Origin: a virus
Taxonomy: Duplodnaviria; Caudoviricetes
Direction: 5' to 3' (one strand)
Length of the DNA: 62,650 nt
Virus record (IMG/VR): IMGVR_UViG_3300020044_006256
Coordinates: 1 to 62,650 of that record
Shown here in pieces: positions 1 through 62,650 of this stretch. Made by a program: the position numbers and the translations under genes. Within the stretch, counting starts at the first letter, position 1, and each line of letters opens with the position of its first letter. Under the pieces are notes generated by a model, which did no database searches, had not been told where the DNA came from, and saw only the letters and a program-made list of their open reading frames with translations.

Positions 1-121
1 TATTAAAGGTATATCGTCAGTAGTAGCAAAATAATAACCTCCACTTGGTTTATTTGGCAATTCAAATTGTGGATTTTCGCCATTTTCTATAAATGTTGCT
101 AATATAAGAGCTTCACCACCA
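1..121 (+). repeat. Exact repeat of 30213-30333
   Basis: TATTAAAGGTATATCGTCAG...CTTCACCACCA identical in both places; diverges at 122/30334. Confidence 0.95.
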
Positions 122-867
122 TCCATTGATGGTGCTTTTAATCTTATTGCTCCACTATCTAATTTTACATAACCATTAGTTTCGTCATTATCAAAATAAG
201 TAGATATTATATTTCCTTTTACTTTTATTTCATTTGTAGTTTCATTTCCGCTATCAGTTACTTGTTGAAGTGTTTGAACTTCATTTCGTAATAACTCCCA
301 AACTGCATTGTCAGTTGTTGCATCAGTACAAATATATAAATCTCCATTATCTAATAACCATCTAGAATCAACATAAAATCCTTTTGTTGTATCATCAGTT
401 GCAGATGGTGTAATATCAAAATTATAACGTACTTCACGAATAGCATTTCCATTGCCATTCATTACATATTGTCTACCAGCTTCCCACTTTAATTCGTAAC
501 CTACTCCGCAAATTTGAGCAATACCTTTTGAGCCACCATTTCCAGCATCAATAGTTCCCTCTCTTAATCTTGATGCGTTATCTAATAATACACCACCTCC
601 AGCACCAAATATTACTTCTGCATCATTAATTAACTGGATATCATTTGTAGTAGTATTTCCTAAATCAGTTACCTCTTGTAAATTTTGACTACCACCACCA
701 CCGCTAATTGTGTTTACGTTTATAGTAATCAAATTAGGAGTAATATTAAAGTCTATATTGTCAACTGCTGGGTTTAAAGTAACTACTACATTGTCAACTG
801 TAGTGGTTACTGTAATATCAATAGTCTCAATAGTAGGAAATATATTTAAGTCAATTATATCTGCCAT
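1..867 (-). CDS. Phage A tail fibre, N-terminal part (runs off the window and continues in the shared segment at 30212)
   Basis: Own translation MADIIDLNIFPTIETIDITV...GTIDAGNGGSKGIAQICGVGYELKWEAGR...TTDDIPLI, homologous to 28935..31004; absent from the ORF track because it is open at the edge. Confidence 0.85.
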   Translation of the reverse strand, partial: MADIIDLNIFPTIETIDITVTTTVDNVVVTLNPAVDNIDFNITPNLITINVNTISGGGGSQNLQEVTDLGNTTTNDIQLINDAEVIFGAGGGVLLDNASRLREGTIDAGNGGSKGIAQICGVGYELKWEAGRQYVMNGNGNAIREVRYNFDITPSATDDTTKGFYVDSRWLLDNGDLYICTDATTDNAVWELLRNEVQTLQQVTDSGNETTNEIKVKGNIISTYFDNDETNGYVKLDSGAIRLKAPSMDGGEALILATFIENGENPQFELPNKPSGGYYFATTDDIPLI

Positions 868-868
868 C

Positions 869-1204
869 TTATCTTGTTATATCGCAAAGAATTAAAAATG
901 AACCACTTAACCAAGTCTTGACTGTATTGTCAGCAAAACGTATTTCTAAATCATAAGAGTAATTCCCAGCAGCAATATCTATTATCTGCTTATTAATCTT
1001 AAATAAGCCATCTAAGGCATTAGTTATTGTAATACCAGCACTTGCTACAGATGTCAAAGATAAAGCAACCAAGCCTCCGCATTCGCTTCTTAACTGCATT
1101 CTAATTACTGCACCAGTTAAATCTATTGGCACTGTATTTAAAAGTATCTCAAATGGTACTTGGTCAAATGTATCTCCTTTTATATGTGTAAAATTGTAAC
1201 TCAT
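869..1204 (-). CDS. BppU-N-like tail fibre attachment/baseplate protein
   Basis: KGDTF...PIDLTGAVIRMQLR...YSYDLEI pattern; directly upstream of the tail fibre. Confidence 0.55.
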   Translation of the reverse strand: MSYNFTHIKGDTFDQVPFEILLNTVPIDLTGAVIRMQLRSECGGLVALSLTSVASAGITITNALDGLFKINKQIIDIAAGNYSYDLEIRFADNTVKTWLSGSFLILCDITR

Positions 1205-1296
1205 TTCTTTTTAGTTTGTTTGCTTAAATATTCCTTTACCTTTTGGATATTTTCTTTTTTTATCTTGTACGCTATAAATTTGTTTTTCTCTTTCAT
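1201..1296 (-). CDS. Small basic protein (31 aa)
   Basis: MKEKNKFIAYKIKKENIQKVKEYLSKQTKKK fills the gap with ATGA overlaps at both ends. Confidence 0.45.
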   Translation of the reverse strand: MKEKNKFIAYKIKKENIQKVKEYLSKQTKKK

Positions 1297-1796
1297 AGTA
1301 CCCAGTTACAAGGTGTGGCTTTTTGGTCTGGAAACATATCTGCGTTTCTATTGGTCCAATATTCTGGAAACATAGATGCAGCAAATACTCCCATATAGTC
1401 AATAAATCTACTTGCATAAAAGTCTGCAAATGTTCTATGCTTCTGTACTAAGATATCTAACTCCTCTTTGCTTGGTGTTTCCGAGTTTTCACTACGATGT
1501 TTAAATACTCCTCCGTTACGGATCTGGTAATTAGCAAATGGAAGATAATCAATCATAGCAAAATGTATTAACATAGGTTGCACATAGTCTTTTACTAATG
1601 CCAAATAATCTCCGCTTAGAGTATTGGTATATATTTTATCTGTGATAGTATTGTACAACTGAGTACCTAAATAATTCTGTAAATGCATCTGCTGAGCAAT
1701 CTTAATAAACTGCATAAATAAGTCTGCATCTACATTACCATTCAAGATAGTGTTTGCTTTTAAGTCTGTCTGTGTTATAAATAGTATTGTTGCCAT
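1293..1796 (-). CDS. Head-tail adaptor/connector protein
   Basis: Follows portal; orthologue of 31575..32081 (TILNGNVD vs TILGGNVD, NGGVFKH vs NGGLFKH). Confidence 0.6.
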   Translation of the reverse strand: MATILFITQTDLKANTILNGNVDADLFMQFIKIAQQMHLQNYLGTQLYNTITDKIYTNTLSGDYLALVKDYVQPMLIHFAMIDYLPFANYQIRNGGVFKHRSENSETPSKEELDILVQKHRTFADFYASRFIDYMGVFAASMFPEYWTNRNADMFPDQKATPCNWVL

Positions 1797-1799
1797 CTC

Positions 1800-3698
1800 T
1801 TATTTGTTTTTTGCTATCCATTCTGGATGATGTCCATTGTATGGCATATCTATTGGTGCTACTACTGCATCATTTAAACCCGCTGGTGTTGGATTGTATC
1901 CATCTATACTTGCAACCTCTTCACTAGATGACAAAGATTTGTCTGCATATGGTGTACCATCTGTTTTAGTCTTCAATCTGTATAGGTTTTCATTCCAAAT
2001 ATGCCCACAATTTACTCCGCCTTTAAATCTGAATAAAGAATAGTTTTCTCCATTATGTCCAAATTCGTTATTTACACCGGTAAACGAAGCCATATCTATA
2101 TCCTCCTTGCGATATACTACTCCAGATGCAGTTCTTGCCATCATATTAACGCAAAATGACCTAGAATTGCTACTGCTATATTTCTCTGCATATTCATATC
2201 TAACTTTATAAAGATTCTCATCTAAATAACTTGCTTCGCTTGGCTTACTTTTAATAAAACCACCAAGTTTTGTCTCCTCTTTTGCAGTAATATTTGATTT
2301 TGCCCACTCTTTTATCTCACTATTTCCCTCGTCAAACTCTCTTTTGTCTACTAGTTCCCATTCATCTGTCACTACTTCCCCATTAAAAGAGTTAATATCA
2401 AAGCATTCGTGGTCTTCACTTAATGTTTGTTGTGGTACTACTTGCTGAATCGATGCTTTTAAGCCTACCAGAGACCTAATTTCGTCAGCAGTCATACTCT
2501 CAAGTACCTTATTTGCTACTAGTGGACTTAATGAATTAATACCATCTATAATTGTAGTTGATTTTTCAGAGATAGTCAACTCATTTGTGGCATCTAATGG
2601 TTGTAAAGTTTTGAAATAAAGGTTTAAATTGATATCATTATACGCTAGTATAGTATCAAAGTACTTTATTAGTAAATTTTGAAATGGTTTTATTACTGTA
2701 TTCTGCATTAAAATAGTTGCAGTCTGTAACTCATCTGCATTATTACCAAATCCGCTATTATCTTTGATGCCTAATAGCATTGGCGAGATTACTCGATGTG
2801 CTACCATTATCTTTCTCATAGACTCATCACTCAAAAATTGGTATTGGTTATGTGCATCCGATAATTGTACTGGAGTAATAGTTGCACCATAGTCATTAGA
2901 GTCATTAAAAGATAAAATGAATCTACCAGCGTTTGAAGTTCCAGAAAACTTTTGGGTTATACTTCTCTCAATATCTCTTTGCTCATCCTCTGTAGGAGTT
3001 CCATTGTTGAAATTAATTAACATACTAGGAGCAAGACCATTCATAATATTGTTAAGATGGTAATTGCTTATTTCCTCCTCTAATTCGCAGTACTGCAATC
3101 CTCCTTGCCAATCTGGTGGTGAGTAATAATAAAATCCAGTTTTGTATGGTTTTATGTATAGTATCTCTTCTTGCTCATTACTTGTTCCAAATGCTGGAAT
3201 TGGTGTTGGTGGATATTGTCTAGTTACCTTTGTCCAATCGTCAGAATAAAAATAAAATTCAACATCTCCATCCTCATTGCATTTTCCGCTTCTTAAAGTT
3301 TCAACTGGAAAATGGTTTACCTCTACAATTCTGCTTCTATCAATAGAATAAACAACTTGAATAGCACATTGTCCCATTGCTTTTAAATCATAGCACAATC
3401 TCTCTGTTGTATTGTCATCAAATAATAACATTGCTTGTGCATAGTCTTCTGGCTTAATTTGTGCATCTGTAGAATCTAAACCTTGCCCAAATATCATTTG
3501 ACTAATTCCGTTTATAATAGCATTGTTGGTTGGACTACCATTAATTCTGTCTTGAATGTACCCAAAATAATTATTATCCTCTCCATATGAAATCCATTCT
3601 TGGTTTCTTACTTCTAATATTTTTGGACTCGTGTATGTAGCTAAACTGACTACACCAATTCCAGTATTTTTAGGTTTTATTTCTGCTTTTTTTCTCAT
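1800..3698 (-). CDS. Portal protein with C-terminal Cys/His (MuF-like) extension
   Basis: Portal-like core (GSPTNNAII, AHRVISPMLLGIKD, GFGNNADEL); C-terminal SRSFC...KGGVNCGHIW; orthologue of 32086..33708. Confidence 0.8.
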   Translation of the reverse strand: MRKKAEIKPKNTGIGVVSLATYTSPKILEVRNQEWISYGEDNNYFGYIQDRINGSPTNNAIINGISQMIFGQGLDSTDAQIKPEDYAQAMLLFDDNTTERLCYDLKAMGQCAIQVVYSIDRSRIVEVNHFPVETLRSGKCNEDGDVEFYFYSDDWTKVTRQYPPTPIPAFGTSNEQEEILYIKPYKTGFYYYSPPDWQGGLQYCELEEEISNYHLNNIMNGLAPSMLINFNNGTPTEDEQRDIERSITQKFSGTSNAGRFILSFNDSNDYGATITPVQLSDAHNQYQFLSDESMRKIMVAHRVISPMLLGIKDNSGFGNNADELQTATILMQNTVIKPFQNLLIKYFDTILAYNDINLNLYFKTLQPLDATNELTISEKSTTIIDGINSLSPLVANKVLESMTADEIRSLVGLKASIQQVVPQQTLSEDHECFDINSFNGEVVTDEWELVDKREFDEGNSEIKEWAKSNITAKEETKLGGFIKSKPSEASYLDENLYKVRYEYAEKYSSSNSRSFCVNMMARTASGVVYRKEDIDMASFTGVNNEFGHNGENYSLFRFKGGVNCGHIWNENLYRLKTKTDGTPYADKSLSSSEEVASIDGYNPTPAGLNDAVVAPIDMPYNGHHPEWIAKNK

Positions 3699-3699
3699 A

Positions 3700-4053
3700 T
3701 TATTGGATAACGATATAATCGTTGTTATAAGTTTCTATTGCTAGATATTTATTATTGTTTATTGAGTAGTTTTCAATGCTCTGGTTTGTAGAAAATAGTC
3801 TGTCCTTATACAATATATCACTAGATGCATTTAGTACGCTTAATTCAAAGAATCCAGCCTCGTATAAACAGTCTAATTCAGCATCTATGTAGACTAAATC
3901 AAATACATTTGGATATACTTGTGTTGGTGTATAGTCAAGAGATACATTTGTTTGCTCATCTCTTACTCTTAAAGTTAAGATATCGCCATCAATATACCCT
4001 CTTGGAATAGTTATAAAAGTCTGTGTTGTGTTATCTTGGTTTACTACTGTCAT
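3700..4053 (-). CDS. Virion structural protein (head closure-like)
   Basis: Start moved to ATG 4053 (MTVVNQD) to match B orthologue MNVVNPN and to lie downstream of the late promoter. Confidence 0.6.
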   Translation of the reverse strand: MTVVNQDNTTQTFITIPRGYIDGDILTLRVRDEQTNVSLDYTPTQVYPNVFDLVYIDAELDCLYEAGFFELSVLNASSDILYKDRLFSTNQSIENYSINNNKYLAIETYNNDYIVIQ

Positions 4054-4058
4054 AGATA

Positions 4059-4085
4059 TATAACGCATTAATTTATTTTTTTGCA
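4059..4085 (-). promoter_or_regulatory. Phage A late promoter TGCAAA-N14-CGTTATA
   Basis: Same motif and spacing at 6304-6330 and 7099-7125. Confidence 0.65.
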
Positions 4086-4088
4086 AAT

Positions 4089-4120
4089 AAAAAAAGGGAC
4101 TGAAAAAATCAATCCCTTTC
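4089..4120 (-). terminator. Intrinsic terminator after tail tube gene
   Basis: AAAGGGATTGA-loop-TCAGTCCCTTT followed by T run on the minus strand. Confidence 0.7.
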
Positions 4121-4151
4121 TATACCAAAGATACCTCTATAGCTGCTTACC

Positions 4152-4676
4152 TTATGGTGTTATCTGAGTTGGTGATGCGTGTGCAGTCACTACTCCAGCA
4201 GATACAAATGGTGCAAGAATAGGCTCTTCGCCAGTAATTGTCAAAGTATATCCATTCATATCTCCTAATGCAGTACCAGTTGATACGCTTCCATTGATAT
4301 TACACCCTCTTGTCAAACCTACTGCAAAGTAATTTCCATTGTTATCCTCAACAAATACGTGTGGTCTTTGAGAAATCATCTTTTGCAATTCAACTTGTGT
4401 TGCAACATCTATTTTTGTTAATACGGCAGTAACAGTCTGACCATAAAAAGTAGTACCATTCTCATCACTAGATGTAATAGTTTGCTCCAAATTATTTCCT
4501 CCTTTTACATCGTATTTATACCAGTTTGTACCAGAGCCACTAACCGCAGTTAATGTTCCAGCAGTTATTGTCAATGTACCTAGTGTACCATAGTCAGCAA
4601 AGTAAACTGTTCTAATCCCACCGACTACGTCCTTACACGGTAACTTCCGGCCAGTAGCCATTAAGCAAGTACTCAT
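4152..4676 (-). CDS. Major tail (tube) protein-like
   Basis: CKDVVGGI...NGTTFY.QT...VEDNNG...GDMNGYTLT; follows capsid gene; orthologue of 34091..34603. Confidence 0.6.
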   Translation of the reverse strand: MSTCLMATGRKLPCKDVVGGIRTVYFADYGTLGTLTITAGTLTAVSGSGTNWYKYDVKGGNNLEQTITSSDENGTTFYGQTVTAVLTKIDVATQVELQKMISQRPHVFVEDNNGNYFAVGLTRGCNINGSVSTGTALGDMNGYTLTITGEEPILAPFVSAGVVTAHASPTQITP

Positions 4677-4737
4677 ATTTTTTTTATTTAAAAGTTAATA
4701 AATAGCCTCCCCTATTACAGAGAGGCATTTAATTTAA

Positions 4738-5649
4738 TTATGCTATTCCGTAAGTAACAGAGTCAGCACCAATTCCTACTTGGATACCTCTTGTAAATCT
4801 TGCGATAAATCTAACATTTTTGCTTCCGTCGATGTCTGCCATATCAATCGTTTTGATTACGTTAGCATCATCAGCTAAACCGAATCCAACAAATAAGTTA
4901 GAAATTTCAGCAGCAACCATTGTGTTAGCTGGTAAACCATTTGCAACAAATACAGTAACACCATCAAATGTCAACTCTCCACCATTGTACCAAGTTGTTC
5001 CGTTAGCACCAACCCCAGCATTTGAAGTTGCAGCAACACTAAATCCACCTAATGCTCTTACGTATGCTTTTGCTACGTTTTGAGATACATAGATTCTCAA
5101 GTCTTCTGAGCCATATAATGCAGCTGGAATTCCATCTACTACTCTTCCCATCTCTGCGATTACGTTTGCAGATGTAATAGTCAAAGGAGTAGCAATTACA
5201 GTTGCTCCATCAGTTTTAAGCAATTTACCTAAACCATTTGTAGCATTCCACAAGAAAGTTTCAGTATCTAATGCGATGTCTTTCAACATTTTTGCAATAA
5301 AGAAATCAGAGAAAGTTGTAGGTAAGTTATCGTAAGCAGAATATCCCATTGCTACTGCTTCCCAATCTTGTTGGAATGGAGTTTTACAAAGTTGTAAGTT
5401 TACTTGTTTTTCTGCAACTGTAAGAACTTTGTCAGATAAAGTAACTACACCAGCATCAGTAAAATCACAAGTTGCATCTGCAACAATTCCAGAGTTTACT
5501 AATTTTTTGATGTTAGTTTTGTATTTCACATTTGGAATTAAAGTAACTCCATTGTTTGCGATTGTGTTCGCACTTAATACCGCAGCAGCGATATATTTAC
5601 CAGCGAATTCACCAGCGTAGTTTGTTGTAATTGTAGGTTGATTAGCCAT
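4738..5649 (-). CDS. Major capsid protein
   Basis: 303 aa following protease and scaffold; homologous to 34669..35685; hairpin downstream at ~4704-4726. Confidence 0.8.
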   Translation of the reverse strand: MANQPTITTNYAGEFAGKYIAAAVLSANTIANNGVTLIPNVKYKTNIKKLVNSGIVADATCDFTDAGVVTLSDKVLTVAEKQVNLQLCKTPFQQDWEAVAMGYSAYDNLPTTFSDFFIAKMLKDIALDTETFLWNATNGLGKLLKTDGATVIATPLTITSANVIAEMGRVVDGIPAALYGSEDLRIYVSQNVAKAYVRALGGFSVAATSNAGVGANGTTWYNGGELTFDGVTVFVANGLPANTMVAAEISNLFVGFGLADDANVIKTIDMADIDGSKNVRFIARFTRGIQVGIGADSVTYGIA

Positions 5650-5681
5650 TTTTTATTTTTTTAAGTTTTATTTTTAATTAA

Positions 5682-6278
5682 TTATTTTGACAATGCTGCC
5701 ATAATTCTTGCTTCAGTTCCAGATAAATTTTTTCCAGTATTAGTTTTTCCTAAATTTACTTTTGCCTCTGCTGGTTTGTGTGTTAATGGTTTTTTAGCAG
5801 TAACGCTTGAAAGAGTTTCTTTCATCTCTGTTTGTCCTCCCATACAAGCATCAATTTTGGCTTGTAGTTCATCCATTTTTGGTTGTAGTGTTTCCATTAC
5901 TTTCAATAGAATTTCCTCTAATGTAGTTGGTACTGCTTCCAATTCAACTTCTGTCTCTGGTGCAACCTCTTCTGTTGCTTCCTCTACAACTTCTGCTTCT
6001 GGCTCTGCTGACATTTCAGTTTCCCCAACTTCTGCAACTGCTGCAGCGATTTCTCCAATAGTACCGATTTCATACACCTCAAGAGTATTGCCATCAGCCA
6101 TCAAGTAACTTCCAATTTCTAATGGTTGTCTGTTATCTCCATCAATAGCAAAAATAGGTTGCCCTACTTCAAAACTATCTGCTTCGATTACAGTACCATT
6201 ATCCAGAGTCTGTTGCTCTAACTTCACATTTCTATGAAGTAACGCATTTATGCGTGATAAGATTTCTGTGTTTTTCAT
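5682..6278 (-). CDS. Capsid scaffold protein
   Basis: Acidic, PLEIGSYLMADG motif; matches the C-terminal half of B 35701..36801. Confidence 0.65.
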   Translation of the reverse strand: MKNTEILSRINALLHRNVKLEQQTLDNGTVIEADSFEVGQPIFAIDGDNRQPLEIGSYLMADGNTLEVYEIGTIGEIAAAVAEVGETEMSAEPEAEVVEEATEEVAPETEVELEAVPTTLEEILLKVMETLQPKMDELQAKIDACMGGQTEMKETLSSVTAKKPLTHKPAEAKVNLGKTNTGKNLSGTEARIMAALSK

Positions 6279-6303
6279 ATTTATAATTTATTAATTCTTA
6301 ACA

Positions 6304-6330
6304 TATAACGAATGTCAAATTTATTTTGCA
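6304..6330 (-). promoter_or_regulatory. Phage A late promoter TGCAAA-N14-CGTTATA
   Basis: Repeated motif upstream of scaffold and capsid genes. Confidence 0.65.
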
Positions 6331-6336
6331 TTTTCA

Positions 6337-6486
6337 TTATGCTCTTTTATATATAGGTCCAATTCCTTGTGCTGGTAATGAGCCATCGCAACATTTTCTA
6401 GAATATGTATTGTCTGGACATAAACAACCTCTTTTGTCTGTCTTTGGACTTGTTCTGCTAGGTGTTCTAAAATCTTTATTTGCCAT
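6337..6486 (-). CDS. Small Cys-rich protein (49 aa)
   Basis: Own translation MANKDFRTPSRTSPKTDKRGCLCPDNTYSRKCCDGSLPAQGIGPIYKRA; fills the protease-scaffold gap. Confidence 0.7.
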   Translation of the reverse strand: MANKDFRTPSRTSPKTDKRGCLCPDNTYSRKCCDGSLPAQGIGPIYKRA

Positions 6487-7093
6487 AATTTAATAAAGTT
6501 TGTATTTCTAATAAATCTAATCCAGCTAATATTTCACTTTCTGTATCATCTATTTTTGATAGTGGAGTCTTTGCCTTATCTGCAAAATAACCCTCAATAC
6601 TAAATCCTTTTACTTTTCCAGTTTTAATAAAGTCATTCCAGATTACATCGTTATTTACTTTAATTGTACCCATCCAAGTTCCTACTGGCACATTCAAATT
6701 ATACAGATTGCTTTTGTCCTTTTCCATATCCTCAACAATCCAACTCTCTACCATAGTCAATCCAGTAACTGACTCCATATGTTCAAAAGTTGCATTTGAT
6801 TGGTTACCATTTTGAAAAAATAACTCCATACATTTTCTTATAGTGTCTTGGCTAAAATAAATGTAATACTCTCCCTCTTGCTCATCTCTTCTGTAGATAG
6901 GTTTATCTGGTACAAGCATTGCACCCATTATGATTTTCTTTTCCTTGTCTACTTCTGCAAATTTGTACTCTTTTGGTTGCTCATCTTTTAATGCAATCCA
7001 ATTCTCTTCAATGGCTGGATTCTCCACAATAGATATTGCATCTATTCCAGAAAGTTCCATTGTGTCATCAATTATAAGTTCGATTATTTTCAT
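6476..7093 (-). CDS. Prohead protease (XkdF-like)
   Basis: AISIVENPAIE, PDKPIYR, TFEH, VESW, GTW, KGFSIEG motifs. Confidence 0.8.
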   Translation of the reverse strand: MKIIELIIDDTMELSGIDAISIVENPAIEENWIALKDEQPKEYKFAEVDKEKKIIMGAMLVPDKPIYRRDEQEGEYYIYFSQDTIRKCMELFFQNGNQSNATFEHMESVTGLTMVESWIVEDMEKDKSNLYNLNVPVGTWMGTIKVNNDVIWNDFIKTGKVKGFSIEGYFADKAKTPLSKIDDTESEILAGLDLLEIQTLLNYGK

Positions 7094-7098
7094 TTCTT

Positions 7099-7125
7099 TA
7101 TAACGTGTTTAATTAATTATTTGCA
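7099..7125 (-). promoter_or_regulatory. Phage A late promoter TGCAAA-N14-CGTTATA
   Basis: Repeated motif immediately upstream of the protease ATG. Confidence 0.65.
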
Positions 7126-7127
7126 TT

Positions 7128-9032
7128 TTAACCTAGTGTTGCATTCTGTACTATGCCTCTGTTTAAAGATTGCTGAGTACTTACGTCTCCACCAACTACG
7201 AATGCTTTTAAAGGTTGCGTTTCTCTTCCTCCAATGCTCTCTGCGATTTGATTTGCACCGCTTGGACCTACTACGTTAAATGTTGGTGCAGCAGCTGGGA
7301 CAGCCCCACCGCCTCCAGATGCAGCACCTCCACCTCCTCCACCACCTCCTCCAGAAAGTAATGCTTTTGCTCTTGCTAAGTTTGCTAATATAGTAGCACT
7401 TCCACTTGCATAGAATGCTATCTTAGTAGCCAAGTATGTTGCTGGTGCTGCTGGTGGTGGTACTCCAGTAGCTGCACCCGCTGCACTTGTCTCTGTTCCT
7501 TGCATCATCTTTGAAAATGCTATAGCACTATCTGCACCGATTTGAACTAATGCCAATGCTTTCATAGCAGATTGTCCAGCCTTGCCTCTTGCTAATCCAG
7601 TTGCTTGAATAGATGATAGTAATTGCTCTCCGCTTTGTGCTATGCTTCCAATTGCTTCTGTTGTATCTTGAAAGTTTTGTAATTTTCTTTGTCTTGCCTC
7701 TTCATCTCTTGCATCTCTTTCGTATTGACTATCGTATTGAAGTTGTGTAATTGCTAATTGGTGTGCTTGTTCTCTTGCTAACTCATCCTCTTTATATTTA
7801 GCGTCTATATACGCTTTGTTTTCTAGTCCAGTTGTGTCTGGTGCTTCTGGCTCTTGTTCTGCTAAAGTCTTATTATATTTGTCGCTTAACTCTTTTAATT
7901 TTTTCTTTTTTTCCTCTTCAGTTAATACTGAGTCTTGTGCTGCTTTTTTATCAATAGCATTTTTTCCTAATTGGTAACCAGCTCTATCGTTTAATAATTT
8001 ATTAATTGTGTCTTGAGATGCTTTTACAGTTGCCTCGCCATCTTTTTTTACTTTGTTTGGATCGAATGCTAACTTAGCTAAATAATCTACCGCTTGGTTT
8101 CCAAACTTCTCATCGATATTATATTTTATATCTATGCTTGGAATCTTATTTAATAATCCTATGACTTTGTTAATTGCTGCTGCACCATTCTCATATAAAA
8201 ATCTAATCGGCATAGAGACAAATTCGATATAAGATTTTAGCATCTCATAATTTCTTTGTGCTCCCTCTACTGCTAGTTTTGTATTTAGTTTTTGATTCTC
8301 TTGGTTTATTTTATTTGCAGCGATAGCTTCGTCAGTCTGTTTTATTTTAATGTCTAAAATTTCTTTCTCTGACTTGCCTTGCAGTTTTAAAATATTGTCT
8401 TGGTTACCTATAGTTTTTAGTTTCTCATTCTCTTGGTCTACATTTTTCTGACTTGCTGCATTAAGTTTCTTTTGCTCTTCACTTACTCCACTTACTGCAC
8501 ATTTGATGTCATCCCAATACGCATAAACTGCTCCTAAGGCTACAACTAATAAACCAATACCAGAACTACCTATTGCAGTTTTTATTCCATTAAACGCATC
8601 AATAGCTACGGCTTTAAGTTGCTTAAAACTGTCTCTGGCTTCTCCTAGTGCTTGGACTCCTTGAGCAATAGCCATAGCAGACTGAACTTTTAAAAGTTGT
8701 TTCTCTAAGTCCTTAGACTCAACCCCAGCCAATCCCATAGCACCTTGATACGCAGCAAATCCTCCCGCTACTCCAGAGAGTGATGCACTTAAAGACTTGA
8801 ACTTTGCATCTGGATTAAATGCCTCTGTTAATGTTTTGGCATCTCCTATCCTATCCTTTAGTTGTGCTGCTGCTTTAGCTGCATTTACGGCCTCTGTTGA
8901 TGTTGCACCAAACTTATCTGATAAGGTTTGTACTTCTGCTTGTGCTTGTCTTAATTGACTCTTTAAACTACCTAGAGACTTGTCTGCTTGTTCAGCATTT
9001 ACGTTTAAATTAATGTCTATTTCTTGTGCCAT
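7128..9032 (-). CDS. Tail tape measure protein
   Basis: Ala/Gly/Gln-rich coiled coil with hydrophobic GIGLLVVALG segment; orthologue of 36846..38429. Confidence 0.75.
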   Translation of the reverse strand: MAQEIDINLNVNAEQADKSLGSLKSQLRQAQAEVQTLSDKFGATSTEAVNAAKAAAQLKDRIGDAKTLTEAFNPDAKFKSLSASLSGVAGGFAAYQGAMGLAGVESKDLEKQLLKVQSAMAIAQGVQALGEARDSFKQLKAVAIDAFNGIKTAIGSSGIGLLVVALGAVYAYWDDIKCAVSGVSEEQKKLNAASQKNVDQENEKLKTIGNQDNILKLQGKSEKEILDIKIKQTDEAIAANKINQENQKLNTKLAVEGAQRNYEMLKSYIEFVSMPIRFLYENGAAAINKVIGLLNKIPSIDIKYNIDEKFGNQAVDYLAKLAFDPNKVKKDGEATVKASQDTINKLLNDRAGYQLGKNAIDKKAAQDSVLTEEEKKKKLKELSDKYNKTLAEQEPEAPDTTGLENKAYIDAKYKEDELAREQAHQLAITQLQYDSQYERDARDEEARQRKLQNFQDTTEAIGSIAQSGEQLLSSIQATGLARGKAGQSAMKALALVQIGADSAIAFSKMMQGTETSAAGAATGVPPPAAPATYLATKIAFYASGSATILANLARAKALLSGGGGGGGGGAASGGGGAVPAAAPTFNVVGPSGANQIAESIGGRETQPLKAFVVGGDVSTQQSLNRGIVQNATLG

Positions 9033-9169
9033 TTCAGTAGTCTGTTATGTTGTTTAAATGCTTCCATCCAAGTCTCTGGATGTTTGTTTTTTCCCTTTGC
9101 TATTTCTATCAGTTCACTCTCTGCGTAATGCTTATCCGATTTCAATAAGTTTAATATTTGTTCTATCAT
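9017..9169 (-). CDS. Small conserved protein (50 aa)
   Basis: MIEQILNLL...IEIAKGK; conserved in B at 38408..38560. Confidence 0.7.
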   Translation of the reverse strand: MIEQILNLLKSDKHYAESELIEIAKGKNKHPETWMEAFKQHNRLLKWHKK

Positions 9170-11781
9170 ATGGCTGTTTGGGTTACTATTATATATTCAT
9201 TTGTTAATGCTCCATCTCTGTAATATTCTAAACCTACTACATCCACTCTATCAACACCAGTTGCATTGTATGCTACTGTGATTGTAAATTCAACATCTTG
9301 AGTATTATTTAATATTGCACTATAAGATAAAAAAGATAATGCTGCTGGTCCTTTTACATTAAAATAGTCATAGTCATTTAGATAAACAACTAAATCAATG
9401 TCAATTGTTTCTTTGTCTGTTTGAATGTTTGGTAAATTAGCAAATCTATATCCTACAGAACTTGCAGCATCTATTCCTCTGTAGTCTGTTATTAATTCAA
9501 AGTTAGCCTCTCCAGTTGTTAAGTCTGTAGTGAAAGAATTTATTATGTATCTTTTGTTTCTTATTACTAGCCTATCATTCAAAGCAATACCATTTGCAAT
9601 TCCATTCCCATTTGTGACAGTACTCCCCAATAAACTAGGTGGCAATAATGCCTTTACTTTTAATATTCTAGTTTTAATATTGTAAAGGTTGTTTACATAG
9701 TTTCTGTAGTTTCTGAAATACAAACCTTGTGGTGCTAATTCATTCAGCCAACTTGATTGTTCATTTCCAAAGTTCATAGTCATCAAGTGAGAATGCGATG
9801 TGTCACTAGGTAAACTATCATATTCATTTGAGAATCTGTTGTAGTTTGTAATTTGTGTTGCAGCACCAGTTGAATTGGTTAAATAGATTCTATCACTTCC
9901 AGTTAATGGAGTCACTAATCCATTGCAGTAGATTAGCATAGGTTTAGGTATATAAGGTTTTAAATCTTTATCCACAAGAGTTGCAGTCTGAAATAGTTTG
10001 CCTTGTGTTGGAACTTCAAACAGTACATTTTCAAAAGGAAGTTTTATGTCGTATGTGGCACTTTCTGTAATCCTTTCAGACTTATATATCAAGTCTCCGT
10101 AATTGTGTGCATATAATCCTCTAAATGCGTTATTGAGTATGTTTGGACTCTCTTCATAAGTAAAGTTAATACTCTTGTACAGTTTTGGTTTTTCAACGCT
10201 TAAATCTTGGCTATATACATACTCGGTTAAATCTAATGTCTTACCAGCATTGTAATATAATTCTAATGGTGCAAACTCAAAAGTATTGTTTCCTCTTGGG
10301 ATTATCATTAAGTTAAAAGCCTTTATAATACCAGTTAAGAAATCATTTATTTTTATATCTGGGACATAATTAACAATGTCAATATTTCCAATGGTTGTCA
10401 TACTTGTGTTTGTAGCTATACCTACAGTTAAATATGTCAAAAAATTACCAGCAACAATATAATTGTAATGTCTAGTTAGTTTTACAGTTGGTGCAAAATT
10501 CATTGTAAAATCAGATGAAAATCTAAACGTATAATTATGTGAGTTTGGATCTTCGCTTCTCCTTACTGTTTCCCCTCTTACAGTTCTTGTACCAGTTAAT
10601 CCAGTATATGAATTATATAAATCTCCATCTTTGTAAATAAATACACTATAAGGTATTGCACCAAATCCTCCCGCTGGTACTATTGTAATTTCTATTTTAT
10701 TATAAATGTCCCCTACTGCGTTTGCAGCAACCCAATCCCATTTTGTTCTCAACACATCTGTAGTCAGATTCATTTCAGTAAATGGTGATGAAGTGATAGT
10801 TGTAAAATTTAAAGGTATTCTTTGCGTTTGCTCTGACATTGACAAAGATGGCTTAAGGTACAAGTACAATTTTCTCCATTGGTCCAAAGAAAAAAAACTG
10901 CCAGTAAATGTCAATCCATATTTACTTTGTATCTTAAGAAATATATTTGAAAGTTTAATGGCTGGGTACAAATCGTTCCATCTTACTGCACCAGCTAGTG
11001 TTGTAATGTCATCACTTGCGTGAGTAGCATCTTGGTAATAGTATTTTTTTGCATTTCCTATTAATGGGTATTTAATATCTCCAGTTGTAGTTGCATTAGT
11101 TATTCTCCCTCTTACATTTGCACTATCATATGTGTGATTATATACAGAATAATCTAAAGTATTTAGTTTGTCATCTTTTATAACATCTTTCAACTGCGTA
11201 AGATTGCCATAAAAAGTAATAGAGTAACTTTCTATAAATCCATTCTTTTTATCTGCTTTCTCTAGTTGTATAGTTCCATTCTTAAACCTTTGCGTGTTTA
11301 CTTCGATATAGGCATCGTAACGCATTCTATGGTCAAAACCCTCATCGATAGAACTTTCATACCAATGCGATAATATTTGGTTATTATTCTTTGATGCTGG
11401 AATAGAAAACGACTGAGTATAGTCTGTATACAACTTCCCTATGTCATTTGAGTTGCTAATTTGCGAAGTAATAGAAATTTTCTCATCTTTAAATAAATCT
11501 AATCTTTGGTAATCACTTCTATAAATTTCATATGTATCAGTATTATTAACTTCAATTGCTGTTTGTAAAGTTAATACAGTATTTGTATTTGATGCAATGT
11601 AAGAAAGTAAGCCAATGTTTTCACCGGAAGTAATTTTAATATAATGCCCTATATATTGGTCAGTTGTATAACTTGCCGTTGAATCAGTTACAGTTAAAAA
11701 TGGTGTGCTATTATCTGTAGTAACAATTCCGGCATATACCTTTGTATTTTTCTTAATATAAACCTCTACGCTTAACTTCAT
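9166..11781 (-). CDS. Large tail tip/hub protein
   Basis: 871 aa; RLDLFKDE, DYTQSFSIPAS, LPFE motifs shared with 38557..40557. Confidence 0.65.
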   Translation of the reverse strand: MKLSVEVYIKKNTKVYAGIVTTDNSTPFLTVTDSTASYTTDQYIGHYIKITSGENIGLLSYIASNTNTVLTLQTAIEVNNTDTYEIYRSDYQRLDLFKDEKISITSQISNSNDIGKLYTDYTQSFSIPASKNNNQILSHWYESSIDEGFDHRMRYDAYIEVNTQRFKNGTIQLEKADKKNGFIESYSITFYGNLTQLKDVIKDDKLNTLDYSVYNHTYDSANVRGRITNATTTGDIKYPLIGNAKKYYYQDATHASDDITTLAGAVRWNDLYPAIKLSNIFLKIQSKYGLTFTGSFFSLDQWRKLYLYLKPSLSMSEQTQRIPLNFTTITSSPFTEMNLTTDVLRTKWDWVAANAVGDIYNKIEITIVPAGGFGAIPYSVFIYKDGDLYNSYTGLTGTRTVRGETVRRSEDPNSHNYTFRFSSDFTMNFAPTVKLTRHYNYIVAGNFLTYLTVGIATNTSMTTIGNIDIVNYVPDIKINDFLTGIIKAFNLMIIPRGNNTFEFAPLELYYNAGKTLDLTEYVYSQDLSVEKPKLYKSINFTYEESPNILNNAFRGLYAHNYGDLIYKSERITESATYDIKLPFENVLFEVPTQGKLFQTATLVDKDLKPYIPKPMLIYCNGLVTPLTGSDRIYLTNSTGAATQITNYNRFSNEYDSLPSDTSHSHLMTMNFGNEQSSWLNELAPQGLYFRNYRNYVNNLYNIKTRILKVKALLPPSLLGSTVTNGNGIANGIALNDRLVIRNKRYIINSFTTDLTTGEANFELITDYRGIDAASSVGYRFANLPNIQTDKETIDIDLVVYLNDYDYFNVKGPAALSFLSYSAILNNTQDVEFTITVAYNATGVDRVDVVGLEYYRDGALTNEYIIVTQTAI

Positions 11782-12854
11782 TATACTATTGTATTTATAA
11801 GATTATTGGCATACTCAAACTCTATAGTGTAGTTTATATTTCTCTCTTTTAAATACGTTTGTTTGAGTAAACTAGTAGACTTAACTGTCATAGGATTTTC
11901 ATTGTAAAGTATGGTATCAGATAGCATCATCTCTTGTAGAATGTCAAAGTCACTTTCCTCCACCCATCCAGTATTCACTTTCATTGTCTTACTTCCATTT
12001 ATATTAAATGGTTTACTTTGTCCTCTTCTGTAATCATAGTCTATCTCTCTTTGCATCAAGTTGTACTCGCTACCTTTTACATTGATTGTATCTGTACTGG
12101 CTTTGAAAAATACATAAGGCTGCCATCCACCTAATTTATTTACAAACCAAAATTGTCTTGGCTCATATTTGCATTCTTCAATTTGTTCTGTATTTATTGT
12201 ATAAATTAATATACTTCCATTTGACAAAATTTCTAATCTTACACTTGTAGTTGTACTTACAAAAACTAATGGAACAGATAGTAACGTGATGTCTGCTGGA
12301 TTATAAGAAAATGTATTTATTAAAGTATTTGTATCATCGTAATAATTAAAATCATAGTTAATTGTTGGTTCAATTATTATAAAATTATAAAAAGGTATAA
12401 TAGTATTCCATTTTACTTTTATGTTTTCATCTGCTAATAAACAATATTGATTGCTAACTATTATATTATAATTGTAACCATCCTCTACTCTTGTAAATGC
12501 ATTTAAACCTACACCCTCAAAATCATCTAGTTTATAATACGTAATGCCATCAGTTGAATAATAAGTTTTGTATTTAAACAAACAACATTCATTATCGTAT
12601 ACTTCAATCAAATTAACATCATCATAAAAAGTTTTATACTTGTCTATGTACTCTAAAATAAATGGCGAAATATTGTAGCTTGTTTCTATTTGCGTTACAG
12701 ATGCAATTGATTCACTCATTATGTATGTTGGAATAGTTGGCTCTGTAGTTCCTATAGCCCAAATAAATAATTCTACTTTTGTACTTATTTGTGTAGGCTC
12801 ATTTATTACTACTTGGTATGGACTTCTTGCCGATATAATTTTATAAGCTGGCAT
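11781..12854 (-). CDS. Tail structural protein (distal-tail-like)
   Basis: RSPY N-terminus and EECKYEP...NKLGGWQ...FFKAS C-terminus; split into two genes in B. Confidence 0.55.
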   Translation of the reverse strand: MPAYKIISARSPYQVVINEPTQISTKVELFIWAIGTTEPTIPTYIMSESIASVTQIETSYNISPFILEYIDKYKTFYDDVNLIEVYDNECCLFKYKTYYSTDGITYYKLDDFEGVGLNAFTRVEDGYNYNIIVSNQYCLLADENIKVKWNTIIPFYNFIIIEPTINYDFNYYDDTNTLINTFSYNPADITLLSVPLVFVSTTTSVRLEILSNGSILIYTINTEQIEECKYEPRQFWFVNKLGGWQPYVFFKASTDTINVKGSEYNLMQREIDYDYRRGQSKPFNINGSKTMKVNTGWVEESDFDILQEMMLSDTILYNENPMTVKSTSLLKQTYLKERNINYTIEFEYANNLINTIV

Positions 12855-12855
12855 A

Positions 12856-13404
12856 TTATTTAAAGTTTGATTTTATAATTAAATCTACAGTAGACTTCAC
12901 ATCTAATGCGAATGCTTCTGCTATTTCTCTTGGTGCTAATTTTATGTTATCTGCAACTGCATCTTTTAAAAAGTAAGTTGGTTTTATACCTTGATGGTAG
13001 ACTGACTCTCTTACTGCAAATGGACTTAATCCTCTCTTCTTACTCCAGTCTATAAAATGCTTTACACTAGGTTTCACTCCAGCCTTAAAACTGTACGGAC
13101 TATCTCCGCCATTCTGCTTCCAAAGTTTACCTTTGTTGTTTGTTCTCTTAAATGCAGATGTCATTTTTCTTACTCCTCCAACTCCTCGCACTCCCTTATC
13201 TACAAATGCACCATAGTCAGACATAGCTATGTTTAATGTCATACTATTTTTATGGAATATAACTCCATTGTTTTTCACGCTTTTCTCAAGAGTACCAGTA
13301 TCAACTTTCTTTTTATCTTTTAAGTTACGCTTGGCATCTGCTACTACCTTGTCTCCAAATGCATTCATTGCATCTTTTAAATGGTCTAACTTTATCATCC
13401 GCAT
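12856..13404 (-). CDS. Neck/tail completion protein (HK97 gp10-like)
   Basis: KKKVDTGTLEKS, YGAFVDKGV, GIKPTYF; orthologue of 41901..42428. Confidence 0.6.
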   Translation of the reverse strand: MRMIKLDHLKDAMNAFGDKVVADAKRNLKDKKKVDTGTLEKSVKNNGVIFHKNSMTLNIAMSDYGAFVDKGVRGVGGVRKMTSAFKRTNNKGKLWKQNGGDSPYSFKAGVKPSVKHFIDWSKKRGLSPFAVRESVYHQGIKPTYFLKDAVADNIKLAPREIAEAFALDVKSTVDLIIKSNFK

Positions 13405-13868
13405 TTATTTATATCGTTCGGTACATTAATGGTAAAATCTGTCTGGTATCCAGTAAGCATATTCTCCATCTCTTTATCAATCACATCGCTTTGAGGATTG
13501 CCCTCTAATTCCCAACCATCTCTGTAGATTGATGACTGTCGTAATCGGCTCAATAAACGATTAATAACATACAGTTGGTTGGATAGTATGTACATTGTAT
13601 TATCGTTTCCGTAAACGCCTATTTCACCCTCCTTTGATACGTTTACGATATCCAGATTAAATACTGTCATATTGAAAGATAAAGTTGTCTCATTATTTCC
13701 TACACTATTCAGAATAATATGGCTCAAAGGAAAGATGGTATTTTTTGCCAAGTCTACTTCCAGCAATCTACCAACTGTAACCTTGTTTACAAATGGATTA
13801 GTTGTCAGTTCATTTTCTATTGTGTCTATTACATTGTATAATGCCTCAACTGCTTTTTTATCTTCCAT
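13395..13868 (-). CDS. Tail terminator-like protein
   Basis: IFPLSHI motif; orthologue of 42422..42880. Confidence 0.55.
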   Translation of the reverse strand: MEDKKAVEALYNVIDTIENELTTNPFVNKVTVGRLLEVDLAKNTIFPLSHIILNSVGNNETTLSFNMTVFNLDIVNVSKEGEIGVYGNDNTMYILSNQLYVINRLLSRLRQSSIYRDGWELEGNPQSDVIDKEMENMLTGYQTDFTINVPNDINKCG

Positions 13869-14127
13869 ACTTCTTGTTAATTTTTTCTAACTGCTTTGCT
13901 CTTAATTCATCCTTACTAATTTTGTAACTTAAAAACTTAAAGCACAAATGCATATTTAATTTGGCAACTTTTTCAATTCTAGTAACATCGTTTTTAGCGA
14001 GTTCAGCGAGTGATGCAAACCATCCCCATTCTCTTGAGAATTGAGTTTCTTGACTAAACTCATCTTGTTCGCTTCCTTGCCCAAAGAGTTTAGGGTAGAC
14101 ATCACTAAATCCAAGCCTAAATTCCAA
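13858..14127 (-). CDS. -1 frameshift extension of tail assembly chaperone (GT-like)
   Basis: Frame opens at the T9 slippery run; WGW/ELAK/KI motifs conserved in the B -1 frame. Confidence 0.75.
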   Translation of the reverse strand: MEFRLGFSDVYPKLFGQGSEQDEFSQETQFSREWGWFASLAELAKNDVTRIEKVAKLNMHLCFKFLSYKISKDELRAKQLEKINKKYGR

Positions 14128-14621
14128 AAAAAAACCCTTGCACCCAATACTGCACTCATTGGCATATGTTGTAGTATATCGTGATACTTATCTCCCTCGT
14201 ATTTCTCTACTAGATACTTTCCATCTTTTGCTCTTCCAGTTACTGGTCTGTAAAGTACTCCCATTGCAGTAACCATATTATCCCAATCATCTACATTGTT
14301 GTTTAAATCTAAGAATGCTCCAAATGGCAATGCATCCAATTTAGGTAGCCATCCAAACTCAATACCACCTAGTCTAAAACTTTCCACTAGTGGTTGCTCT
14401 ACAGATAGTAAATCAACTATTAAACTAACTACTTTGTTTGCATCATCTGCATCTATTTGCTTGGCTTGTTCTGGAGTTATCTCGCAGAATATTTCTAGCA
14501 TCTTTAAACCTAAATATGTCTCTTGGTTTTTCTGGCTCTTGCTCTTCTCAAACTCTTTCAAGTAAGTTTGGTATTTGCTCAAACTGATTTCCTCTAATGT
14601 ACTTGGTACTATTAATTTCAT
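13956..14621 (-). CDS. Tail assembly chaperone (G-like)
   Basis: EFGWLPKLD, LYRP, VFF at slippery site; orthologue of 43023..43634. Confidence 0.65.
   Translation of the reverse strand: MKLIVPSTLEEISLSKYQTYLKEFEKSKSQKNQETYLGLKMLEIFCEITPEQAKQIDADDANKVVSLIVDLLSVEQPLVESFRLGGIEFGWLPKLDALPFGAFLDLNNNVDDWDNMVTAMGVLYRPVTGRAKDGKYLVEKYEGDKYHDILQHMPMSAVLGARVFFWNLGLDLVMSTLNSLGKEANKMSLVKKLNSQENGDGLHHSLNSLKTMLLELKKLPN
14126..14137 (-). other. Slippery site GGGTTTTTTTTT (-1 programmed frameshift)
   Basis: Nine T preceded by GGG at the junction of the two overlapping frames; same in B. Confidence 0.75.
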
Positions 14622-14626
14622 AACTA

Positions 14627-14653
14627 TATAACGTTTGTTTATTTTATTTGTGA
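14627..14653 (-). promoter_or_regulatory. Phage A late promoter variant (TCACAA-N14-CGTTATA)
   Basis: CGTTATA just upstream of the first tail gene after terL. Confidence 0.55.
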
Positions 14654-14657
14654 GTTG

Positions 14658-15812
14658 TTATCTTACTGCATATTTACCATAGTTTGGTCTGGCTAATTTA
14701 TCATATAAACCATATCGTATTGCATCGATGGTATGGTTAAACATATCTACTGGAGTGTTTAATACGTTTCCGTTTTTATCCTCTTGCCATTTGTAGTTTC
14801 TAAATTCTTTTATCATATTGACTGAATCTTTAGTTACGTGAAGCTGGTAACGTTTCATCATATCTATTCCTATATTAACCGAGCCTTGTCCTTTTGTAGC
14901 TGGTTTAACATTCCAACCCATTCTATATAATTCCTCTATTGATTTTGGCTCTGCACTATCTGCAAATATTTCCTTTCGCTCTACTGAATGAAACTTTAAT
15001 TTTTCGTCTATGTCTCTGTTTGTTAATCCGGTCTGGTATAATAACTCTTTTAAATATATGTTATCGCCTTGCTGGTAAATAGCTACTAAAGTTGTTGGGT
15101 CATTCGTAAATCCAAAGTCCATTCCATAACTTAAAAACTTTGCCTCTGGAGGAATACTATTGCATTCGTTAATACGGAATATTAAGGCTTGTGATGAACC
15201 GATTTGTCCTAGTCCATATATCTTCCAGTAATTCTCATCAACGTCTCTTAAGCGTTCTATTTCGTTTACTGTTTCAATATCTAAAAATGGATTGTCTTTG
15301 TAGGTAGTAATGTAAAATTCTGCATCGTCTCTAGGTTTAATCTTATCATAAATAAAATGAAACTCATCTGAAGGATTGTAGTCTAGGATTGCTTTGTCAG
15401 TTGTTCTTAATATTAACTGCTGCCAGTCTTCGAAGTATAATTCGTTTGCCTCGTTTATGTATAGTACATCTCTTTTACGACCTCTTACTTTTTGTGGCTG
15501 GTCTAAAGATATAAACTCAAATAGATTGTTGTTTAAAAGGTATTCAGAATTACTTTTGTTGTGGTTTGCCTCTTTGTAGATATCATACTTTTTTAGTATA
15601 TCAAAAAAATCCCTCATCGAACTTGCTCTCAATGCGGGAAATGTTTTTCTACAAATGGTTATTGTCTTACCGTTATTCCTATCTGAATAAGCAAATATTA
15701 ACCACATTAAAATATTATAAGTTTTACCAGAACGGCTACCTCCTTGCTCAATAGTAATTCTCTTATCTGAATTATCTAAATGAGTATATATTTTATTCGT
15801 GGTTATTTCCAT
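14658..15812 (-). CDS. terL: Terminase large subunit (PBSX-like)
   Basis: Walker A GGSRSGKT, INEANE, DYNPS, YGMDFG, ADSAEP, NHTIDA. Confidence 0.95.
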   Translation of the reverse strand: MEITTNKIYTHLDNSDKRITIEQGGSRSGKTYNILMWLIFAYSDRNNGKTITICRKTFPALRASSMRDFFDILKKYDIYKEANHNKSNSEYLLNNNLFEFISLDQPQKVRGRKRDVLYINEANELYFEDWQQLILRTTDKAILDYNPSDEFHFIYDKIKPRDDAEFYITTYKDNPFLDIETVNEIERLRDVDENYWKIYGLGQIGSSQALIFRINECNSIPPEAKFLSYGMDFGFTNDPTTLVAIYQQGDNIYLKELLYQTGLTNRDIDEKLKFHSVERKEIFADSAEPKSIEELYRMGWNVKPATKGQGSVNIGIDMMKRYQLHVTKDSVNMIKEFRNYKWQEDKNGNVLNTPVDMFNHTIDAIRYGLYDKLARPNYGKYAVR

Positions 15813-16170
15813 CCGGATTGTTATCGATTACTCGTACTGTAAACTCTTTTAGTTCGTGTTTGTTTTCTGACTCTACAAATTGCATCGATAGTTTTTTTCT
15901 GTCCTCATCCTCGCATAAAACTTTAAAAGCACTTATTTGCAAAGTTGCATTGTCACTTCCTACCCACTTGTTAAGCATATAAGATACTGCCTTGCTTTTG
16001 TTCTTTGCTATCGCTTCTTTAATATTGTCTGATTTGTCCAACTCAAGGTTATAGAATTGTGCTCTTTGTAAATCTGTATAGTGCTGGAAGATATGGCTTA
16101 TCTTCATTACTTTGTTCTTTACTATTACATCAAGTATTTCTGTCTCGTGTTGCTCTTTTGTCTTTCCCAT
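15793..16170 (-). CDS. terS: Terminase small subunit (putative)
   Basis: Directly upstream of and overlapping terL; size fits. Confidence 0.6.
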   Translation of the reverse strand: MGKTKEQHETEILDVIVKNKVMKISHIFQHYTDLQRAQFYNLELDKSDNIKEAIAKNKSKAVSYMLNKWVGSDNATLQISAFKVLCEDEDRKKLSMQFVESENKHELKEFTVRVIDNNPDGNNHE

Positions 16171-16171
16171 A

Positions 16172-16327
16172 TTAATAGTAATTAAAAATAAATCCTTTGA
16201 CTGTTTTCTGTTTTCCTTTGCAGCATCTTAGTATTAGGTCTCTTTTAATATTTAGCCTTTTACTTGCATCGGTTACTGATGCGAATACATTTATTTTTTT
16301 ATCCTCTTGTAATTGTACTACTCTCAT
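16172..16327 (-). CDS. Stand-alone NUMOD1-type HTH protein (51 aa)
   Basis: Own translation MRVVQLQEDKKINVFASVTDASKRLNIKRDLILRCCKGKQKTVKGFIFNYY. Confidence 0.6.
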   Translation of the reverse strand: MRVVQLQEDKKINVFASVTDASKRLNIKRDLILRCCKGKQKTVKGFIFNYY

Positions 16328-17528
16328 ATTTTATACCATTTCGTTTTACTTCTATTGATGGGTCTAGTTTAATCATTCTATCTACTATTACTTGGCAGTA
16401 TTTAGGATCTAGTTCCATTCCGTAGCATTTGCGTTTTAGTTGGTGTGATGCTACCATTGTTGAGCCACTGCCAAGAAACAAATCAAGTATTAAATCATTT
16501 GCTTTTGAACTAACCTTTTGATAAAAACTACATATTTCAATAGTTTTTTGTGTTGGGTGAATTGATTTAGCGTTATGTTCAGTTGATTTAATTTCATTTA
16601 ATGCTAAGTAAGTATCAAGAAACCCATCACCACTATATCTGCTATCATTCTTTGTACTTTCTGAAACTTCTAATATTCCACTATTAAAACCTTTCTTGCC
16701 TTTATTAGAAAAATAACATACTTCATAATTATTTTTAAAATATCCGCTTGGACTTGGCTTGTTTTCGTGTGTTATTCTTTGAATTAATATATTGGTTTGT
16801 TTAAAATATTCTTTTATTTTTGAAGCACATTCTGTTATAAATTGTATTCCAAAATAAATATAAATATGACTATCTTCTTTTGAGAATAATTCAATATTTG
16901 GTAAACACTCATTAAAAACTTCTAAATCTTCATCTCCTAAAATACTCCCGTTTGTATTCTTAATTGCTACACCATAAGGAGGGTCTGTAAATACCATATC
17001 AGCTTTCTCTCCATTCATTAACTTTGCAACTGTATCGCTACAAGTACTATCTCCACACAATAATCTATGTTCGCCTATCTCAAACAAGTCTCCCAATACA
17101 ATATCAGTTTCAATACCTCCGTCTGGCACTTCAAAGTCATCCTCTTCGGCTTCTAGTACTTCGTTATAATCTAAAGGTAAATCTAGTCCCCAGTCTTTTA
17201 AATCGTCAGCATCCCATTCATTTGCTAATATATCCCAATCCCATTCGCCACCACTTACATTGTCTTTAATTAAAAACTCTTTTTGTTGCTCTTCGGTTAG
17301 GTCTGTTATAATTATAGGCACTTCTTTTAGTCCAGCTTCTTTACAAGCCTTATATCTCATATTTCCTCCTAGTATAATCATATCCTTATTTACTACTATT
17401 GGGCGAATGTTTAGCATCTCTGGAAAGTCTTTGACTGACTGAACTAATTTTTTAAATTTATCATCCTTTATTAATCTTGGATTATTTGGATTGACTTTTA
17501 CCTCTGAAATTTTTACTGTTTTTTGCAT
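16299..17528 (-). CDS. ParB-N domain fused to N4/N6 DNA methyltransferase
   Basis: NPNNPR/GGNMR ParB part; HRLLCGDST, TDPPY, HPTQK, DLFLGSGST, GMELDPKYC. Confidence 0.9.
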   Translation of the reverse strand: MQKTVKISEVKVNPNNPRLIKDDKFKKLVQSVKDFPEMLNIRPIVVNKDMIILGGNMRYKACKEAGLKEVPIIITDLTEEQQKEFLIKDNVSGGEWDWDILANEWDADDLKDWGLDLPLDYNEVLEAEEDDFEVPDGGIETDIVLGDLFEIGEHRLLCGDSTCSDTVAKLMNGEKADMVFTDPPYGVAIKNTNGSILGDEDLEVFNECLPNIELFSKEDSHIYIYFGIQFITECASKIKEYFKQTNILIQRITHENKPSPSGYFKNNYEVCYFSNKGKKGFNSGILEVSESTKNDSRYSGDGFLDTYLALNEIKSTEHNAKSIHPTQKTIEICSFYQKVSSKANDLILDLFLGSGSTMVASHQLKRKCYGMELDPKYCQVIVDRMIKLDPSIEVKRNGIKYESSTITRG

Positions 17529-17529
17529 A

Positions 17530-17913
17530 TTATTTTATTTGTTGCTCTTGAAAATCTAATAAATTTATTATTCCTTGTATTCTATCCAAATCGTATACAT
17601 CTCTCAGTCTATTCATAAGTACTGCTTTTGGATTAGTAGTCTTTAAAATACTGTATCTTATCTCTTCCAGCCTTTTGTCTATTCCACTTGCTACATCATA
17701 AATTGATAGGTTATGTATAACGCTGCAATGTGAGAATGATTTTCCATTAATGTTAAATACTTCTGCTATCTTATGTAACGTAAGATTGTAATCTTTGCGT
17801 AAGATATGGCAAAATAAACTTCTTGCATCTACTACATCTTGTCTCCTAGTTTGTTCAAATATATTTACTCCTAGTTTATTTTGTATCTCATCTGAGATGA
17901 ATTTGTAATCCAT
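17530..17913 (-). CDS. DnaA C-terminal-like HTH protein
   Basis: TRRQDVVDARSLFCHILR...LHKIAEVF...HCSVIH. Confidence 0.65.
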   Translation of the reverse strand: MDYKFISDEIQNKLGVNIFEQTRRQDVVDARSLFCHILRKDYNLTLHKIAEVFNINGKSFSHCSVIHNLSIYDVASGIDKRLEEIRYSILKTTNPKAVLMNRLRDVYDLDRIQGIINLLDFQEQQIK

Positions 17914-17914
17914 T

Positions 17915-18625
17915 TTATTTTGTTTTTAATTTTAATAATAGATAGCATTCGATAAATCTCTCTCTTGCTTTCTGTTTGTATATCTTTTTGAATAGTTCAA
18001 ATACTACTCTAATATAAGAATAATGGCTTAAACAGTCTTTAAATGCTTTCTGGCAGTACTTTGCTCCATATCCTTTACAGAAGTTTACATTGTCAGCAGT
18101 ATCTCCAGATATCATCTGCTCATAGAAATTGTATCTTGCCTCCTCTTCTGTTATATTGTGGTAGCATTGTTTTTTATAATGGTAATCGTAAATGATGCAA
18201 GGCAGTTGTTTGTAGTCTTTGTCTATGCTTACTATTATTACTTGGTCTCTTCCAAATGTATCTGTTAGATTTTTCCAATAGGTAGCAACTAAATCATCTG
18301 TTTCTATTCCATACCCTTGCTTGGCTTCATATTGCTCTTGCACATAATCGTGCAAATCATTTAGTACTGGTGGTATTTCTCTTCCTACTCTATTGGCTTT
18401 GTATGTGCTGGATATATGCTTTCTAAAATTGCCTCTTGCACCAGCAAATGTAATTACCTTATCAATCTCGTGGTCAAGTTCAATAGTGTTGATTATTTTC
18501 ATTACTACCTCATTATACTTGTCTTTGGCATCCTCTATAGTATGATATCCATCGTCTTCTGGATGTTCTTTTTGTCTGTAGCAACTGCTCCAGATTAAAC
18601 TGTCTGCATCAATTAATATTATCAT
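17915..18625 (-). CDS. 5'-3' exonuclease/flap endonuclease
   Basis: LIDAD, NFRK, YKANR, ETDD, SIDKD, GDTADNV, KGYGAK. Confidence 0.85.
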   Translation of the reverse strand: MIILIDADSLIWSSCYRQKEHPEDDGYHTIEDAKDKYNEVVMKIINTIELDHEIDKVITFAGARGNFRKHISSTYKANRVGREIPPVLNDLHDYVQEQYEAKQGYGIETDDLVATYWKNLTDTFGRDQVIIVSIDKDYKQLPCIIYDYHYKKQCYHNITEEEARYNFYEQMISGDTADNVNFCKGYGAKYCQKAFKDCLSHYSYIRVVFELFKKIYKQKARERFIECYLLLKLKTK

Positions 18626-18635
18626 TTGTTTTGTT

Positions 18636-19046
18636 TTAGTGTTTGTGGATTAATGCTGCTTGGCTTTCTGTAAGCATATAACATTGCTTGTCTATTAATT
18701 CTGTATTGCTAAACTTCTCTGTTGTTTTACAATTTATAGCAACTGGCTCTGGTATATTCAATGTGTCTAAATAATAAAGATAGTTCCCTTTGTTATCAAA
18801 TACATAATAAAACTTTAAGCATTGCTCTTGCATCAATTTAGAGTACTTGTAATGCTCCAAAATCTTTGTTTGGTAATATGAATGCCTTAACTTAAATTCT
18901 ATTACGCAATCGAACCCTTTTGGTGTTTTGCCTTTTGCATCATAATGCTCAAATCCTCCTCCGCACCATTCTAGATTCCAACCCTCTAAATTCATTAAAT
19001 GAATAATACCTTGCTCCCATTTGTGGTGTGATGTTTCATTACTCAT
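18636..19046 (-). CDS. PD-(D/E)XK-like nuclease (putative)
   Basis: HYDAKG...VIEFKLR. Confidence 0.45.
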   Translation of the reverse strand: MSNETSHHKWEQGIIHLMNLEGWNLEWCGGGFEHYDAKGKTPKGFDCVIEFKLRHSYYQTKILEHYKYSKLMQEQCLKFYYVFDNKGNYLYYLDTLNIPEPVAINCKTTEKFSNTELIDKQCYMLTESQAALIHKH

Positions 19047-19237
19047 AAATTTTCAATCTCTTGTTTTACTTCGTTCCAATATTCGTAGTTATATGCTTGT
19101 GCATAGTTTTTAATTTGTAATGAATCAATAATCTCATTAACTGCTATTAAAACACATTGTTTGGCTTCAATAACTCTACCATCATAAATTTGTAAATATT
19201 TATTTACTAACTCTCTTGCTTTTTCTTTTGGTATCAT
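19043..19237 (-). CDS. Hypothetical protein
   Basis: PKEKA.EL, AKQC, YWNEVKQEIE; coupled to neighbours. Confidence 0.6.
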   Translation of the reverse strand: MIPKEKARELVNKYLQIYDGRVIEAKQCVLIAVNEIIDSLQIKNYAQAYNYEYWNEVKQEIENL

Positions 19238-19431
19238 AATTTTAAATATAATTCGTTTAAATCATCTATGTAACTCTGTATTATTTTAGGCGAACATTTG
19301 CAAGGTAGATTAAGTTTATGATTAAAATAGTTTGCGTGAAAATTACATATTTTTAAATACTCATCATTGCTGACTGTGCCTCTTAAATTTTCTCTAAAAA
19401 AAGACCACCATATTTTGTCCTCTTTATTCAT
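19234..19431 (-). CDS. Small Cys-containing protein
   Basis: Resembles the C-terminal half of B 45627..45989. Confidence 0.55.
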   Translation of the reverse strand: MNKEDKIWWSFFRENLRGTVSNDEYLKICNFHANYFNHKLNLPCKCSPKIIQSYIDDLNELYLKL

Positions 19432-19610
19432 TTTCTTTTAATTTTAAATTCAAACTCATTTAAAAACTCTTGCCTCTTATCACAGTTGCAGTTTGGGTAT
19501 ATCTTTTTTACCAGCCATTTAATTCCAGTCTTTCTAAATAACCACTCCAGATTGTCTCCCCATCCTTTTTTAACTTCATTCCTCCATTGTTGATATTCTT
19601 GCTCTATCAT
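19428..19610 (-). CDS. Small CxC protein
   Basis: KTGIK...CNCDKRQEFLN resembles the N-terminal half of B 45627..45989. Confidence 0.55.
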   Translation of the reverse strand: MIEQEYQQWRNEVKKGWGDNLEWLFRKTGIKWLVKKIYPNCNCDKRQEFLNEFEFKIKRK

Positions 19611-19791
19611 ATATAAATCTTTTAAATTGTTTTAGTTCGTTTTTATCTACAAAGAATTTCCTTTGGTTTAGTGCTTTTGCCATTAGCCAGTTTCCATATT
19701 CATAAGCAAAATCATCCGATAAATTTTCTGCTAACTCATCTACCTTTTGTAAGTAATTTTGATGTACGTAATTCTTAAATTTACTTTCCAT
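19576..19791 (-). CDS. Hypothetical protein
   Basis: ORF in operon context. Confidence 0.45.
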   Translation of the reverse strand: MESKFKNYVHQNYLQKVDELAENLSDDFAYEYGNWLMAKALNQRKFFVDKNELKQFKRFIYDRARISTMEE

Positions 19792-19913
19792 TTACTTTCT
19801 CTTTTATGATTGCAGATATTTCATTCCAATGGTTTAAACTTTCTATGTTATCATCCTTTCTGTAGGTAATAATCATATTATTAACGACGCTTTTTATATA
19901 TTCAAAACTATAC

Positions 19914-20480
19914 TTATTCAGTAATAGTATTGCTCTCTCTTGTGCTTCCATTTGTTATTTGTTGTTTTATTCTTTTAACTGTATTTCTTATGCTCCAGTA
20001 CGACAATTTTGTCTCTTCGCTTAAATCTGTAATACTGTACCTTTCAATGAATATCTTTTGATATATGAACTTGATATAGCAGAGACTTGCTTTGTACTCT
20101 GTATGGTCCTCTATTGAGTCTATTTCGTTATTCAAGTCTTTAATCCAATTACTAACTAAATCCTTTTGATAATAATATTTAGACTCCGAGTAATCGCTTG
20201 GCTCTTGGATTAGTATTATATCCTCAATGCTAACTATAATTTTCTTTTTGCTCTTCCTCAAATCATCAAAGTACATATTCTTGAGAGTAACATAAATAAA
20301 GAAATAGTTTACCTCATCGCCATCATACATCAAATCGTAGTTTTTAATCTGACTGTAGTTAAAAATCTTGATGTACATCTCTTGCACATAATCCTCCGAT
20401 ATATCATCTGGACAACCAAATGATTTTACATATTTAATCCAAGTGCTATGCTTCAAAAAAAGTACATCAAGTATTCCCAT
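19914..20480 (-). CDS. ECF-type sigma factor-like late activator
   Basis: SEDYVQEMYIKI region 2-like segment plus C-terminal HTH SITDLSEETKLSYWSIRNTVKR. Confidence 0.75.
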   Translation of the reverse strand: MGILDVLFLKHSTWIKYVKSFGCPDDISEDYVQEMYIKIFNYSQIKNYDLMYDGDEVNYFFIYVTLKNMYFDDLRKSKKKIIVSIEDIILIQEPSDYSESKYYYQKDLVSNWIKDLNNEIDSIEDHTEYKASLCYIKFIYQKIFIERYSITDLSEETKLSYWSIRNTVKRIKQQITNGSTRESNTITE

Positions 20481-20481
20481 T

Positions 20482-21393
20482 TTACAAAAAGTTTAGTTGG
20501 CTCTCTTTTATAGTTCTTAAAATGGATTTTCCATTTATACTAAAACCTACGTTATTTTGTAAAGCTACGATTTCTATCGGATTATCAATACTGCTTGGTC
20601 TTCCTCCAGTTTCAATCTCTTTAATCTTTCGAATGTGAATCATCGTAGTTGTGTAGAGTTGCGGATGCAGAGTCAATCTGTGGATGACTACAAAATCATC
20701 TGCTCTATTTACAAACTTTCCTCCTCCCTCTACATCACTTGCCATTGGTGGTAAAGGATGACCAGCAAATGGATGGTCTGCTCTGTATACCATACGCAAT
20801 GCGTTAGTATTTGCGTGAGTATTTAGCCATAGGCTTACTTTAAATTCTTTGCAGAACATTCTCATCTCTGTACAAGCTTGGTAATCATATTCGTGACCAC
20901 CAAGATTTTTCATCAAATCATTATCCTTTACTAATGCGTTGTACGGATCTAGTAAGATACCATTGAAATTAAATTCTTTCTTTACTCTTTTAAACATTTC
21001 AATAGCAGACCTATAGTCATACATATTTGAATTGTCAACGAATTTAAAATGATTGTTAATGAATTCTGTGTGAGTTTTAAAGTTACTTTCTGAAACCAAA
21101 TTAATTGGTGTCTCATCTAAAAACTCTACCAGTTTGCGGATTAAAGAATAAGAATCATTCTCAGTACTACAGACTAACCATTTAAGATTGTGTTTAAGTG
21201 AATAGCAAAGCATTAAGTAGAGAATGCTGGTAGTTTTACCTACATTTGCGTGTCCAAGTACTATATTAAAATTTGATGTCTTAAATCTTATGTACTCATC
21301 TAATTCGGGTATATCTAGTTTCAATCCCTCTTTTAGTTTACCACTTCTTATTTGTCGTAGTATGTCTAATTGTTTATTGTAATCTATTAGCAT
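20482..21393 (-). CDS. DnaB/RecA-family (SF4) replicative helicase
   Basis: GHANVGKT Walker A, LLDPYN, EGGGKFVNRAD. Confidence 0.8.
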   Translation of the reverse strand: MLIDYNKQLDILRQIRSGKLKEGLKLDIPELDEYIRFKTSNFNIVLGHANVGKTTSILYLMLCYSLKHNLKWLVCSTENDSYSLIRKLVEFLDETPINLVSESNFKTHTEFINNHFKFVDNSNMYDYRSAIEMFKRVKKEFNFNGILLDPYNALVKDNDLMKNLGGHEYDYQACTEMRMFCKEFKVSLWLNTHANTNALRMVYRADHPFAGHPLPPMASDVEGGGKFVNRADDFVVIHRLTLHPQLYTTTMIHIRKIKEIETGGRPSSIDNPIEIVALQNNVGFSINGKSILRTIKESQLNFL

Positions 21394-21455
21394 TTGTTTT
21401 AGTGTTTTAAATTATCGGCAGCAAGTTTAATTTACTGACGATTTATAGTTAATAT

Positions 21456-21809
21456 TTAGAATGGCAATCCATCATCCTCCTCATCTACAAAAGTAGCAAC
21501 ATTTATTGGATGTCTATCTGGCATAAATGATTCAGCAGATTTCTCTTTCTCTCCTTTACTTATGTTCCATCCTTGAATGTTTGCATAGTACTTCCCTTTC
21601 CATTCTGTTCCTCTTAAATTGATTCCTATTTTTACAATGTCTCCTATCTGGTAGTTGTCTAATAGTGCAACTTTATCTTGCGTGAATTCAACTGGAATAG
21701 TCTGAGGATATTGCTCATCTGTTTTGACGACTGCTAGTCTCTTTTTAAATCCTTTTGCTCCGATTGTTTCTGTTTCTCCTATAACAATTATTGTTCCTTG
21801 TACTTCCAT
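21456..21809 (-). CDS. DUF3127 SSB-like protein
   Basis: GFKKR, QYPQ, INLRG.EW.GKYY..IQGW, acidic DDGLPF tail. Confidence 0.8.
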   Translation of the reverse strand: MEVQGTIIVIGETETIGAKGFKKRLAVVKTDEQYPQTIPVEFTQDKVALLDNYQIGDIVKIGINLRGTEWKGKYYANIQGWNISKGEKEKSAESFMPDRHPINVATFVDEEDDGLPF

Positions 21810-21810
21810 C

Positions 21811-22419
21811 TTATTTTGCTTTTAAAAGTTGTTTTCTTACTTCTGTATCTAATCTGTATTTTTTCTCTATTAATTCTATTTCTCCTCCTCCAGCGATATA
21901 ATCTACTGCACCTTTAAATGCTGGTGTATCAAATTCTAGAAATGGTTTATCTAATTCTTTTGGTACTTCTACAACTTTCACTGTTTTATCGTGGTTATTA
22001 GTTGCATCTGCATCGGCAGTATCATCAATCAAAAGCAAGTTACCTAATGCATATTTTTTAGCATAGCTGGATGCACTTCCAAACTGTTGTGGTACTTGCA
22101 TTCCTTTTTGGTTTAAATCTATTCCAACTATTGCTGAACAGTCAATGCTTTTTTCTGTTTCACAATCCCAGATTGTAGCAACCGATGTCATAACTGGTGG
22201 ATTAGCATTTATTAATTGCTCGTTAATAGTGAAGTAAACTCCATATTTTTCATTCATTGGTTTTAATCCCTCCAAAATGTCCTCTGCACTTCTAAAGTTA
22301 TACTTACCGAATGAATTAAATCTGCTCTTTTTAGCTTTGAATTCATACTGGATTCTAGATAATTTTTCTCCAATACTTAATGGAATTTCTAATGCTGGTA
22401 ATTCAATTTTTGTTGCCAT
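21811..22419 (-). CDS. erf: ERF-family ssDNA annealing protein
   Basis: NSFGKYNFRSAEDIL, QQFGSASSYAKKYAL...DDTADAD. Confidence 0.85.
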   Translation of the reverse strand: MATKIELPALEIPLSIGEKLSRIQYEFKAKKSRFNSFGKYNFRSAEDILEGLKPMNEKYGVYFTINEQLINANPPVMTSVATIWDCETEKSIDCSAIVGIDLNQKGMQVPQQFGSASSYAKKYALGNLLLIDDTADADATNNHDKTVKVVEVPKELDKPFLEFDTPAFKGAVDYIAGGGEIELIEKKYRLDTEVRKQLLKAK

Positions 22420-22420
22420 C

Positions 22421-22639
22421 TTAATTTGTTTTTAGTGAGTAGGTATTACTACTATTGTTAAATTGATAAAATCCTTGTCCATAATTATTGCAAACTATCT
22501 CGGCATCGTGGACCTCAATACCCATAGTTAATCTTTCATTCTCATCCATTAATCTTGCATTCTCAATTCTTAATGCTTCAATACTCTGGCTCATATAGTT
22601 TACCAGTTCTTTTGTACTCCAAGTTTCATTGTTTTTCAT
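22421..22639 (-). CDS. Hypothetical coiled-coil protein
   Basis: ORF preceded by ACTAAAACAA leader motif. Confidence 0.55.
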   Translation of the reverse strand: MKNNETWSTKELVNYMSQSIEALRIENARLMDENERLTMGIEVHDAEIVCNNYGQGFYQFNNSSNTYSLKTN

Positions 22640-22655
22640 TTTATATTTGTTTTAG

Positions 22656-22907
22656 TTAGTATTCTGTGTATTCGTGATATTCGTCAAAGATAACTTTATA
22701 TTCCAAATTCCTATGTATCATCTGCCATTTCTGTTTCATTGCTTGTGCTTCATTTTCAGTAAGTAAAACTGTATGTGGGTATCCCTCTTCTAATAGTACC
22801 CATCTGTTTTCCTCCTCTTCGTCTATAAACTCACAATGCTCTTTACAGTCTCCACATATTCCAGTATCTTCCATCCATTCAGATGCTCCGCAGCAGTTAC
22901 TTTCCAT
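22656..22907 (-). CDS. Small zinc-finger-like protein
   Basis: SNCCGA...ICGDCKEHCEF. Confidence 0.6.
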   Translation of the reverse strand: MESNCCGASEWMEDTGICGDCKEHCEFIDEEEENRWVLLEEGYPHTVLLTENEAQAMKQKWQMIHRNLEYKVIFDEYHEYTEY

Positions 22908-23067
22908 ATTTTTTATCTTTAAAGGTTTTTATACTTATCAATGCAGTCTTTTTATCGCTTTTAATAGGCTTAATATGAAAGGAAATGTCTATGTGGGTAA
23001 GTTCTTTATCTTTCTTAATTAGGCTTATCATTTCGCTATAAATAGCGTTCCAGTCTTCAATAGTCAT
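22897..23067 (-). CDS. Hypothetical protein (56 aa)
   Basis: Own translation MTIEDWNAIYSEMISLIKK...; tiles between neighbours. Confidence 0.5.
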   Translation of the reverse strand: MTIEDWNAIYSEMISLIKKDKELTHIDISFHIKPIKSDKKTALISIKTFKDKKYGK

Positions 23068-23224
23068 TTGGCATCTCTTTTATACTTTCTATTCTTTTAA
23101 CTGGTCTAAACTTGTCTAAAAATATACTCAATGCAGTTTGTAAATCATTTGCTATTACTAACTCTTCCACATCGGTGGCACAATCATTATTCTCAATCCA
23201 GTAACTTATTAAATACTTTCTCAT
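23057..23224 (-). CDS. Hypothetical protein (55 aa)
   Basis: Own translation MRKYLISYWIENNDCATDVEE...; tiles between neighbours. Confidence 0.5.
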   Translation of the reverse strand: MRKYLISYWIENNDCATDVEELVIANDLQTALSIFLDKFRPVKRIESIKEMPNDY

Positions 23225-23225
23225 C

Positions 23226-23456
23226 TTAATAGTTTTTTTGCAGTGTTATACATATTTTTTTATACTTGTACTCTAGCATCAAATCATTGTCTGCATATAA
23301 GTAATCAAATTTTTCAAATCCTTTCAAGAGTAAATAGTCTCTTGTATCTTGGGTATAGTCTCCCAATATTCTAATATCGTTATTTGTAATTGATACAGAA
23401 AAAAACAAATCCATATCTAAATTTAATGCTACTAGTAATCCTAATTGTTTGTTCAT
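23226..23456 (-). CDS. Hypothetical early protein
   Basis: ORF preceded by CACTAAAACAA. Confidence 0.55.
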   Translation of the reverse strand: MNKQLGLLVALNLDMDLFFSVSITNNDIRILGDYTQDTRDYLLLKGFEKFDYLYADNDLMLEYKYKKICITLQKNY

Positions 23457-23593
23457 TTTGTTTTAGTGTTTAGTGATTAATAAAAAAATCTAGTTAAAAA
23501 ATATACTGCAATAATTCCTATTGCGTAAACTTGGTACTTTTGTTTTGATAAAAATGTTTTCATTTGATATTTGTTTTAGTTTGTTATCGAGGA

Positions 23594-23636
23594 CAAATAT
23601 ATAAACATTTTGTTAATAAAAAAACATTTTGCTAAT
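23594..23636 (-). promoter_or_regulatory. Bacteroidota sigma70-type early promoter with tandem repeat operator
   Basis: -7 element TATATTTG at 23594-23601; direct repeat AAACATTTTG(T/C)TAAT at 23603 and 23622. Confidence 0.6.
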
Positions 23637-23644
23637 TATTTTTA

Positions 23645-23717
23645 AAAAAAAAATCCCATCCATTTACTGGCGGGACTTTTCTCGTTCACTAAAACAATTA
23701 TTATGATAACAAAATTC
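23645..23717 (-). ncRNA. Candidate anti-translation-start sRNA of phage A
   Basis: -7 element TAGATTTG at 23721-23728; contains UUGUUUUAGUG complementary to early-gene leaders; ends in GTCCCGCCA/TGGATGGGAT hairpin plus T9. Confidence 0.5.
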
Positions 23718-23733
23718 CATCAAATCTAAGTAT

Positions 23734-24285
23734 TTATTTTAACTTAACCAACTCTTTTATTAAAATATCGTATTTTAATTTCTTTGCTATTAACTCATCT
23801 TTTGTAAACTTGTAGTTGCGTGTTTGGTTTGCTTTCTCTTCTATCTGGTCTGCGTATTCAATTCCGTATCTTGTAATCAATCCAGATCTATAATTTAATT
23901 CGTTTCCTCCTAGAAATCTGTTGCACTTTCTGCATTGCTTATGACAGTTTTTTTCGTCAAATATAACTCCGCTATATATCTCTGCTTTCTTATAATGTCC
24001 ACCATCCCAAAGTTCTGTATTTTCTACACCACAAGATATGCAAGGTTGTTTATCGTCACGCATTCTAATGTACTTCTGAAATGATTTCTTTGCCTCTGCT
24101 TCATATTGTCCCAAAGTTTTTAGTTTGTCTCTTAAAATGGCTTTTTCTTGCTTCCACTCTCTTTGGTCCTTTTGTTGTTTTAGATTCTTGGAATGTTCAA
24201 TAGCACATTTATAATTGCATACTGCTTGAGCAAACTGTACTGGAGTAAATTTCTCTTGGCAAACTTTACATTTCTTATCTTTCAT
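23734..24285 (-). CDS. ninG: NinG/Rap-family recombination endonuclease
   Basis: KKCKVC, YIRMRD..PCISCG, WDGGHY, NCHKQCRKCN..L.GN. Confidence 0.85.
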   Translation of the reverse strand: MKDKKCKVCQEKFTPVQFAQAVCNYKCAIEHSKNLKQQKDQREWKQEKAILRDKLKTLGQYEAEAKKSFQKYIRMRDDKQPCISCGVENTELWDGGHYKKAEIYSGVIFDEKNCHKQCRKCNRFLGGNELNYRSGLITRYGIEYADQIEEKANQTRNYKFTKDELIAKKLKYDILIKELVKLK

Positions 24286-24493
24286 AATCTCTCATCATAG
24301 GTGATGGAATTAATTGTATAATATCTTTCATTAACTCTGCATTAAAATAATAAACTGGAATGCCTTTATATATTTCTATTCCATTATCCCAAACTTTAGA
24401 GCAACAAAAAGCATAATTATCTAAACTATACCTAGCACCTTGCTTAAGTAATATTCCGTCTAATATTTCTATAAATTCTTTGTTATCTTTCAT
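24275..24493 (-). CDS. Hypothetical protein
   Basis: ORF overlapping the ninG start. Confidence 0.45.
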   Translation of the reverse strand: MKDNKEFIEILDGILLKQGARYSLDNYAFCCSKVWDNGIEIYKGIPVYYFNAELMKDIIQLIPSPMMRDYER

Positions 24494-24538
24494 TTTATTA
24501 TATTGGCATTTTGTCCCAAATTTTGCCGATAATAGGGA

Positions 24539-25021
24539 CTAAATAATTAATCCTTTATATTTTCTCCATAAGTAGTAGGCTGGAATTATAAGAAGTAACC
24601 ACCAGAGAGATAAAAAACTAAACTGCTCTTTGTCTATTTGTTTTACATCTACTTTAATATCTTTTGCAGTTTCTTGCTTTGTGCTTGTTTTAACTGCTTT
24701 TTGCTCTGTTTTAGCCTCTGTAATAGTTTTATCAAGTATACTGTTGTTTTTAGTATTTCTGTGCTTTAAAACTGCATTTTTAAATACAACCTCTCCAAAC
24801 TTTGAACTCTTGGTAGTATCAACTGGTGTAACTGTAAACTCATTAGTTTGCAAATCGAAAACTATTTTAGTATTTTCATTGGTGCTGGTAGTTGTTTTAC
24901 TGCTATCAACTACTGCAACATCTATTTTTGTTGTCTCTTTTACTTCGGTTGCAGATTTGTTTACTTTCCTAGCACCACAAGATGCCAATGCTAATGCCAG
25001 AATTAAAATTGTTTGTTTCAT
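24539..25021 (-). CDS. Lipoprotein with C-terminal TM helix (unimolecular spanin-like)
   Basis: MKQTILILALALASC lipobox plus C-terminal LWWLLLIIPAYYLW; orthologue of 57479..57997. Confidence 0.65.
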   Translation of the reverse strand: MKQTILILALALASCGARKVNKSATEVKETTKIDVAVVDSSKTTTSTNENTKIVFDLQTNEFTVTPVDTTKSSKFGEVVFKNAVLKHRNTKNNSILDKTITEAKTEQKAVKTSTKQETAKDIKVDVKQIDKEQFSFLSLWWLLLIIPAYYLWRKYKGLII

Positions 25022-25038
25022 TTTAGGTTGTTTATTGG

Positions 25039-25266
25039 TTATAATATTATAGTTATTTTTTGACTTGCACAACTCATTTTGTGTATTCCATTATCTTGAT
25101 GGCAGTATCTGCATTTTCTATTAGATACAAACATATCGCAGTTGTCTGCATCATCCTCTCTATTAAAGTTGTGAAAGTATTGCCACATTCCATTTTCAGC
25201 AGTAAACCTATAGCAATAAACTTTTGATGGACAATGTATATCTTGACATTTAGCTATATCACTCAT
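25039..25266 (-). CDS. Small Cys-rich protein
   Basis: DIAKC...CPSK..CYRFTA; orthologue of 58098..58424. Confidence 0.65.
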   Translation of the reverse strand: MSDIAKCQDIHCPSKVYCYRFTAENGMWQYFHNFNREDDADNCDMFVSNRKCRYCHQDNGIHKMSCASQKITIIL

Positions 25267-25475
25267 TTTATTTTTTCATTTATAAGTATTAATTTTTGAA
25301 CTAAATTGTCATAATCTTCTTTTACCCATTGTTGTATGTTAGTTGATGAATAAAAATATAATTTACAAAAATCTGGCGAATGTTCTCCTCCATCTTCTAT
25401 TGCTCTAATATCATTTAAATCAATTAGTATTTTTTTATTTTCATTTGTTGTAAATTCTATAAATTTCTGTTTCAT
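25263..25475 (-). CDS. Hypothetical protein
   Basis: ORF in operon context. Confidence 0.5.
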   Translation of the reverse strand: MKQKFIEFTTNENKKILIDLNDIRAIEDGGEHSPDFCKLYFYSSTNIQQWVKEDYDNLVQKLILINEKIK

Positions 25476-25739
25476 AATATATTTAGTTATTAATTAATAC
25501 TACTTTGAAGTTATTAGTTGGTGAGTAAACAGAGGAAGCCTAAGGGAATAACTGCGTTAGCGTTAATCCAGATATTAATATTTTTCATTTAATACCTTTA
25601 TCATCTGTTTGATTCTACTTAGTTAGCTACTAGCAGTTTCGTTTACAGTTGCACCATTAGAAACCCATTTTAGTGCTTTAAGAATAAGTTAAATTGTTGT
25701 ATTTCCCCATAAATACTTATCCCGATTTGTTTAGGTAAC

Positions 25740-25826
25740 AAAAAACCCTATCAAGGGATGCAGACTTGGTAGGGTGTAATTTTGTAATTATTCAACACCT
25801 AAATCAATAGGTGCATCCTAATTGAT
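25740..25826 (-). ncRNA. Candidate structured leader/attenuator RNA with loop-loop complementarity
   Basis: -7 TATCTTTG at 25831-25838; hairpin carrying GGATGCA; terminator whose loop carries TGCATCC. Confidence 0.55.
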
Positions 25827-25878
25827 GAGCCAAAGATAAAAATATAATTTAATAAAAAAAACTTTTAAGTAATTATTT

Positions 25879-26715
25879 TTATAACTCCATTGGAATTACT
25901 ATTGGCAATGTTCCATTATTTAAAAGTACACCACATCCGATTGCTGGTTTTTTAAAATTGCGGCCATAGGCCATAGCGTAAGTTTTATTGTTTACTCCGC
26001 AACCTACTTGCATTCCAAATATTCTAAAATTCTTGCCTACTATATACTCTACATATAAATCCGAATGCAGATGTCCTTGTATTTGGCTCTGGAGTTCTTT
26101 TTTCATTTTAGCTCTTGCAGTTCCTCCCTCTCCGTGATTAATATTTACATTATATAAATCTAGGCTTTCAACAAATTCCCAATTCGGGACATTTAATACA
26201 TCTCTGTACTCTTTAATCCATCTTTTAGATACTCCTCCAGAGAATGCCTTGCGATAAACTAGTCTGTCGTGGTTTCCAATTATTACAGTTGCCTTTGGAA
26301 ATGCTTTGTAAAACTTTTGAAGTTCTCTAATTGCCAAATCCAATTCGTCTCCAGCACTCATTCCATCTGGGTCAGATTCGTGGTAACTTGAATAGTGATT
26401 GTCAAGCAAATCTCCGATAAAAATTACAGTACCACATTTAAACTTTTTTTGTTGCTCAAGGCAAAATTCTAAATAAGATTGTAAATTAAATGGACAATGT
26501 AAATCTCCAATTATCAAAATGTTGTTTGGATTTCCAAATTGGTATGGCTCTAAATCTTTTAAATTTTTCTTTCTAACTTTACCAATCTGCTTCCGTAAAT
26601 TTTCTATTTCTGAAAAATCTCCATCGGGTAAAATCTGTTTTGCTATCTCTGTATTGTTAAAATTGAACTGAATTAAATCTAAAATCTGACTGTCTAAATG
26701 TTGGTATTTTAACAT
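25879..26715 (-). CDS. Calcineurin-like metallophosphoesterase with N-terminal HTH-like region
   Basis: GDLH, GDLLD, GNHD, HG, GHLH motifs; -7 TAGATTTG at 26740-26747. Confidence 0.85.
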   Translation of the reverse strand: MLKYQHLDSQILDLIQFNFNNTEIAKQILPDGDFSEIENLRKQIGKVRKKNLKDLEPYQFGNPNNILIIGDLHCPFNLQSYLEFCLEQQKKFKCGTVIFIGDLLDNHYSSYHESDPDGMSAGDELDLAIRELQKFYKAFPKATVIIGNHDRLVYRKAFSGGVSKRWIKEYRDVLNVPNWEFVESLDLYNVNINHGEGGTARAKMKKELQSQIQGHLHSDLYVEYIVGKNFRIFGMQVGCGVNNKTYAMAYGRNFKKPAIGCGVLLNNGTLPIVIPMEL

Positions 26716-27016
26716 AATTTGTTTTTAGTTATTTTTAAGCAAATCTATACTAATAAAAAGCTAAAATCGATTTTAAAGTACTTTTTATGAACAATATATT
26801 AATAAACATATATATACATTACTTTTCTTTTATCTTTAAACTAGAGAAAAATCCCTTATTTTACTAGGGTTTGCAGAGTACCAATTTTCTTACTAATTTT
26901 ATTCTTGAAATAAACTAAATCTAAAATCAATTTAAGGCACATTTAAGCAATTATAATAGTATAAACATACAAATATAGTTAGAACGTATTTTAGTGCCTT
27001 AAATCGACTGTAAATG

Positions 27017-27232
27017 CTATCTACTCATCTTGTGAGCAAACATTTTAATTATGGTAGTTGGCTTTATTATCTTGCAAAGTAATCTTAAAAAAAAACCAGC
27101 ATTAGTTGTATGTGGACTTTCCGCATAAGTTTGTGCTGCATCATCTAATGCAGATTTGATTGGCTCTGGAATTTTATCCAAGTCAGATAAATCAATATTT
27201 CGGTTAAAAATTCTCATAGTGAGTTTTGCCAT
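27017..27232 (-). CDS. Hypothetical lysis-cassette protein
   Basis: Follows endolysin; start probably ATG ~27217. Confidence 0.45.
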   Translation of the reverse strand: MAKLTMRIFNRNIDLSDLDKIPEPIKSALDDAAQTYAESPHTTNAGFFLRLLCKIIKPTTIIKMFAHKMSR

Positions 27233-27656
27233 TTACCTTAACTGCTTTTAAAGTCTGTTGCTTATTTGCACCCGAGTATGAAACGTGTACCCAGTCTGGA
27301 TTCTTTTTATCTCCAAACTCCCAAATCAGCTGGTCATATTTCAAGTTGTCTTTTATCCAATAAAATATCTGAGCATTGTTGACCTTGTCTCCTTTCATAT
27401 CAATATCGATTGCCTCTCCTCTGCAATGTTGGCTTGTGATACTTCCTCTTATGGCTTGGTTAAGGTTTATTATTCGATATCCAGAAGAGATATGTATAGG
27501 CACATTAAAATGCTCACGTACTGGCTCAAATACTTTCTCAGCCAATCTAGTTAGATTAGCAATCTGTCCTTGTGTTGGTGCGTTAGTAATACCTAATTTG
27601 ATTGCAGTCTCTGAGTATGTTAATTCCTCAAGAGTTAAATGTTTACTTATTTTCAT
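27204..27656 (-). CDS. Endolysin, peptidase M15A family
   Basis: ISSGYR, SQHCRGEAID, DQLIWEF, WVHVSY. Confidence 0.9.
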   Translation of the reverse strand: MKISKHLTLEELTYSETAIKLGITNAPTQGQIANLTRLAEKVFEPVREHFNVPIHISSGYRIINLNQAIRGSITSQHCRGEAIDIDMKGDKVNNAQIFYWIKDNLKYDQLIWEFGDKKNPDWVHVSYSGANKQQTLKAVKVNGKTHYENF

Positions 27657-27831
27657 TTTGGTCTTTTTTTAATAGTTTAAAAATTTGTATTGCAGTATAT
27701 AGAATTGAAAAAGTTAATAGTATTAGTTTCAATGCAGATTCAATGTTACTGAAAGAGATTACCATAGATACAGTATTCAATAGGTAGATTTTTAGGGATT
27801 GGTTAATCATTGGATTATATTTAGATGTCAT
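27643..27831 (-). CDS. Holin-like small membrane protein
   Basis: Two hydrophobic segments, basic C-terminus, upstream of endolysin. Confidence 0.55.
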   Translation of the reverse strand: MTSKYNPMINQSLKIYLLNTVSMVISFSNIESALKLILLTFSILYTAIQIFKLLKKDQNENK

Positions 27832-27835
27832 TATT

Positions 27836-28177
27836 TTATTTTATATACGTTATTAAATCCTTTATTATAAGGCATAAAGAGATGCCACAAGTAACTAAAA
27901 TTAATAATAGTATATTTGGTAACCACAAACAAAAAAGACCTCCCAAAAGGCTTCCTATTGCAGTTCTTATGACATCATTATAATCAAAGTAAGACTTCAT
28001 CAAATAAGATTGTACCCATTCCCAAAAGAAACCAGCAAATCCTCCAATAATTAAAGATATTAAAGGCACTCCGATAATCTTGCTATAAGTATTAAACTCT
28101 GCAAAGTTTGTTACTGAGCCAATTAAATACATAATTGTAAACCCGATAAAAATATGGTAATAGTCTCTTTTATTCAT
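27836..28177 (-). CDS. Multi-TM membrane protein
   Basis: WEW.Q...FD.ND motif; orthologue of 60860..61204. Confidence 0.65.
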   Translation of the reverse strand: MNKRDYYHIFIGFTIMYLIGSVTNFAEFNTYSKIIGVPLISLIIGGFAGFFWEWVQSYLMKSYFDYNDVIRTAIGSLLGGLFCLWLPNILLLILVTCGISLCLIIKDLITYIK

Positions 28178-28502
28178 AGCTAAAATTGTTGTTTATTGCT
28201 TTGATGCAATGGTCCTTTTCTATCTTGTCTAATATCCACACTAATATTGCACCAATTAGCTTTAAAGTTCTATCTCTTTGATTCTTTCCTAGTGCAGATG
28301 ACAATGTCTCTCTATCATTCCCAAATTGATAGCCATCCTCTTCAATCAAAACCTTATTCCACATTGCTCGAAATTCTCTATTGGCAAACTTATCGATGTT
28401 TATACCAGTAGACTTGAAATAACCGCTTTTGTTCTTAACAAAAAAGAAGTTTATAATCGTTAAAGGTAATAGTAATATGTAAGCAATAATAAAAAGAATC
28501 AT
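28170..28502 (-). CDS. Conserved phage membrane-anchored protein
   Basis: IDKFANREF, FG..ETLSSALGKN, HCIKAI; near-identical to 61899..62213. Confidence 0.7.
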   Translation of the reverse strand: MILFIIAYILLLPLTIINFFFVKNKSGYFKSTGINIDKFANREFRAMWNKVLIEEDGYQFGNDRETLSSALGKNQRDRTLKLIGAILVWILDKIEKDHCIKAINNNFSYE

Positions 28503-28933
28503 AATTGTATTTCATTTGCTTGTATAAATATCTCATCTACTTGTGCATCTGTCAATCCTAGTACATTTTGTAATAGTTGTACTGTTTGGCTACTTCTTTC
28601 TACTGTTGTTCCGTAGTTCCAGATGTATAATGCTCCAGTTTTAGTTGGCTCAGATAAACTATTTAATGCGTTTTCTATTGCTTCCTCTAATCCACCAAGT
28701 TTTAAAATTACTCTTACTCTCCAAAGTTGTACCTCTTGTGGTATTTCTATACTGTCGGCTATTTCTTGACTTGTGGCATTTTCGTAAAATATTCTAGTTT
28801 CAAAGTTGAAATAAGGATTTACAAAATTTTCTGTTAAAAGTTCATCAATAGCCAATTCATTAGATTGTAAATTTTCAACCTCTAAAACCGCATATAATAA
28901 TTTACCGCTATTTTTATCAATAATTGTTTTCAT
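28499..28933 (-). CDS. Tail fibre-associated (assembly chaperone-like) protein
   Basis: Directly after tail fibre; LGLTDAQVDEIFIQA C-terminus; N-terminal third identical to 62210..62644. Confidence 0.6.
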   Translation of the reverse strand: MKTIIDKNSGKLLYAVLEVENLQSNELAIDELLTENFVNPYFNFETRIFYENATSQEIADSIEIPQEVQLWRVRVILKLGGLEEAIENALNSLSEPTKTGALYIWNYGTTVERSSQTVQLLQNVLGLTDAQVDEIFIQANEIQL

Positions 28934-30333
28934 ATTAATTTGTTATTTGAACGCTACTAATTTGGTAAGACTCGGTTGTTGCTGTTGGTTGAATTGATAC
29001 ATACAAATAGAAATCCGCAGAAGTTGTAATTGCAGTTGATAACCTTGCATTAGCATTTTGTATAAAATCTGAAAACAAAGATGTTGTTGCTACTACACCT
29101 TGTAGTAAAGAACTCTTTATCTCAAAATGTCTTTGTATTGTTGAATAGGGATTAAATGCCGAAGTTGTTGTCGCAGTTGCGATGGTTGTAGCAGTTGCAA
29201 AGTTGTTCGTTGAATTTATTTTTAGTCTAACAGTAAAACCAGTTCCAGCATTAGTTGAAACAGTTTGATAGGCTCTAATCACAACATTCATAAAATCAGT
29301 ACTTGCCAATGTGTTTGCAGAAATAGTATATGTTTTTGCTAATGTTTCAGCAGTAACTCCACTAACTGTTGATGAAGCAACCGCATCTGAAACTATTGAT
29401 TTTATTCTTGCATTTAATTGCGTTTGAATAGAACTTGTAACATTATCCAAATATCCTATTTCAGTTGCAGAAACAGTACCTATTGAAGTTGTACTTGGTA
29501 ATACTACAGTTCCAGTAAATGTTGGACTTGCTAATGGTGCTATTCCTAAAGCACTTGCAGTTTTATTTTTCCAAAGTGATGTTGAGTTTTCATAGGCTAA
29601 TAGATTATTATCGGCTAACCCACTTATTGAAACATCGTGTATTTCGTTTAATTCAAATCCATTTTGAACTTTTACAATAATTTCTCCAACTGTTGCACTT
29701 ACTCTTGACACTACACCGATATATACTAAATGTGCTGGAGCAGTTGGTTTGTTTGCTAATCCAAATAATAAATTACCCGAAGTACCTAACCAAACCGCAT
29801 CGCCAATAGTTGCAGTTGAAGTGTCTAAACCATCTAATAAACCACTTGTAATTACATTTACAATAGCATTAGTTGCTCCTGTTGTTTCGAGTAAACCAAG
29901 TGTTTTGCTACTTGTAGCCTCACTTGTATTTGATGCTTTTGAAACGATTATATTCGTTCCGTTTGCGCTTGAAATATAAACCGCTTGACCTTTAGTAATT
30001 CCTAAAGCTAATTTAACAGTAATCTTATCAACTGCGTTTGTGTTTATGTTTGATATTGCAGTATTTACAGCATCAACAGTTGGAAATTTAACACCAGTTC
30101 CATCAGCAGATAAACTATTTTGTTTGTTACCGCTATTTTCTTTTAATGCAAGTGCATCAAATACTCCATTTGAACTTACTGCATTACTACTTCCATCAGT
30201 TGGGGTTGCATCTATTAAAGGTATATCGTCAGTAGTAGCAAAATAATAACCTCCACTTGGTTTATTTGGCAATTCAAATTGTGGATTTTCGCCATTTTCT
30301 ATAAATGTTGCTAATATAAGAGCTTCACCACCA
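28776..30333. repeat. 1558 bp segment shared by both phage circles
   Basis: Left 164 bp equal 62487-62650 and right 121 bp equal 1-121. Confidence 0.8.
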
Positions 30334-31004
30334 CCCATCAAAGGTGCTTTTAATCTTAGAAAACCACCCTCTGTTTTTACATATCCATTAGTTTCGTCAT
30401 TGTCGTAATAAGTAGATATTATATTTCCTTTTACTTTTATTTCATTTGTAGTTTCATTACCGTTATCAGTAACTTGTTGCAATGTTGCAACGCCACTATT
30501 CACTAACTCCCAAACCGCACTTCCTGTCGTTGCATCCGTACAAAGGTAAATATCGCCATTGTCTAAAATCCATCTCGTATCTACGACAAAGCCTTTTGTA
30601 TCGTCATCTGTAACTGTTGGAGTAACTGCGAAATTGTGCGATACTTCTCTAATGGTTGTACCGCCATCGTTCATTATGTAAAGTCTACCTGCTTCCCACT
30701 TATGCTCGTAGCCAACTGCACAAATTTGCGAGATACCTTTTGCGCCTCCGTTTCCTGCATCGATTGTTCCTTTTTTAAGCATCGAACCGTTATCGAGAAT
30801 TACAGCATCGCCATTGGAAATGGATATGTCTGTTCCATCGGTAATGTTTCCGAGTGCTAGGGTTTCGGCTAGGGTTTGAGAGCCTCCGAACTCTGAAAAC
30901 TTAACAGATTTTGATGTGTTTGTGGAAATATCAACAATCTCTAAAACATCATCCGCTGCGGGTGTTCCTATATCTGTTAAATCGGTAATTTTTTTATTTG
31001 CCAT
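28935..31004 (-). CDS. Tail fibre/receptor-binding protein (B-type N-terminus, shared C-terminus)
   Basis: MANKKITDL anchor; TLQQVTDNGN, DATPTDGSSNAVSSNGVFDAL, APLASPTFTG fibre motifs; Thr/Ser-rich tip. Confidence 0.8.
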   Translation of the reverse strand: MANKKITDLTDIGTPAADDVLEIVDISTNTSKSVKFSEFGGSQTLAETLALGNITDGTDISISNGDAVILDNGSMLKKGTIDAGNGGAKGISQICAVGYEHKWEAGRLYIMNDGGTTIREVSHNFAVTPTVTDDDTKGFVVDTRWILDNGDIYLCTDATTGSAVWELVNSGVATLQQVTDNGNETTNEIKVKGNIISTYYDNDETNGYVKTEGGFLRLKAPLMGGGEALILATFIENGENPQFELPNKPSGGYYFATTDDIPLIDATPTDGSSNAVSSNGVFDALALKENSGNKQNSLSADGTGVKFPTVDAVNTAISNINTNAVDKITVKLALGITKGQAVYISSANGTNIIVSKASNTSEATSSKTLGLLETTGATNAIVNVITSGLLDGLDTSTATIGDAVWLGTSGNLLFGLANKPTAPAHLVYIGVVSRVSATVGEIIVKVQNGFELNEIHDVSISGLADNNLLAYENSTSLWKNKTASALGIAPLASPTFTGTVVLPSTTSIGTVSATEIGYLDNVTSSIQTQLNARIKSIVSDAVASSTVSGVTAETLAKTYTISANTLASTDFMNVVIRAYQTVSTNAGTGFTVRLKINSTNNFATATTIATATTTSAFNPYSTIQRHFEIKSSLLQGVVATTSLFSDFIQNANARLSTAITTSADFYLYVSIQPTATTESYQISSVQITN

Positions 31005-31005
31005 A

Positions 31006-31575
31006 TTATACTATTCTATAATCGTTGTTTTCTAATATTCTAAACTCTCCATCCTGCGTGATTCTAAAATCTAATCCCGAATCTATAAACCCAGCACCCA
31101 TCAAATCATTTATAAAATAGGCTTCGTTTTCTTCTTTACCGGTAAAATCAATTTTAAAGCCATTAAAATCTGCTTTAGAACTTCCGGTTGCATATCCTAA
31201 AGTTCCTGCTTCTAATCCGTTGTAAATGCCAAAAATTCTATATCTTCCATTCCTATCTTTAAAAATTACCCGATAATCTTTAGCGGTTAACTTTGTTAGT
31301 TCGAATCCATCATTTGCACCTAGTAAAGTCAACGAAATACTTTGATTGTGCATTTTTCCACCTGCATCAACTTCCATCGTATCCGTTGCGGATGGGTTTG
31401 CAACTGAATAAAAAGGATAAATTATAGTACTTGGAAACGTTGTTAATACGTTACCGCTTGTAACTATCTGACTTCGGTTGTATTTCACATAAGGAAACAA
31501 CCATATTTCAGACAATCCTCCTAGACTATCCTTGCATTTTCTAAAATAATTACTATTTATTGTGATACAACTCAT
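31006..31575 (-). CDS. Second tail-tube-like paralogue with C-terminal extension
   Basis: CKDSLGGL, KDRNG, NG..IDFTG shared with 34091..34603. Confidence 0.6.
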   Translation of the reverse strand: MSCITINSNYFRKCKDSLGGLSEIWLFPYVKYNRSQIVTSGNVLTTFPSTIIYPFYSVANPSATDTMEVDAGGKMHNQSISLTLLGANDGFELTKLTAKDYRVIFKDRNGRYRIFGIYNGLEAGTLGYATGSSKADFNGFKIDFTGKEENEAYFINDLMGAGFIDSGLDFRITQDGEFRILENNDYRIV

Positions 31576-32081
31576 TAATTATCGCCACTTAAAAACCAAC
31601 CCCCGTTCAAACTAATGTCTTTTGTAGCATTTACACGCTCTGAAAACAGCAAATATTCAGGTAATGGGTTGTATAAAATCCATTTCTCAAAGCGTTGAAC
31701 GTACATTTGAGCCATTAGACTATATTTTTGTGCTAAAAATTGAGCCTCTTGCTTGTCAACTACTTCGATATTATCTCCGGTGTGTTTAAATAAACCTCCG
31801 TTATTAAGCATATAAGACGCTATTTCTATATATTGAGCCAAAGACTCATTCTTTGTAATTGGTTTTATAAAATCATTGTATAAAGTTTCATACAATCCTG
31901 TCAGCGTTGTATTTTCAACATCGATTTTAATCTTATTGTATAATTCCGTACCAAGTAGCGGTTCAATAGTTGTAATTTGTACGGATGCAATACAGAAAAC
32001 ATATTTATCAATGTCAACATTACCCCCTAATATGGTTGTTGCTGTGATTTCTTCGGGTGATATGAATAAAAGTTCTGCCAT
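31575..32081 (-). CDS. Head-tail adaptor/connector protein
   Basis: Orthologue of 1293..1796. Confidence 0.6.
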   Translation of the reverse strand: MAELLFISPEEITATTILGGNVDIDKYVFCIASVQITTIEPLLGTELYNKIKIDVENTTLTGLYETLYNDFIKPITKNESLAQYIEIASYMLNNGGLFKHTGDNIEVVDKQEAQFLAQKYSLMAQMYVQRFEKWILYNPLPEYLLFSERVNATKDISLNGGWFLSGDN

Positions 32082-32085
32082 AATA

Positions 32086-33708
32086 TTAATTTAATGCGCC
32101 TCTGTTTGGCATATTAATAGGTTCTAAACCTGCTAATCCTTTTGCCGGTTGTTGTTTTGTTTTATCAATAGCTATTGGAGAATAAACATCTACTTTTACG
32201 TTTTCGTCTTTTCTCTTGTATGTCAATTTTTCCCAATAATGATGGCAATTTACACCGCCTTTATATTTAAAAATATCGTATGTACTTGCTCCTTTCGGTC
32301 CAAAACCTGCATTTACAGGTATATCTGCCATAGCTTCTATATCTTCTATTCGATAAACTTTCCCTGAAGAAATCATTTTGCTACAAAAAATCCTTTCTCC
32401 AATTGCACTACCTGCATATCTATAACGTGTTATAGTATCAAACAAATCATATCTTGACTTGTTATAAGGCGTTGCTGTTCCTGTTGATGCTAAACCTATT
32501 TTTGTTTCTTCATCATAATCAACAGGTTTACATTCGACTAATTCGTAGTTGGTTAAATCTTCAACTTCACCCAATTCGATAAACATGTCCAAAGGGGATT
32601 TCTCAACACTCAAAGTAACTGGTGCTTGTACTTCGGTTAATGGTCTGAAATATAAATCTAAACTTATACCATAAGCAGAAAGAACTTCTTTAAAAGCTTC
32701 AATTAAAAACTTTTGCTTTGGTTGTATTACTCGCTTGATAAGTTGCGCTTCTGCTGTGTCTAATTCATCCGCATTATTCCCGAATCCTGTTGCGTCTTTT
32801 ATCCCGAATAACATAGGAGAAACAACTCGATGCGAAGTCATTATTTGCTGTCTGCTTTCGCTTGTCAAATATTCCCATTGTTTGTGCATTTGCTCATTAA
32901 CAGGAAACGGTGTGATTGTAATTTCGGCATCTCTACCGTTGAATGATAAAACAAAGGATAATGCATTTGGCGAGCCTGTAAGTTTTTCTTTTATCTTTCT
33001 TTCAAACTCCTTTTTTTCTTCAGTTGTATAGCTTTTACCATCGGGAATATTTATGATATAACCAGCGGACAATCCTTTGCGGATGCAGTTAATATAAAAG
33101 TTTGCGATTTCTTCTTCAAGTTCGCAATAAGGCAAACCTGCTAAATAGTCCGGGTCGCTAAAATATGTCTTACCGGCTTTGTATGGTTTACCGTTATAAA
33201 TTTGAATTGAATCTTTACCAAACCCAAAAGCGGAGAAAGGCATCGGTGTATATTTATTAGTATTCTTCCAATCCTTACAATAGTAATATTTTTCTATTTC
33301 TTCTTCGTTATTTTCTTTTTGTGGCGCAATGCGTTCTTTAGGCAAATGTTTTATTGATCCTAAATCTTTACCATCTTTAGTTTTTATAACTTGGTATGAA
33401 AACTCGTTAAACATTACATAGTCAGAAATTATCTTTCTAACATCCTGGTCCTTCATTATAGTCTTGAAACGTAACCAATCGGTAATATTATCCTTTGCAT
33501 TTTTAGCGTATAAACCATTACCGTACATTAAATCGATATATGAATTAATTACCGCAGAATTAGTAGCAGAGCCATTATAACGCCCAATTATATATTGATA
33601 AAAGGAATTGTCTTTACCGTTTAAAACCCAATCTTTAGATGCGTTTTCTTCAATCTTCGGTCTTATGTATTGGTTTAATTGAATTAAAGTAATATCTTCT
33701 TTATTCAT
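32086..33708 (-). CDS. Portal protein with C-terminal Cys/His (MuF-like) extension
   Basis: SHRVVSPMLFGIKD, GFGNNADEL; ERIFC...KGGVNCHHYW. Confidence 0.8.
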   Translation of the reverse strand: MNKEDITLIQLNQYIRPKIEENASKDWVLNGKDNSFYQYIIGRYNGSATNSAVINSYIDLMYGNGLYAKNAKDNITDWLRFKTIMKDQDVRKIISDYVMFNEFSYQVIKTKDGKDLGSIKHLPKERIAPQKENNEEEIEKYYYCKDWKNTNKYTPMPFSAFGFGKDSIQIYNGKPYKAGKTYFSDPDYLAGLPYCELEEEIANFYINCIRKGLSAGYIINIPDGKSYTTEEKKEFERKIKEKLTGSPNALSFVLSFNGRDAEITITPFPVNEQMHKQWEYLTSESRQQIMTSHRVVSPMLFGIKDATGFGNNADELDTAEAQLIKRVIQPKQKFLIEAFKEVLSAYGISLDLYFRPLTEVQAPVTLSVEKSPLDMFIELGEVEDLTNYELVECKPVDYDEETKIGLASTGTATPYNKSRYDLFDTITRYRYAGSAIGERIFCSKMISSGKVYRIEDIEAMADIPVNAGFGPKGASTYDIFKYKGGVNCHHYWEKLTYKRKDENVKVDVYSPIAIDKTKQQPAKGLAGLEPINMPNRGALN

Positions 33709-34003
33709 AATAATATAATCCGTTTGTTAATTTATAATCTTCCAACTCTTGCGATGTCGCTAATAATTTACCACGATAAACTACTCCGCTTTCATCTGTA
33801 ATTTTTACCCTCATTTTTTGATTTTCTATAAACGTGTAATCAAAAGAAACAGAAAGAATCCCATTGGCTGTTGAAGCTGTATTCGTGATTGTTTCAGATA
33901 CCTTTGTAGCTTCATTTTGAAACTCCAAAACAAGTTCATTAGAATAGTATCTAGGTATTAAATTAAGGGTGTGTGATGTGTTATTTGGGTTTACTACATT
34001 CAT
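33701..34003 (-). CDS. Virion structural protein (head closure-like)
   Basis: Start MNVVNPN at 34003; orthologue of 3700..4053. Confidence 0.6.
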   Translation of the reverse strand: MNVVNPNNTSHTLNLIPRYYSNELVLEFQNEATKVSETITNTASTANGILSVSFDYTFIENQKMRVKITDESGVVYRGKLLATSQELEDYKLTNGLYYYE

Positions 34004-34009
34004 ATCTAT

Positions 34010-34037
34010 TAAATACAAAAAGAGCATTTCTGTTTCA
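34010..34037 (-). promoter_or_regulatory. Phage B late promoter TGAAACAG-N12-TGTATTTA
   Basis: Identical boxes and spacing at 43641-43668. Confidence 0.65.
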
Positions 34038-34070
34038 AAAAAAAACCATCACATTAAAGCGATGGTTTTT
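34037..34070 (-). terminator. Intrinsic terminator after tail tube gene
   Basis: AAAACCATCGC/GTGATGGTTTT hairpin plus T run. Confidence 0.7.
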
Positions 34071-34090
34071 AAAATAGTAAAAAGAAAATA

Positions 34091-34603
34091 TTAATCTACT
34101 AAAGCAAGAAAGGCAGTTACTGTTGTTCCATCTAATTTAGGAGACAAAGAACCGGTTGTTGCAACACCTGTTAAAGTGTAACCGTTTAATTCTCCTTTTG
34201 CTCCTCCTGTTGTTTGTGCTACTGTAAAATCAATTCCATCATCAATTCCTAAAGCGTGATAAACTCCATTTCTGTCTTTTACAACAGCCATAGGGAAACC
34301 ATAAGCCAAAAGATTCATTTGAGCCGATGTAGTAGCATTAATTTGTTTTAATACAAATGTTAATGTTTGGGTGTTTACCGAAGTACCGCTGTTTCTGTCA
34401 GATGCTAAACTTTCAGCAACATTATTCCCATCGCCTTCCAACTCGTATTCGAAAACGGTTGTTAAAGATGGGTTAATTGCTGTTACTATACCTGCTGCAA
34501 AAGTGAACGGATTTTCAACAAAATTGAAAAGGAATAGTTTACCTAAACCCCCCAAACTTTGCTTACATACTTTTGAACGCCCTGCTGTTAAATCACAAGC
34601 CAT
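34091..34603 (-). CDS. Major tail (tube) protein-like
   Basis: Orthologue of 4152..4676. Confidence 0.6.
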   Translation of the reverse strand: MACDLTAGRSKVCKQSLGGLGKLFLFNFVENPFTFAAGIVTAINPSLTTVFEYELEGDGNNVAESLASDRNSGTSVNTQTLTFVLKQINATTSAQMNLLAYGFPMAVVKDRNGVYHALGIDDGIDFTVAQTTGGAKGELNGYTLTGVATTGSLSPKLDGTTVTAFLALVD

Positions 34604-34668
34604 ATTTTTTTATGTGTTATAATAATGGGGTGTAAGTTTGATTTTACACCCCTTTATCTGATTAATTA

Positions 34669-35685
34669 TTATCCTCCGTAAAGTACTCCTTTTGTAGCTT
34701 GTCCAACATTGGCAGCTAAAGTATAGATTGAACGTACAAATTGAACATCCCCATCATTAACCAATTTACCAACTTCGAATCTGTTTACATCGTCTAACAA
34801 GTCAGTATTCCAAGAAACAGCAACTTTACGTTGTGCGTAAGCCATCAAGTTGTTTGGTGTTGGAACAAATAAGATTTCAACTCCATTGTAATAACATTTT
34901 GAATCGTTAGCAGCAGAATCAAACAAGAAGTTAATTTGTTGCGCAGCTCCAACTGCATTGTTTGCTATTCTCGCAAGTTGTCTCCAAGCACGTGGAGCGT
35001 AGATAACTGTTGGGTTAACTGTATCGGCTAAATTTTCAGCAGGAATAGCAGCGTAAATTTTAGCACATTCCGCAGCGATGTTAGCAGCAGTTACCGTAGT
35101 TCCTGTTACTTTAATATAACCACCGATTGCTGATTGGTCGTAAAGTACTTTAGCGAAAACTCCATCAACTAAACCAGCAGTCAAAGCAGCAACAGCAGTT
35201 TGAGTTGCAGCAGTAATTGAACCTTGTGCAGCGTTTGGTGTTAAAGCAGCGATTGCAGTTTTTGTTGCAGCAGTAATTCCACCCCAAAAGATATTTTCAG
35301 CATCTTGTGAAACATTTGGTCCAACCATAGCTAAAACGGTAGAAGCAAATTCAGAAGATTCAATATTCCAAGCGCCAGGGGTCATAGTACGGTTGAATCT
35401 TGAAGTTCTTAAAGAATCTTGTAAGAACGTTTGTTTGTACTCCAATTTTGTTGGGGTAATTGTACGGTCTGTAATTGTCATTGAACCACTAGAAGATAAT
35501 GCACTTCCTGTGTAAAGTTGAGCGGTAACATCTACACCTGCTTCGGTAAAGATTGTTCCTGCTTTAATGTCTGTGTTGAATGTAACGTAACCATCCGCAA
35601 TCGTTTTGTTTGCGAATAATACTTCTTCTAGGATTGGTTCAACTGCAACCCCTCTAATGTCTACCGGTGTATAAGATAATGCCAT
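34669..35685 (-). CDS. Major capsid protein
   Basis: Follows protease-scaffold; homologous to 4738..5649; GGGGTGTAA/TTACACCCC hairpin downstream (34627-34652). Confidence 0.8.
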   Translation of the reverse strand: MALSYTPVDIRGVAVEPILEEVLFANKTIADGYVTFNTDIKAGTIFTEAGVDVTAQLYTGSALSSSGSMTITDRTITPTKLEYKQTFLQDSLRTSRFNRTMTPGAWNIESSEFASTVLAMVGPNVSQDAENIFWGGITAATKTAIAALTPNAAQGSITAATQTAVAALTAGLVDGVFAKVLYDQSAIGGYIKVTGTTVTAANIAAECAKIYAAIPAENLADTVNPTVIYAPRAWRQLARIANNAVGAAQQINFLFDSAANDSKCYYNGVEILFVPTPNNLMAYAQRKVAVSWNTDLLDDVNRFEVGKLVNDGDVQFVRSIYTLAANVGQATKGVLYGG

Positions 35686-35700
35686 TGTTTGTTTTTTTTA

Positions 35701-36801
35701 TTAATTGTTAAGTTGTGATTTAATTCTTCTGTGTCTTTCCAAAGCTGTTTCGATGTGATTTGGGTTTACTGTTTGAACGATTCCTTTTGATGCAGGTGCT
35801 TTGCTTAATTCTAAAACTTCCGCTTTTAAGGTTTCGATTTCTTTTGCTTGTTCGCTGTATTTAATCAAAATTGATTTAATTGCGCTTTCGATTTCAGATG
35901 CTATTTTTGCATCGTTGTCTGCCATATCCATTGAGGCTACCGGAGCAACATCCTCTGTCGCTGCTGGTTCTTCCATCATTGGTTTAACCTCTTTAACGAT
36001 TCCTTCAACTTCAACTACTAAAGTTGTTCCATCTTCCAAAGGATATTCGCCCATTGGTAGAGCAACCTTTGTACCATCTTCGGCTGTGATAAACACATTG
36101 CCATCTGCCATTAAAGTTTCGCCATCAAATTCTATTGTAATAGAACCATCAGCAGTTTTCAGACTTCCTAACTCGATTGCTACTTCTACCTGTTCGGGTT
36201 TAAAAGCTAAAGCAATTTTTGTAGGCAAGTCTTTTAACGCATTTAAAATTTCACTTGTCATATTTATACTTGTTTTTAATTGTACTTCTTCTAAAGAAAG
36301 CATTGCATCGATTGAAAATCCTAATACTTTACCGGTCTTTACATAATCATTCCAAACTTCGTCGCTATCAACTTTCATCGTAGCCATCCAACTTCCTTTT
36401 GGATATGTGAATCCGAAGTTGTTGGATTTGTCGTTTGTTGGGTTTTCGATAATCCAACTTTCTACGAATGTAACGCCATCAATATTCTGCTTTACATCGT
36501 GTTCTATTGTGGAATTTTTTTGAGAGTTTGATTTAAAAAAACCAAAGGATAAATCTTTGATTGTTTGTTCATCAAAAACGATATTAAATTCCTCTCCGTT
36601 TTGATTTCTGTAAATAGGTTTGTTAGGTTCTAAAACTAAACCCATTAAAATCCGTTGTTCAGCATCAACCTCTTTAAGTTGGATATTTTCGTCTTTTGAT
36701 AATGCGATAAATAACCCCTCCATTGCTGGGTTTTCAACTAAAGAAATTCCGTAAACACCTTTATTTAACAAAGGGTTAAATTTTGCAGAAAATGTTTTCA
36801 T
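35701..36801 (-). CDS. Prohead protease (XkdF-like) fused to scaffold
   Basis: ISLVENPAME, PNKPIYR, TIEH, VESW, GFSID, then acidic ALPMGEYPLEDG region. Confidence 0.8.
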   Translation of the reverse strand: MKTFSAKFNPLLNKGVYGISLVENPAMEGLFIALSKDENIQLKEVDAEQRILMGLVLEPNKPIYRNQNGEEFNIVFDEQTIKDLSFGFFKSNSQKNSTIEHDVKQNIDGVTFVESWIIENPTNDKSNNFGFTYPKGSWMATMKVDSDEVWNDYVKTGKVLGFSIDAMLSLEEVQLKTSINMTSEILNALKDLPTKIALAFKPEQVEVAIELGSLKTADGSITIEFDGETLMADGNVFITAEDGTKVALPMGEYPLEDGTTLVVEVEGIVKEVKPMMEEPAATEDVAPVASMDMADNDAKIASEIESAIKSILIKYSEQAKEIETLKAEVLELSKAPASKGIVQTVNPNHIETALERHRRIKSQLNN

Positions 36802-36806
36802 AACTT

Positions 36807-36835
36807 TATAACGAAAAAAGGTTTATACTGTTTCA
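36807..36835 (-). promoter_or_regulatory. Phage B late promoter TGAAACAG-N14-CGTTATA
   Basis: B-type upstream box with A-type downstream box, upstream of the protease. Confidence 0.6.
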
Positions 36836-36845
36836 TTTTTGCACA

Positions 36846-38429
36846 CTACAAACTAGCGTTATTTATAATGTTTCTTTGTAGACTTTGAGCGGTTGTAACT
36901 TGTGAAGCCACAACATACGCTTGGACCGGTTGTCTTTCTGTCGCTAGTCCTTCGGCAATTTGATTACTTCCTGTTCCTTTTACTAGGTTGAAAGATGGAG
37001 CAGGAGCAGAGCCACCTCCTCCTTGACCTCCTCCCGACATTCCTTGCGCTGGGTTTTTACTATCGGACAAAATATCTTTAATCGCTTTACCTGCTCCGAC
37101 TGCTGACAATGCTATTCCTGTAATTGTAGATGCGGTATTCAATCCAACAAAAGGCTGACCTGCTGTCAATGGGGATGCTGCAACCGCTTTCGCATTCGCT
37201 GCTACTAAACTAGAAATAGAAGTACTTGCACTTTGTACTTGTTCTCTAACAATATTTGCTATTGCAATTCCTTTAGCTATTGCACTTCCTTTTTTAAAGA
37301 TTGCTAGTAAAAGGTTTTCTGTATTTTGTCTAGTTGAAACCCTTAAGTTTTTATTTGTTTCTTCTTGCGCTTTTGTTATTGCTGTTTTTTTATCGGCTGC
37401 GGCTTGGTCCGCTTCAATTCCTGTTTGTAATCTGTCAACATCTTCTTGAAGTGCTTTATCCTTATCCGCTTTGTTTTGAGCATCGATTTCTTTTTGTCTG
37501 AACTGTGCTTCATTTGTTGCAATCTGTAAAGAGTTCAATCCTTCCGCTACGCTTTTATCAAACTCCTCCTTTTCTTTTAACGCTTTTTCCCTGTCGGCTG
37601 CTGCATCTTCTCTTGATTTTTTTTGAGCATCAAGTTTAGCTTGTCTACTTGCTTCTAGAGTTGAATTTTGTTTCTCTAAATCAGCAATAGAATCGTCTTG
37701 AGAACGTTTATTATATGCTTGTTGATTTGCTAATAAAGCATCGTTTATTTTTTTTGTTGCTTCAACACTTAATCCTTTTTGGTCTAACTGTTTTAAAAGT
37801 CTTTCTCTTTCATTGATATAATTTTTATATCTTTCATCTCTTGCTTCCGATTCTATTTTAGATAATTCTATTTCACTTTTACCAGCTATTTTTGCTCGTA
37901 AAACTCTTTCCTTTGTCACACCGTCTAATGCTTCGGTTTCGCTTTTATATAAATCCAAACTTGCTTGTAAAGATGTATTTAAGGCATCCTGCGCTTTTTT
38001 CTGCGCTTCGGTTGCATCTGTGCTATCCATCATTTTAGAAATAAGGAAACCTAAAGCAACTACAATAGCACCAATTCCGGAAGTAACCAAAGCAATTCTT
38101 AAAGCTTTCATCGCTCCTGTTGTTGTCCCTACTACTAAAGTGTAAAGTTTTTGCGCTGCTGTTGCTATTGTTGTGCCTTTAGAGAATAATCCGGTTGCTT
38201 CAACTGCATCTTTAACGGTCATTGCTAAACCGCCTGTTACATCGTTTAATAAACCCATTGCACCACCGTTTTCAAGTATAGCGTTTCCACTATCTTTAAA
38301 TCCTTTTGTAGCTTCTTTATTGGTAGAATTTAATTGAGTTATTTTGGAATTAAGTCTATTGATGTCGGCTGTCGCTTTATCACTTCCTTTTATCTTAACA
38401 TCAATGTTTATTTGCTTTTCGATTGCCAT
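36846..38429 (-). CDS. Tail tape measure protein
   Basis: Coiled coil, GIGAIVVALG, C-terminal APSFNLV...NQIAE...QAYVV shared with A. Confidence 0.75.
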   Translation of the reverse strand: MAIEKQINIDVKIKGSDKATADINRLNSKITQLNSTNKEATKGFKDSGNAILENGGAMGLLNDVTGGLAMTVKDAVEATGLFSKGTTIATAAQKLYTLVVGTTTGAMKALRIALVTSGIGAIVVALGFLISKMMDSTDATEAQKKAQDALNTSLQASLDLYKSETEALDGVTKERVLRAKIAGKSEIELSKIESEARDERYKNYINERERLLKQLDQKGLSVEATKKINDALLANQQAYNKRSQDDSIADLEKQNSTLEASRQAKLDAQKKSREDAAADREKALKEKEEFDKSVAEGLNSLQIATNEAQFRQKEIDAQNKADKDKALQEDVDRLQTGIEADQAAADKKTAITKAQEETNKNLRVSTRQNTENLLLAIFKKGSAIAKGIAIANIVREQVQSASTSISSLVAANAKAVAASPLTAGQPFVGLNTASTITGIALSAVGAGKAIKDILSDSKNPAQGMSGGGQGGGGSAPAPSFNLVKGTGSNQIAEGLATERQPVQAYVVASQVTTAQSLQRNIINNASL

Positions 38430-38560
38430 ACTCTGTTTATTTTGTTTTTAAAATCATTCCAACTTGTTACTATTTCGTACTTTCCTTTGGCAATCTCTAT
38501 GCATTCATTATCTCCATAATAATCTAGTTTTTGCAGTAGTTCTATAATGTTTGCTATCAT
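38408..38560 (-). CDS. Small conserved protein (50 aa)
   Basis: Own translation MIANIIELLQKLDYYGDNECIEIAKGKYEIVTSW...; orthologue of 9017..9169. Confidence 0.7.
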   Translation of the reverse strand: MIANIIELLQKLDYYGDNECIEIAKGKYEIVTSWNDFKNKINRVWQSKSK

Positions 38561-40557
38561 ACCGTTATTGTGTTATCAAATGAATTAATTAAATTTAGCT
38601 TTGTTTCTCCGTTTAATAGATTGATGTTGTAGTTATCAATCCTGTAATAGTTATCTTTTATCTTCAACACATCGTTTAATGCTAACTTTGTCATTATATC
38701 CATAGGTAAATAGGCTGTATAAATAAAAGTTCTGCGTTTGATATTAAAAATCGCATTGATATAGTCATCATAATAGTTGTTATAAAGCGTGTTTTCAATC
38801 GTATTACCATCCCATTCGCTAAATTCCTTCCCGAATACTGTTGAAAATAAAACATCTGTTAATGTCATTGTGTGTGATGGTATGTTTATGTTCCCGGTTA
38901 ACTGTGTTTTAGTAGGTGTATCAGTAATAAACGCAACCGTTTTAGTACTTATAGCGGTGTTAATATTATAATAAAGATGCGGAGCAGGATTAACCCCTGC
39001 TATTTGTGCATCAAATACTCCTGCCCATTGCACATTAGTAAGTTCATTATCGTTTAAATCGGGTAATCTTTCATAAACTATCTGCTCAAAAGGAAGTTCA
39101 ATAGTAAAAGCTTCGCCTTCTAACTTAACACCATCCTCATCTTCTAGGATTGCAACTAAATCACCATAAGCGATACCGTTATTTGCTAGGAATTGTGTAT
39201 TTAATAGGGTAGTGGGTGGTGCAAACTTAAAAGAGATTTCATTTAATAGTTTACCACGTTCAACATCATTCTTTCCTAAATCAACATACTTGGTAATGTC
39301 GTAGAAGTTACCGGCTGCGTAAAAGTCAACTAAAGTATTTACATAAATATCGTCGTACTCATTGGCTATAACTACCAATTTAAACATCGAGAATAAACCT
39401 TTTAAAAAGTCTATTGTTTTAATCTTCGGTAGGTTTTGATTAACATAAAAATAAGATGTTAAAGTAACAGCAGTACCATAAACATAATAGTAAGTTAGTG
39501 ATACTCCTGTTTGTAATAACACGTAATACTCCGCATCATACTCAAAATGTTGACCGCTTGTAACTGTGAAATTTACAACTGCTGTTTTATTATTGGGGGT
39601 GTAAACTGCCAAAGCGTGTTGTCCTCCTGTGTATGTTTTTGAACTTGCTATGCTTCCATCAACATAAATATTAATCGTGTAAGGAACGGAATCAAACCCA
39701 GTATTAGGGTCAATAAAAATATGGTGTAAATAATCTGAAGAACAAAGGTTAGCAGGATAAGTGGCTACATCTGTTGTAAAATTAAAATAAGGATTTGAAC
39801 CGGTTGTAAAATCAATCTTTTGTTCAAAGGTTATTTTCTCCGCACCGTTATTCAACCACATAAACAGATTATCAAAAGCAGCATCCCCAAAGAAATCATT
39901 TGAAAAATTTAATCCGTATTTTGTTTCAATCGCTTCAAGTATTTTATTAACTCTAATTGATGGGTTTAAATCATTCCATTTGATTCCAACAGCAGCACCA
40001 CCACCCCAAGCAATATTCGCTAGTGTTGGTGTGTTTGTATTATCACCTGAATCATTATTGTAATAGTATTGCTTTTTAGCAAATAGGCTATAAACTAAAT
40101 CGCCACTAAATAAAGAAGATGTTAACCCGGTATTTACATTACTAGAATTATACTCATGGTCATAATCCGACAAATCTAAATCGCTTAATAAATCATCTTT
40201 TAATTTATCTTTAATACTTACTAAATTACCTGTAAAGTTTATTGTGTATGATGTTGGATTGCCTCCCGACATTGCAACCTTTGTCAAACTCCATTTACCT
40301 GTTTTAAAAGGAAAGCCATCGAGTTCTATTCTACCCTTTACAGGAACACGAGCATCAAATGTATTATCGACATTCGGGTCGTAGTAATGCTTAAAAATAC
40401 GGTTATTAATTTCAGATGCTGGGACAGTAAAACCCTGCGTGAAATCGGTTGTATTCTTTGAAATATCATTAATGGAAGTAACGGATGAAGTAAGGTTTAT
40501 ATTTTCATCCTTATACAAATCTAGCCTATCCTCTCCGATGTATATTTTTGTAATCAT
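38557..40557 (-). CDS. Large tail tip/hub protein
   Basis: Orthologue of 9166..11781. Confidence 0.65.
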   Translation of the reverse strand: MITKIYIGEDRLDLYKDENINLTSSVTSINDISKNTTDFTQGFTVPASEINNRIFKHYYDPNVDNTFDARVPVKGRIELDGFPFKTGKWSLTKVAMSGGNPTSYTINFTGNLVSIKDKLKDDLLSDLDLSDYDHEYNSSNVNTGLTSSLFSGDLVYSLFAKKQYYYNNDSGDNTNTPTLANIAWGGGAAVGIKWNDLNPSIRVNKILEAIETKYGLNFSNDFFGDAAFDNLFMWLNNGAEKITFEQKIDFTTGSNPYFNFTTDVATYPANLCSSDYLHHIFIDPNTGFDSVPYTINIYVDGSIASSKTYTGGQHALAVYTPNNKTAVVNFTVTSGQHFEYDAEYYVLLQTGVSLTYYYVYGTAVTLTSYFYVNQNLPKIKTIDFLKGLFSMFKLVVIANEYDDIYVNTLVDFYAAGNFYDITKYVDLGKNDVERGKLLNEISFKFAPPTTLLNTQFLANNGIAYGDLVAILEDEDGVKLEGEAFTIELPFEQIVYERLPDLNDNELTNVQWAGVFDAQIAGVNPAPHLYYNINTAISTKTVAFITDTPTKTQLTGNINIPSHTMTLTDVLFSTVFGKEFSEWDGNTIENTLYNNYYDDYINAIFNIKRRTFIYTAYLPMDIMTKLALNDVLKIKDNYYRIDNYNINLLNGETKLNLINSFDNTITV

Positions 40558-41138
40558 TAAATATTGTTTATTTCATTGAATGCGTATTCAAATTCAACTT
40601 CATAATTAATTAACCGGTCCTTTTGTCTAGTCTTATACTCAATAGATTTACTGCCTAAATTCAAAGGAGTATAAACACCATCTTTCAACTCCCAAACTCT
40701 TGAAGATAAAAACAACTGTTTAAATGTTTCGTTTAAATCTTCTGTTACAAATCCGCTATTCATTTTAAAGGTTGATTTGCCTTGTACGTTGTACCTAACA
40801 AATTGATGGTTTCCTGCTAATGCCTGGCCTCTGTCACTTTCGAAGCTGTCACTTGTTACATTCATTGATTCCGTTGATGCTTTGAAAAAAGAAAGTACTT
40901 GCATTTCGCCTTCTTTATTTTGAAAACAAATATCAATCGGGGTGTATCTGCATTCATCTGTAATTAATAGAGTAGTGGTAACCCCATTAAAGACAATCTC
41001 GACATAAGAATCTGTTGTACAAGTTGAAACATCAACCCAAATATTCTGCACTAATTCGCTACTGATTAACGATGTCGGCTCAACTATTGTTTCATTTATT
41101 TGATTATCCGGATAGGATATAATTGTTATGTCTGCCAT
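40557..41138 (-). CDS. Tail structural protein, C-terminal half
   Basis: DECRYTP...FFKAS...INYEVEFEYA matches the C-terminus of 11781..12854. Confidence 0.6.
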   Translation of the reverse strand: MADITIISYPDNQINETIVEPTSLISSELVQNIWVDVSTCTTDSYVEIVFNGVTTTLLITDECRYTPIDICFQNKEGEMQVLSFFKASTESMNVTSDSFESDRGQALAGNHQFVRYNVQGKSTFKMNSGFVTEDLNETFKQLFLSSRVWELKDGVYTPLNLGSKSIEYKTRQKDRLINYEVEFEYAFNEINNI

Positions 41139-41139
41139 A

Positions 41140-41904
41140 TTATGTGATTGTTAAAACGTAAATATTAGAAGAAACTACCTCGTTGTTGATTGTGTCATAC
41201 GTAAATAATTGAACATCGTAATCTCCGGGAACAATAGGAAGTTCAACATTGAAAGGGGATGCTGTTACAACTTCTAAACCTAGAGTCCAAACCGTTGAAG
41301 GTTGCAATCTATATTGGTAAAGTATATCGTCGTGTGTTCCGCTTTCAGTATAAGTAATGTCGTATAATGGTGCAGCATCTTCGGTTATATCGGTTATTTC
41401 TAAAGTTGCTAAAGGAGTTGTCGTTTCTTGAATAAGAATAGGCAGATTAAAAAAACCGTTTCTTTGTACTTTAAACTCTGTGCCTTCAAGTAATATTCTG
41501 TTAGCAGGTGTTGATGTGTTTTCGCCATCCATTCCGTAAGCGTAACCCTTAACCATTAACTCCGTTTGAATTAATGTAGGTATTAAATCCGCTGGTTGTC
41601 CTGTTGTGAATTTAACTTGCGTTCTTACCCAAATTTGATTGTCGGCATTATATAAATCCGTTACTGTCATAGCTACCGGAGTAAAGTCTATAAAGTCAGA
41701 TATTAACCTAGCGATATTAACCCTATCATTCCCGGTTGATGCTGTTGGATTCTTTTTGGTTATCTCATAAGTTGTGGTTGCCGGAACTGCTGTTTTATCC
41801 CCATTCCAAATATAAATCTGTAAAGTGTAAGATGTGCAGGTTGTCGATGTGGCTGGAGCAACAAACGGAATCGTTAAATAATAAGGCGATAAACTTTTAA
41901 TCAT
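41140..41904 (-). CDS. Tail structural protein, N-terminal half with Ig/FN3-like tail
   Basis: SLSPY...IYIW matches the N-terminus of 11781..12854; extra beta-rich C-terminus. Confidence 0.55.
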   Translation of the reverse strand: MIKSLSPYYLTIPFVAPATSTTCTSYTLQIYIWNGDKTAVPATTTYEITKKNPTASTGNDRVNIARLISDFIDFTPVAMTVTDLYNADNQIWVRTQVKFTTGQPADLIPTLIQTELMVKGYAYGMDGENTSTPANRILLEGTEFKVQRNGFFNLPILIQETTTPLATLEITDITEDAAPLYDITYTESGTHDDILYQYRLQPSTVWTLGLEVVTASPFNVELPIVPGDYDVQLFTYDTINNEVVSSNIYVLTIT

Positions 41905-42428
41905 TTCAAAGTGTATTTTAATAAATTGTCTAAATCTAAATCGTAAGCTGTAACCAAATCATCACTTAATTTATTGAATGCTTGTTCAAATGGTTTGGTA
42001 AAGAAGTTTGTAGTTTCTATACCGGTGTGAAATATCGAAGTAGCAACCGCAAATTTTACCGATGATCTCGATTGCATTTGTCCTTTTGCATTTCTACCGA
42101 CAAAACCTTTTCTCAATACCCATCCATCTAATGCTTTTGTGGGTGGTTTTTTAGTAGTATATTTAAATGGACTAGATGTAACGGTTTTCATTTTCCAACT
42201 GCTTCCATCCGCTTTTGAACCTCCAACTCCTTTTACACCTTTGTCTATAAACTCCCAATAGTCTGCCATCGTAAAAGATAACTGAAAACTATTTTTTGAA
42301 ACCTTTAACTCATACCCAATGCTGTTGTATAATTCTCCGGTATCTTTTTTTTTCTTCTTTGCTAAATTGGATTTAGATTGCTGTACTATAAACTTTCCAA
42401 ACTTATCTAACTCCTGTTGCACTAACAT
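41901..42428 (-). CDS. Neck/tail completion protein (HK97 gp10-like)
   Basis: KKKDTGELYNS, FIDKGVKGVGG. Confidence 0.6.
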   Translation of the reverse strand: MLVQQELDKFGKFIVQQSKSNLAKKKKKDTGELYNSIGYELKVSKNSFQLSFTMADYWEFIDKGVKGVGGSKADGSSWKMKTVTSSPFKYTTKKPPTKALDGWVLRKGFVGRNAKGQMQSRSSVKFAVATSIFHTGIETTNFFTKPFEQAFNKLSDDLVTAYDLDLDNLLKYTLK

Positions 42429-42880
42429 AAAGCAATGGTTGTATTAGGCATTTCAACATCAAATGATAATATCCATCCATCCAATAAATTTGAACGCTCA
42501 AACGATACGATTTCAAGTGATGGTGCTTCCGATGCTGTGATGTCATTCTCTGCGAAATCTGTAAACATCTTTAACCAAATGCGGTTTAAAATTGCTAATG
42601 TTTCATTGTGATTATCTACTTCATTATCCTGCTCCCAAAACTTATCATCTCGAAGTTCCGTATTAATATCTCGCACATCAAACGCTCCGACTTGCACACT
42701 AAATTTTAAAGTTTGTCCGTTTGTAAATCCTGCGGAAACCACATTGATATGAACCAATGGAAAGATGTTCGCTTTATCCAAATCCAACTTTTCAAAGTCC
42801 CCTTTAGTAACTGTTGAAACTAAAGAATCTGCATCCGCTAATGATTTGATGTAGTAAAGTAGTTGCGTGTATTGGTTCAT
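42422..42880 (-). CDS. Tail terminator-like protein
   Basis: IFPLVHI; orthologue of 13395..13868. Confidence 0.55.
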   Translation of the reverse strand: MNQYTQLLYYIKSLADADSLVSTVTKGDFEKLDLDKANIFPLVHINVVSAGFTNGQTLKFSVQVGAFDVRDINTELRDDKFWEQDNEVDNHNETLAILNRIWLKMFTDFAENDITASEAPSLEIVSFERSNLLDGWILSFDVEMPNTTIALC

Positions 42881-43152
42881 AATTCTATTGTGTTTGTATT
42901 GTGTGCCTGTTTCATTATCGATGCCTTTAACTTCTGCTTGTCAATCTTATGTGCTAGGTACAAATGGATTTCGTGAATGTTTAATCCTAAAACTTTATTG
43001 TACTTTAAAATGTTCCCTTTTGCTAGTTCATCGATGGTTGCATACCATCCCCATTTGACAAAATAGTTCGATGCGGATTTTCCTTCGCTAGTTCCTCCGC
43101 TGTATATCTCTGGATATAGTTCAGTAATTCGTTCGATAAATTCGAAAAAAAA
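42877..43152 (-). CDS. -1 frameshift extension of tail assembly chaperone (no own start codon)
   Basis: Own translation FFFEFIERITELYPEIYSGG...KWGWYATIDELAKGN...LNIHEIHLYLAHKIDKQKLKA; homologous to 13858..14127. Confidence 0.75.
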   Translation of the reverse strand, partial: FFFEFIERITELYPEIYSGGTSEGKSASNYFVKWGWYATIDELAKGNILKYNKVLGLNIHEIHLYLAHKIDKQKLKASIMKQAHNTNTIEL

Positions 43153-43634
43153 ACCAGCGCCCCATTTACAACTGATAAAGGCATTAACTTCATTATCTCG
43201 GTCATTCCTTCCGTGCCTCTATAAATATCAATTTTGTAATTCTTAAAGGAATCAAACTTTGTGATTGGTCGAAATAGTATAGCCATTACATAATGTAAAT
43301 TCTCGATGTCCGTTCCGTACTTTGATAAATCGGCAAACTCTCCGCCTGTCATTTTATCGAGATTAGGCACAAAGCCAAACTCTACATCGTCAATAAAGAA
43401 TCTGTTTCTAAATTCAACGGTTTGATTAAGTGCTTTATCAATTTGAATAATCATATCATCAATATCTTTCTTTTTGACATTAACAACTTCCTGCGTCTTT
43501 AAGTTTGTGAAGATTGCAATCTTACGCTGATTGAATTGGAACTCATCTAAACCCTCACGTTTAGACAATAGAATGTATCTTTGGTATTGGTCCAAAGTTA
43601 TATCGTTGATGCTTTCGGGTAATGTTACTTTCAT
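43023..43634 (-). CDS. Tail assembly chaperone (G-like)
   Basis: Start MKVTLPES; EFGFVPNLD, LFRP, VFF. Confidence 0.65.
   Translation of the reverse strand: MKVTLPESINDITLDQYQRYILLSKREGLDEFQFNQRKIAIFTNLKTQEVVNVKKKDIDDMIIQIDKALNQTVEFRNRFFIDDVEFGFVPNLDKMTGGEFADLSKYGTDIENLHYVMAILFRPITKFDSFKNYKIDIYRGTEGMTEIMKLMPLSVVNGALVFFSNLSNELLNYIQRYTAEELAKENPHRTILSNGDGMQPSMN
43145..43155 (-). other. Slippery site GGTTTTTTTTT (-1 programmed frameshift)
   Basis: Nine T at the same VFF codons as in phage A. Confidence 0.75.
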
Positions 43635-43640
43635 ATTTAT

Positions 43641-43668
43641 TAAATACAAAAAACCCGATTCTGTTTCA
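43641..43668 (-). promoter_or_regulatory. Phage B late promoter TGAAACAG-N12-TGTATTTA
   Basis: Matches 34010-34037. Confidence 0.65.
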
Positions 43669-44871
43669 AAGAATTTCTATTCCGTAGCTTCCTGATAAGT
43701 GATAGGTAACTACATAACGCAATGGGTCAATAAGGTGGTTATAATCGTCGATGTATAAACTCGACTTCTTATCGGTGTAAACAAAGTTGTTAAACTCTTT
43801 CCCTAAATTACTTGAATCTTCATCTACTATAATTGTGTAGTCTAGTAGCAAAGCGATTCCGTGAGTAATTGAACCTGCGCCTTTTTCTGCTCCGATAATA
43901 TTACAACCTAGCGATTGTAATTCGCTTATTAAACGTGGCTCTGCTGAATCCCCAATGATTAACTGATTACCACAAACCGTTCTATTAACGTGTGCTATTT
44001 CTGTTGTGGTTAATTTAGCTTTGTAAAGATGTTCTTTGCAGTAGATAATCTTTTTACGCTTATCAATAGCAACTTCAATTAGTGTTGTAGGATCAATACT
44101 AAATCCGTAATCCTGCCCAAAGGAAGTTTGTAAGTTATCCGGATTGAACCTTCCGTAATTCCAATTCGAGAAAACAACACCCTCCGCTTTGTCAAGCCAT
44201 CCGCCCATTACTGTATGAGCGTACTTCTTTGGGTTATGTATTTTTATTCTTTCAATCTCATTGATGAAGCTTTCATCTAGGTTATCAATGTTATCTAGGT
44301 AGGTAGTATGAATATAAGTAACATCGTCTTTAACGCCATTGAATCCTTCCTGAACTCCAACGCTTTCAAAGAACCTTTTATAAATCCAATGCTCTTTTGT
44401 TGCAGGATTTAAGATTAAGATAATACGGTTTTGTTTTCCCTTTTGTCTAATGGATAGGTTTATCTTATCGAATACGGATTCGTCAACAAGTTCTTCTGCT
44501 TCATCTAATATCCAAGTTGTAACACCTTGTAATGATTTAAGATTTGCGGTTTGGTCTCCGCTTGAAGTCTTTATCCCTTTAAAGATTATTTCACTTTTAG
44601 AATAGTTATGTTTAATCTCGGATTTATTAACTTCAAATAAAGGATTTAATCCCATTAAATCAATCTTCTCTTGAAACTCCGGAATGATTGAAAGGTGTGC
44701 AGATGTCATTGTCTGCCGAGTAAATAGTATTTTATGCCCAGCTTCAAAAGATAATCCACAAAGATAAGATGCAACTCCAAAAGATTTGGAAGAACCCCGC
44801 CCTCCTGTTATAATGAAATACCTTGTTTCGTTTTCTACTAAAGGATAATATTTACTACTTAAGGTTATCAA
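43666..44871 (-). CDS. terL: Terminase large subunit (PBSX-like)
   Basis: GGRGSSKS, LDEAEE, LNP, GQDYG, GDSAEP, NHLIDP. Confidence 0.95.
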   Translation of the reverse strand: MITLSSKYYPLVENETRYFIITGGRGSSKSFGVASYLCGLSFEAGHKILFTRQTMTSAHLSIIPEFQEKIDLMGLNPLFEVNKSEIKHNYSKSEIIFKGIKTSSGDQTANLKSLQGVTTWILDEAEELVDESVFDKINLSIRQKGKQNRIILILNPATKEHWIYKRFFESVGVQEGFNGVKDDVTYIHTTYLDNIDNLDESFINEIERIKIHNPKKYAHTVMGGWLDKAEGVVFSNWNYGRFNPDNLQTSFGQDYGFSIDPTTLIEVAIDKRKKIIYCKEHLYKAKLTTTEIAHVNRTVCGNQLIIGDSAEPRLISELQSLGCNIIGAEKGAGSITHGIALLLDYTIIVDEDSSNLGKEFNNFVYTDKKSSLYIDDYNHLIDPLRYVVTYHLSGSYGIEIL

Positions 44872-45151
44872 ATTTTAATACTTCCTTTAGATTAAAATCG
44901 TTGATATTTAAATCTGTGCTTTGATTTATTGTTTGGGTAGGCATTCCGTAAAAGTATTTAAACCATAATTCTACTGCCCAGCGTTCGCCACCTTTTATTG
45001 CGTTGCCTAAAACATCGTGTGCTTGTTCGCTAAATGGACTTATGTTTTCAATCAACTTTTGATTATCTGATTTAGTTGACAATCTTAAATCGTTTGGCTT
45101 TGTTGCTTTTGTTGAATTACCACCGTTAAATTTTCTTTTATCCATAATCAA
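44855..45151 (-). CDS. terS: Terminase small subunit (putative)
   Basis: DKRKFNGG...WAVELWFKYFYGMP; overlaps terL start. Confidence 0.6.
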   Translation of the reverse strand: MIMDKRKFNGGNSTKATKPNDLRLSTKSDNQKLIENISPFSEQAHDVLGNAIKGGERWAVELWFKYFYGMPTQTINQSTDLNINDFNLKEVLKFDNLK

Positions 45152-45170
45152 TACAAATCAATTAATTGAT

Positions 45171-45353
45171 TTAATTTAAATAATAATTCGCTATCTTAAC
45201 ACCACAGGATACCTTTACCTTGTGTCCTAATTCCTTACATAGTTTTTTATAGTTATCATTAGATAAGAATATTGCTTTAGGTATTGGATTGCTTAAAGCT
45301 AAATCACTTCTTAACTGATTGTAAACTGGTCTACTTATTTGTTTTACTCGCAT
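45171..45353 (-). CDS. Hypothetical protein
   Basis: ORF in operon context. Confidence 0.45.
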   Translation of the reverse strand: MRVKQISRPVYNQLRSDLALSNPIPKAIFLSNDNYKKLCKELGHKVKVSCGVKIANYYLN

Positions 45354-45610
45354 ACTACTTTAGCGTGATTATAGTTTTGATTCGATACTGCATACATAAT
45401 TCCCCAAGTGTCGTTCACGCAATCAAATGCGTTATTCTGTTCCGAAAACATAAACTCGGTTATCATACTTTCCCCTCCAGGGGCAGGATAAATTAAATAG
45501 TACTCCGTTCTGCAATTACAATCTCCATTGGGTGCTATTGATGTTTTAGCTTGGTCTGTTGAGCAGCTGAATAACAATCCGGCTACACTTAATAATAATA
45601 GTTTTTTCAT
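45344..45610 (-). CDS. Small lipoprotein
   Basis: MKKLLLLSVAGLLFSC lipobox; CNC motif. Confidence 0.65.
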   Translation of the reverse strand: MKKLLLLSVAGLLFSCSTDQAKTSIAPNGDCNCRTEYYLIYPAPGGESMITEFMFSEQNNAFDCVNDTWGIMYAVSNQNYNHAKVVCE

Positions 45611-45626
45611 TTTGTTTCATTTTTGG

Positions 45627-45989
45627 TTAATATTGTTCAAATACTTTGTCAATCAAATCAATCATTTTATATAATGGCTTTTGTGATTCCTGCGGTTGTG
45701 GTAACCATATTAATCTATTAAACACCGAAGCATATAACTCACATATCCAAATAACAGTTTCTTTGTTAAAAGGGATGCTGCGCTCTTTAAAATCATTCCA
45801 TTGTTTGTATTCTTCTTCTGTTAAACATCGTGCCTTAAATCGATATGGTAATAGTTCGTTTATTTTCTTCTCCCGGTCCTTACATCCGCAGTCTACACCT
45901 TTAACGAATACATCTAACTTTGTAGCTTTTATAACTTCTGCAATAGTTGTTCCAACCCCACTGGATTTTACTATTATTTTTTTACCCAT
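45627..45989 (-). CDS. Cys-containing protein downstream of sigma factor
   Basis: DCGCKDREKKIN; corresponds to two A ORFs. Confidence 0.6.
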   Translation of the reverse strand: MGKKIIVKSSGVGTTIAEVIKATKLDVFVKGVDCGCKDREKKINELLPYRFKARCLTEEEYKQWNDFKERSIPFNKETVIWICELYASVFNRLIWLPQPQESQKPLYKMIDLIDKVFEQY

Positions 45990-46396
45990 CTTTCTCTTTC
46001 TTTGGTTACGGTTCTATGAATGAAATTGACATCCGTTTTTAATTGTTTAGATACTTGCCGGAGTGAATTATCGTGCAGCAATTCTAAATAGCCTTTTGCT
46101 AACCAATGAACTTCTTTTAATATCTCGGCTTGGTAATCATCCGGTTCAAATGGGTCAGCTGATAATATATAATTTTCAACATCATTTAACTTTAATAATG
46201 CTTTATCGTTTCTTATATGTTGAAGGAATAAATTTTTTATAGTAACTATTACATAGAAATCGTTAATCTCTTTATCTACTTTGTATAATTTAAGATACAT
46301 ATCATTGGTTAAATCATCTGCCAACATTTTATCCTTACAGATGTTAAATGCTATCCTGCGCCATTGCTTGTCTTTTTTGGCTAGTTCCTCTAACAT
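45974..46396 (-). CDS. ECF-type sigma factor-like late activator
   Basis: WRRIAFNIC...ADDLTNDMYLKL plus C-terminal HTH SLRQVSKQL. Confidence 0.7.
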   Translation of the reverse strand: MLEELAKKDKQWRRIAFNICKDKMLADDLTNDMYLKLYKVDKEINDFYVIVTIKNLFLQHIRNDKALLKLNDVENYILSADPFEPDDYQAEILKEVHWLAKGYLELLHDNSLRQVSKQLKTDVNFIHRTVTKERERWVKK

Positions 46397-46614
46397 TAGT
46401 TAAATCCTAAAGTTTTTAATGCCAAAACACTTTTAATCTCTGCGAACAACCCTTCGGAAAAATCTAACTCGTAAATCTGACCGCTTAACACTACACCCAA
46501 ATACCCATCTTCATTTACAAAGCAACCCTGCACTTGGTTTATATTAAAATAGAAGTCAACAAAGTACTCATCTTCATCTGTCAAACCGTACATTAGTAAC
46601 TTTGCGACTACCAT
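46396..46614 (-). CDS. Hypothetical protein
   Basis: First ORF after the promoter at 46632. Confidence 0.55.
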   Translation of the reverse strand: MVVAKLLMYGLTDEDEYFVDFYFNINQVQGCFVNEDGYLGVVLSGQIYELDFSEGLFAEIKSVLALKTLGFN

Positions 46615-46631
46615 ATAAATATTATTTCTAA

Positions 46632-46664
46632 CAAATATATAAAAAAAGTAGTTACATTCACTAC
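46632..46664 (-). promoter_or_regulatory. Sigma70-type promoter with 17 bp operator
   Basis: -7 TATATTTG at 46632-46639; GTAGTTACATTCACTAC at 46648-46664. Confidence 0.6.
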
Positions 46665-46693
46665 TATTTAATTATTTTTTTTTATCTTCGTAC

Positions 46694-46756
46694 TTTCATA
46701 GTTTAATTATTTGGTTAATAGTCATTAGATCCCCTTCGGAAGTTGGGGATTTTTTG
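46694..46756 (+). ncRNA. Candidate anti-translation-start sRNA of phage B
   Basis: -7-like TATCTTCG at 46683-46690; begins TTTCATAGTT (complement of AACTATGAAA); plus-strand terminator AGATCCCC/GGGGATTT plus T run although neighbouring genes are minus strand. Confidence 0.5.
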
Positions 46757-46758
46757 AT

Positions 46759-47913
46759 TTACAGTTCAGGTGATTTATCCATTATCTCTTTACGGTTAAT
46801 TTCATTCTGTTTAGTCAAATAGATTAAAGTAGTTTCCTTCTTGCTATGCCCAAACGTGCCTTGAATTGCATCAATGGAAATACCAGCTTCGGCTTTCTTA
46901 TTCGCTCCGTACTTCTTCATCGAATACATCGTTACGTTTATCTTCAATCCTATCTTAACAATCTTTTCCCAACGTTTTGTCGCTGTATCTCTTTTTAGTT
47001 GAGTAGGAGCAGGGATGAAGTCAACGTGCTTTCCAATGTTACCTTTGCCAACTTCCCGAAAGGATCCAAATAAATAATAATCCTTTGGTAAGTTTTCAAA
47101 TTGCAAACTTATAAGGAACTCTTTTAGCTGGGTTGTAATTGGGAGCGTTCGATATTTCTTTCTGCCTTTGGTGATGTTAGGCGGTAGTATTATTAAATCC
47201 CTTTCCATATCAATCATAGAAAGCTTTATACTTAAAATCTCGGTTGGTCTTATTCCTAAATTGTAAATGATTAAGATATAAATATAAAAGTTATAGTGAT
47301 TGTGCAACAACTCTTTCTTAATAAGTTTCATTTGTTCATCGGTTGCAGGAATATGGGCGATACTTTCTTCAACTCGAAGGTTCTTAATATTATGCGCTGG
47401 ATTAGCTTCGATAATATCGTATTGGATTAGTTCACTTAATACCGCTTTTAATTGGTTTAAATGCTTGTTGTAGGCGTTATTGGTCCAGGAGCGTTGCGAT
47501 TGTGCTTTCTCCATTATAGTCTTAATATGAACCCGCTTTACTTCGGTAATAGGTAAATCATTCAATCGTAATGCCTTTACAGCTTTCTTTATAAACTTAA
47601 TTGTCCCCTCATATCCTGATGCTGTTTTCTTTGCGATGTTAGGTCGTTTCTTTTCGATGGCGAAATCGAGTGCTGTGCTAATAGTGTAATTAGTTCCCGT
47701 TTCGGGAATTTCTTTTATATTTGGATTCCAACCTTTATTAAGTTTCTCGTATAGCAGTTCGCATAAAACATCAAATTCCATTTCTTTCTTTTCTAGGTTA
47801 TCGATTTCATTTAAGTTAAAACGGTAGCGGAATTGTTTCTTATTATATCTGAAATGCACGTACCATTTATCCTTTGTTTTATTGATTTTTGGTATAGAAA
47901 AAGTAACAGCCAT
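46759..47913 (-). CDS. int: Tyrosine integrase
   Basis: GIRPTE (R), TKG (K), YSMK, FGH, IY catalytic pattern; adjacent attP. Confidence 0.9.
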   Translation of the reverse strand: MAVTFSIPKINKTKDKWYVHFRYNKKQFRYRFNLNEIDNLEKKEMEFDVLCELLYEKLNKGWNPNIKEIPETGTNYTISTALDFAIEKKRPNIAKKTASGYEGTIKFIKKAVKALRLNDLPITEVKRVHIKTIMEKAQSQRSWTNNAYNKHLNQLKAVLSELIQYDIIEANPAHNIKNLRVEESIAHIPATDEQMKLIKKELLHNHYNFYIYILIIYNLGIRPTEILSIKLSMIDMERDLIILPPNITKGRKKYRTLPITTQLKEFLISLQFENLPKDYYLFGSFREVGKGNIGKHVDFIPAPTQLKRDTATKRWEKIVKIGLKINVTMYSMKKYGANKKAEAGISIDAIQGTFGHSKKETTLIYLTKQNEINRKEIMDKSPEL

Positions 47914-48103
47914 TTGTGTAATATTTGTGTAACGATGTGGAATAAAAAATCGGGAAGCCGTGTTGTTAGTACGTTTCCCGATTATTTGCGGAGAAAGAGG
48001 GAAACTCTGATTACTATTTCTAAAAACTTATATTATTAATTATCAATTAGTTATATTTTTTCAGCGTGTTCTTTTTCGGTTGTTTTGTGTAATATTTGTG
48101 TAA
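47913..48103. other. attP: tRNA-Ser 3'-end core flanked by arm-type repeats
   Basis: Minus-strand TCCCTCTTTCTCCGCA (47987-48002), hairpin AATCGGGAA/TTCCCGATT, and 20 bp direct repeat TTTGTGTAATATTTGTGTAA at 47913 and 48084. Confidence 0.7.
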
Positions 48104-48338
48104 GGGTGTTATCAAACATTTTAGGACTATTTTTAAAGATATAGTTTGCATTAACGTTAAAATGGTTTATGAATGTTTCCACTTGGGCCAAAGTGAATAA
48201 CCAGGAGCGATTTTTCACGCTGTTGAAGTTACCTTTGTTCATTCCAAGAGGGGTGTAAATGTCGGAATAGAACCGAATTTGCCCTTTAGCTTTCAACGCT
48301 TCGATGACATCAAAAATTTTATCAGTAATTGTTTTCAT
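48051..48338 (-). CDS. HTH-like regulator in immunity region
   Basis: LGMNKGNFNSVKN...FNVNANYIF resembles XRE-type HTH. Confidence 0.55.
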   Translation of the reverse strand: MKTITDKIFDVIEALKAKGQIRFYSDIYTPLGMNKGNFNSVKNRSWLFTLAQVETFINHFNVNANYIFKNSPKMFDNTLTQILHKTTEKEHAEKI

Positions 48339-48513
48339 ATTATTTTACCTTTTAACGATTGTTTTATACCTTTGCACCCGAAAAAAAAACCTTACTATGT
48401 TCACAAGCCTTAATTACTTGGTAATGATTAAACGCCTTTATGACGAAAAGAAAATCCCTTTGAAAATGCTTAAACGTTTATTAAAGGATTACCAACAGAA
48501 ACAAAACCTGAAC

Positions 48514-48885
48514 TTACTTCTTGTTGCGTTCCTGATCTTTAATGAAATCCATTAAATAAGCCTCATACTTTATCGCTTCTTCCTGTCCTATATTGGATGC
48601 ATTCTCTTTAATGTACTCCAGGAGCCTATTTTTAAAATTATCCGAATTAAATAACTTCTCTACTATTAAAGTAGTGAACTCATCTTCCTTTACTATTACA
48701 CTATTTTGTGTATTCCCATTAAAGAAATTTTCTAATAAAGTTTTCTTTAGTTCTGGGATTTCATCTTCGCCACGCTCCCAATTTATTATGGTATTGCTTG
48801 AAATACATAACAATTCCGCTAACTGCTTTTGAGTCAACCCCTTTTCTTTTCTCTTTTCTCTTAACTCTAATGCATTCATAATCAA
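48514..48885 (-). CDS. XRE-family repressor (CI-like)
   Basis: LREKRKEKGLTQKQLAELLCISSNTIINWERG; divergent from the early operon. Confidence 0.85.
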   Translation of the reverse strand: MIMNALELREKRKEKGLTQKQLAELLCISSNTIINWERGEDEIPELKKTLLENFFNGNTQNSVIVKEDEFTTLIVEKLFNSDNFKNRLLEYIKENASNIGQEEAIKYEAYLMDFIKDQERNKK

Positions 48886-48923
48886 TACTTTTTATTTAAA
48901 ATCATTATAAATAACATATAATA

Positions 48924-49056
48924 ACACAATTTTGTGTATATTTATTTTGTTAATACACAATTCTGTGTATCTTTGTTAAGTCTTACAACAACAACAACAA
49001 CACAAATATAAGAACTTATTTGAATAAGCAATTCTTAAAGTAGTGAATTTAACGAT
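48924..49056. promoter_or_regulatory. Divergent genetic switch region
   Basis: Palindromes ACACAATTTTGTGT (48924) and ACACAATTCTGTGT (48955); plus -7 TATCTTTG (48968); minus -7 TATATTTG (49003-49010); GTAGTGA operator at 49040. Confidence 0.65.
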
Positions 49057-49105
49057 TAAAAGACAAAAAAAACCGATAAACGATTATTAACTAACAAAAC
49101 ACTTT

Positions 49106-49348
49106 ATGCCATTAGTAAAACAACAAGCTCAAATTGAAACCATTAAAACCCTATTCGTAGGCATTAAGGACAAAACAAAGCTTATCACCGAGATAGCAAA
49201 TCACGAAACAATAAATACCAAGTTTGGAACAATAAGAAATACTTGGTTTAGCAATTACAGAGGTTGGAGCATCCCCGAAGAACATCAACCAATGGTTTTA
49301 AAGATTATCAAACAAACCATAAATCGTCAAAACAATGGTAACGCCTGA
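49106..49348 (+). CDS. Cro-like first early gene (putative)
   Basis: First ORF divergent from the repressor; 80 aa. Confidence 0.5.
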   Translation: MPLVKQQAQIETIKTLFVGIKDKTKLITEIANHETINTKFGTIRNTWFSNYRGWSIPEEHQPMVLKIIKQTINRQNNGNA

Positions 49349-49465
49349 TGAACTCCGAACAATTAAAGAAGCACTCGCAATCCTTCAACGAGTAACTATC
49401 AAACCAAAGAAGGAAAGACCAGAAACGCAAACAGAAATTAGAAACCGAATACGAAATTTAATAAG

Positions 49466-49738
49466 ATGACAAAGAACCAAACCAAGTACAAAAACAATCC
49501 AACGGATGAATTTGACACTACTGCATTTGAAAGCACCGATTTAAACGAGTGCCTTACATACGCAAAAAAAGAAAATGATTTTGAGCCTATCGAGTATGCA
49601 ATCGATATTACAGAGAATGCTATTAAAAAAGCAATCAATGATTTAGACCACGTAATAATTGGATGCAGGGGAGCAGGTTTTAACGCAACAGCTAATGTGC
49701 TTTGTGATATTAGAACAACTTTAAAACATCGACAGTAA
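49466..49738 (+). CDS. Hypothetical early protein
   Basis: ORF in early operon. Confidence 0.5.
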   Translation: MTKNQTKYKNNPTDEFDTTAFESTDLNECLTYAKKENDFEPIEYAIDITENAIKKAINDLDHVIIGCRGAGFNATANVLCDIRTTLKHRQ

Positions 49739-49987
49739 TGAGTTCTGATGTCATCAAAGCGGTTGAAGACTTTTTCAATCGTGACAACGAAGCGGAAGGA
49801 GTAGAACATTACACGCAGTTCGACCATATAAGCGAAAGATTAAGACAAACAATAATCGAAATCTTAAAGCTATGACAGACCAAGACAAAAAAGAATTGGC
49901 TTTCATATTTAAAACAGCCAAAGAAGTAGCAATCACAATAACCATAATAATAACAATATTTTTTATCACTCTAAAAATTTATCAACT

Positions 49988-50191
49988 ATGAACGATTTAA
50001 TCAAATTTCAAGCAATCCAAATTTTGACTTTGCAAAGCCGTGTTTCTTATTTAGAAAATGAGTTAAACCAAGCTAAACAACTATTTCAAGACATCGTTAA
50101 TGATTGGGAAGTACACCAAGAAGAAGAAGTAAAGTACAATCCATCTACTACGCAAACAACGAGGCTATGTGTAACGCTTACAAAAGACTAA
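49988..50191 (+). CDS. Hypothetical coiled-coil protein
   Basis: AACTATG start context. Confidence 0.55.
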   Translation: MNDLIKFQAIQILTLQSRVSYLENELNQAKQLFQDIVNDWEVHQEEEVKYNPSTTQTTRLCVTLTKD

Positions 50192-50195
50192 TCTA

Positions 50196-50417
50196 ATGGA
50201 ATATAGAAATCACATAATAGCAAAAGATGGTACAGGTTACGCTCCTAAAAATATGATGTACAGCTTCTTCCTAGATGAAGGAGAAACTTATGCAGGAAGT
50301 GGCGAAAGTATAACAGACTGTAAAGAGCAAATAGATGAGTTGCTTTTGAATGATGAGCCAAACTTACTCGATGCGATGTTTATGAACCCAATGGAGCAAC
50401 TTAATAATTTATTCTAA
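50196..50417 (+). CDS. Hypothetical protein
   Basis: SITDCKEQIDE motif; ORF in operon. Confidence 0.55.
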   Translation: MEYRNHIIAKDGTGYAPKNMMYSFFLDEGETYAGSGESITDCKEQIDELLLNDEPNLLDAMFMNPMEQLNNLF

Positions 50418-50703
50418 TGGACAAGTACACAAATTTAGAATGGGAAGGAATAGATCATAACGACTATCCTGACTACTGCGATGCTTATATCGTAAGTGGC
50501 GAATGTAATGGAATTGAAATGACATTGCAACAGCTTGAAGATTTCAGTAATAGCGATTTCAAATATGATTACTTACTAGAGTACTTAAACTAAATAACTA
50601 TGAAAACACAGGAAGAAGTAGAAAGGTATTATATGGGTTACTCGGAATCACCAGGCGATGAGTTAATCAACGATGAATTTATTAACGAAATAGAAGTAGT
50701 GTT

Positions 50704-50976
50704 ATGAAAAACGCACCCGAAAAGCCGTACACCCTAAAAGAGATTTCAGCAATTCACGGGATCCCTATTGACATATTGCAATACCGATGCGTGAAACGGA
50801 AATTAAGACCAACTGTAATGGATGGAAAGTTTAGATACAATTTAGACCACGAGCAAATGCTTTCTGTATTAGATAAGTCCAGCAGAGCGGAATTAATACC
50901 CGAAGTGATCTATGTCACCAGGACTATTGAAACTTACGAAAGCCGTTTAAATTATACTCCTTTAAGTAAACTGTAA
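50704..50976 (+). CDS. HTH DNA-binding protein (excisionase-like)
   Basis: YTLKEISAIHGIPIDILQYR. Confidence 0.5.
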   Translation: MKNAPEKPYTLKEISAIHGIPIDILQYRCVKRKLRPTVMDGKFRYNLDHEQMLSVLDKSSRAELIPEVIYVTRTIETYESRLNYTPLSKL

Positions 50977-50993
50977 AAAAAATAAAAAAATAG

Positions 50994-51036
50994 GTAGTGA
51001 ATATCACTACTAATTGAAAAACATTTTGTAGATTTG
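50994..51036 (+). promoter_or_regulatory. Replication-operon promoter with 17 bp palindromic operator
   Basis: GTAGTGAATATCACTAC at 50994-51010; -7 TAGATTTG at 51029-51036. Confidence 0.65.
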
Positions 51037-51041
51037 CTTTA

Positions 51042-51141
51042 TAGTAACGAAGTGGAACACGTTACAAATTGAAACGACATTACCAAGTCTTATCAACGAA
51101 GCGTGTTCCACATTACCGCTGAATTGATGAGGCTTTTTTTT
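51042..51141 (+). ncRNA. Candidate structured leader/attenuator RNA with loop-loop complementarity
   Basis: Hairpin GTAACG/CGTTAC carrying GTGGAACACG; terminator AAGTCTTATCAA/TTGATGAGGCTT plus T run carrying CGTGTTCCAC. Confidence 0.6.
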
Positions 51142-51199
51142 AACAACAAATGCAAGGTTTAAGCATTCTAATTTTAAACCATAAATAAATATTTTTAAG

Positions 51200-51883
51200 A
51201 TGGAAACAACATCAAACCGCAGACAGGCATTTGCCACACCGCAAAGCAACCCAGCTACTAAATTCCTAGATTGGAAATCAAATGACAAGTGTTTTGAGTA
51301 TTACGACAAAGCAGAACAAAAGAAAGTACAAGTTGCTTTACCTTTTAAATTTTTAGTCCTGGATGAATTACACACCATTAAAGGATGGAATGACGCAAGT
51401 AGTTCTAGTATCTTCTCTAATGAAGTGAAATACATTTCAAAGGAGGCAATGACTGTCAAACCATTCAAAGGGAATGAGATTGCTAAAGGTCTTTATAAAG
51501 ACATTAAAGACAAGGTTGTTGCTGCTGGAGGTCATTATACTAAAAGCATTTACATAATGCTTGAAAATGGCGAATTAGCCAACCTGCAACTTAAAGGATC
51601 CGCAGTTCAAAAATGGGGTGACTTTACGCAAAAAACTAGAAACCGTTTAGCGGATGAATGGATTACAGTATCCAAAGCATTGGAAGGTAAAAAAGGAGCA
51701 GTTAAATTCTTCACTCCTGAATTTGGTTTTGAAAAATCACTTTCAACCGATGAAGCAATCCAAGCGGATGAATGCTTTAACGTTTTAGAAAGCTATCTAA
51801 AAAGCTATTTAATCAAGGTTGAACAGGTTTTAGTTGAAGAAACAGTCAACGTTTCAGACGATAGTGAAGATTTAGACTTCTAA
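51200..51883 (+). CDS. ssDNA-binding-like replication protein
   Basis: Precedes primase-helicase; acidic DDSEDLDF C-terminus. Confidence 0.55.
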   Translation: METTSNRRQAFATPQSNPATKFLDWKSNDKCFEYYDKAEQKKVQVALPFKFLVLDELHTIKGWNDASSSSIFSNEVKYISKEAMTVKPFKGNEIAKGLYKDIKDKVVAAGGHYTKSIYIMLENGELANLQLKGSAVQKWGDFTQKTRNRLADEWITVSKALEGKKGAVKFFTPEFGFEKSLSTDEAIQADECFNVLESYLKSYLIKVEQVLVEETVNVSDDSEDLDF

Positions 51884-51917
51884 TGTTTACCCTTTGAACC
51901 CTTATTAATACTAATAA

Positions 51918-52028
51918 AGTCAACATAGCAAACATTTTTTAGAGAAAAGTACCCCCCCCCTTATTTTTTACCTATTGAAAAATCGTGGGGGGTATATAAA
52001 AAAGGAATTAATGTTCACTATGTTGACT
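51918..52028. other. Large inverted repeat, candidate replication origin
   Basis: AGTCAACATAG/CTATGTTGACT arms enclosing TACCCCCC/GGGGGGTA, between SSB-like and primase genes. Confidence 0.5.
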
Positions 52029-52043
52029 ATAACAACAAAAATT

Positions 52044-54380
52044 ATGAATGTATCAGTATTTAAAGATTTATTTAAGTCCCAGGATGTACCCTTTATTGTA
52101 CCTATTGAAAAAATTATCAAAAGGATACAGCAGGGGACTTCTAAAGACTTAATAAATAGAATACGTACAGCAGAAACAAAGGAGTTAAGAAACGCCATTA
52201 AAACGCAGCTTCCCTCTATTTTGTTTGCTGGAGAGTTTTCGGAACGTAATTCCAAATCACTTGTTAAACATTCAGGTTTAATGGTTGTGGATTTTGATAA
52301 GTACGAGAATGATGCGGTTATGAATGAACACTTAAAGCTGTTAAAAGAAAACCCACATTTCTTATTGTTATTTATATCGCCTTCAGGGAACGGAATAAAA
52401 GGAGTTGTAAAAATTCCACAAGCAACAAAGGAAACGCACCCTAAAATATTCAAAGCATTTCAAAAGGAATTTAATTTTGACTACTTCGATATTTCCAACT
52501 GTAATGTTGACCGTGTTTGTTTTGAAAGCTACGATCCAAATATTTACGTGAATTATGATGCTACGAATTTTGATGCTAAAATAATTGATGAAGGATATGA
52601 AATAAAAGAGAAAGCGCCTTTGGTTCCAATAAGCGATGAAGATAAGATTATCGAAAAGATAATGGCTTTCAACTGGAGCAAGGATTTCAAAGAAGGGGAG
52701 CGCAACGCTTTTATATTTGATTTAGCAGGAGCATTCTGTGAGTACGGAATAAATGAAGGTAATGCAGAAGGTTATATTTTAAATAATGTAGTCATAGGCG
52801 AATTTTCAGAAAGAGAGGCTAAAACCACTATTAAAAGCGCATACAGATTGCGACAGTTTAATAGCAAGTTCTTTGAAGATTATAATAAAATCAAAGCTAT
52901 TAAGATTGATTTAAAGAATGGCAAAGATGAAGTACTTAAAAAGTACAACATTGAGGAGGATGTTTACAACGAGTTAAAGGAAGAAGAAACCCACGAAGAT
53001 TTTTGGGTTATTGATAAGAAGGGAGGTATTAAGATTGAGCCTTTGAGATACAAGTTATTCCTGGAGCGTAACGGATTTAAAAAGCACTATCCAAACGATG
53101 CTCAAAAGTCAACATTTGTGTTTATTAATTCCAACAAAGTAAAAACCACATCGGTTGACATTATCAAAGACTTTGTCCTGGATTACTTAATGGCAAAAAA
53201 AGAGTTTAATGTTTGGAACCATTGTGCAAATTGTGCTTACTTATTTTCGGAGCAGTTTCTTGTGATGTTAGAGAGTATCGATTTAGCAATATTAGCAGAC
53301 ACAAAAGACAAAAGCTATATTCCTTATGAAAATGGAGTACTGGAAGTAACCAAAGATGAATTTCGATTAATCGATTATATTGATGTTGGCTATTACATTT
53401 GGAACGATCATATTTTAGAACGTGACTTCATTGAGATTGAGGAATTTGAAAACGATTACCAAAGATTTGTAAACAACATATCCAATAACGAGCCATTTGC
53501 AGTTGAATGTGTACTTGGATACTTGTTATCAACTTACAAAAATCGTTCAAATAACAAAGCTGTTATCCTTAATGACGAGGTTATAAGCGAAAACCCCGAA
53601 GGAGGAACAGGAAAAGGTGTATTTGTTCAAGGTGTTGCTCAAATTAGAAAAACATCAATTATCGATGGTAAGTTATTCGATGGTAAAAAGTCATTCGCTT
53701 ATCAAACCGTATCACTCGACACAAAGATTTTAGTATTTGACGATGTAGCGAAAGGATTTTCATTTGAGGAAAAATTTAGTCTAGTTACGGAAGGATTAAC
53801 GTTAGAACGTAAAAATAAAGATGCTATAAAACTGAATGTACACGACAGCCCTAAACTTATAATCTCAACTAACTACGCAATCAAAGGGGAAGGTAACAGC
53901 CACGACAGAAGAAGGTTTGAGGTTGAAATTGCGCAGTACTACGGTAGTAAATTAACTCCAGAGGATGAGTTCGGCAGACAGTTGTTTGACGATTGGGATT
54001 TGATTGATTTTCAAAAGTTCGATAATTATATGGTTGACTGTTTACAGAAGTTCTTAAAGAATGGATTGGTTAAACAGAACGCTAAAAATATTAAGATGCG
54101 AAAATTCATTGCTGAAACTTGTATGGAGTTTTACGAATGGATCCACGAGCCTGACAACTGCGACAGAAACGAGCGCATAGATAAACAGGTAGCGTTTAAC
54201 AATTTTGTGAACGAGTACAAAGATTTCCAAAAATTCTTAACTCGTAAGAAGTTCAATATTTGGATACAGAAATACTGCAAGTTTATTGATGTAGAATATT
54301 TAAGCGGAAATTCAAACGGCTTACAATGGTTTACGATTAAGACTGGTGAATTAGTAGAAGTAAACGATATAGATTTTTAA
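52044..54380 (+). CDS. BT4734/VirE-N-type primase fused to PriCT and SF3-like helicase
   Basis: HSGLMVVDFD, FISPSGNGIK, RVCFESYD, EGERN, GGTGKG, LVFDD; start set to MNVSVFK. Confidence 0.8.
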   Translation: MNVSVFKDLFKSQDVPFIVPIEKIIKRIQQGTSKDLINRIRTAETKELRNAIKTQLPSILFAGEFSERNSKSLVKHSGLMVVDFDKYENDAVMNEHLKLLKENPHFLLLFISPSGNGIKGVVKIPQATKETHPKIFKAFQKEFNFDYFDISNCNVDRVCFESYDPNIYVNYDATNFDAKIIDEGYEIKEKAPLVPISDEDKIIEKIMAFNWSKDFKEGERNAFIFDLAGAFCEYGINEGNAEGYILNNVVIGEFSEREAKTTIKSAYRLRQFNSKFFEDYNKIKAIKIDLKNGKDEVLKKYNIEEDVYNELKEEETHEDFWVIDKKGGIKIEPLRYKLFLERNGFKKHYPNDAQKSTFVFINSNKVKTTSVDIIKDFVLDYLMAKKEFNVWNHCANCAYLFSEQFLVMLESIDLAILADTKDKSYIPYENGVLEVTKDEFRLIDYIDVGYYIWNDHILERDFIEIEEFENDYQRFVNNISNNEPFAVECVLGYLLSTYKNRSNNKAVILNDEVISENPEGGTGKGVFVQGVAQIRKTSIIDGKLFDGKKSFAYQTVSLDTKILVFDDVAKGFSFEEKFSLVTEGLTLERKNKDAIKLNVHDSPKLIISTNYAIKGEGNSHDRRRFEVEIAQYYGSKLTPEDEFGRQLFDDWDLIDFQKFDNYMVDCLQKFLKNGLVKQNAKNIKMRKFIAETCMEFYEWIHEPDNCDRNERIDKQVAFNNFVNEYKDFQKFLTRKKFNIWIQKYCKFIDVEYLSGNSNGLQWFTIKTGELVEVNDIDF

Positions 54381-54399
54381 CAATTAATAAATAGAAATA

Positions 54400-54738
54400 A
54401 TGGCAAAAATAACATTTAGTGATGAAAATCAAGCGGGAGATATTCCAACATTTGATATAAGTAAAGAAAAATTATTAGGGGAATATGCCACAATAGTTAA
54501 TGATATGTTGTATACAAGAGAAGGAATGGTAGTAGTTTGTTTTCAATCTTGGAAAGATGCAGATTATGAAAATCAACACCAAGATATTTTGGTATCAAAA
54601 AACGACATTCAAATTGAGGATTTTTTAATTACAGCGGTTGAAGATATAGAAGATGAATTAATTGATTTTAACTTTTTTTGCTTTGACACTTATGAAGATG
54701 CTTTTAAATACTGTATTGACTTAAAAGAAGGGGTGTAA
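54400..54738 (+). CDS. Hypothetical acidic protein
   Basis: ORF in replication operon. Confidence 0.55.
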   Translation: MAKITFSDENQAGDIPTFDISKEKLLGEYATIVNDMLYTREGMVVVCFQSWKDADYENQHQDILVSKNDIQIEDFLITAVEDIEDELIDFNFFCFDTYEDAFKYCIDLKEGV

Positions 54739-56024
54739 TGGAATTACGTAAATATCAAATAAGACTAGCAAAGGATGCTTCCGAAATACTGCAAATGAAA
54801 CACATTGTTTACCTGGCGATGGAAGTGAGAACAGGCAAGACATTAACCGCTTTGCAGACTGCTGAAAATTACGGTGCAAAAAATGTATTATTCCTAACTA
54901 AAATTAGAGCGTTTTCTTCCATTCAAAGTGATTACGATGCTATGAATTACAGCTTTAAGTTAACAGTCGCTAATGATGAGAGTTTGCATAAGGTAATAGG
55001 CGATTTTGATTTAGTCATTCACGATGAGCATCACAGATTTGGAGCGTACCCAAAACCAAACACAACAGCAAAGCTATTTAAAAAGATGTTTGGCGATTTA
55101 CCTATGATATTCTTATCAGGTACTCCAACTGCGGAAGGTTATTCACAATGGTATCACCAATTTTGGGTAAGCAATCATTCGCCATTTAAACAGGCTAACT
55201 TTTACAAATGGGCAAATGATTACGTTGATGTTGAAACAAGGAATTTAGGATATGCAAAAGTGAATGATTATAGCAAAGCACGTAAGAAAGACTTTTGGCA
55301 TTTAATACGCTACTACATTTTAACCTTAACACAAATTGAAGCAGGTTTTGAAACGCAAGTATATGAGAATATTTTGTATTGCGACATCGAACCGATTACA
55401 CATAAGATAATCGAAAGACTACAAAGTGATTTAGTGGTAACCAACAAAGAAGGGCAAACAATTTTAGCGGATACTTCGGTAAAGTTACAACAGAAGTTGC
55501 ACCAGCTTTATAGTGGTACGTGCAAGTTTGAGGATGGGAGCAGTAAGGTAATTGATTTGTCAAAGGCGATGTTTATAGCGGATAAGTTCAAAGGTCAAAA
55601 GATAGCAATCTTTTACAAGTTTGTTGAGGAATACAACGCTTTAAAATTGATTTTAAAAAGTAGTGTTACTAACGACTTAAATGAGTTTAACACCACCGAT
55701 AAAAGCATCGCATTACAAATTGTATCGGGTAGGGAAGGTATAAGTTTAGCAAAAGCAAAGTATTTGATTTATTACAACATTGACTTTTCAGCGATTAGCT
55801 ATTGGCAATCACGTGACCGACTTACTACGATGGACAGAAAGTCAAACGATGTGTACTGGATATTTTCAGAGGGAGGAATAGAGAGCAAAATTTACGCATC
55901 GGTACAAAAGAAAAAAGATTATACAAACGACTTATTCAAAAGAGATTATGCTAGAAAGCAAAATACAAGCCAAAATAATAGCGCAGTTACAAAAAGAGAA
56001 TTGGCTTTGCGTAAAACTTATTAA
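54738..56024 (+). CDS. SF2 (SNF2-like) helicase
   Basis: LRKYQ, VRTGKT, DEHH, LSGTP, GREGISL, QSRDR. Confidence 0.85.
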   Translation: MELRKYQIRLAKDASEILQMKHIVYLAMEVRTGKTLTALQTAENYGAKNVLFLTKIRAFSSIQSDYDAMNYSFKLTVANDESLHKVIGDFDLVIHDEHHRFGAYPKPNTTAKLFKKMFGDLPMIFLSGTPTAEGYSQWYHQFWVSNHSPFKQANFYKWANDYVDVETRNLGYAKVNDYSKARKKDFWHLIRYYILTLTQIEAGFETQVYENILYCDIEPITHKIIERLQSDLVVTNKEGQTILADTSVKLQQKLHQLYSGTCKFEDGSSKVIDLSKAMFIADKFKGQKIAIFYKFVEEYNALKLILKSSVTNDLNEFNTTDKSIALQIVSGREGISLAKAKYLIYYNIDFSAISYWQSRDRLTTMDRKSNDVYWIFSEGGIESKIYASVQKKKDYTNDLFKRDYARKQNTSQNNSAVTKRELALRKTY

Positions 56025-56205
56025 GACAAATTTAAATGGCATACCCGATCTCGTTTGTTTCCGAAATGGCGAAACGATGTTTATCGAAGTTAAACAGGAA
56101 AAGGGCAAATTATCAACGTTACAAAAATACAGACACGATGAAATTAAAAAGCAAGGATTTGAAGTCAAAGTTTGGGATGGATACGGTAAAGACTTTCAAG
56201 AGTAA
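55948..56205 (+). CDS. VRR-NUC nuclease
   Basis: ESKIQ, GIPDL, FIEVKQ..GKLSTLQ. Confidence 0.85.
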   Translation: MLESKIQAKIIAQLQKENWLCVKLIKTNLNGIPDLVCFRNGETMFIEVKQEKGKLSTLQKYRHDEIKKQGFEVKVWDGYGKDFQE

Positions 56206-56331
56206 AAGCAATCGGGATTTTAGGCTTTCCGGATGCGAGAAAAAAGAGAATGATTATGAGGTTACAATCTTTTGGCTTGACACCTTAAAATATGAGAAAC
56301 TACCATTTGATAAAATAGAACCTTATTTACT

Positions 56332-56685
56332 ATGAATATACTAGAACGAATTACAGAAATTAATAGCAGTTTATTACAATACAATTACAATGACCAGGAT
56401 ATAATTTCCTTTTGGGATGAATGTATAAAAACTGCTAATGATAAGCAGCAACTTTTTACGGATGAATTTAAGACTTCTATAAATGGTAAAAAATTAGCTG
56501 ACAAACTAAACAAACTTTTTGGTTTACAATTATTACCAAAGATTAAGCGAAACATTAAAAACGATATTAAGTTTTTGATGCTGGATGAGTTCGGTAAGGT
56601 TTACGAGTTTAAAGGAATTGTTTTAGATTTTTTAGACAACGACATTACCATTGAATTAGATAACTCAACCTTTAGCCTTTATTAA
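56332..56685 (+). CDS. Hypothetical protein
   Basis: ORF in operon. Confidence 0.5.
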   Translation: MNILERITEINSSLLQYNYNDQDIISFWDECIKTANDKQQLFTDEFKTSINGKKLADKLNKLFGLQLLPKIKRNIKNDIKFLMLDEFGKVYEFKGIVLDFLDNDITIELDNSTFSLY

Positions 56686-56687
56686 CT

Positions 56688-56882
56688 ATGAACCAACACA
56701 AAATGTATCGTTGCATTAGGCTTATGCAGTTCCTCCAGGACAAGCCGAGAAATATGCATACAATCGGAAGGTATTTAAACGTAAGCAATAGAACAGTATA
56801 TCGTTATTTAAAACTTTATGAGGCTCTCGGATATTTAGTAACAAAAGACAAATTTGATAAAATACAATTAGTAAAACTATGA
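56688..56882 (+). CDS. Small winged-HTH protein
   Basis: IGRYLNVSNRTVYRYLKLYEALG. Confidence 0.7.
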   Translation: MNQHKMYRCIRLMQFLQDKPRNMHTIGRYLNVSNRTVYRYLKLYEALGYLVTKDKFDKIQLVKL

Positions 56883-56928
56883 ACCCAAACGAAATCGAAG
56901 AAGAAGAAATTTTAATATTCCCTAATTT

Positions 56929-57384
56929 ATGAAGTACATACTAATACTATTATTACTCACAGCTTGTTCAAAACCACAAGCGGAACAATTACAAGAAGTA
57001 AAAGATTATAATTATACGCCAAAGGAAATTGAATTATCAAATTTAATAAACCATTTAAGGGATAGCATTGGATTAGATACTTTAACCTTAAATAACCACA
57101 TATCTTTTAAAAGTGAACAGCACAACTTTTATATGATTAGCAAAAATATCATTTCACACGATAATAATTATCAAAGGTTTGAGAATATTATTTCAGTTCT
57201 TCATTGTACAAAAGTTGGAGAGGTATTAGCATACAATTACCAAACTAATCAAAATGTTTTAATAGCTTGGATAAATAGTCCAGCACACGACACGATACTC
57301 GTTGCGGATTATAAAAGAATAGGGATATCAATACGATATGATGAATTTCAAAGGATGTACTATACCGTAATATTTTCGGATTAA
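56929..57384 (+). CDS. CAP/SCP-domain lipoprotein
   Basis: LLTAC lipobox; IN..R, H..YM, SHD, VGEVLA, WINSPAH, IGIS. Confidence 0.8.
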   Translation: MKYILILLLLTACSKPQAEQLQEVKDYNYTPKEIELSNLINHLRDSIGLDTLTLNNHISFKSEQHNFYMISKNIISHDNNYQRFENIISVLHCTKVGEVLAYNYQTNQNVLIAWINSPAHDTILVADYKRIGISIRYDEFQRMYYTVIFSD

Positions 57385-57407
57385 TAAGTAACTTATAAGT
57401 TACTAAT

Positions 57408-57446
57408 AAAAAAACCCCTAGTCTAAATCAATAGCTAGGGGTTTTT
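57408..57446. terminator. Bidirectional intrinsic terminator between convergent operons
   Basis: AAAAAACCCCTAG...CTAGGGGTTTTT. Confidence 0.8.
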
Positions 57447-57478
57447 AATTTCGTCCCAAATTTAATCTATAATTGGGA

Positions 57479-57997
57479 CTAAATAAACCAAATTTTATCT
57501 TTAAACTTTTGCAAAAGGAAGTAAGTAGGAATTAAAAGCAGTAACCAAAACAACCAAAAGTAATTTGCTTTTTTATCAATTACTTTAATATCTTGCTTTG
57601 CAGTCTTTGAACTTTCATCCTTTGCGCTTGTTTTAACTGCTTTTTGTTTGATTTGAGCAACTTTAACCGCTTTTACTATATTAGTACTAGACTTCTTTTT
57701 TTTGCTCTTTAAAATAGTGTTAAAATAAGTTTTACCGTTTATAGTAATCGGTTTTGAATTATCAACAGGAACGAAGGTAATTTCTTCTTCTTCTTCGTTT
57801 TGAGAGTAATTTTCGTTAGTATCTACTTTAGTTGTAGTTTTACTACTGTCTAACGTTACTATTTCTGTTTTAGCCGTTTCCATTGTTTCGGTTGTGGATT
57901 TATTCACTTTTCTAGCTGAGCAGGAAGTCATTAACAAAAAAGTTATAATAGCCAAAGCCGTTTCGATTAGTAGAATTTTAGTTGATTTGTGTATCAT
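57479..57997 (-). CDS. Lipoprotein with C-terminal TM helix (unimolecular spanin-like)
   Basis: LMTSC lipobox, ARKVNKS, WLFWLLLLIP. Confidence 0.65.
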   Translation of the reverse strand: MIHKSTKILLIETALAIITFLLMTSCSARKVNKSTTETMETAKTEIVTLDSSKTTTKVDTNENYSQNEEEEEITFVPVDNSKPITINGKTYFNTILKSKKKKSSTNIVKAVKVAQIKQKAVKTSAKDESSKTAKQDIKVIDKKANYFWLFWLLLLIPTYFLLQKFKDKIWFI

Positions 57998-58097
57998 TTT
58001 TTGTTTATATAAAGTTCGTTTTTCTTAATTACTAAAGTGTAAACTCCGTTGATTTTTAACCAATATCGGTTGTACTTGTCAAATAGATAGTTTGGTG

Positions 58098-58424
58098 TCA
58101 TAGCGTTATATTTATTTTTCTTGTTTCACACCCCATCTTATGCACTCCATCTGTTTGATGACATTTAGGACAGTAATCACTTTGTACGCACTTTGGATAA
58201 GTACAGTAATCTAAATTGCAACCCTCTCCTTCACGTTTAACGCCATTGAGTTTGCATTTTTCAGAATCAACACCATTACTCCAAAACATATCGCAGTTAT
58301 GAGCATCATCTTCACGATTGAACACTCCATAACTTTGCCATATTAAACTTTCTGGAGCAGTAAACCTATAACAGTAATCTTTTGATGGACAAAGACTGTC
58401 GTTGCATTTTGATATATCAGCCAT
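58098..58424 (-). CDS. Small Cys-rich protein
   Basis: DISKC...CPSKDYCYRFTA; orthologue of 25039..25266 with an insertion. Confidence 0.65.
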   Translation of the reverse strand: MADISKCNDSLCPSKDYCYRFTAPESLIWQSYGVFNREDDAHNCDMFWSNGVDSEKCKLNGVKREGEGCNLDYCTYPKCVQSDYCPKCHQTDGVHKMGCETRKINITL

Positions 58425-58547
58425 TTATTTTGAATTTTAGTTTTAATAAATTTCTATAAACTTCATTAACGCTTTCACGATTTTGACCTCTGTTGTAGTA
58501 GAAGTTCATTATCTTTTTAATTCTGTATTCGGGTGTGTGCTTTTTCA

Positions 58548-59717
58548 TTAGAAAATGTGTGTAATTCTTAAGATTTGTCCGTGTTCTTTGCAATGGATGA
58601 AACCCTCAACAGCTTTGGGGGCGTGTTGGTAGCCGTTACGATGATGCCAACTATCTGTACCGCTTGGACTTCTTAAACTTTCAACCGTTATTCCTATGTA
58701 ATCCTTTGAAGTTTTATGGTGTACGTGATGAGTATAGATATATCGGTGTTTGGTTAAACTCCATTCGCTTGGATATTCAACAGCCATTAATAAAGGTAAA
58801 TCGATTTGTTTTGCACCATCTCCGTGCGTTGTTCCAATAAGATTGTTATGATACTGAAAAGCCTTTCGGTGTGCTATTGAACAATCAAAAGTTATATTCT
58901 CGCAGTTCTTAAAATATGTTTCAATCACTTGCGCCAGGAAGAAGCCATTTGTGTAATCGTGGTTTGAAGGATTGAAAGTAAAATGAACATCGGCAACCGT
59001 TAAAAGCAACTCTAATACATCAACATATAATTGTTTAGCGATTAGAAAATTAGTGTGCCACATTCCATCGGTGTCCTGTGGTGTTCCACTTGTAGTTGTT
59101 CTTTGCGGATTATCAATGTGCAAAATATCGTTACCGCCTATGAAAAGTATCTTATCAATATGGAAAGACGAAACCTTTTTTAAGATGCCACGTACACCAC
59201 TTAAAACCCTTTGTACTGCTATTTGATTGTTATAAGTTTCGCCACTTTCAAAAGCGGAGCATAGTTTACCTATGTGAATGTCGGCTGGGTCTATTACAAG
59301 CAAATAACTTTCAGTATTTTCGATGCGTTCCAATTTTGGGAACTTCGGAACGTACTCTTGTAAGTCTTGAATTAAATTATCACGCAAAGTTGAAAGTAGT
59401 ACTTCATCCTGTTTAACAAATAAAGGATTTGTAACCCTAATACTTTCATTTTTTGATTTTAACCAAAGCATTGGAGTAGTGGAAGGGTCAACTCCTAAAT
59501 TATCACACGCATCAATTACGCCCTGGTTATATTCGCTTAAAGTTATGCGGTTTCTATTTCTTAAAATGTACCTTGAAAGTTCTTCGACTTCGCTTGTGTT
59601 GGGGGTTTTGTTATTCTTTTTGAAAACATCCCTTGCAACTTTTACATTGGGTAAATCGGGATTATTATTTAAGCAATTTCTAATTTCATTATCGTAAATT
59701 TTCCATTGAGAAGCCAT
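58548..59717 (-). CDS. Calcineurin-like metallophosphoesterase
   Basis: ADIHIG, GND.LH, SNHD, HGD, HHVHH. Confidence 0.8.
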   Translation of the reverse strand: MASQWKIYDNEIRNCLNNNPDLPNVKVARDVFKKNNKTPNTSEVEELSRYILRNRNRITLSEYNQGVIDACDNLGVDPSTTPMLWLKSKNESIRVTNPLFVKQDEVLLSTLRDNLIQDLQEYVPKFPKLERIENTESYLLVIDPADIHIGKLCSAFESGETYNNQIAVQRVLSGVRGILKKVSSFHIDKILFIGGNDILHIDNPQRTTTSGTPQDTDGMWHTNFLIAKQLYVDVLELLLTVADVHFTFNPSNHDYTNGFFLAQVIETYFKNCENITFDCSIAHRKAFQYHNNLIGTTHGDGAKQIDLPLLMAVEYPSEWSLTKHRYIYTHHVHHKTSKDYIGITVESLRSPSGTDSWHHRNGYQHAPKAVEGFIHCKEHGQILRITHIF

Positions 59718-59753
59718 AAGCGGTCGTTTTAGTTAGGTAAACGTACGAAATTA

Positions 59754-59770
59754 GTAGTTAAGTTCACTAC
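59754..59770. promoter_or_regulatory. 17 bp operator GTAGTTAAGTTCACTAC
   Basis: Matches operators at 46648, 49040 and 50994; upstream of the phosphoesterase gene. Confidence 0.6.
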
Positions 59771-59803
59771 TTTATATCATTATTTATAATGATTATGAAT
59801 AAC

Positions 59804-60253
59804 TTACTTTGTAAAGTACAAAGCACTTTCTTTAATTCTGCGGTTTGTAAGACCTTGAATTGGTTTACCCCCAGCTTTATTCCAACGAAGAAACTCCTTT
59901 GCTATCATAGCATCGTTAGGGTTGATATTAACCAATTTTAATAGGGTAGAAGAAGCTAATGCCCCCGAACCTAAATTGTAAGCAAAGCTAACAAGACTGT
60001 TGAACTGATTTTGAGTAATTGGTTTATGTACGATATTGGAAACTTTAACCGCAAACCTATCGGCATTTAATTTTAATAAATCTTCTGCTCGTTGTTTGGT
60101 AATTACAGCATCCGACATTTGCACTTTTACATTATTTTCGTAGTACGTATTTCCAAACCCGATAGTGGCTATACCTGCTGAACATTTGTAAGGTTTTAAA
60201 CTTAAACCCTCAAAACTTTTTATCAAATCGTAACCGCTTTTATCTAGTTTCAT
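59804..60253 (-). CDS. Endolysin, GH24 lysozyme
   Basis: IKSFEG, PYKCSAG.ATIGFG, QNQFNSLVSFAYNLG, GLTNRR..E. Confidence 0.9.
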   Translation of the reverse strand: MKLDKSGYDLIKSFEGLSLKPYKCSAGIATIGFGNTYYENNVKVQMSDAVITKQRAEDLLKLNADRFAVKVSNIVHKPITQNQFNSLVSFAYNLGSGALASSTLLKLVNINPNDAMIAKEFLRWNKAGGKPIQGLTNRRIKESALYFTK

Positions 60254-60312
60254 TGTCTGTTATTAAAATTATGCACATTATTAAAACCATTGTGACGAAA
60301 AATAAATATGAG

Positions 60313-60651
60313 TTATCCATTAATTCTGTCTTTTAAAGTATTAAACGCTACTAGGATAATCGCAACAAATAAACCAACAGCAGTCGTTCCCCAAAACTTT
60401 GTCATTTCGATATCTTTTTGGATTAATTTGTTTTCAATTTCCAACATTCTTGTTCGTTTGTCTATTTCATCCATTAAATTAAGAACGCCTCTTTTGCCGT
60501 TTAATTCACTTCCAGCAAGTAGCACCACCATTTCACTTTGTCGGTCAGAAACGGCTTTAACATCCTTTTTTAACTCTAATCGGTGTTGCTCGTATCTGTC
60601 CATTTTCTCGGACAATTCATTTAAGTAAGAGGCTATATCTTTTGAACTCAT
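60313..60651 (-). CDS. Coiled-coil protein with C-terminal TM (holin/antiholin-like)
   Basis: Upstream of lysozyme; single C-terminal hydrophobic helix. Confidence 0.5.
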   Translation of the reverse strand: MSSKDIASYLNELSEKMDRYEQHRLELKKDVKAVSDRQSEMVVLLAGSELNGKRGVLNLMDEIDKRTRMLEIENKLIQKDIEMTKFWGTTAVGLFVAIILVAFNTLKDRING

Positions 60652-60863
60652 TGTGTAATATTTTCGTTTGTTTTTTGAGTTCTGAAAAGTGAAAATCCAC
60701 CTGCGCCTAAAAAGCCTAAAAAGACAAACTCTTTAACATCGAACTTGCTGTCAAATAGTGGTAAGAGTGCGTACAAAGTAGCTACGAAAAACGAACTGAA
60801 AGTCATCAAACGCTTTTGACTCCATTTATTATTAACCGTTAAAGTGTCTTTAAAAATCTTCAT
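60648..60863 (-). CDS. Holin-like two-TM protein
   Basis: KWSQKRL followed by two hydrophobic helices. Confidence 0.55.
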   Translation of the reverse strand: MKIFKDTLTVNNKWSQKRLMTFSSFFVATLYALLPLFDSKFDVKEFVFLGFLGAGGFSLFRTQKTNENITQ

Positions 60864-61204
60864 TTAAAATATATTCTCAATTCTTTTATTACTAATGCTA
60901 TTGAAACCCCACAGCTTAACCAAATTAACAAAGTGATGTTCGGCATCCATAAACTGAATAAACCGCCTAAAAGCGTTCCTATTGCAGTCCTGCCGACATC
61001 GTTAAAATCAAAGTATGACTTCATTAACATTGACTGTAACCATTCCCACGCAAACCCAATAGAAGCACCAACGATTAAAGAGATTAAAGGCACTCCAACA
61101 ATCTTACTATAAGTTGTAAACTCTGCAAAGTTTGTTAGTGAACCAATCAGGTACATAATGGTGAAGCCAATCGCTATATGAAGTGCGTTTCTCATAAATT
61201 CCAA
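60860..61204 (-). CDS. Multi-TM membrane protein
   Basis: Orthologue of 27836..28177. Confidence 0.65.
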   Translation of the reverse strand: MEFMRNALHIAIGFTIMYLIGSLTNFAEFTTYSKIVGVPLISLIVGASIGFAWEWLQSMLMKSYFDFNDVGRTAIGTLLGGLFSLWMPNITLLIWLSCGVSIALVIKELRIYFK

Positions 61205-61902
61205 ATAAATGTTAATCCGTTTTGAGGCAATACCGTTGTGTCTTTAAAAGCCATTGCTGAACTCGGCATTGTTCCTTTACTATTATTTGGTAAATTGCTA
61301 TTGGCTTCCAAAGTATTCCAATTACCTGTGATTAGTTTTCTATTGTTCCAATCGTTGTACGTATAAATTCCGTTAACTAATTCGCTTTTACCACGTAACC
61401 CAATTTGAGGATTAACTGCTCCAGCTTGACCGACTGCATCCGAATACACGAATTGGATTGTGTTATCTAACTTTAAAACGATTTGGAATGATACTTTTGT
61501 ACCTGAATAATTCATTATTGAAACCTCTGAAAATTGAACTACAAAATCACCGTTTGTATTCAGTCCGTGTGATATGCTTGAATTTTTGTTATTAGCCATT
61601 AAATTAACGCCAAAAGCTGAAACAACATAATCACACGCCCATCCTTTTACGGTGTTTGAAATAGGACTTTTCACAGTCGCATCCATAATACTACCGTTAT
61701 CCAAGCCTTTACCTAAAGTTATAAATCCATTGTTGTAAATTCTTGCTGAATTGTACGTTGTTCCGCAAAAGATAAAAGAGGAAGGCAAAGTAATTTCGGT
61801 TGAAGTATCAACGTTTAACTGCGTTCCTAATTGCCAAAGCGTTCCGTTTAAAGGCTCAAATGTGCCTTTTAATAAACTAAAGTTGTAGTCTGTTGTTTTC
61901 AT
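61192..61902 (-). CDS. Accessory beta-rich protein resembling Bacteroidota surface-protein domains
   Basis: YNFS...GTF.PL, LP..F.F.G..Y, NNGFITLG, FVVQF, FQIVL...N.IQFVY, QIGLRG; absent from A. Confidence 0.55.
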   Translation of the reverse strand: MKTTDYNFSLLKGTFEPLNGTLWQLGTQLNVDTSTEITLPSSFIFCGTTYNSARIYNNGFITLGKGLDNGSIMDATVKSPISNTVKGWACDYVVSAFGVNLMANNKNSSISHGLNTNGDFVVQFSEVSIMNYSGTKVSFQIVLKLDNTIQFVYSDAVGQAGAVNPQIGLRGKSELVNGIYTYNDWNNRKLITGNWNTLEANSNLPNNSKGTMPSSAMAFKDTTVLPQNGLTFIWNL

Positions 61903-62213
61903 TTTATTGCTTTTATGCAGTGGTTTTTTTCTATTTTATCTAATATCCAAACTAGAACTTTTCCAAATGCGGTTAGTGTTTCATCTCTTTCGTTTTTCCC
62001 TAATGCGGATGACAATGTTTCTGTTTCATCACCAAATTGATAACCGTTATTTTTAATTAATACCTTATTCCACATTGAACGAAATTCTCTGTTTGCAAAC
62101 TTGTCGATGTTAATCGCAGTTGATTTGAAATAACCGCTTTTCTCATCCACAAAAAAGAAGTTTACAATCGTTAAAGGCAATAGCAATATGTATGCGATTA
62201 AAAATAATATCAT
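61899..62213 (-). CDS. Conserved phage membrane-anchored protein
   Basis: Orthologue of 28170..28502. Confidence 0.7.
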   Translation of the reverse strand: MILFLIAYILLLPLTIVNFFFVDEKSGYFKSTAINIDKFANREFRSMWNKVLIKNNGYQFGDETETLSSALGKNERDETLTAFGKVLVWILDKIEKNHCIKAIK

Positions 62214-62644
62214 ATTTGTATCGCATTCGCTTGGATGAATATATCATCAACTTGCGTGTCGGTCAATCCTAAAACGTATTGTAAAAGTTGAACCGTTGCA
62301 CTCCCTCTTTCTATTGTTGTACCGTAATTCCAAACGTACAATGCTCCTGTTTTCATCGGTTCGTCTAATCCGTTCAAAGCGGTTTCGATATTGCTTTCTA
62401 ATCCGCTTAATTTTAGGATAGTTCGCACTCGCCAAAGTTGAACCTCTTGTGGAATTTCTATGCTTTCGGCTATCTCTTGCTCTGTCGCATTTTCGTAAAA
62501 TATTCTAGTTTCAAAGTTGAAATAAGGATTTACAAAATTTTCTGTTAAAAGTTCATCAATAGCCAATTCATTAGATTGTAAATTTTCAACCTCTAAAACC
62601 GCATATAATAATTTACCGCTATTTTTATCAATAATTGTTTTCAT
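62210..62644 (-). CDS. Tail fibre-associated (assembly chaperone-like) protein
   Basis: Orthologue of 28499..28933. Confidence 0.6.
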   Translation of the reverse strand: MKTIIDKNSGKLLYAVLEVENLQSNELAIDELLTENFVNPYFNFETRIFYENATEQEIAESIEIPQEVQLWRVRTILKLSGLESNIETALNGLDEPMKTGALYVWNYGTTIERGSATVQLLQYVLGLTDTQVDDIFIQANAIQI

Positions 62645-62650
62645 ATTAAT
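62487..62650 (+). repeat. Exact repeat of 28776-28939
   Basis: GCATTTTCGTAAAATATTC...TTTTCATATTAAT identical. Confidence 0.95.

Follow-up and report, generated by a model that had tools for sequence, protein, structure and literature searches.

In the plasmid systems of pT181, pIP501 and ColE1 (RNA I/RNA II with Rop), loop-loop kissing decides on the formation of a terminator or the maturation of a primer, and single-base changes in the loops of plasmid antisense RNAs create new specificities. Matched mutations also change the specificity of c4 in the phages P1 and P7. In the guanidine-IV riboswitch a kissing loop competes with the completion of a terminator stem, which leads to read-through (PMC11611296). 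The locus analysed here holds a predicted promoter-proximal, structured leader RNA of about 100 nt, which would start near position 51041 and run to the U-tract at 51134-41, and which contains a hairpin and a terminator with complementary loops.

The window, by which we mean the whole stretch of DNA that was analysed, is a single contig of 62,650 bp. It contains two related, complete phage genomes, denoted A and B, each with its own portal and large terminase (Table 1). The relatives of these phages are contigs of about 30-35 kb, and the tandem could have come from two prophages or from a join made in the assembly. On the minus strand of phage B lie an integrase and a CI-like repressor; these are followed on the plus strand by small early genes, the leader stretch, a gene for a 227-aa protein, a primase-helicase and a helicase. 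DNA of the window was recovered in 20 sequencing runs, all of them DNA metagenomes and all with small shares, and no DNA match to the window was found among cultured phages. A profile search of genome contigs yielded 6 loci, in MAGs of Flavobacterium, Bacteroidetes and Chitinophagales; these titles indicate Flavobacterium and other Bacteroidota as the hosts. Around an A/T-rich centre, nine C in a row and six G in a row (51950-51995) make up an inverted repeat, located where the primase-helicase ORF is listed to start. Similar C-run/G-run repeats are present in three related loci (L043, L134 and L135), and the repeat may be an origin or a terminator.

Table 1. Positions of the leader, its neighbours and the corresponding elements of phage A in the window.
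Feature	Position	Strand	Remarks
Phage A / phage B, tandem halves	1-27700 / 27800-62650		each with portal phrog_33693, large terminase and phrog_38559 protein
Phage A leader	25740-25838	-	same architecture, without sequence similarity to the window leader
Phage A -7 box	25838-25831	-	
Phage A hairpin 1, arms	25825-21/25808-04	-	X at 25818-12
Phage A terminator	25775-45	-	X' at 25762-56; T6 at 25745-40
Integrase, phage B	46759-47913	-	
CI-like repressor, phage B	48514-48885	-	
7-3-7 palindrome	50994-51010		just upstream of the leader promoter; terminator-like on the minus strand
Bacteroidota sigma-A -7 box (TAnnTTTG), TAGATTTG	51029-51036	+	sequence prediction
Hairpin 1	51044-51065	+	6-bp stem, arms 51044-49/51060-65; 10-nt loop 51050-59
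Box X	51052-51059	+	in the loop of hairpin 1
Linker	51066-51084	+	19 nt, A-rich, unpaired; semi-conserved ACAUUA at 51077-51082
Predicted intrinsic-terminator hairpin	51085-51141	+	basal stem 51085-96/51124-35 (12 pairs, 2 G-U); purine-rich 3x3 internal loops 51097-99/51121-23 (possible tandem G-A); apical stem 51100-03/51117-20 (4 bp); 13-nt loop 51104-16; U8 tract 51134-51141
Box X'	51104-51111	+	in the apical loop of the terminator
Loop-loop (kissing) pair, 8 bp	X 51052-59 with X' 51104-11	+	duplex energy -12.1 kcal/mol
H-type pseudoknot	51149-51180	+	S1 51149-53/51163-67; S2 51156-62/51174-80
Conserved A/U-rich tract of UAAA type	51181-51199	+	from the pseudoknot to the AUG
Gene of the 227-aa protein, phrog_6706	51200-51883	+	
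Primase-helicase (BT4734-like N, PriCT_1, DUF5906)	51975-54380	+	start codon uncertain

The sigma-A consensus box of Flavobacterium is placed at -12 to -5 (PMC9723704), and transcription is therefore predicted to start near 51041, three bases before hairpin 1. An earlier note, made from the sequence of the window, had listed a -7 box, a hairpin, a spacer and a long terminator with its T-run; all of these can be read directly, base for base, the one correction being that the 5' arm of the terminator begins at 51085 instead of 51086. The 10-nt complementarity described in that note is likewise exact: read in reverse complement, 51102-11 gives the 10-mer at 51052-61. The minimum free energy (MFE) fold of the RNA 51041-51141 (-25.7 kcal/mol) agrees with this reading and consists of hairpin 1 and the terminator, with X and X' mostly in loops, and the fold of 51036-51145 has a z-score of -4.06 relative to shuffles. 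An A-rich/ACAUUA spacer similar to the linker of the window was seen by eye in several other scaffolds. The palindrome that the note had placed upstream as an operator is present as well. Its arms recur with other centres in L001 and L002 and before a second module of L088, and in relatives it is flanked by A- and T-runs in the manner of a bidirectional terminator; it may be an operator, or a (bidirectional) terminator of the upstream gene.

Taken alone, the match between X and X' in the window is weak evidence, since the 8-mer of box X occurs in 3 copies in the window where 1.55 are expected. The case rests on the relatives, and with these included the complementarity of the loops is, as judged from sequence comparison, beyond chance. 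In three unrelated scaffolds, including that of the copy in phage A, the loop-loop pair is kept via compensatory changes. A search with the 227-aa protein recovered 80 viral loci, 5 of which (L001-L005) carry a hairpin-plus-terminator leader at the same place; these leaders have three unrelated sequences, each with its own complementary pair of loops. When the 90-aa gene upstream was used as the query, L081-L083 were obtained, of which L082 has the scaffold of the window and L081 and L083 have a second scaffold.

The sample for the window-type scaffold comprises 3 sequences (the window, L001 and L082), and in 3 out of 3 all 30 pairs of a four-helix model are kept. This includes the loop-loop helix (8/8 pairs) and the terminator (16/16 stem pairs, with one compensatory change per stem). 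In L082 each of the four helices shows one compensatory change, among which a C-G to U-A change in the stem of hairpin 1, which is still paired, and an A-U to G-C change in the loop-loop helix. Further window-type leaders were sought in three ways: a viral pattern scan gave only the L082 contig again, a metagenome scan with the alignment of the 90-aa protein gave no relative, and a metagenome pattern scan gave only the L001 contig again (L112) together with one chance match (L111).

For the second scaffold, the search pattern consisted of the promoter and the first hairpin and left the second loop unconstrained. Of the 17 stretches that matched, 5 belong to known contigs and 12 are new; in ten of these 12 the module is present and its 7-nt complement is perfect, and the remaining two (L090 and L095) have no module and were discarded as chance matches. 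In 10 out of 10 well-aligned sequences all positions of the 7-bp loop-loop helix are paired (100%), and two of these positions have changed on both sides (CG 7, UA 2, GC 1 and AU 6, GC 3, UA 1). Counted without 3 of the 13 rows (L083, L089 and L100), in which MAFFT had misplaced the second loop, the covariation score is 0.231 versus 0.065 in shuffles; it was equalled in 0 of 500 shuffles and exceeds the score of all slid registers. Inspection by eye of the three omitted rows showed 7/7 complementary positions in each, with quite different letters.

The copy in phage A, which the earlier note had given as 25740-25826 and had described as matching in architecture and not in sequence, indeed has these properties; its actual span is 25838-25740, on the minus strand. 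Its relatives were found through a neighbouring phosphoesterase gene. On this scaffold, 14 distinct leaders have a complement of 7-9 nt as counted by script, L130 has one of 5 nt by script and of 7 with one G-U by eye, and L123 and L131 were read by eye. The pair is kept in these relatives with about eight different loop sequences. Behind the terminator of phage A lies a stretch of about 260 nt without a long ORF (25475-25739, minus strand), the first 40 nt or so of which are conserved in L113-L119 and L130, which suggests that another non-coding element, or else a very short gene, is located there.

The family as a whole has kept both hairpins with the promoter placed 5-8 nt ahead of the first, a pair of 6-9 bp between the loops, a terminator whose internal loop is rich in purines, a U-rich tract and a start codon at a short distance. 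Box X was found in about 25 different sequences, and the loops differ in nearly every lineage. Not conserved are the extension of the match to 10-12 nt in the window and the alternative helix that arises from this extension; in L082 the extension into the stems is lost. Relative to the terminator fold, a nested X:X' alternative helix lies at +0.9 kcal/mol in the window, at 3.0 in L001 and at 9.5 in L082, the median over 43 modules (defined below) being 8.3 kcal/mol. A conserved switch based on this helix was rejected, as it is near-isoenergetic in the window only. Of the family of RNA switches with variable loops that the earlier note had proposed, the family and its covarying loops thus hold, whereas a switch built on the 10-nt boxes is not supported. 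The nested MFE folds of the modules place X and X' mostly in hairpin loops. Folds of truncated transcripts favour X:X'; the cut-off left out the apical 3' arm and these folds were therefore not counted as evidence. The family feature is the kissing pair and not a classical 2:3 antiterminator, and at the level of aligned sequences the leader structure is established by covariation.

An unbiased scan of the window and 104 loci, in which every -7 box with a stem and T-run within about 95 nt was collected, showed how general the loop pair is. It yielded 96 candidates, 67 of them unique, which were scored by the longest exact complement between the leader and the interior of the terminator. A complement of at least 7 nt was present in 41 of the 67 unique candidates (61%) versus 105 of 1305 non-cognate pairings (8%). 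Candidates with a G/C-containing complement of at least 6 nt were called modules (44 candidates). The next element is an ORF start in 43 of the 44 modules, at a median of 12 nt past the T-run, and a -7 box between T-run and ORF was found in 0 of 44, whereas an ORF follows in 0 of the 23 non-module candidates. Essentially all real units of promoter, terminator and gene in these phages thus have the loop pair. The window, too, lacks a -7 box between 51141 and 51200. The downstream genes have no promoter of their own and the polymerase must therefore read through the terminator, as the earlier note had argued. The layout is that of a leader-terminator attenuator, with a promoter, a stem with U-tract and a gene without its own promoter, of which promoter and terminator are sequence predictions.

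In every scaffold the -7 box lies 5-8 nt before hairpin 1, and the hairpin begins 0-3 nt (median 1) from the predicted 5' end. One phage can contain several modules with different loops, for example L092 with three and L013, L035 and L088 with two each, and the modules within one phage are mutually orthogonal. Leaders of this kind precede many different early genes, so that the role in controlling phage replication assigned to them earlier is too narrow. The 90-aa neighbour gene is linked to the module at some loci only.

L081 and L082 are the two ends of one viral contig of 33,808 bp and each contains a near-identical 90-aa gene. Beyond this gene the L081 end continues into the second scaffold and the L082 end into the window-type scaffold, and the first genes that follow differ. 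There is a mosaic joint right at the leader, and the leader travels with the genes downstream. The viral contig L092, with its three kissing-loop leaders, also contains four tandem tRNA genes (9723-10029).

As to the function of the leader, we consider the chances about even that it is a cis-acting attenuator in which the kissing pair sets termination versus read-through; the pair would tune termination, with read-through as the probable direction. A polymerase starting at the leader promoter would have to pass the terminator to express the genes for the SSB-like protein, the primase-helicase and the helicase. Box X' would exit the polymerase before the 3' arm of the terminator, and the kissing pair could therefore form first. 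Most likely it would then hinder the completion of the basal terminator stem and so set the share of read-through, with polymerase speed, a protein that binds the kissing complex or a competing RNA as candidate modulators. The geometry of the scaffolds bears on this in two ways. In several of them a linker of only 7-13 nt adjoins a terminator arm of about 20 layers, and there, by our own geometric estimate, a complete stem could hardly exist together with a coaxial kissing complex. Linkers of 19 nt (the window) and of 25-30 nt with a middle hairpin (the second scaffold) look long enough for the pair and the full terminator to coexist. Because of this, and because the boxes lie in loops of the terminator fold, the terminated RNA might just as well be stabilized by the pair. 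The strength and good conservation of the terminators speak for frequent termination, and no conserved alternative (antiterminator) helix was found among the modules, where forcing X:X' into a nested form has the median cost given above. The A/U-rich region in which translation of the next gene starts includes the U-rich tract, and the conservation of this tract may in part serve translation.

Other explanations have to be weighed against this cis-acting attenuator. Nearly all transcripts might stop at the terminator by default, with the kissing pair serving only to lock the short RNA in its fold and with read-through granted by an antitermination factor of the phage or the host, an option that we hold to be unlikely. 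The unit of the lambda promoter PR', 6S RNA and tR', on which Q acts, is the parallel for such a factor. Rop recognises the kissing complex of ColE1 RNA I/RNA II by its shape, and the factor might by analogy do the same here. Strong stems and U-tracts directly after strong promoters in 44 modules agree with a default-off unit, as does the position of X and X' in loops of the terminator fold, and the occurrence of several modules with different loops per phage would fit one shape-reading factor. However, no candidate antiterminator was found, the 90-aa gene accompanies the module at some loci only, and the loops have no conserved sequence on which a sequence-specific protein could act. Alternatively, the hairpins and the kissing pair could shield the mRNA against nucleases and present a U/A-rich landing site for the ribosome, termination being incidental. 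The closeness of hairpin 1 to the predicted 5' end and of the start codon to the T-run would suit a role in stability or translation, and Bacteroidia are described as lacking Shine-Dalgarno pairing (PMC9976891). Yet a GC-closed stem of 9-12 bp followed by 5-8 U is a canonical terminator signal, which is kept in unrelated scaffolds, and the 5' UTRs of Flavobacterium are reported to be typically short, with a median of 24 bp (PMC9723704). We consider this account of the leader improbable.

An action in trans can also be imagined, in which the terminated leader of about 100 nt uses X or X' to pair with nascent leaders that share its specificity, on sister or superinfecting genomes. A changed termination would then result in operon-specific feedback, dosage control or immunity, in the manner of P4 CI, P1/P7 c4 or Gifsy-1 IsrK. 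In favour of this, complementary boxes occur in one leader before a primase-helicase operon, as described for P4, and IsrK is presented as a terminated leader that acts on its own read-through transcript (PMC4825925). Moreover, many specificities exist among close relatives, near-identical upstream genes precede different modules (L081 versus L082), and the modules of one phage are mutually orthogonal. On the other hand, the two loops can pair with each other in the finished RNA and would thus be masked, and there is one box pair only instead of a seqA/seqC arrangement, with no Rfam match to C4 or IsrK. In addition, the loop helix evolves about like the stems (between L003 and L004 the basal stem is altered and the loops are unaltered), and therefore does not point to diversifying selection. 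We regard action in trans as quite unlikely. The third copy of the box X 8-mer in the window (59082-89) was considered as a target in trans and dismissed, as it is at chance level (1.55 expected) and has no extended match. A further idea, in our estimate unlikely, is that the loop pairs are addresses and that each early operon has a self-specific kissing code; by means of this code its terminated leader, or a protein that reads the shape, would feed back only on those nascent leaders that have the same code. If this were true, the phages would possess an RNA-only, programmable form of autoregulation, dosage control or immunity that works operon by operon, with the kissing loop as a ligand-free, topologically enforced antiterminator. 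Matched mutations in the loops would then give rise to new types of immunity or incompatibility, as in plasmid copy control.

The earlier note makes no mention of a second structured element, which was found in the follow-up. Eight bases past the U-tract starts an H-type pseudoknot that covaries and is a separate element of the same 5' UTR. It is present in 49 of 60 distinct upstream sequences and missing in the 11 in which the gene abuts the upstream ORF, while 6 loci could not be scored. In the 49 distinct sequences 98% of the cells are paired and 10 of the 12 pairs have changed on both sides, and the covariation of 0.609 (0.168 in shuffles) was reached by 0 of 500 shuffles. In most relatives the promoter lies directly before the pseudoknot, without the terminator leader.

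The pseudoknot precedes the gene of the 227-aa protein, which has an acidic C-terminal tail with an invariant terminal F. Its nearest counterparts in cultured phages are hypothetical proteins of mycobacteriophages with less than 36% identity, and there are no others. The matches of its predicted fold are dominated by OB-fold ssDNA-binding proteins; they are weak (T4 gp32 with Z 4.9, RB69 gp32 with Z 4.3, many RPA/SSB proteins with Z 3-5), and a Foldseek search with the model returned no match at E<=0.001. The best structural match, with Z 7.3, is 9teh_I, a chain of a PhiC31 integrase-RDF synapse entry. Judged from the modelled structure, the protein is probably an OB-fold ssDNA-binding protein. 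Of the two genes that had been proposed to follow the leader, the primase-helicase stands and the SSB-like one is backed by weak fold matches of Z 3-5. In T4 and RB69, the operator of gene 32 is described as a pseudoknot with an unstructured, A/U-rich tract behind it that extends to the start codon of the gene for the ssDNA-binding protein (PMC535899). The locus resembles it in having a 5' pseudoknot of about 30 nt and an A/U-rich tract of UAAA type that reaches the start codon (PMC535899). It differs in that there is no sequence relation, the tract of the window is about 19 nt versus more than 40 nt, and the protein of the window is weakly SSB-like. By analogy, we hypothesize that 51149-51199 is an autoregulatory operator bound by the 227-aa protein. 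The neighbouring pseudoknot would suggest that autoregulation of an ssDNA-binding protein in the style of gene 32 has arisen independently outside the T4 family.

The leaders form an uncatalogued family in Flavobacterium-type (Bacteroidota) phages. With Rfam 15 there were 0 matches in the whole window at the gathering score and only 4 tRNAs in 16 related loci, and at E<=10 the region 50950-51250 gave only 4 matches, with E values of 1.5-7.8, far below the gathering scores. The Rfam comparison that the earlier note had named as a check on novelty thus matched no family and novelty stands against Rfam 15; a full-text search of the literature found no description of such leaders. The timing of early and replication genes in Bacteroidota phages is little known, and the leader family offers a concrete, mutation-testable regulatory device, in which two matched mutations suffice to rewrite the base-pairing code. 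Should the kissing pair indeed decide termination, the leaders would be natural, ligand-free relatives of the kissing-loop riboswitches and a ready source of orthogonal transcription gates for Bacteroidota.

A comparison with the described systems shows correspondences as well as differences. The guanidine-IV riboswitch (mepA motif) shares the 5' hairpin and the terminator hairpin with kissing loops (PMC11611296). However, its loops are conserved and require guanidine, whereas those of the phage leaders are variable Watson-Crick helices of 6-9 bp without a conserved pocket, and it precedes guanidine-export genes where the phage leaders precede replication and early genes. The P4 CI system (seqA/seqB/seqC) is alike in having complementary boxes in the leader of a replication (primase-helicase) operon and in its control by premature termination (PMC4825925). 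Yet the RNAs of P4 and P1 undergo processing, resemble tRNA and have two target boxes on which they act in trans, whereas the terminated leader of the window has one box pair, with one box in each of its hairpin loops; membership of P4 CI/P1 c4 (the Rfam C4 family) found no backing in an Rfam match or a tRNA-like gene. IsrK of Gifsy-1 is similar as a prophage leader in which one promoter gives rise to a short terminated RNA and a read-through mRNA (PMC4825925). It differs in acting in trans and in opening a ribosome-binding site, and the part of that source dealing with IsrK describes no kissing between the loops of a hairpin and a terminator. Finally, the plasmid antisense RNAs are counter-transcripts from the opposite strand, whereas the partners in the phage leader lie on the same strand and in the same RNA.
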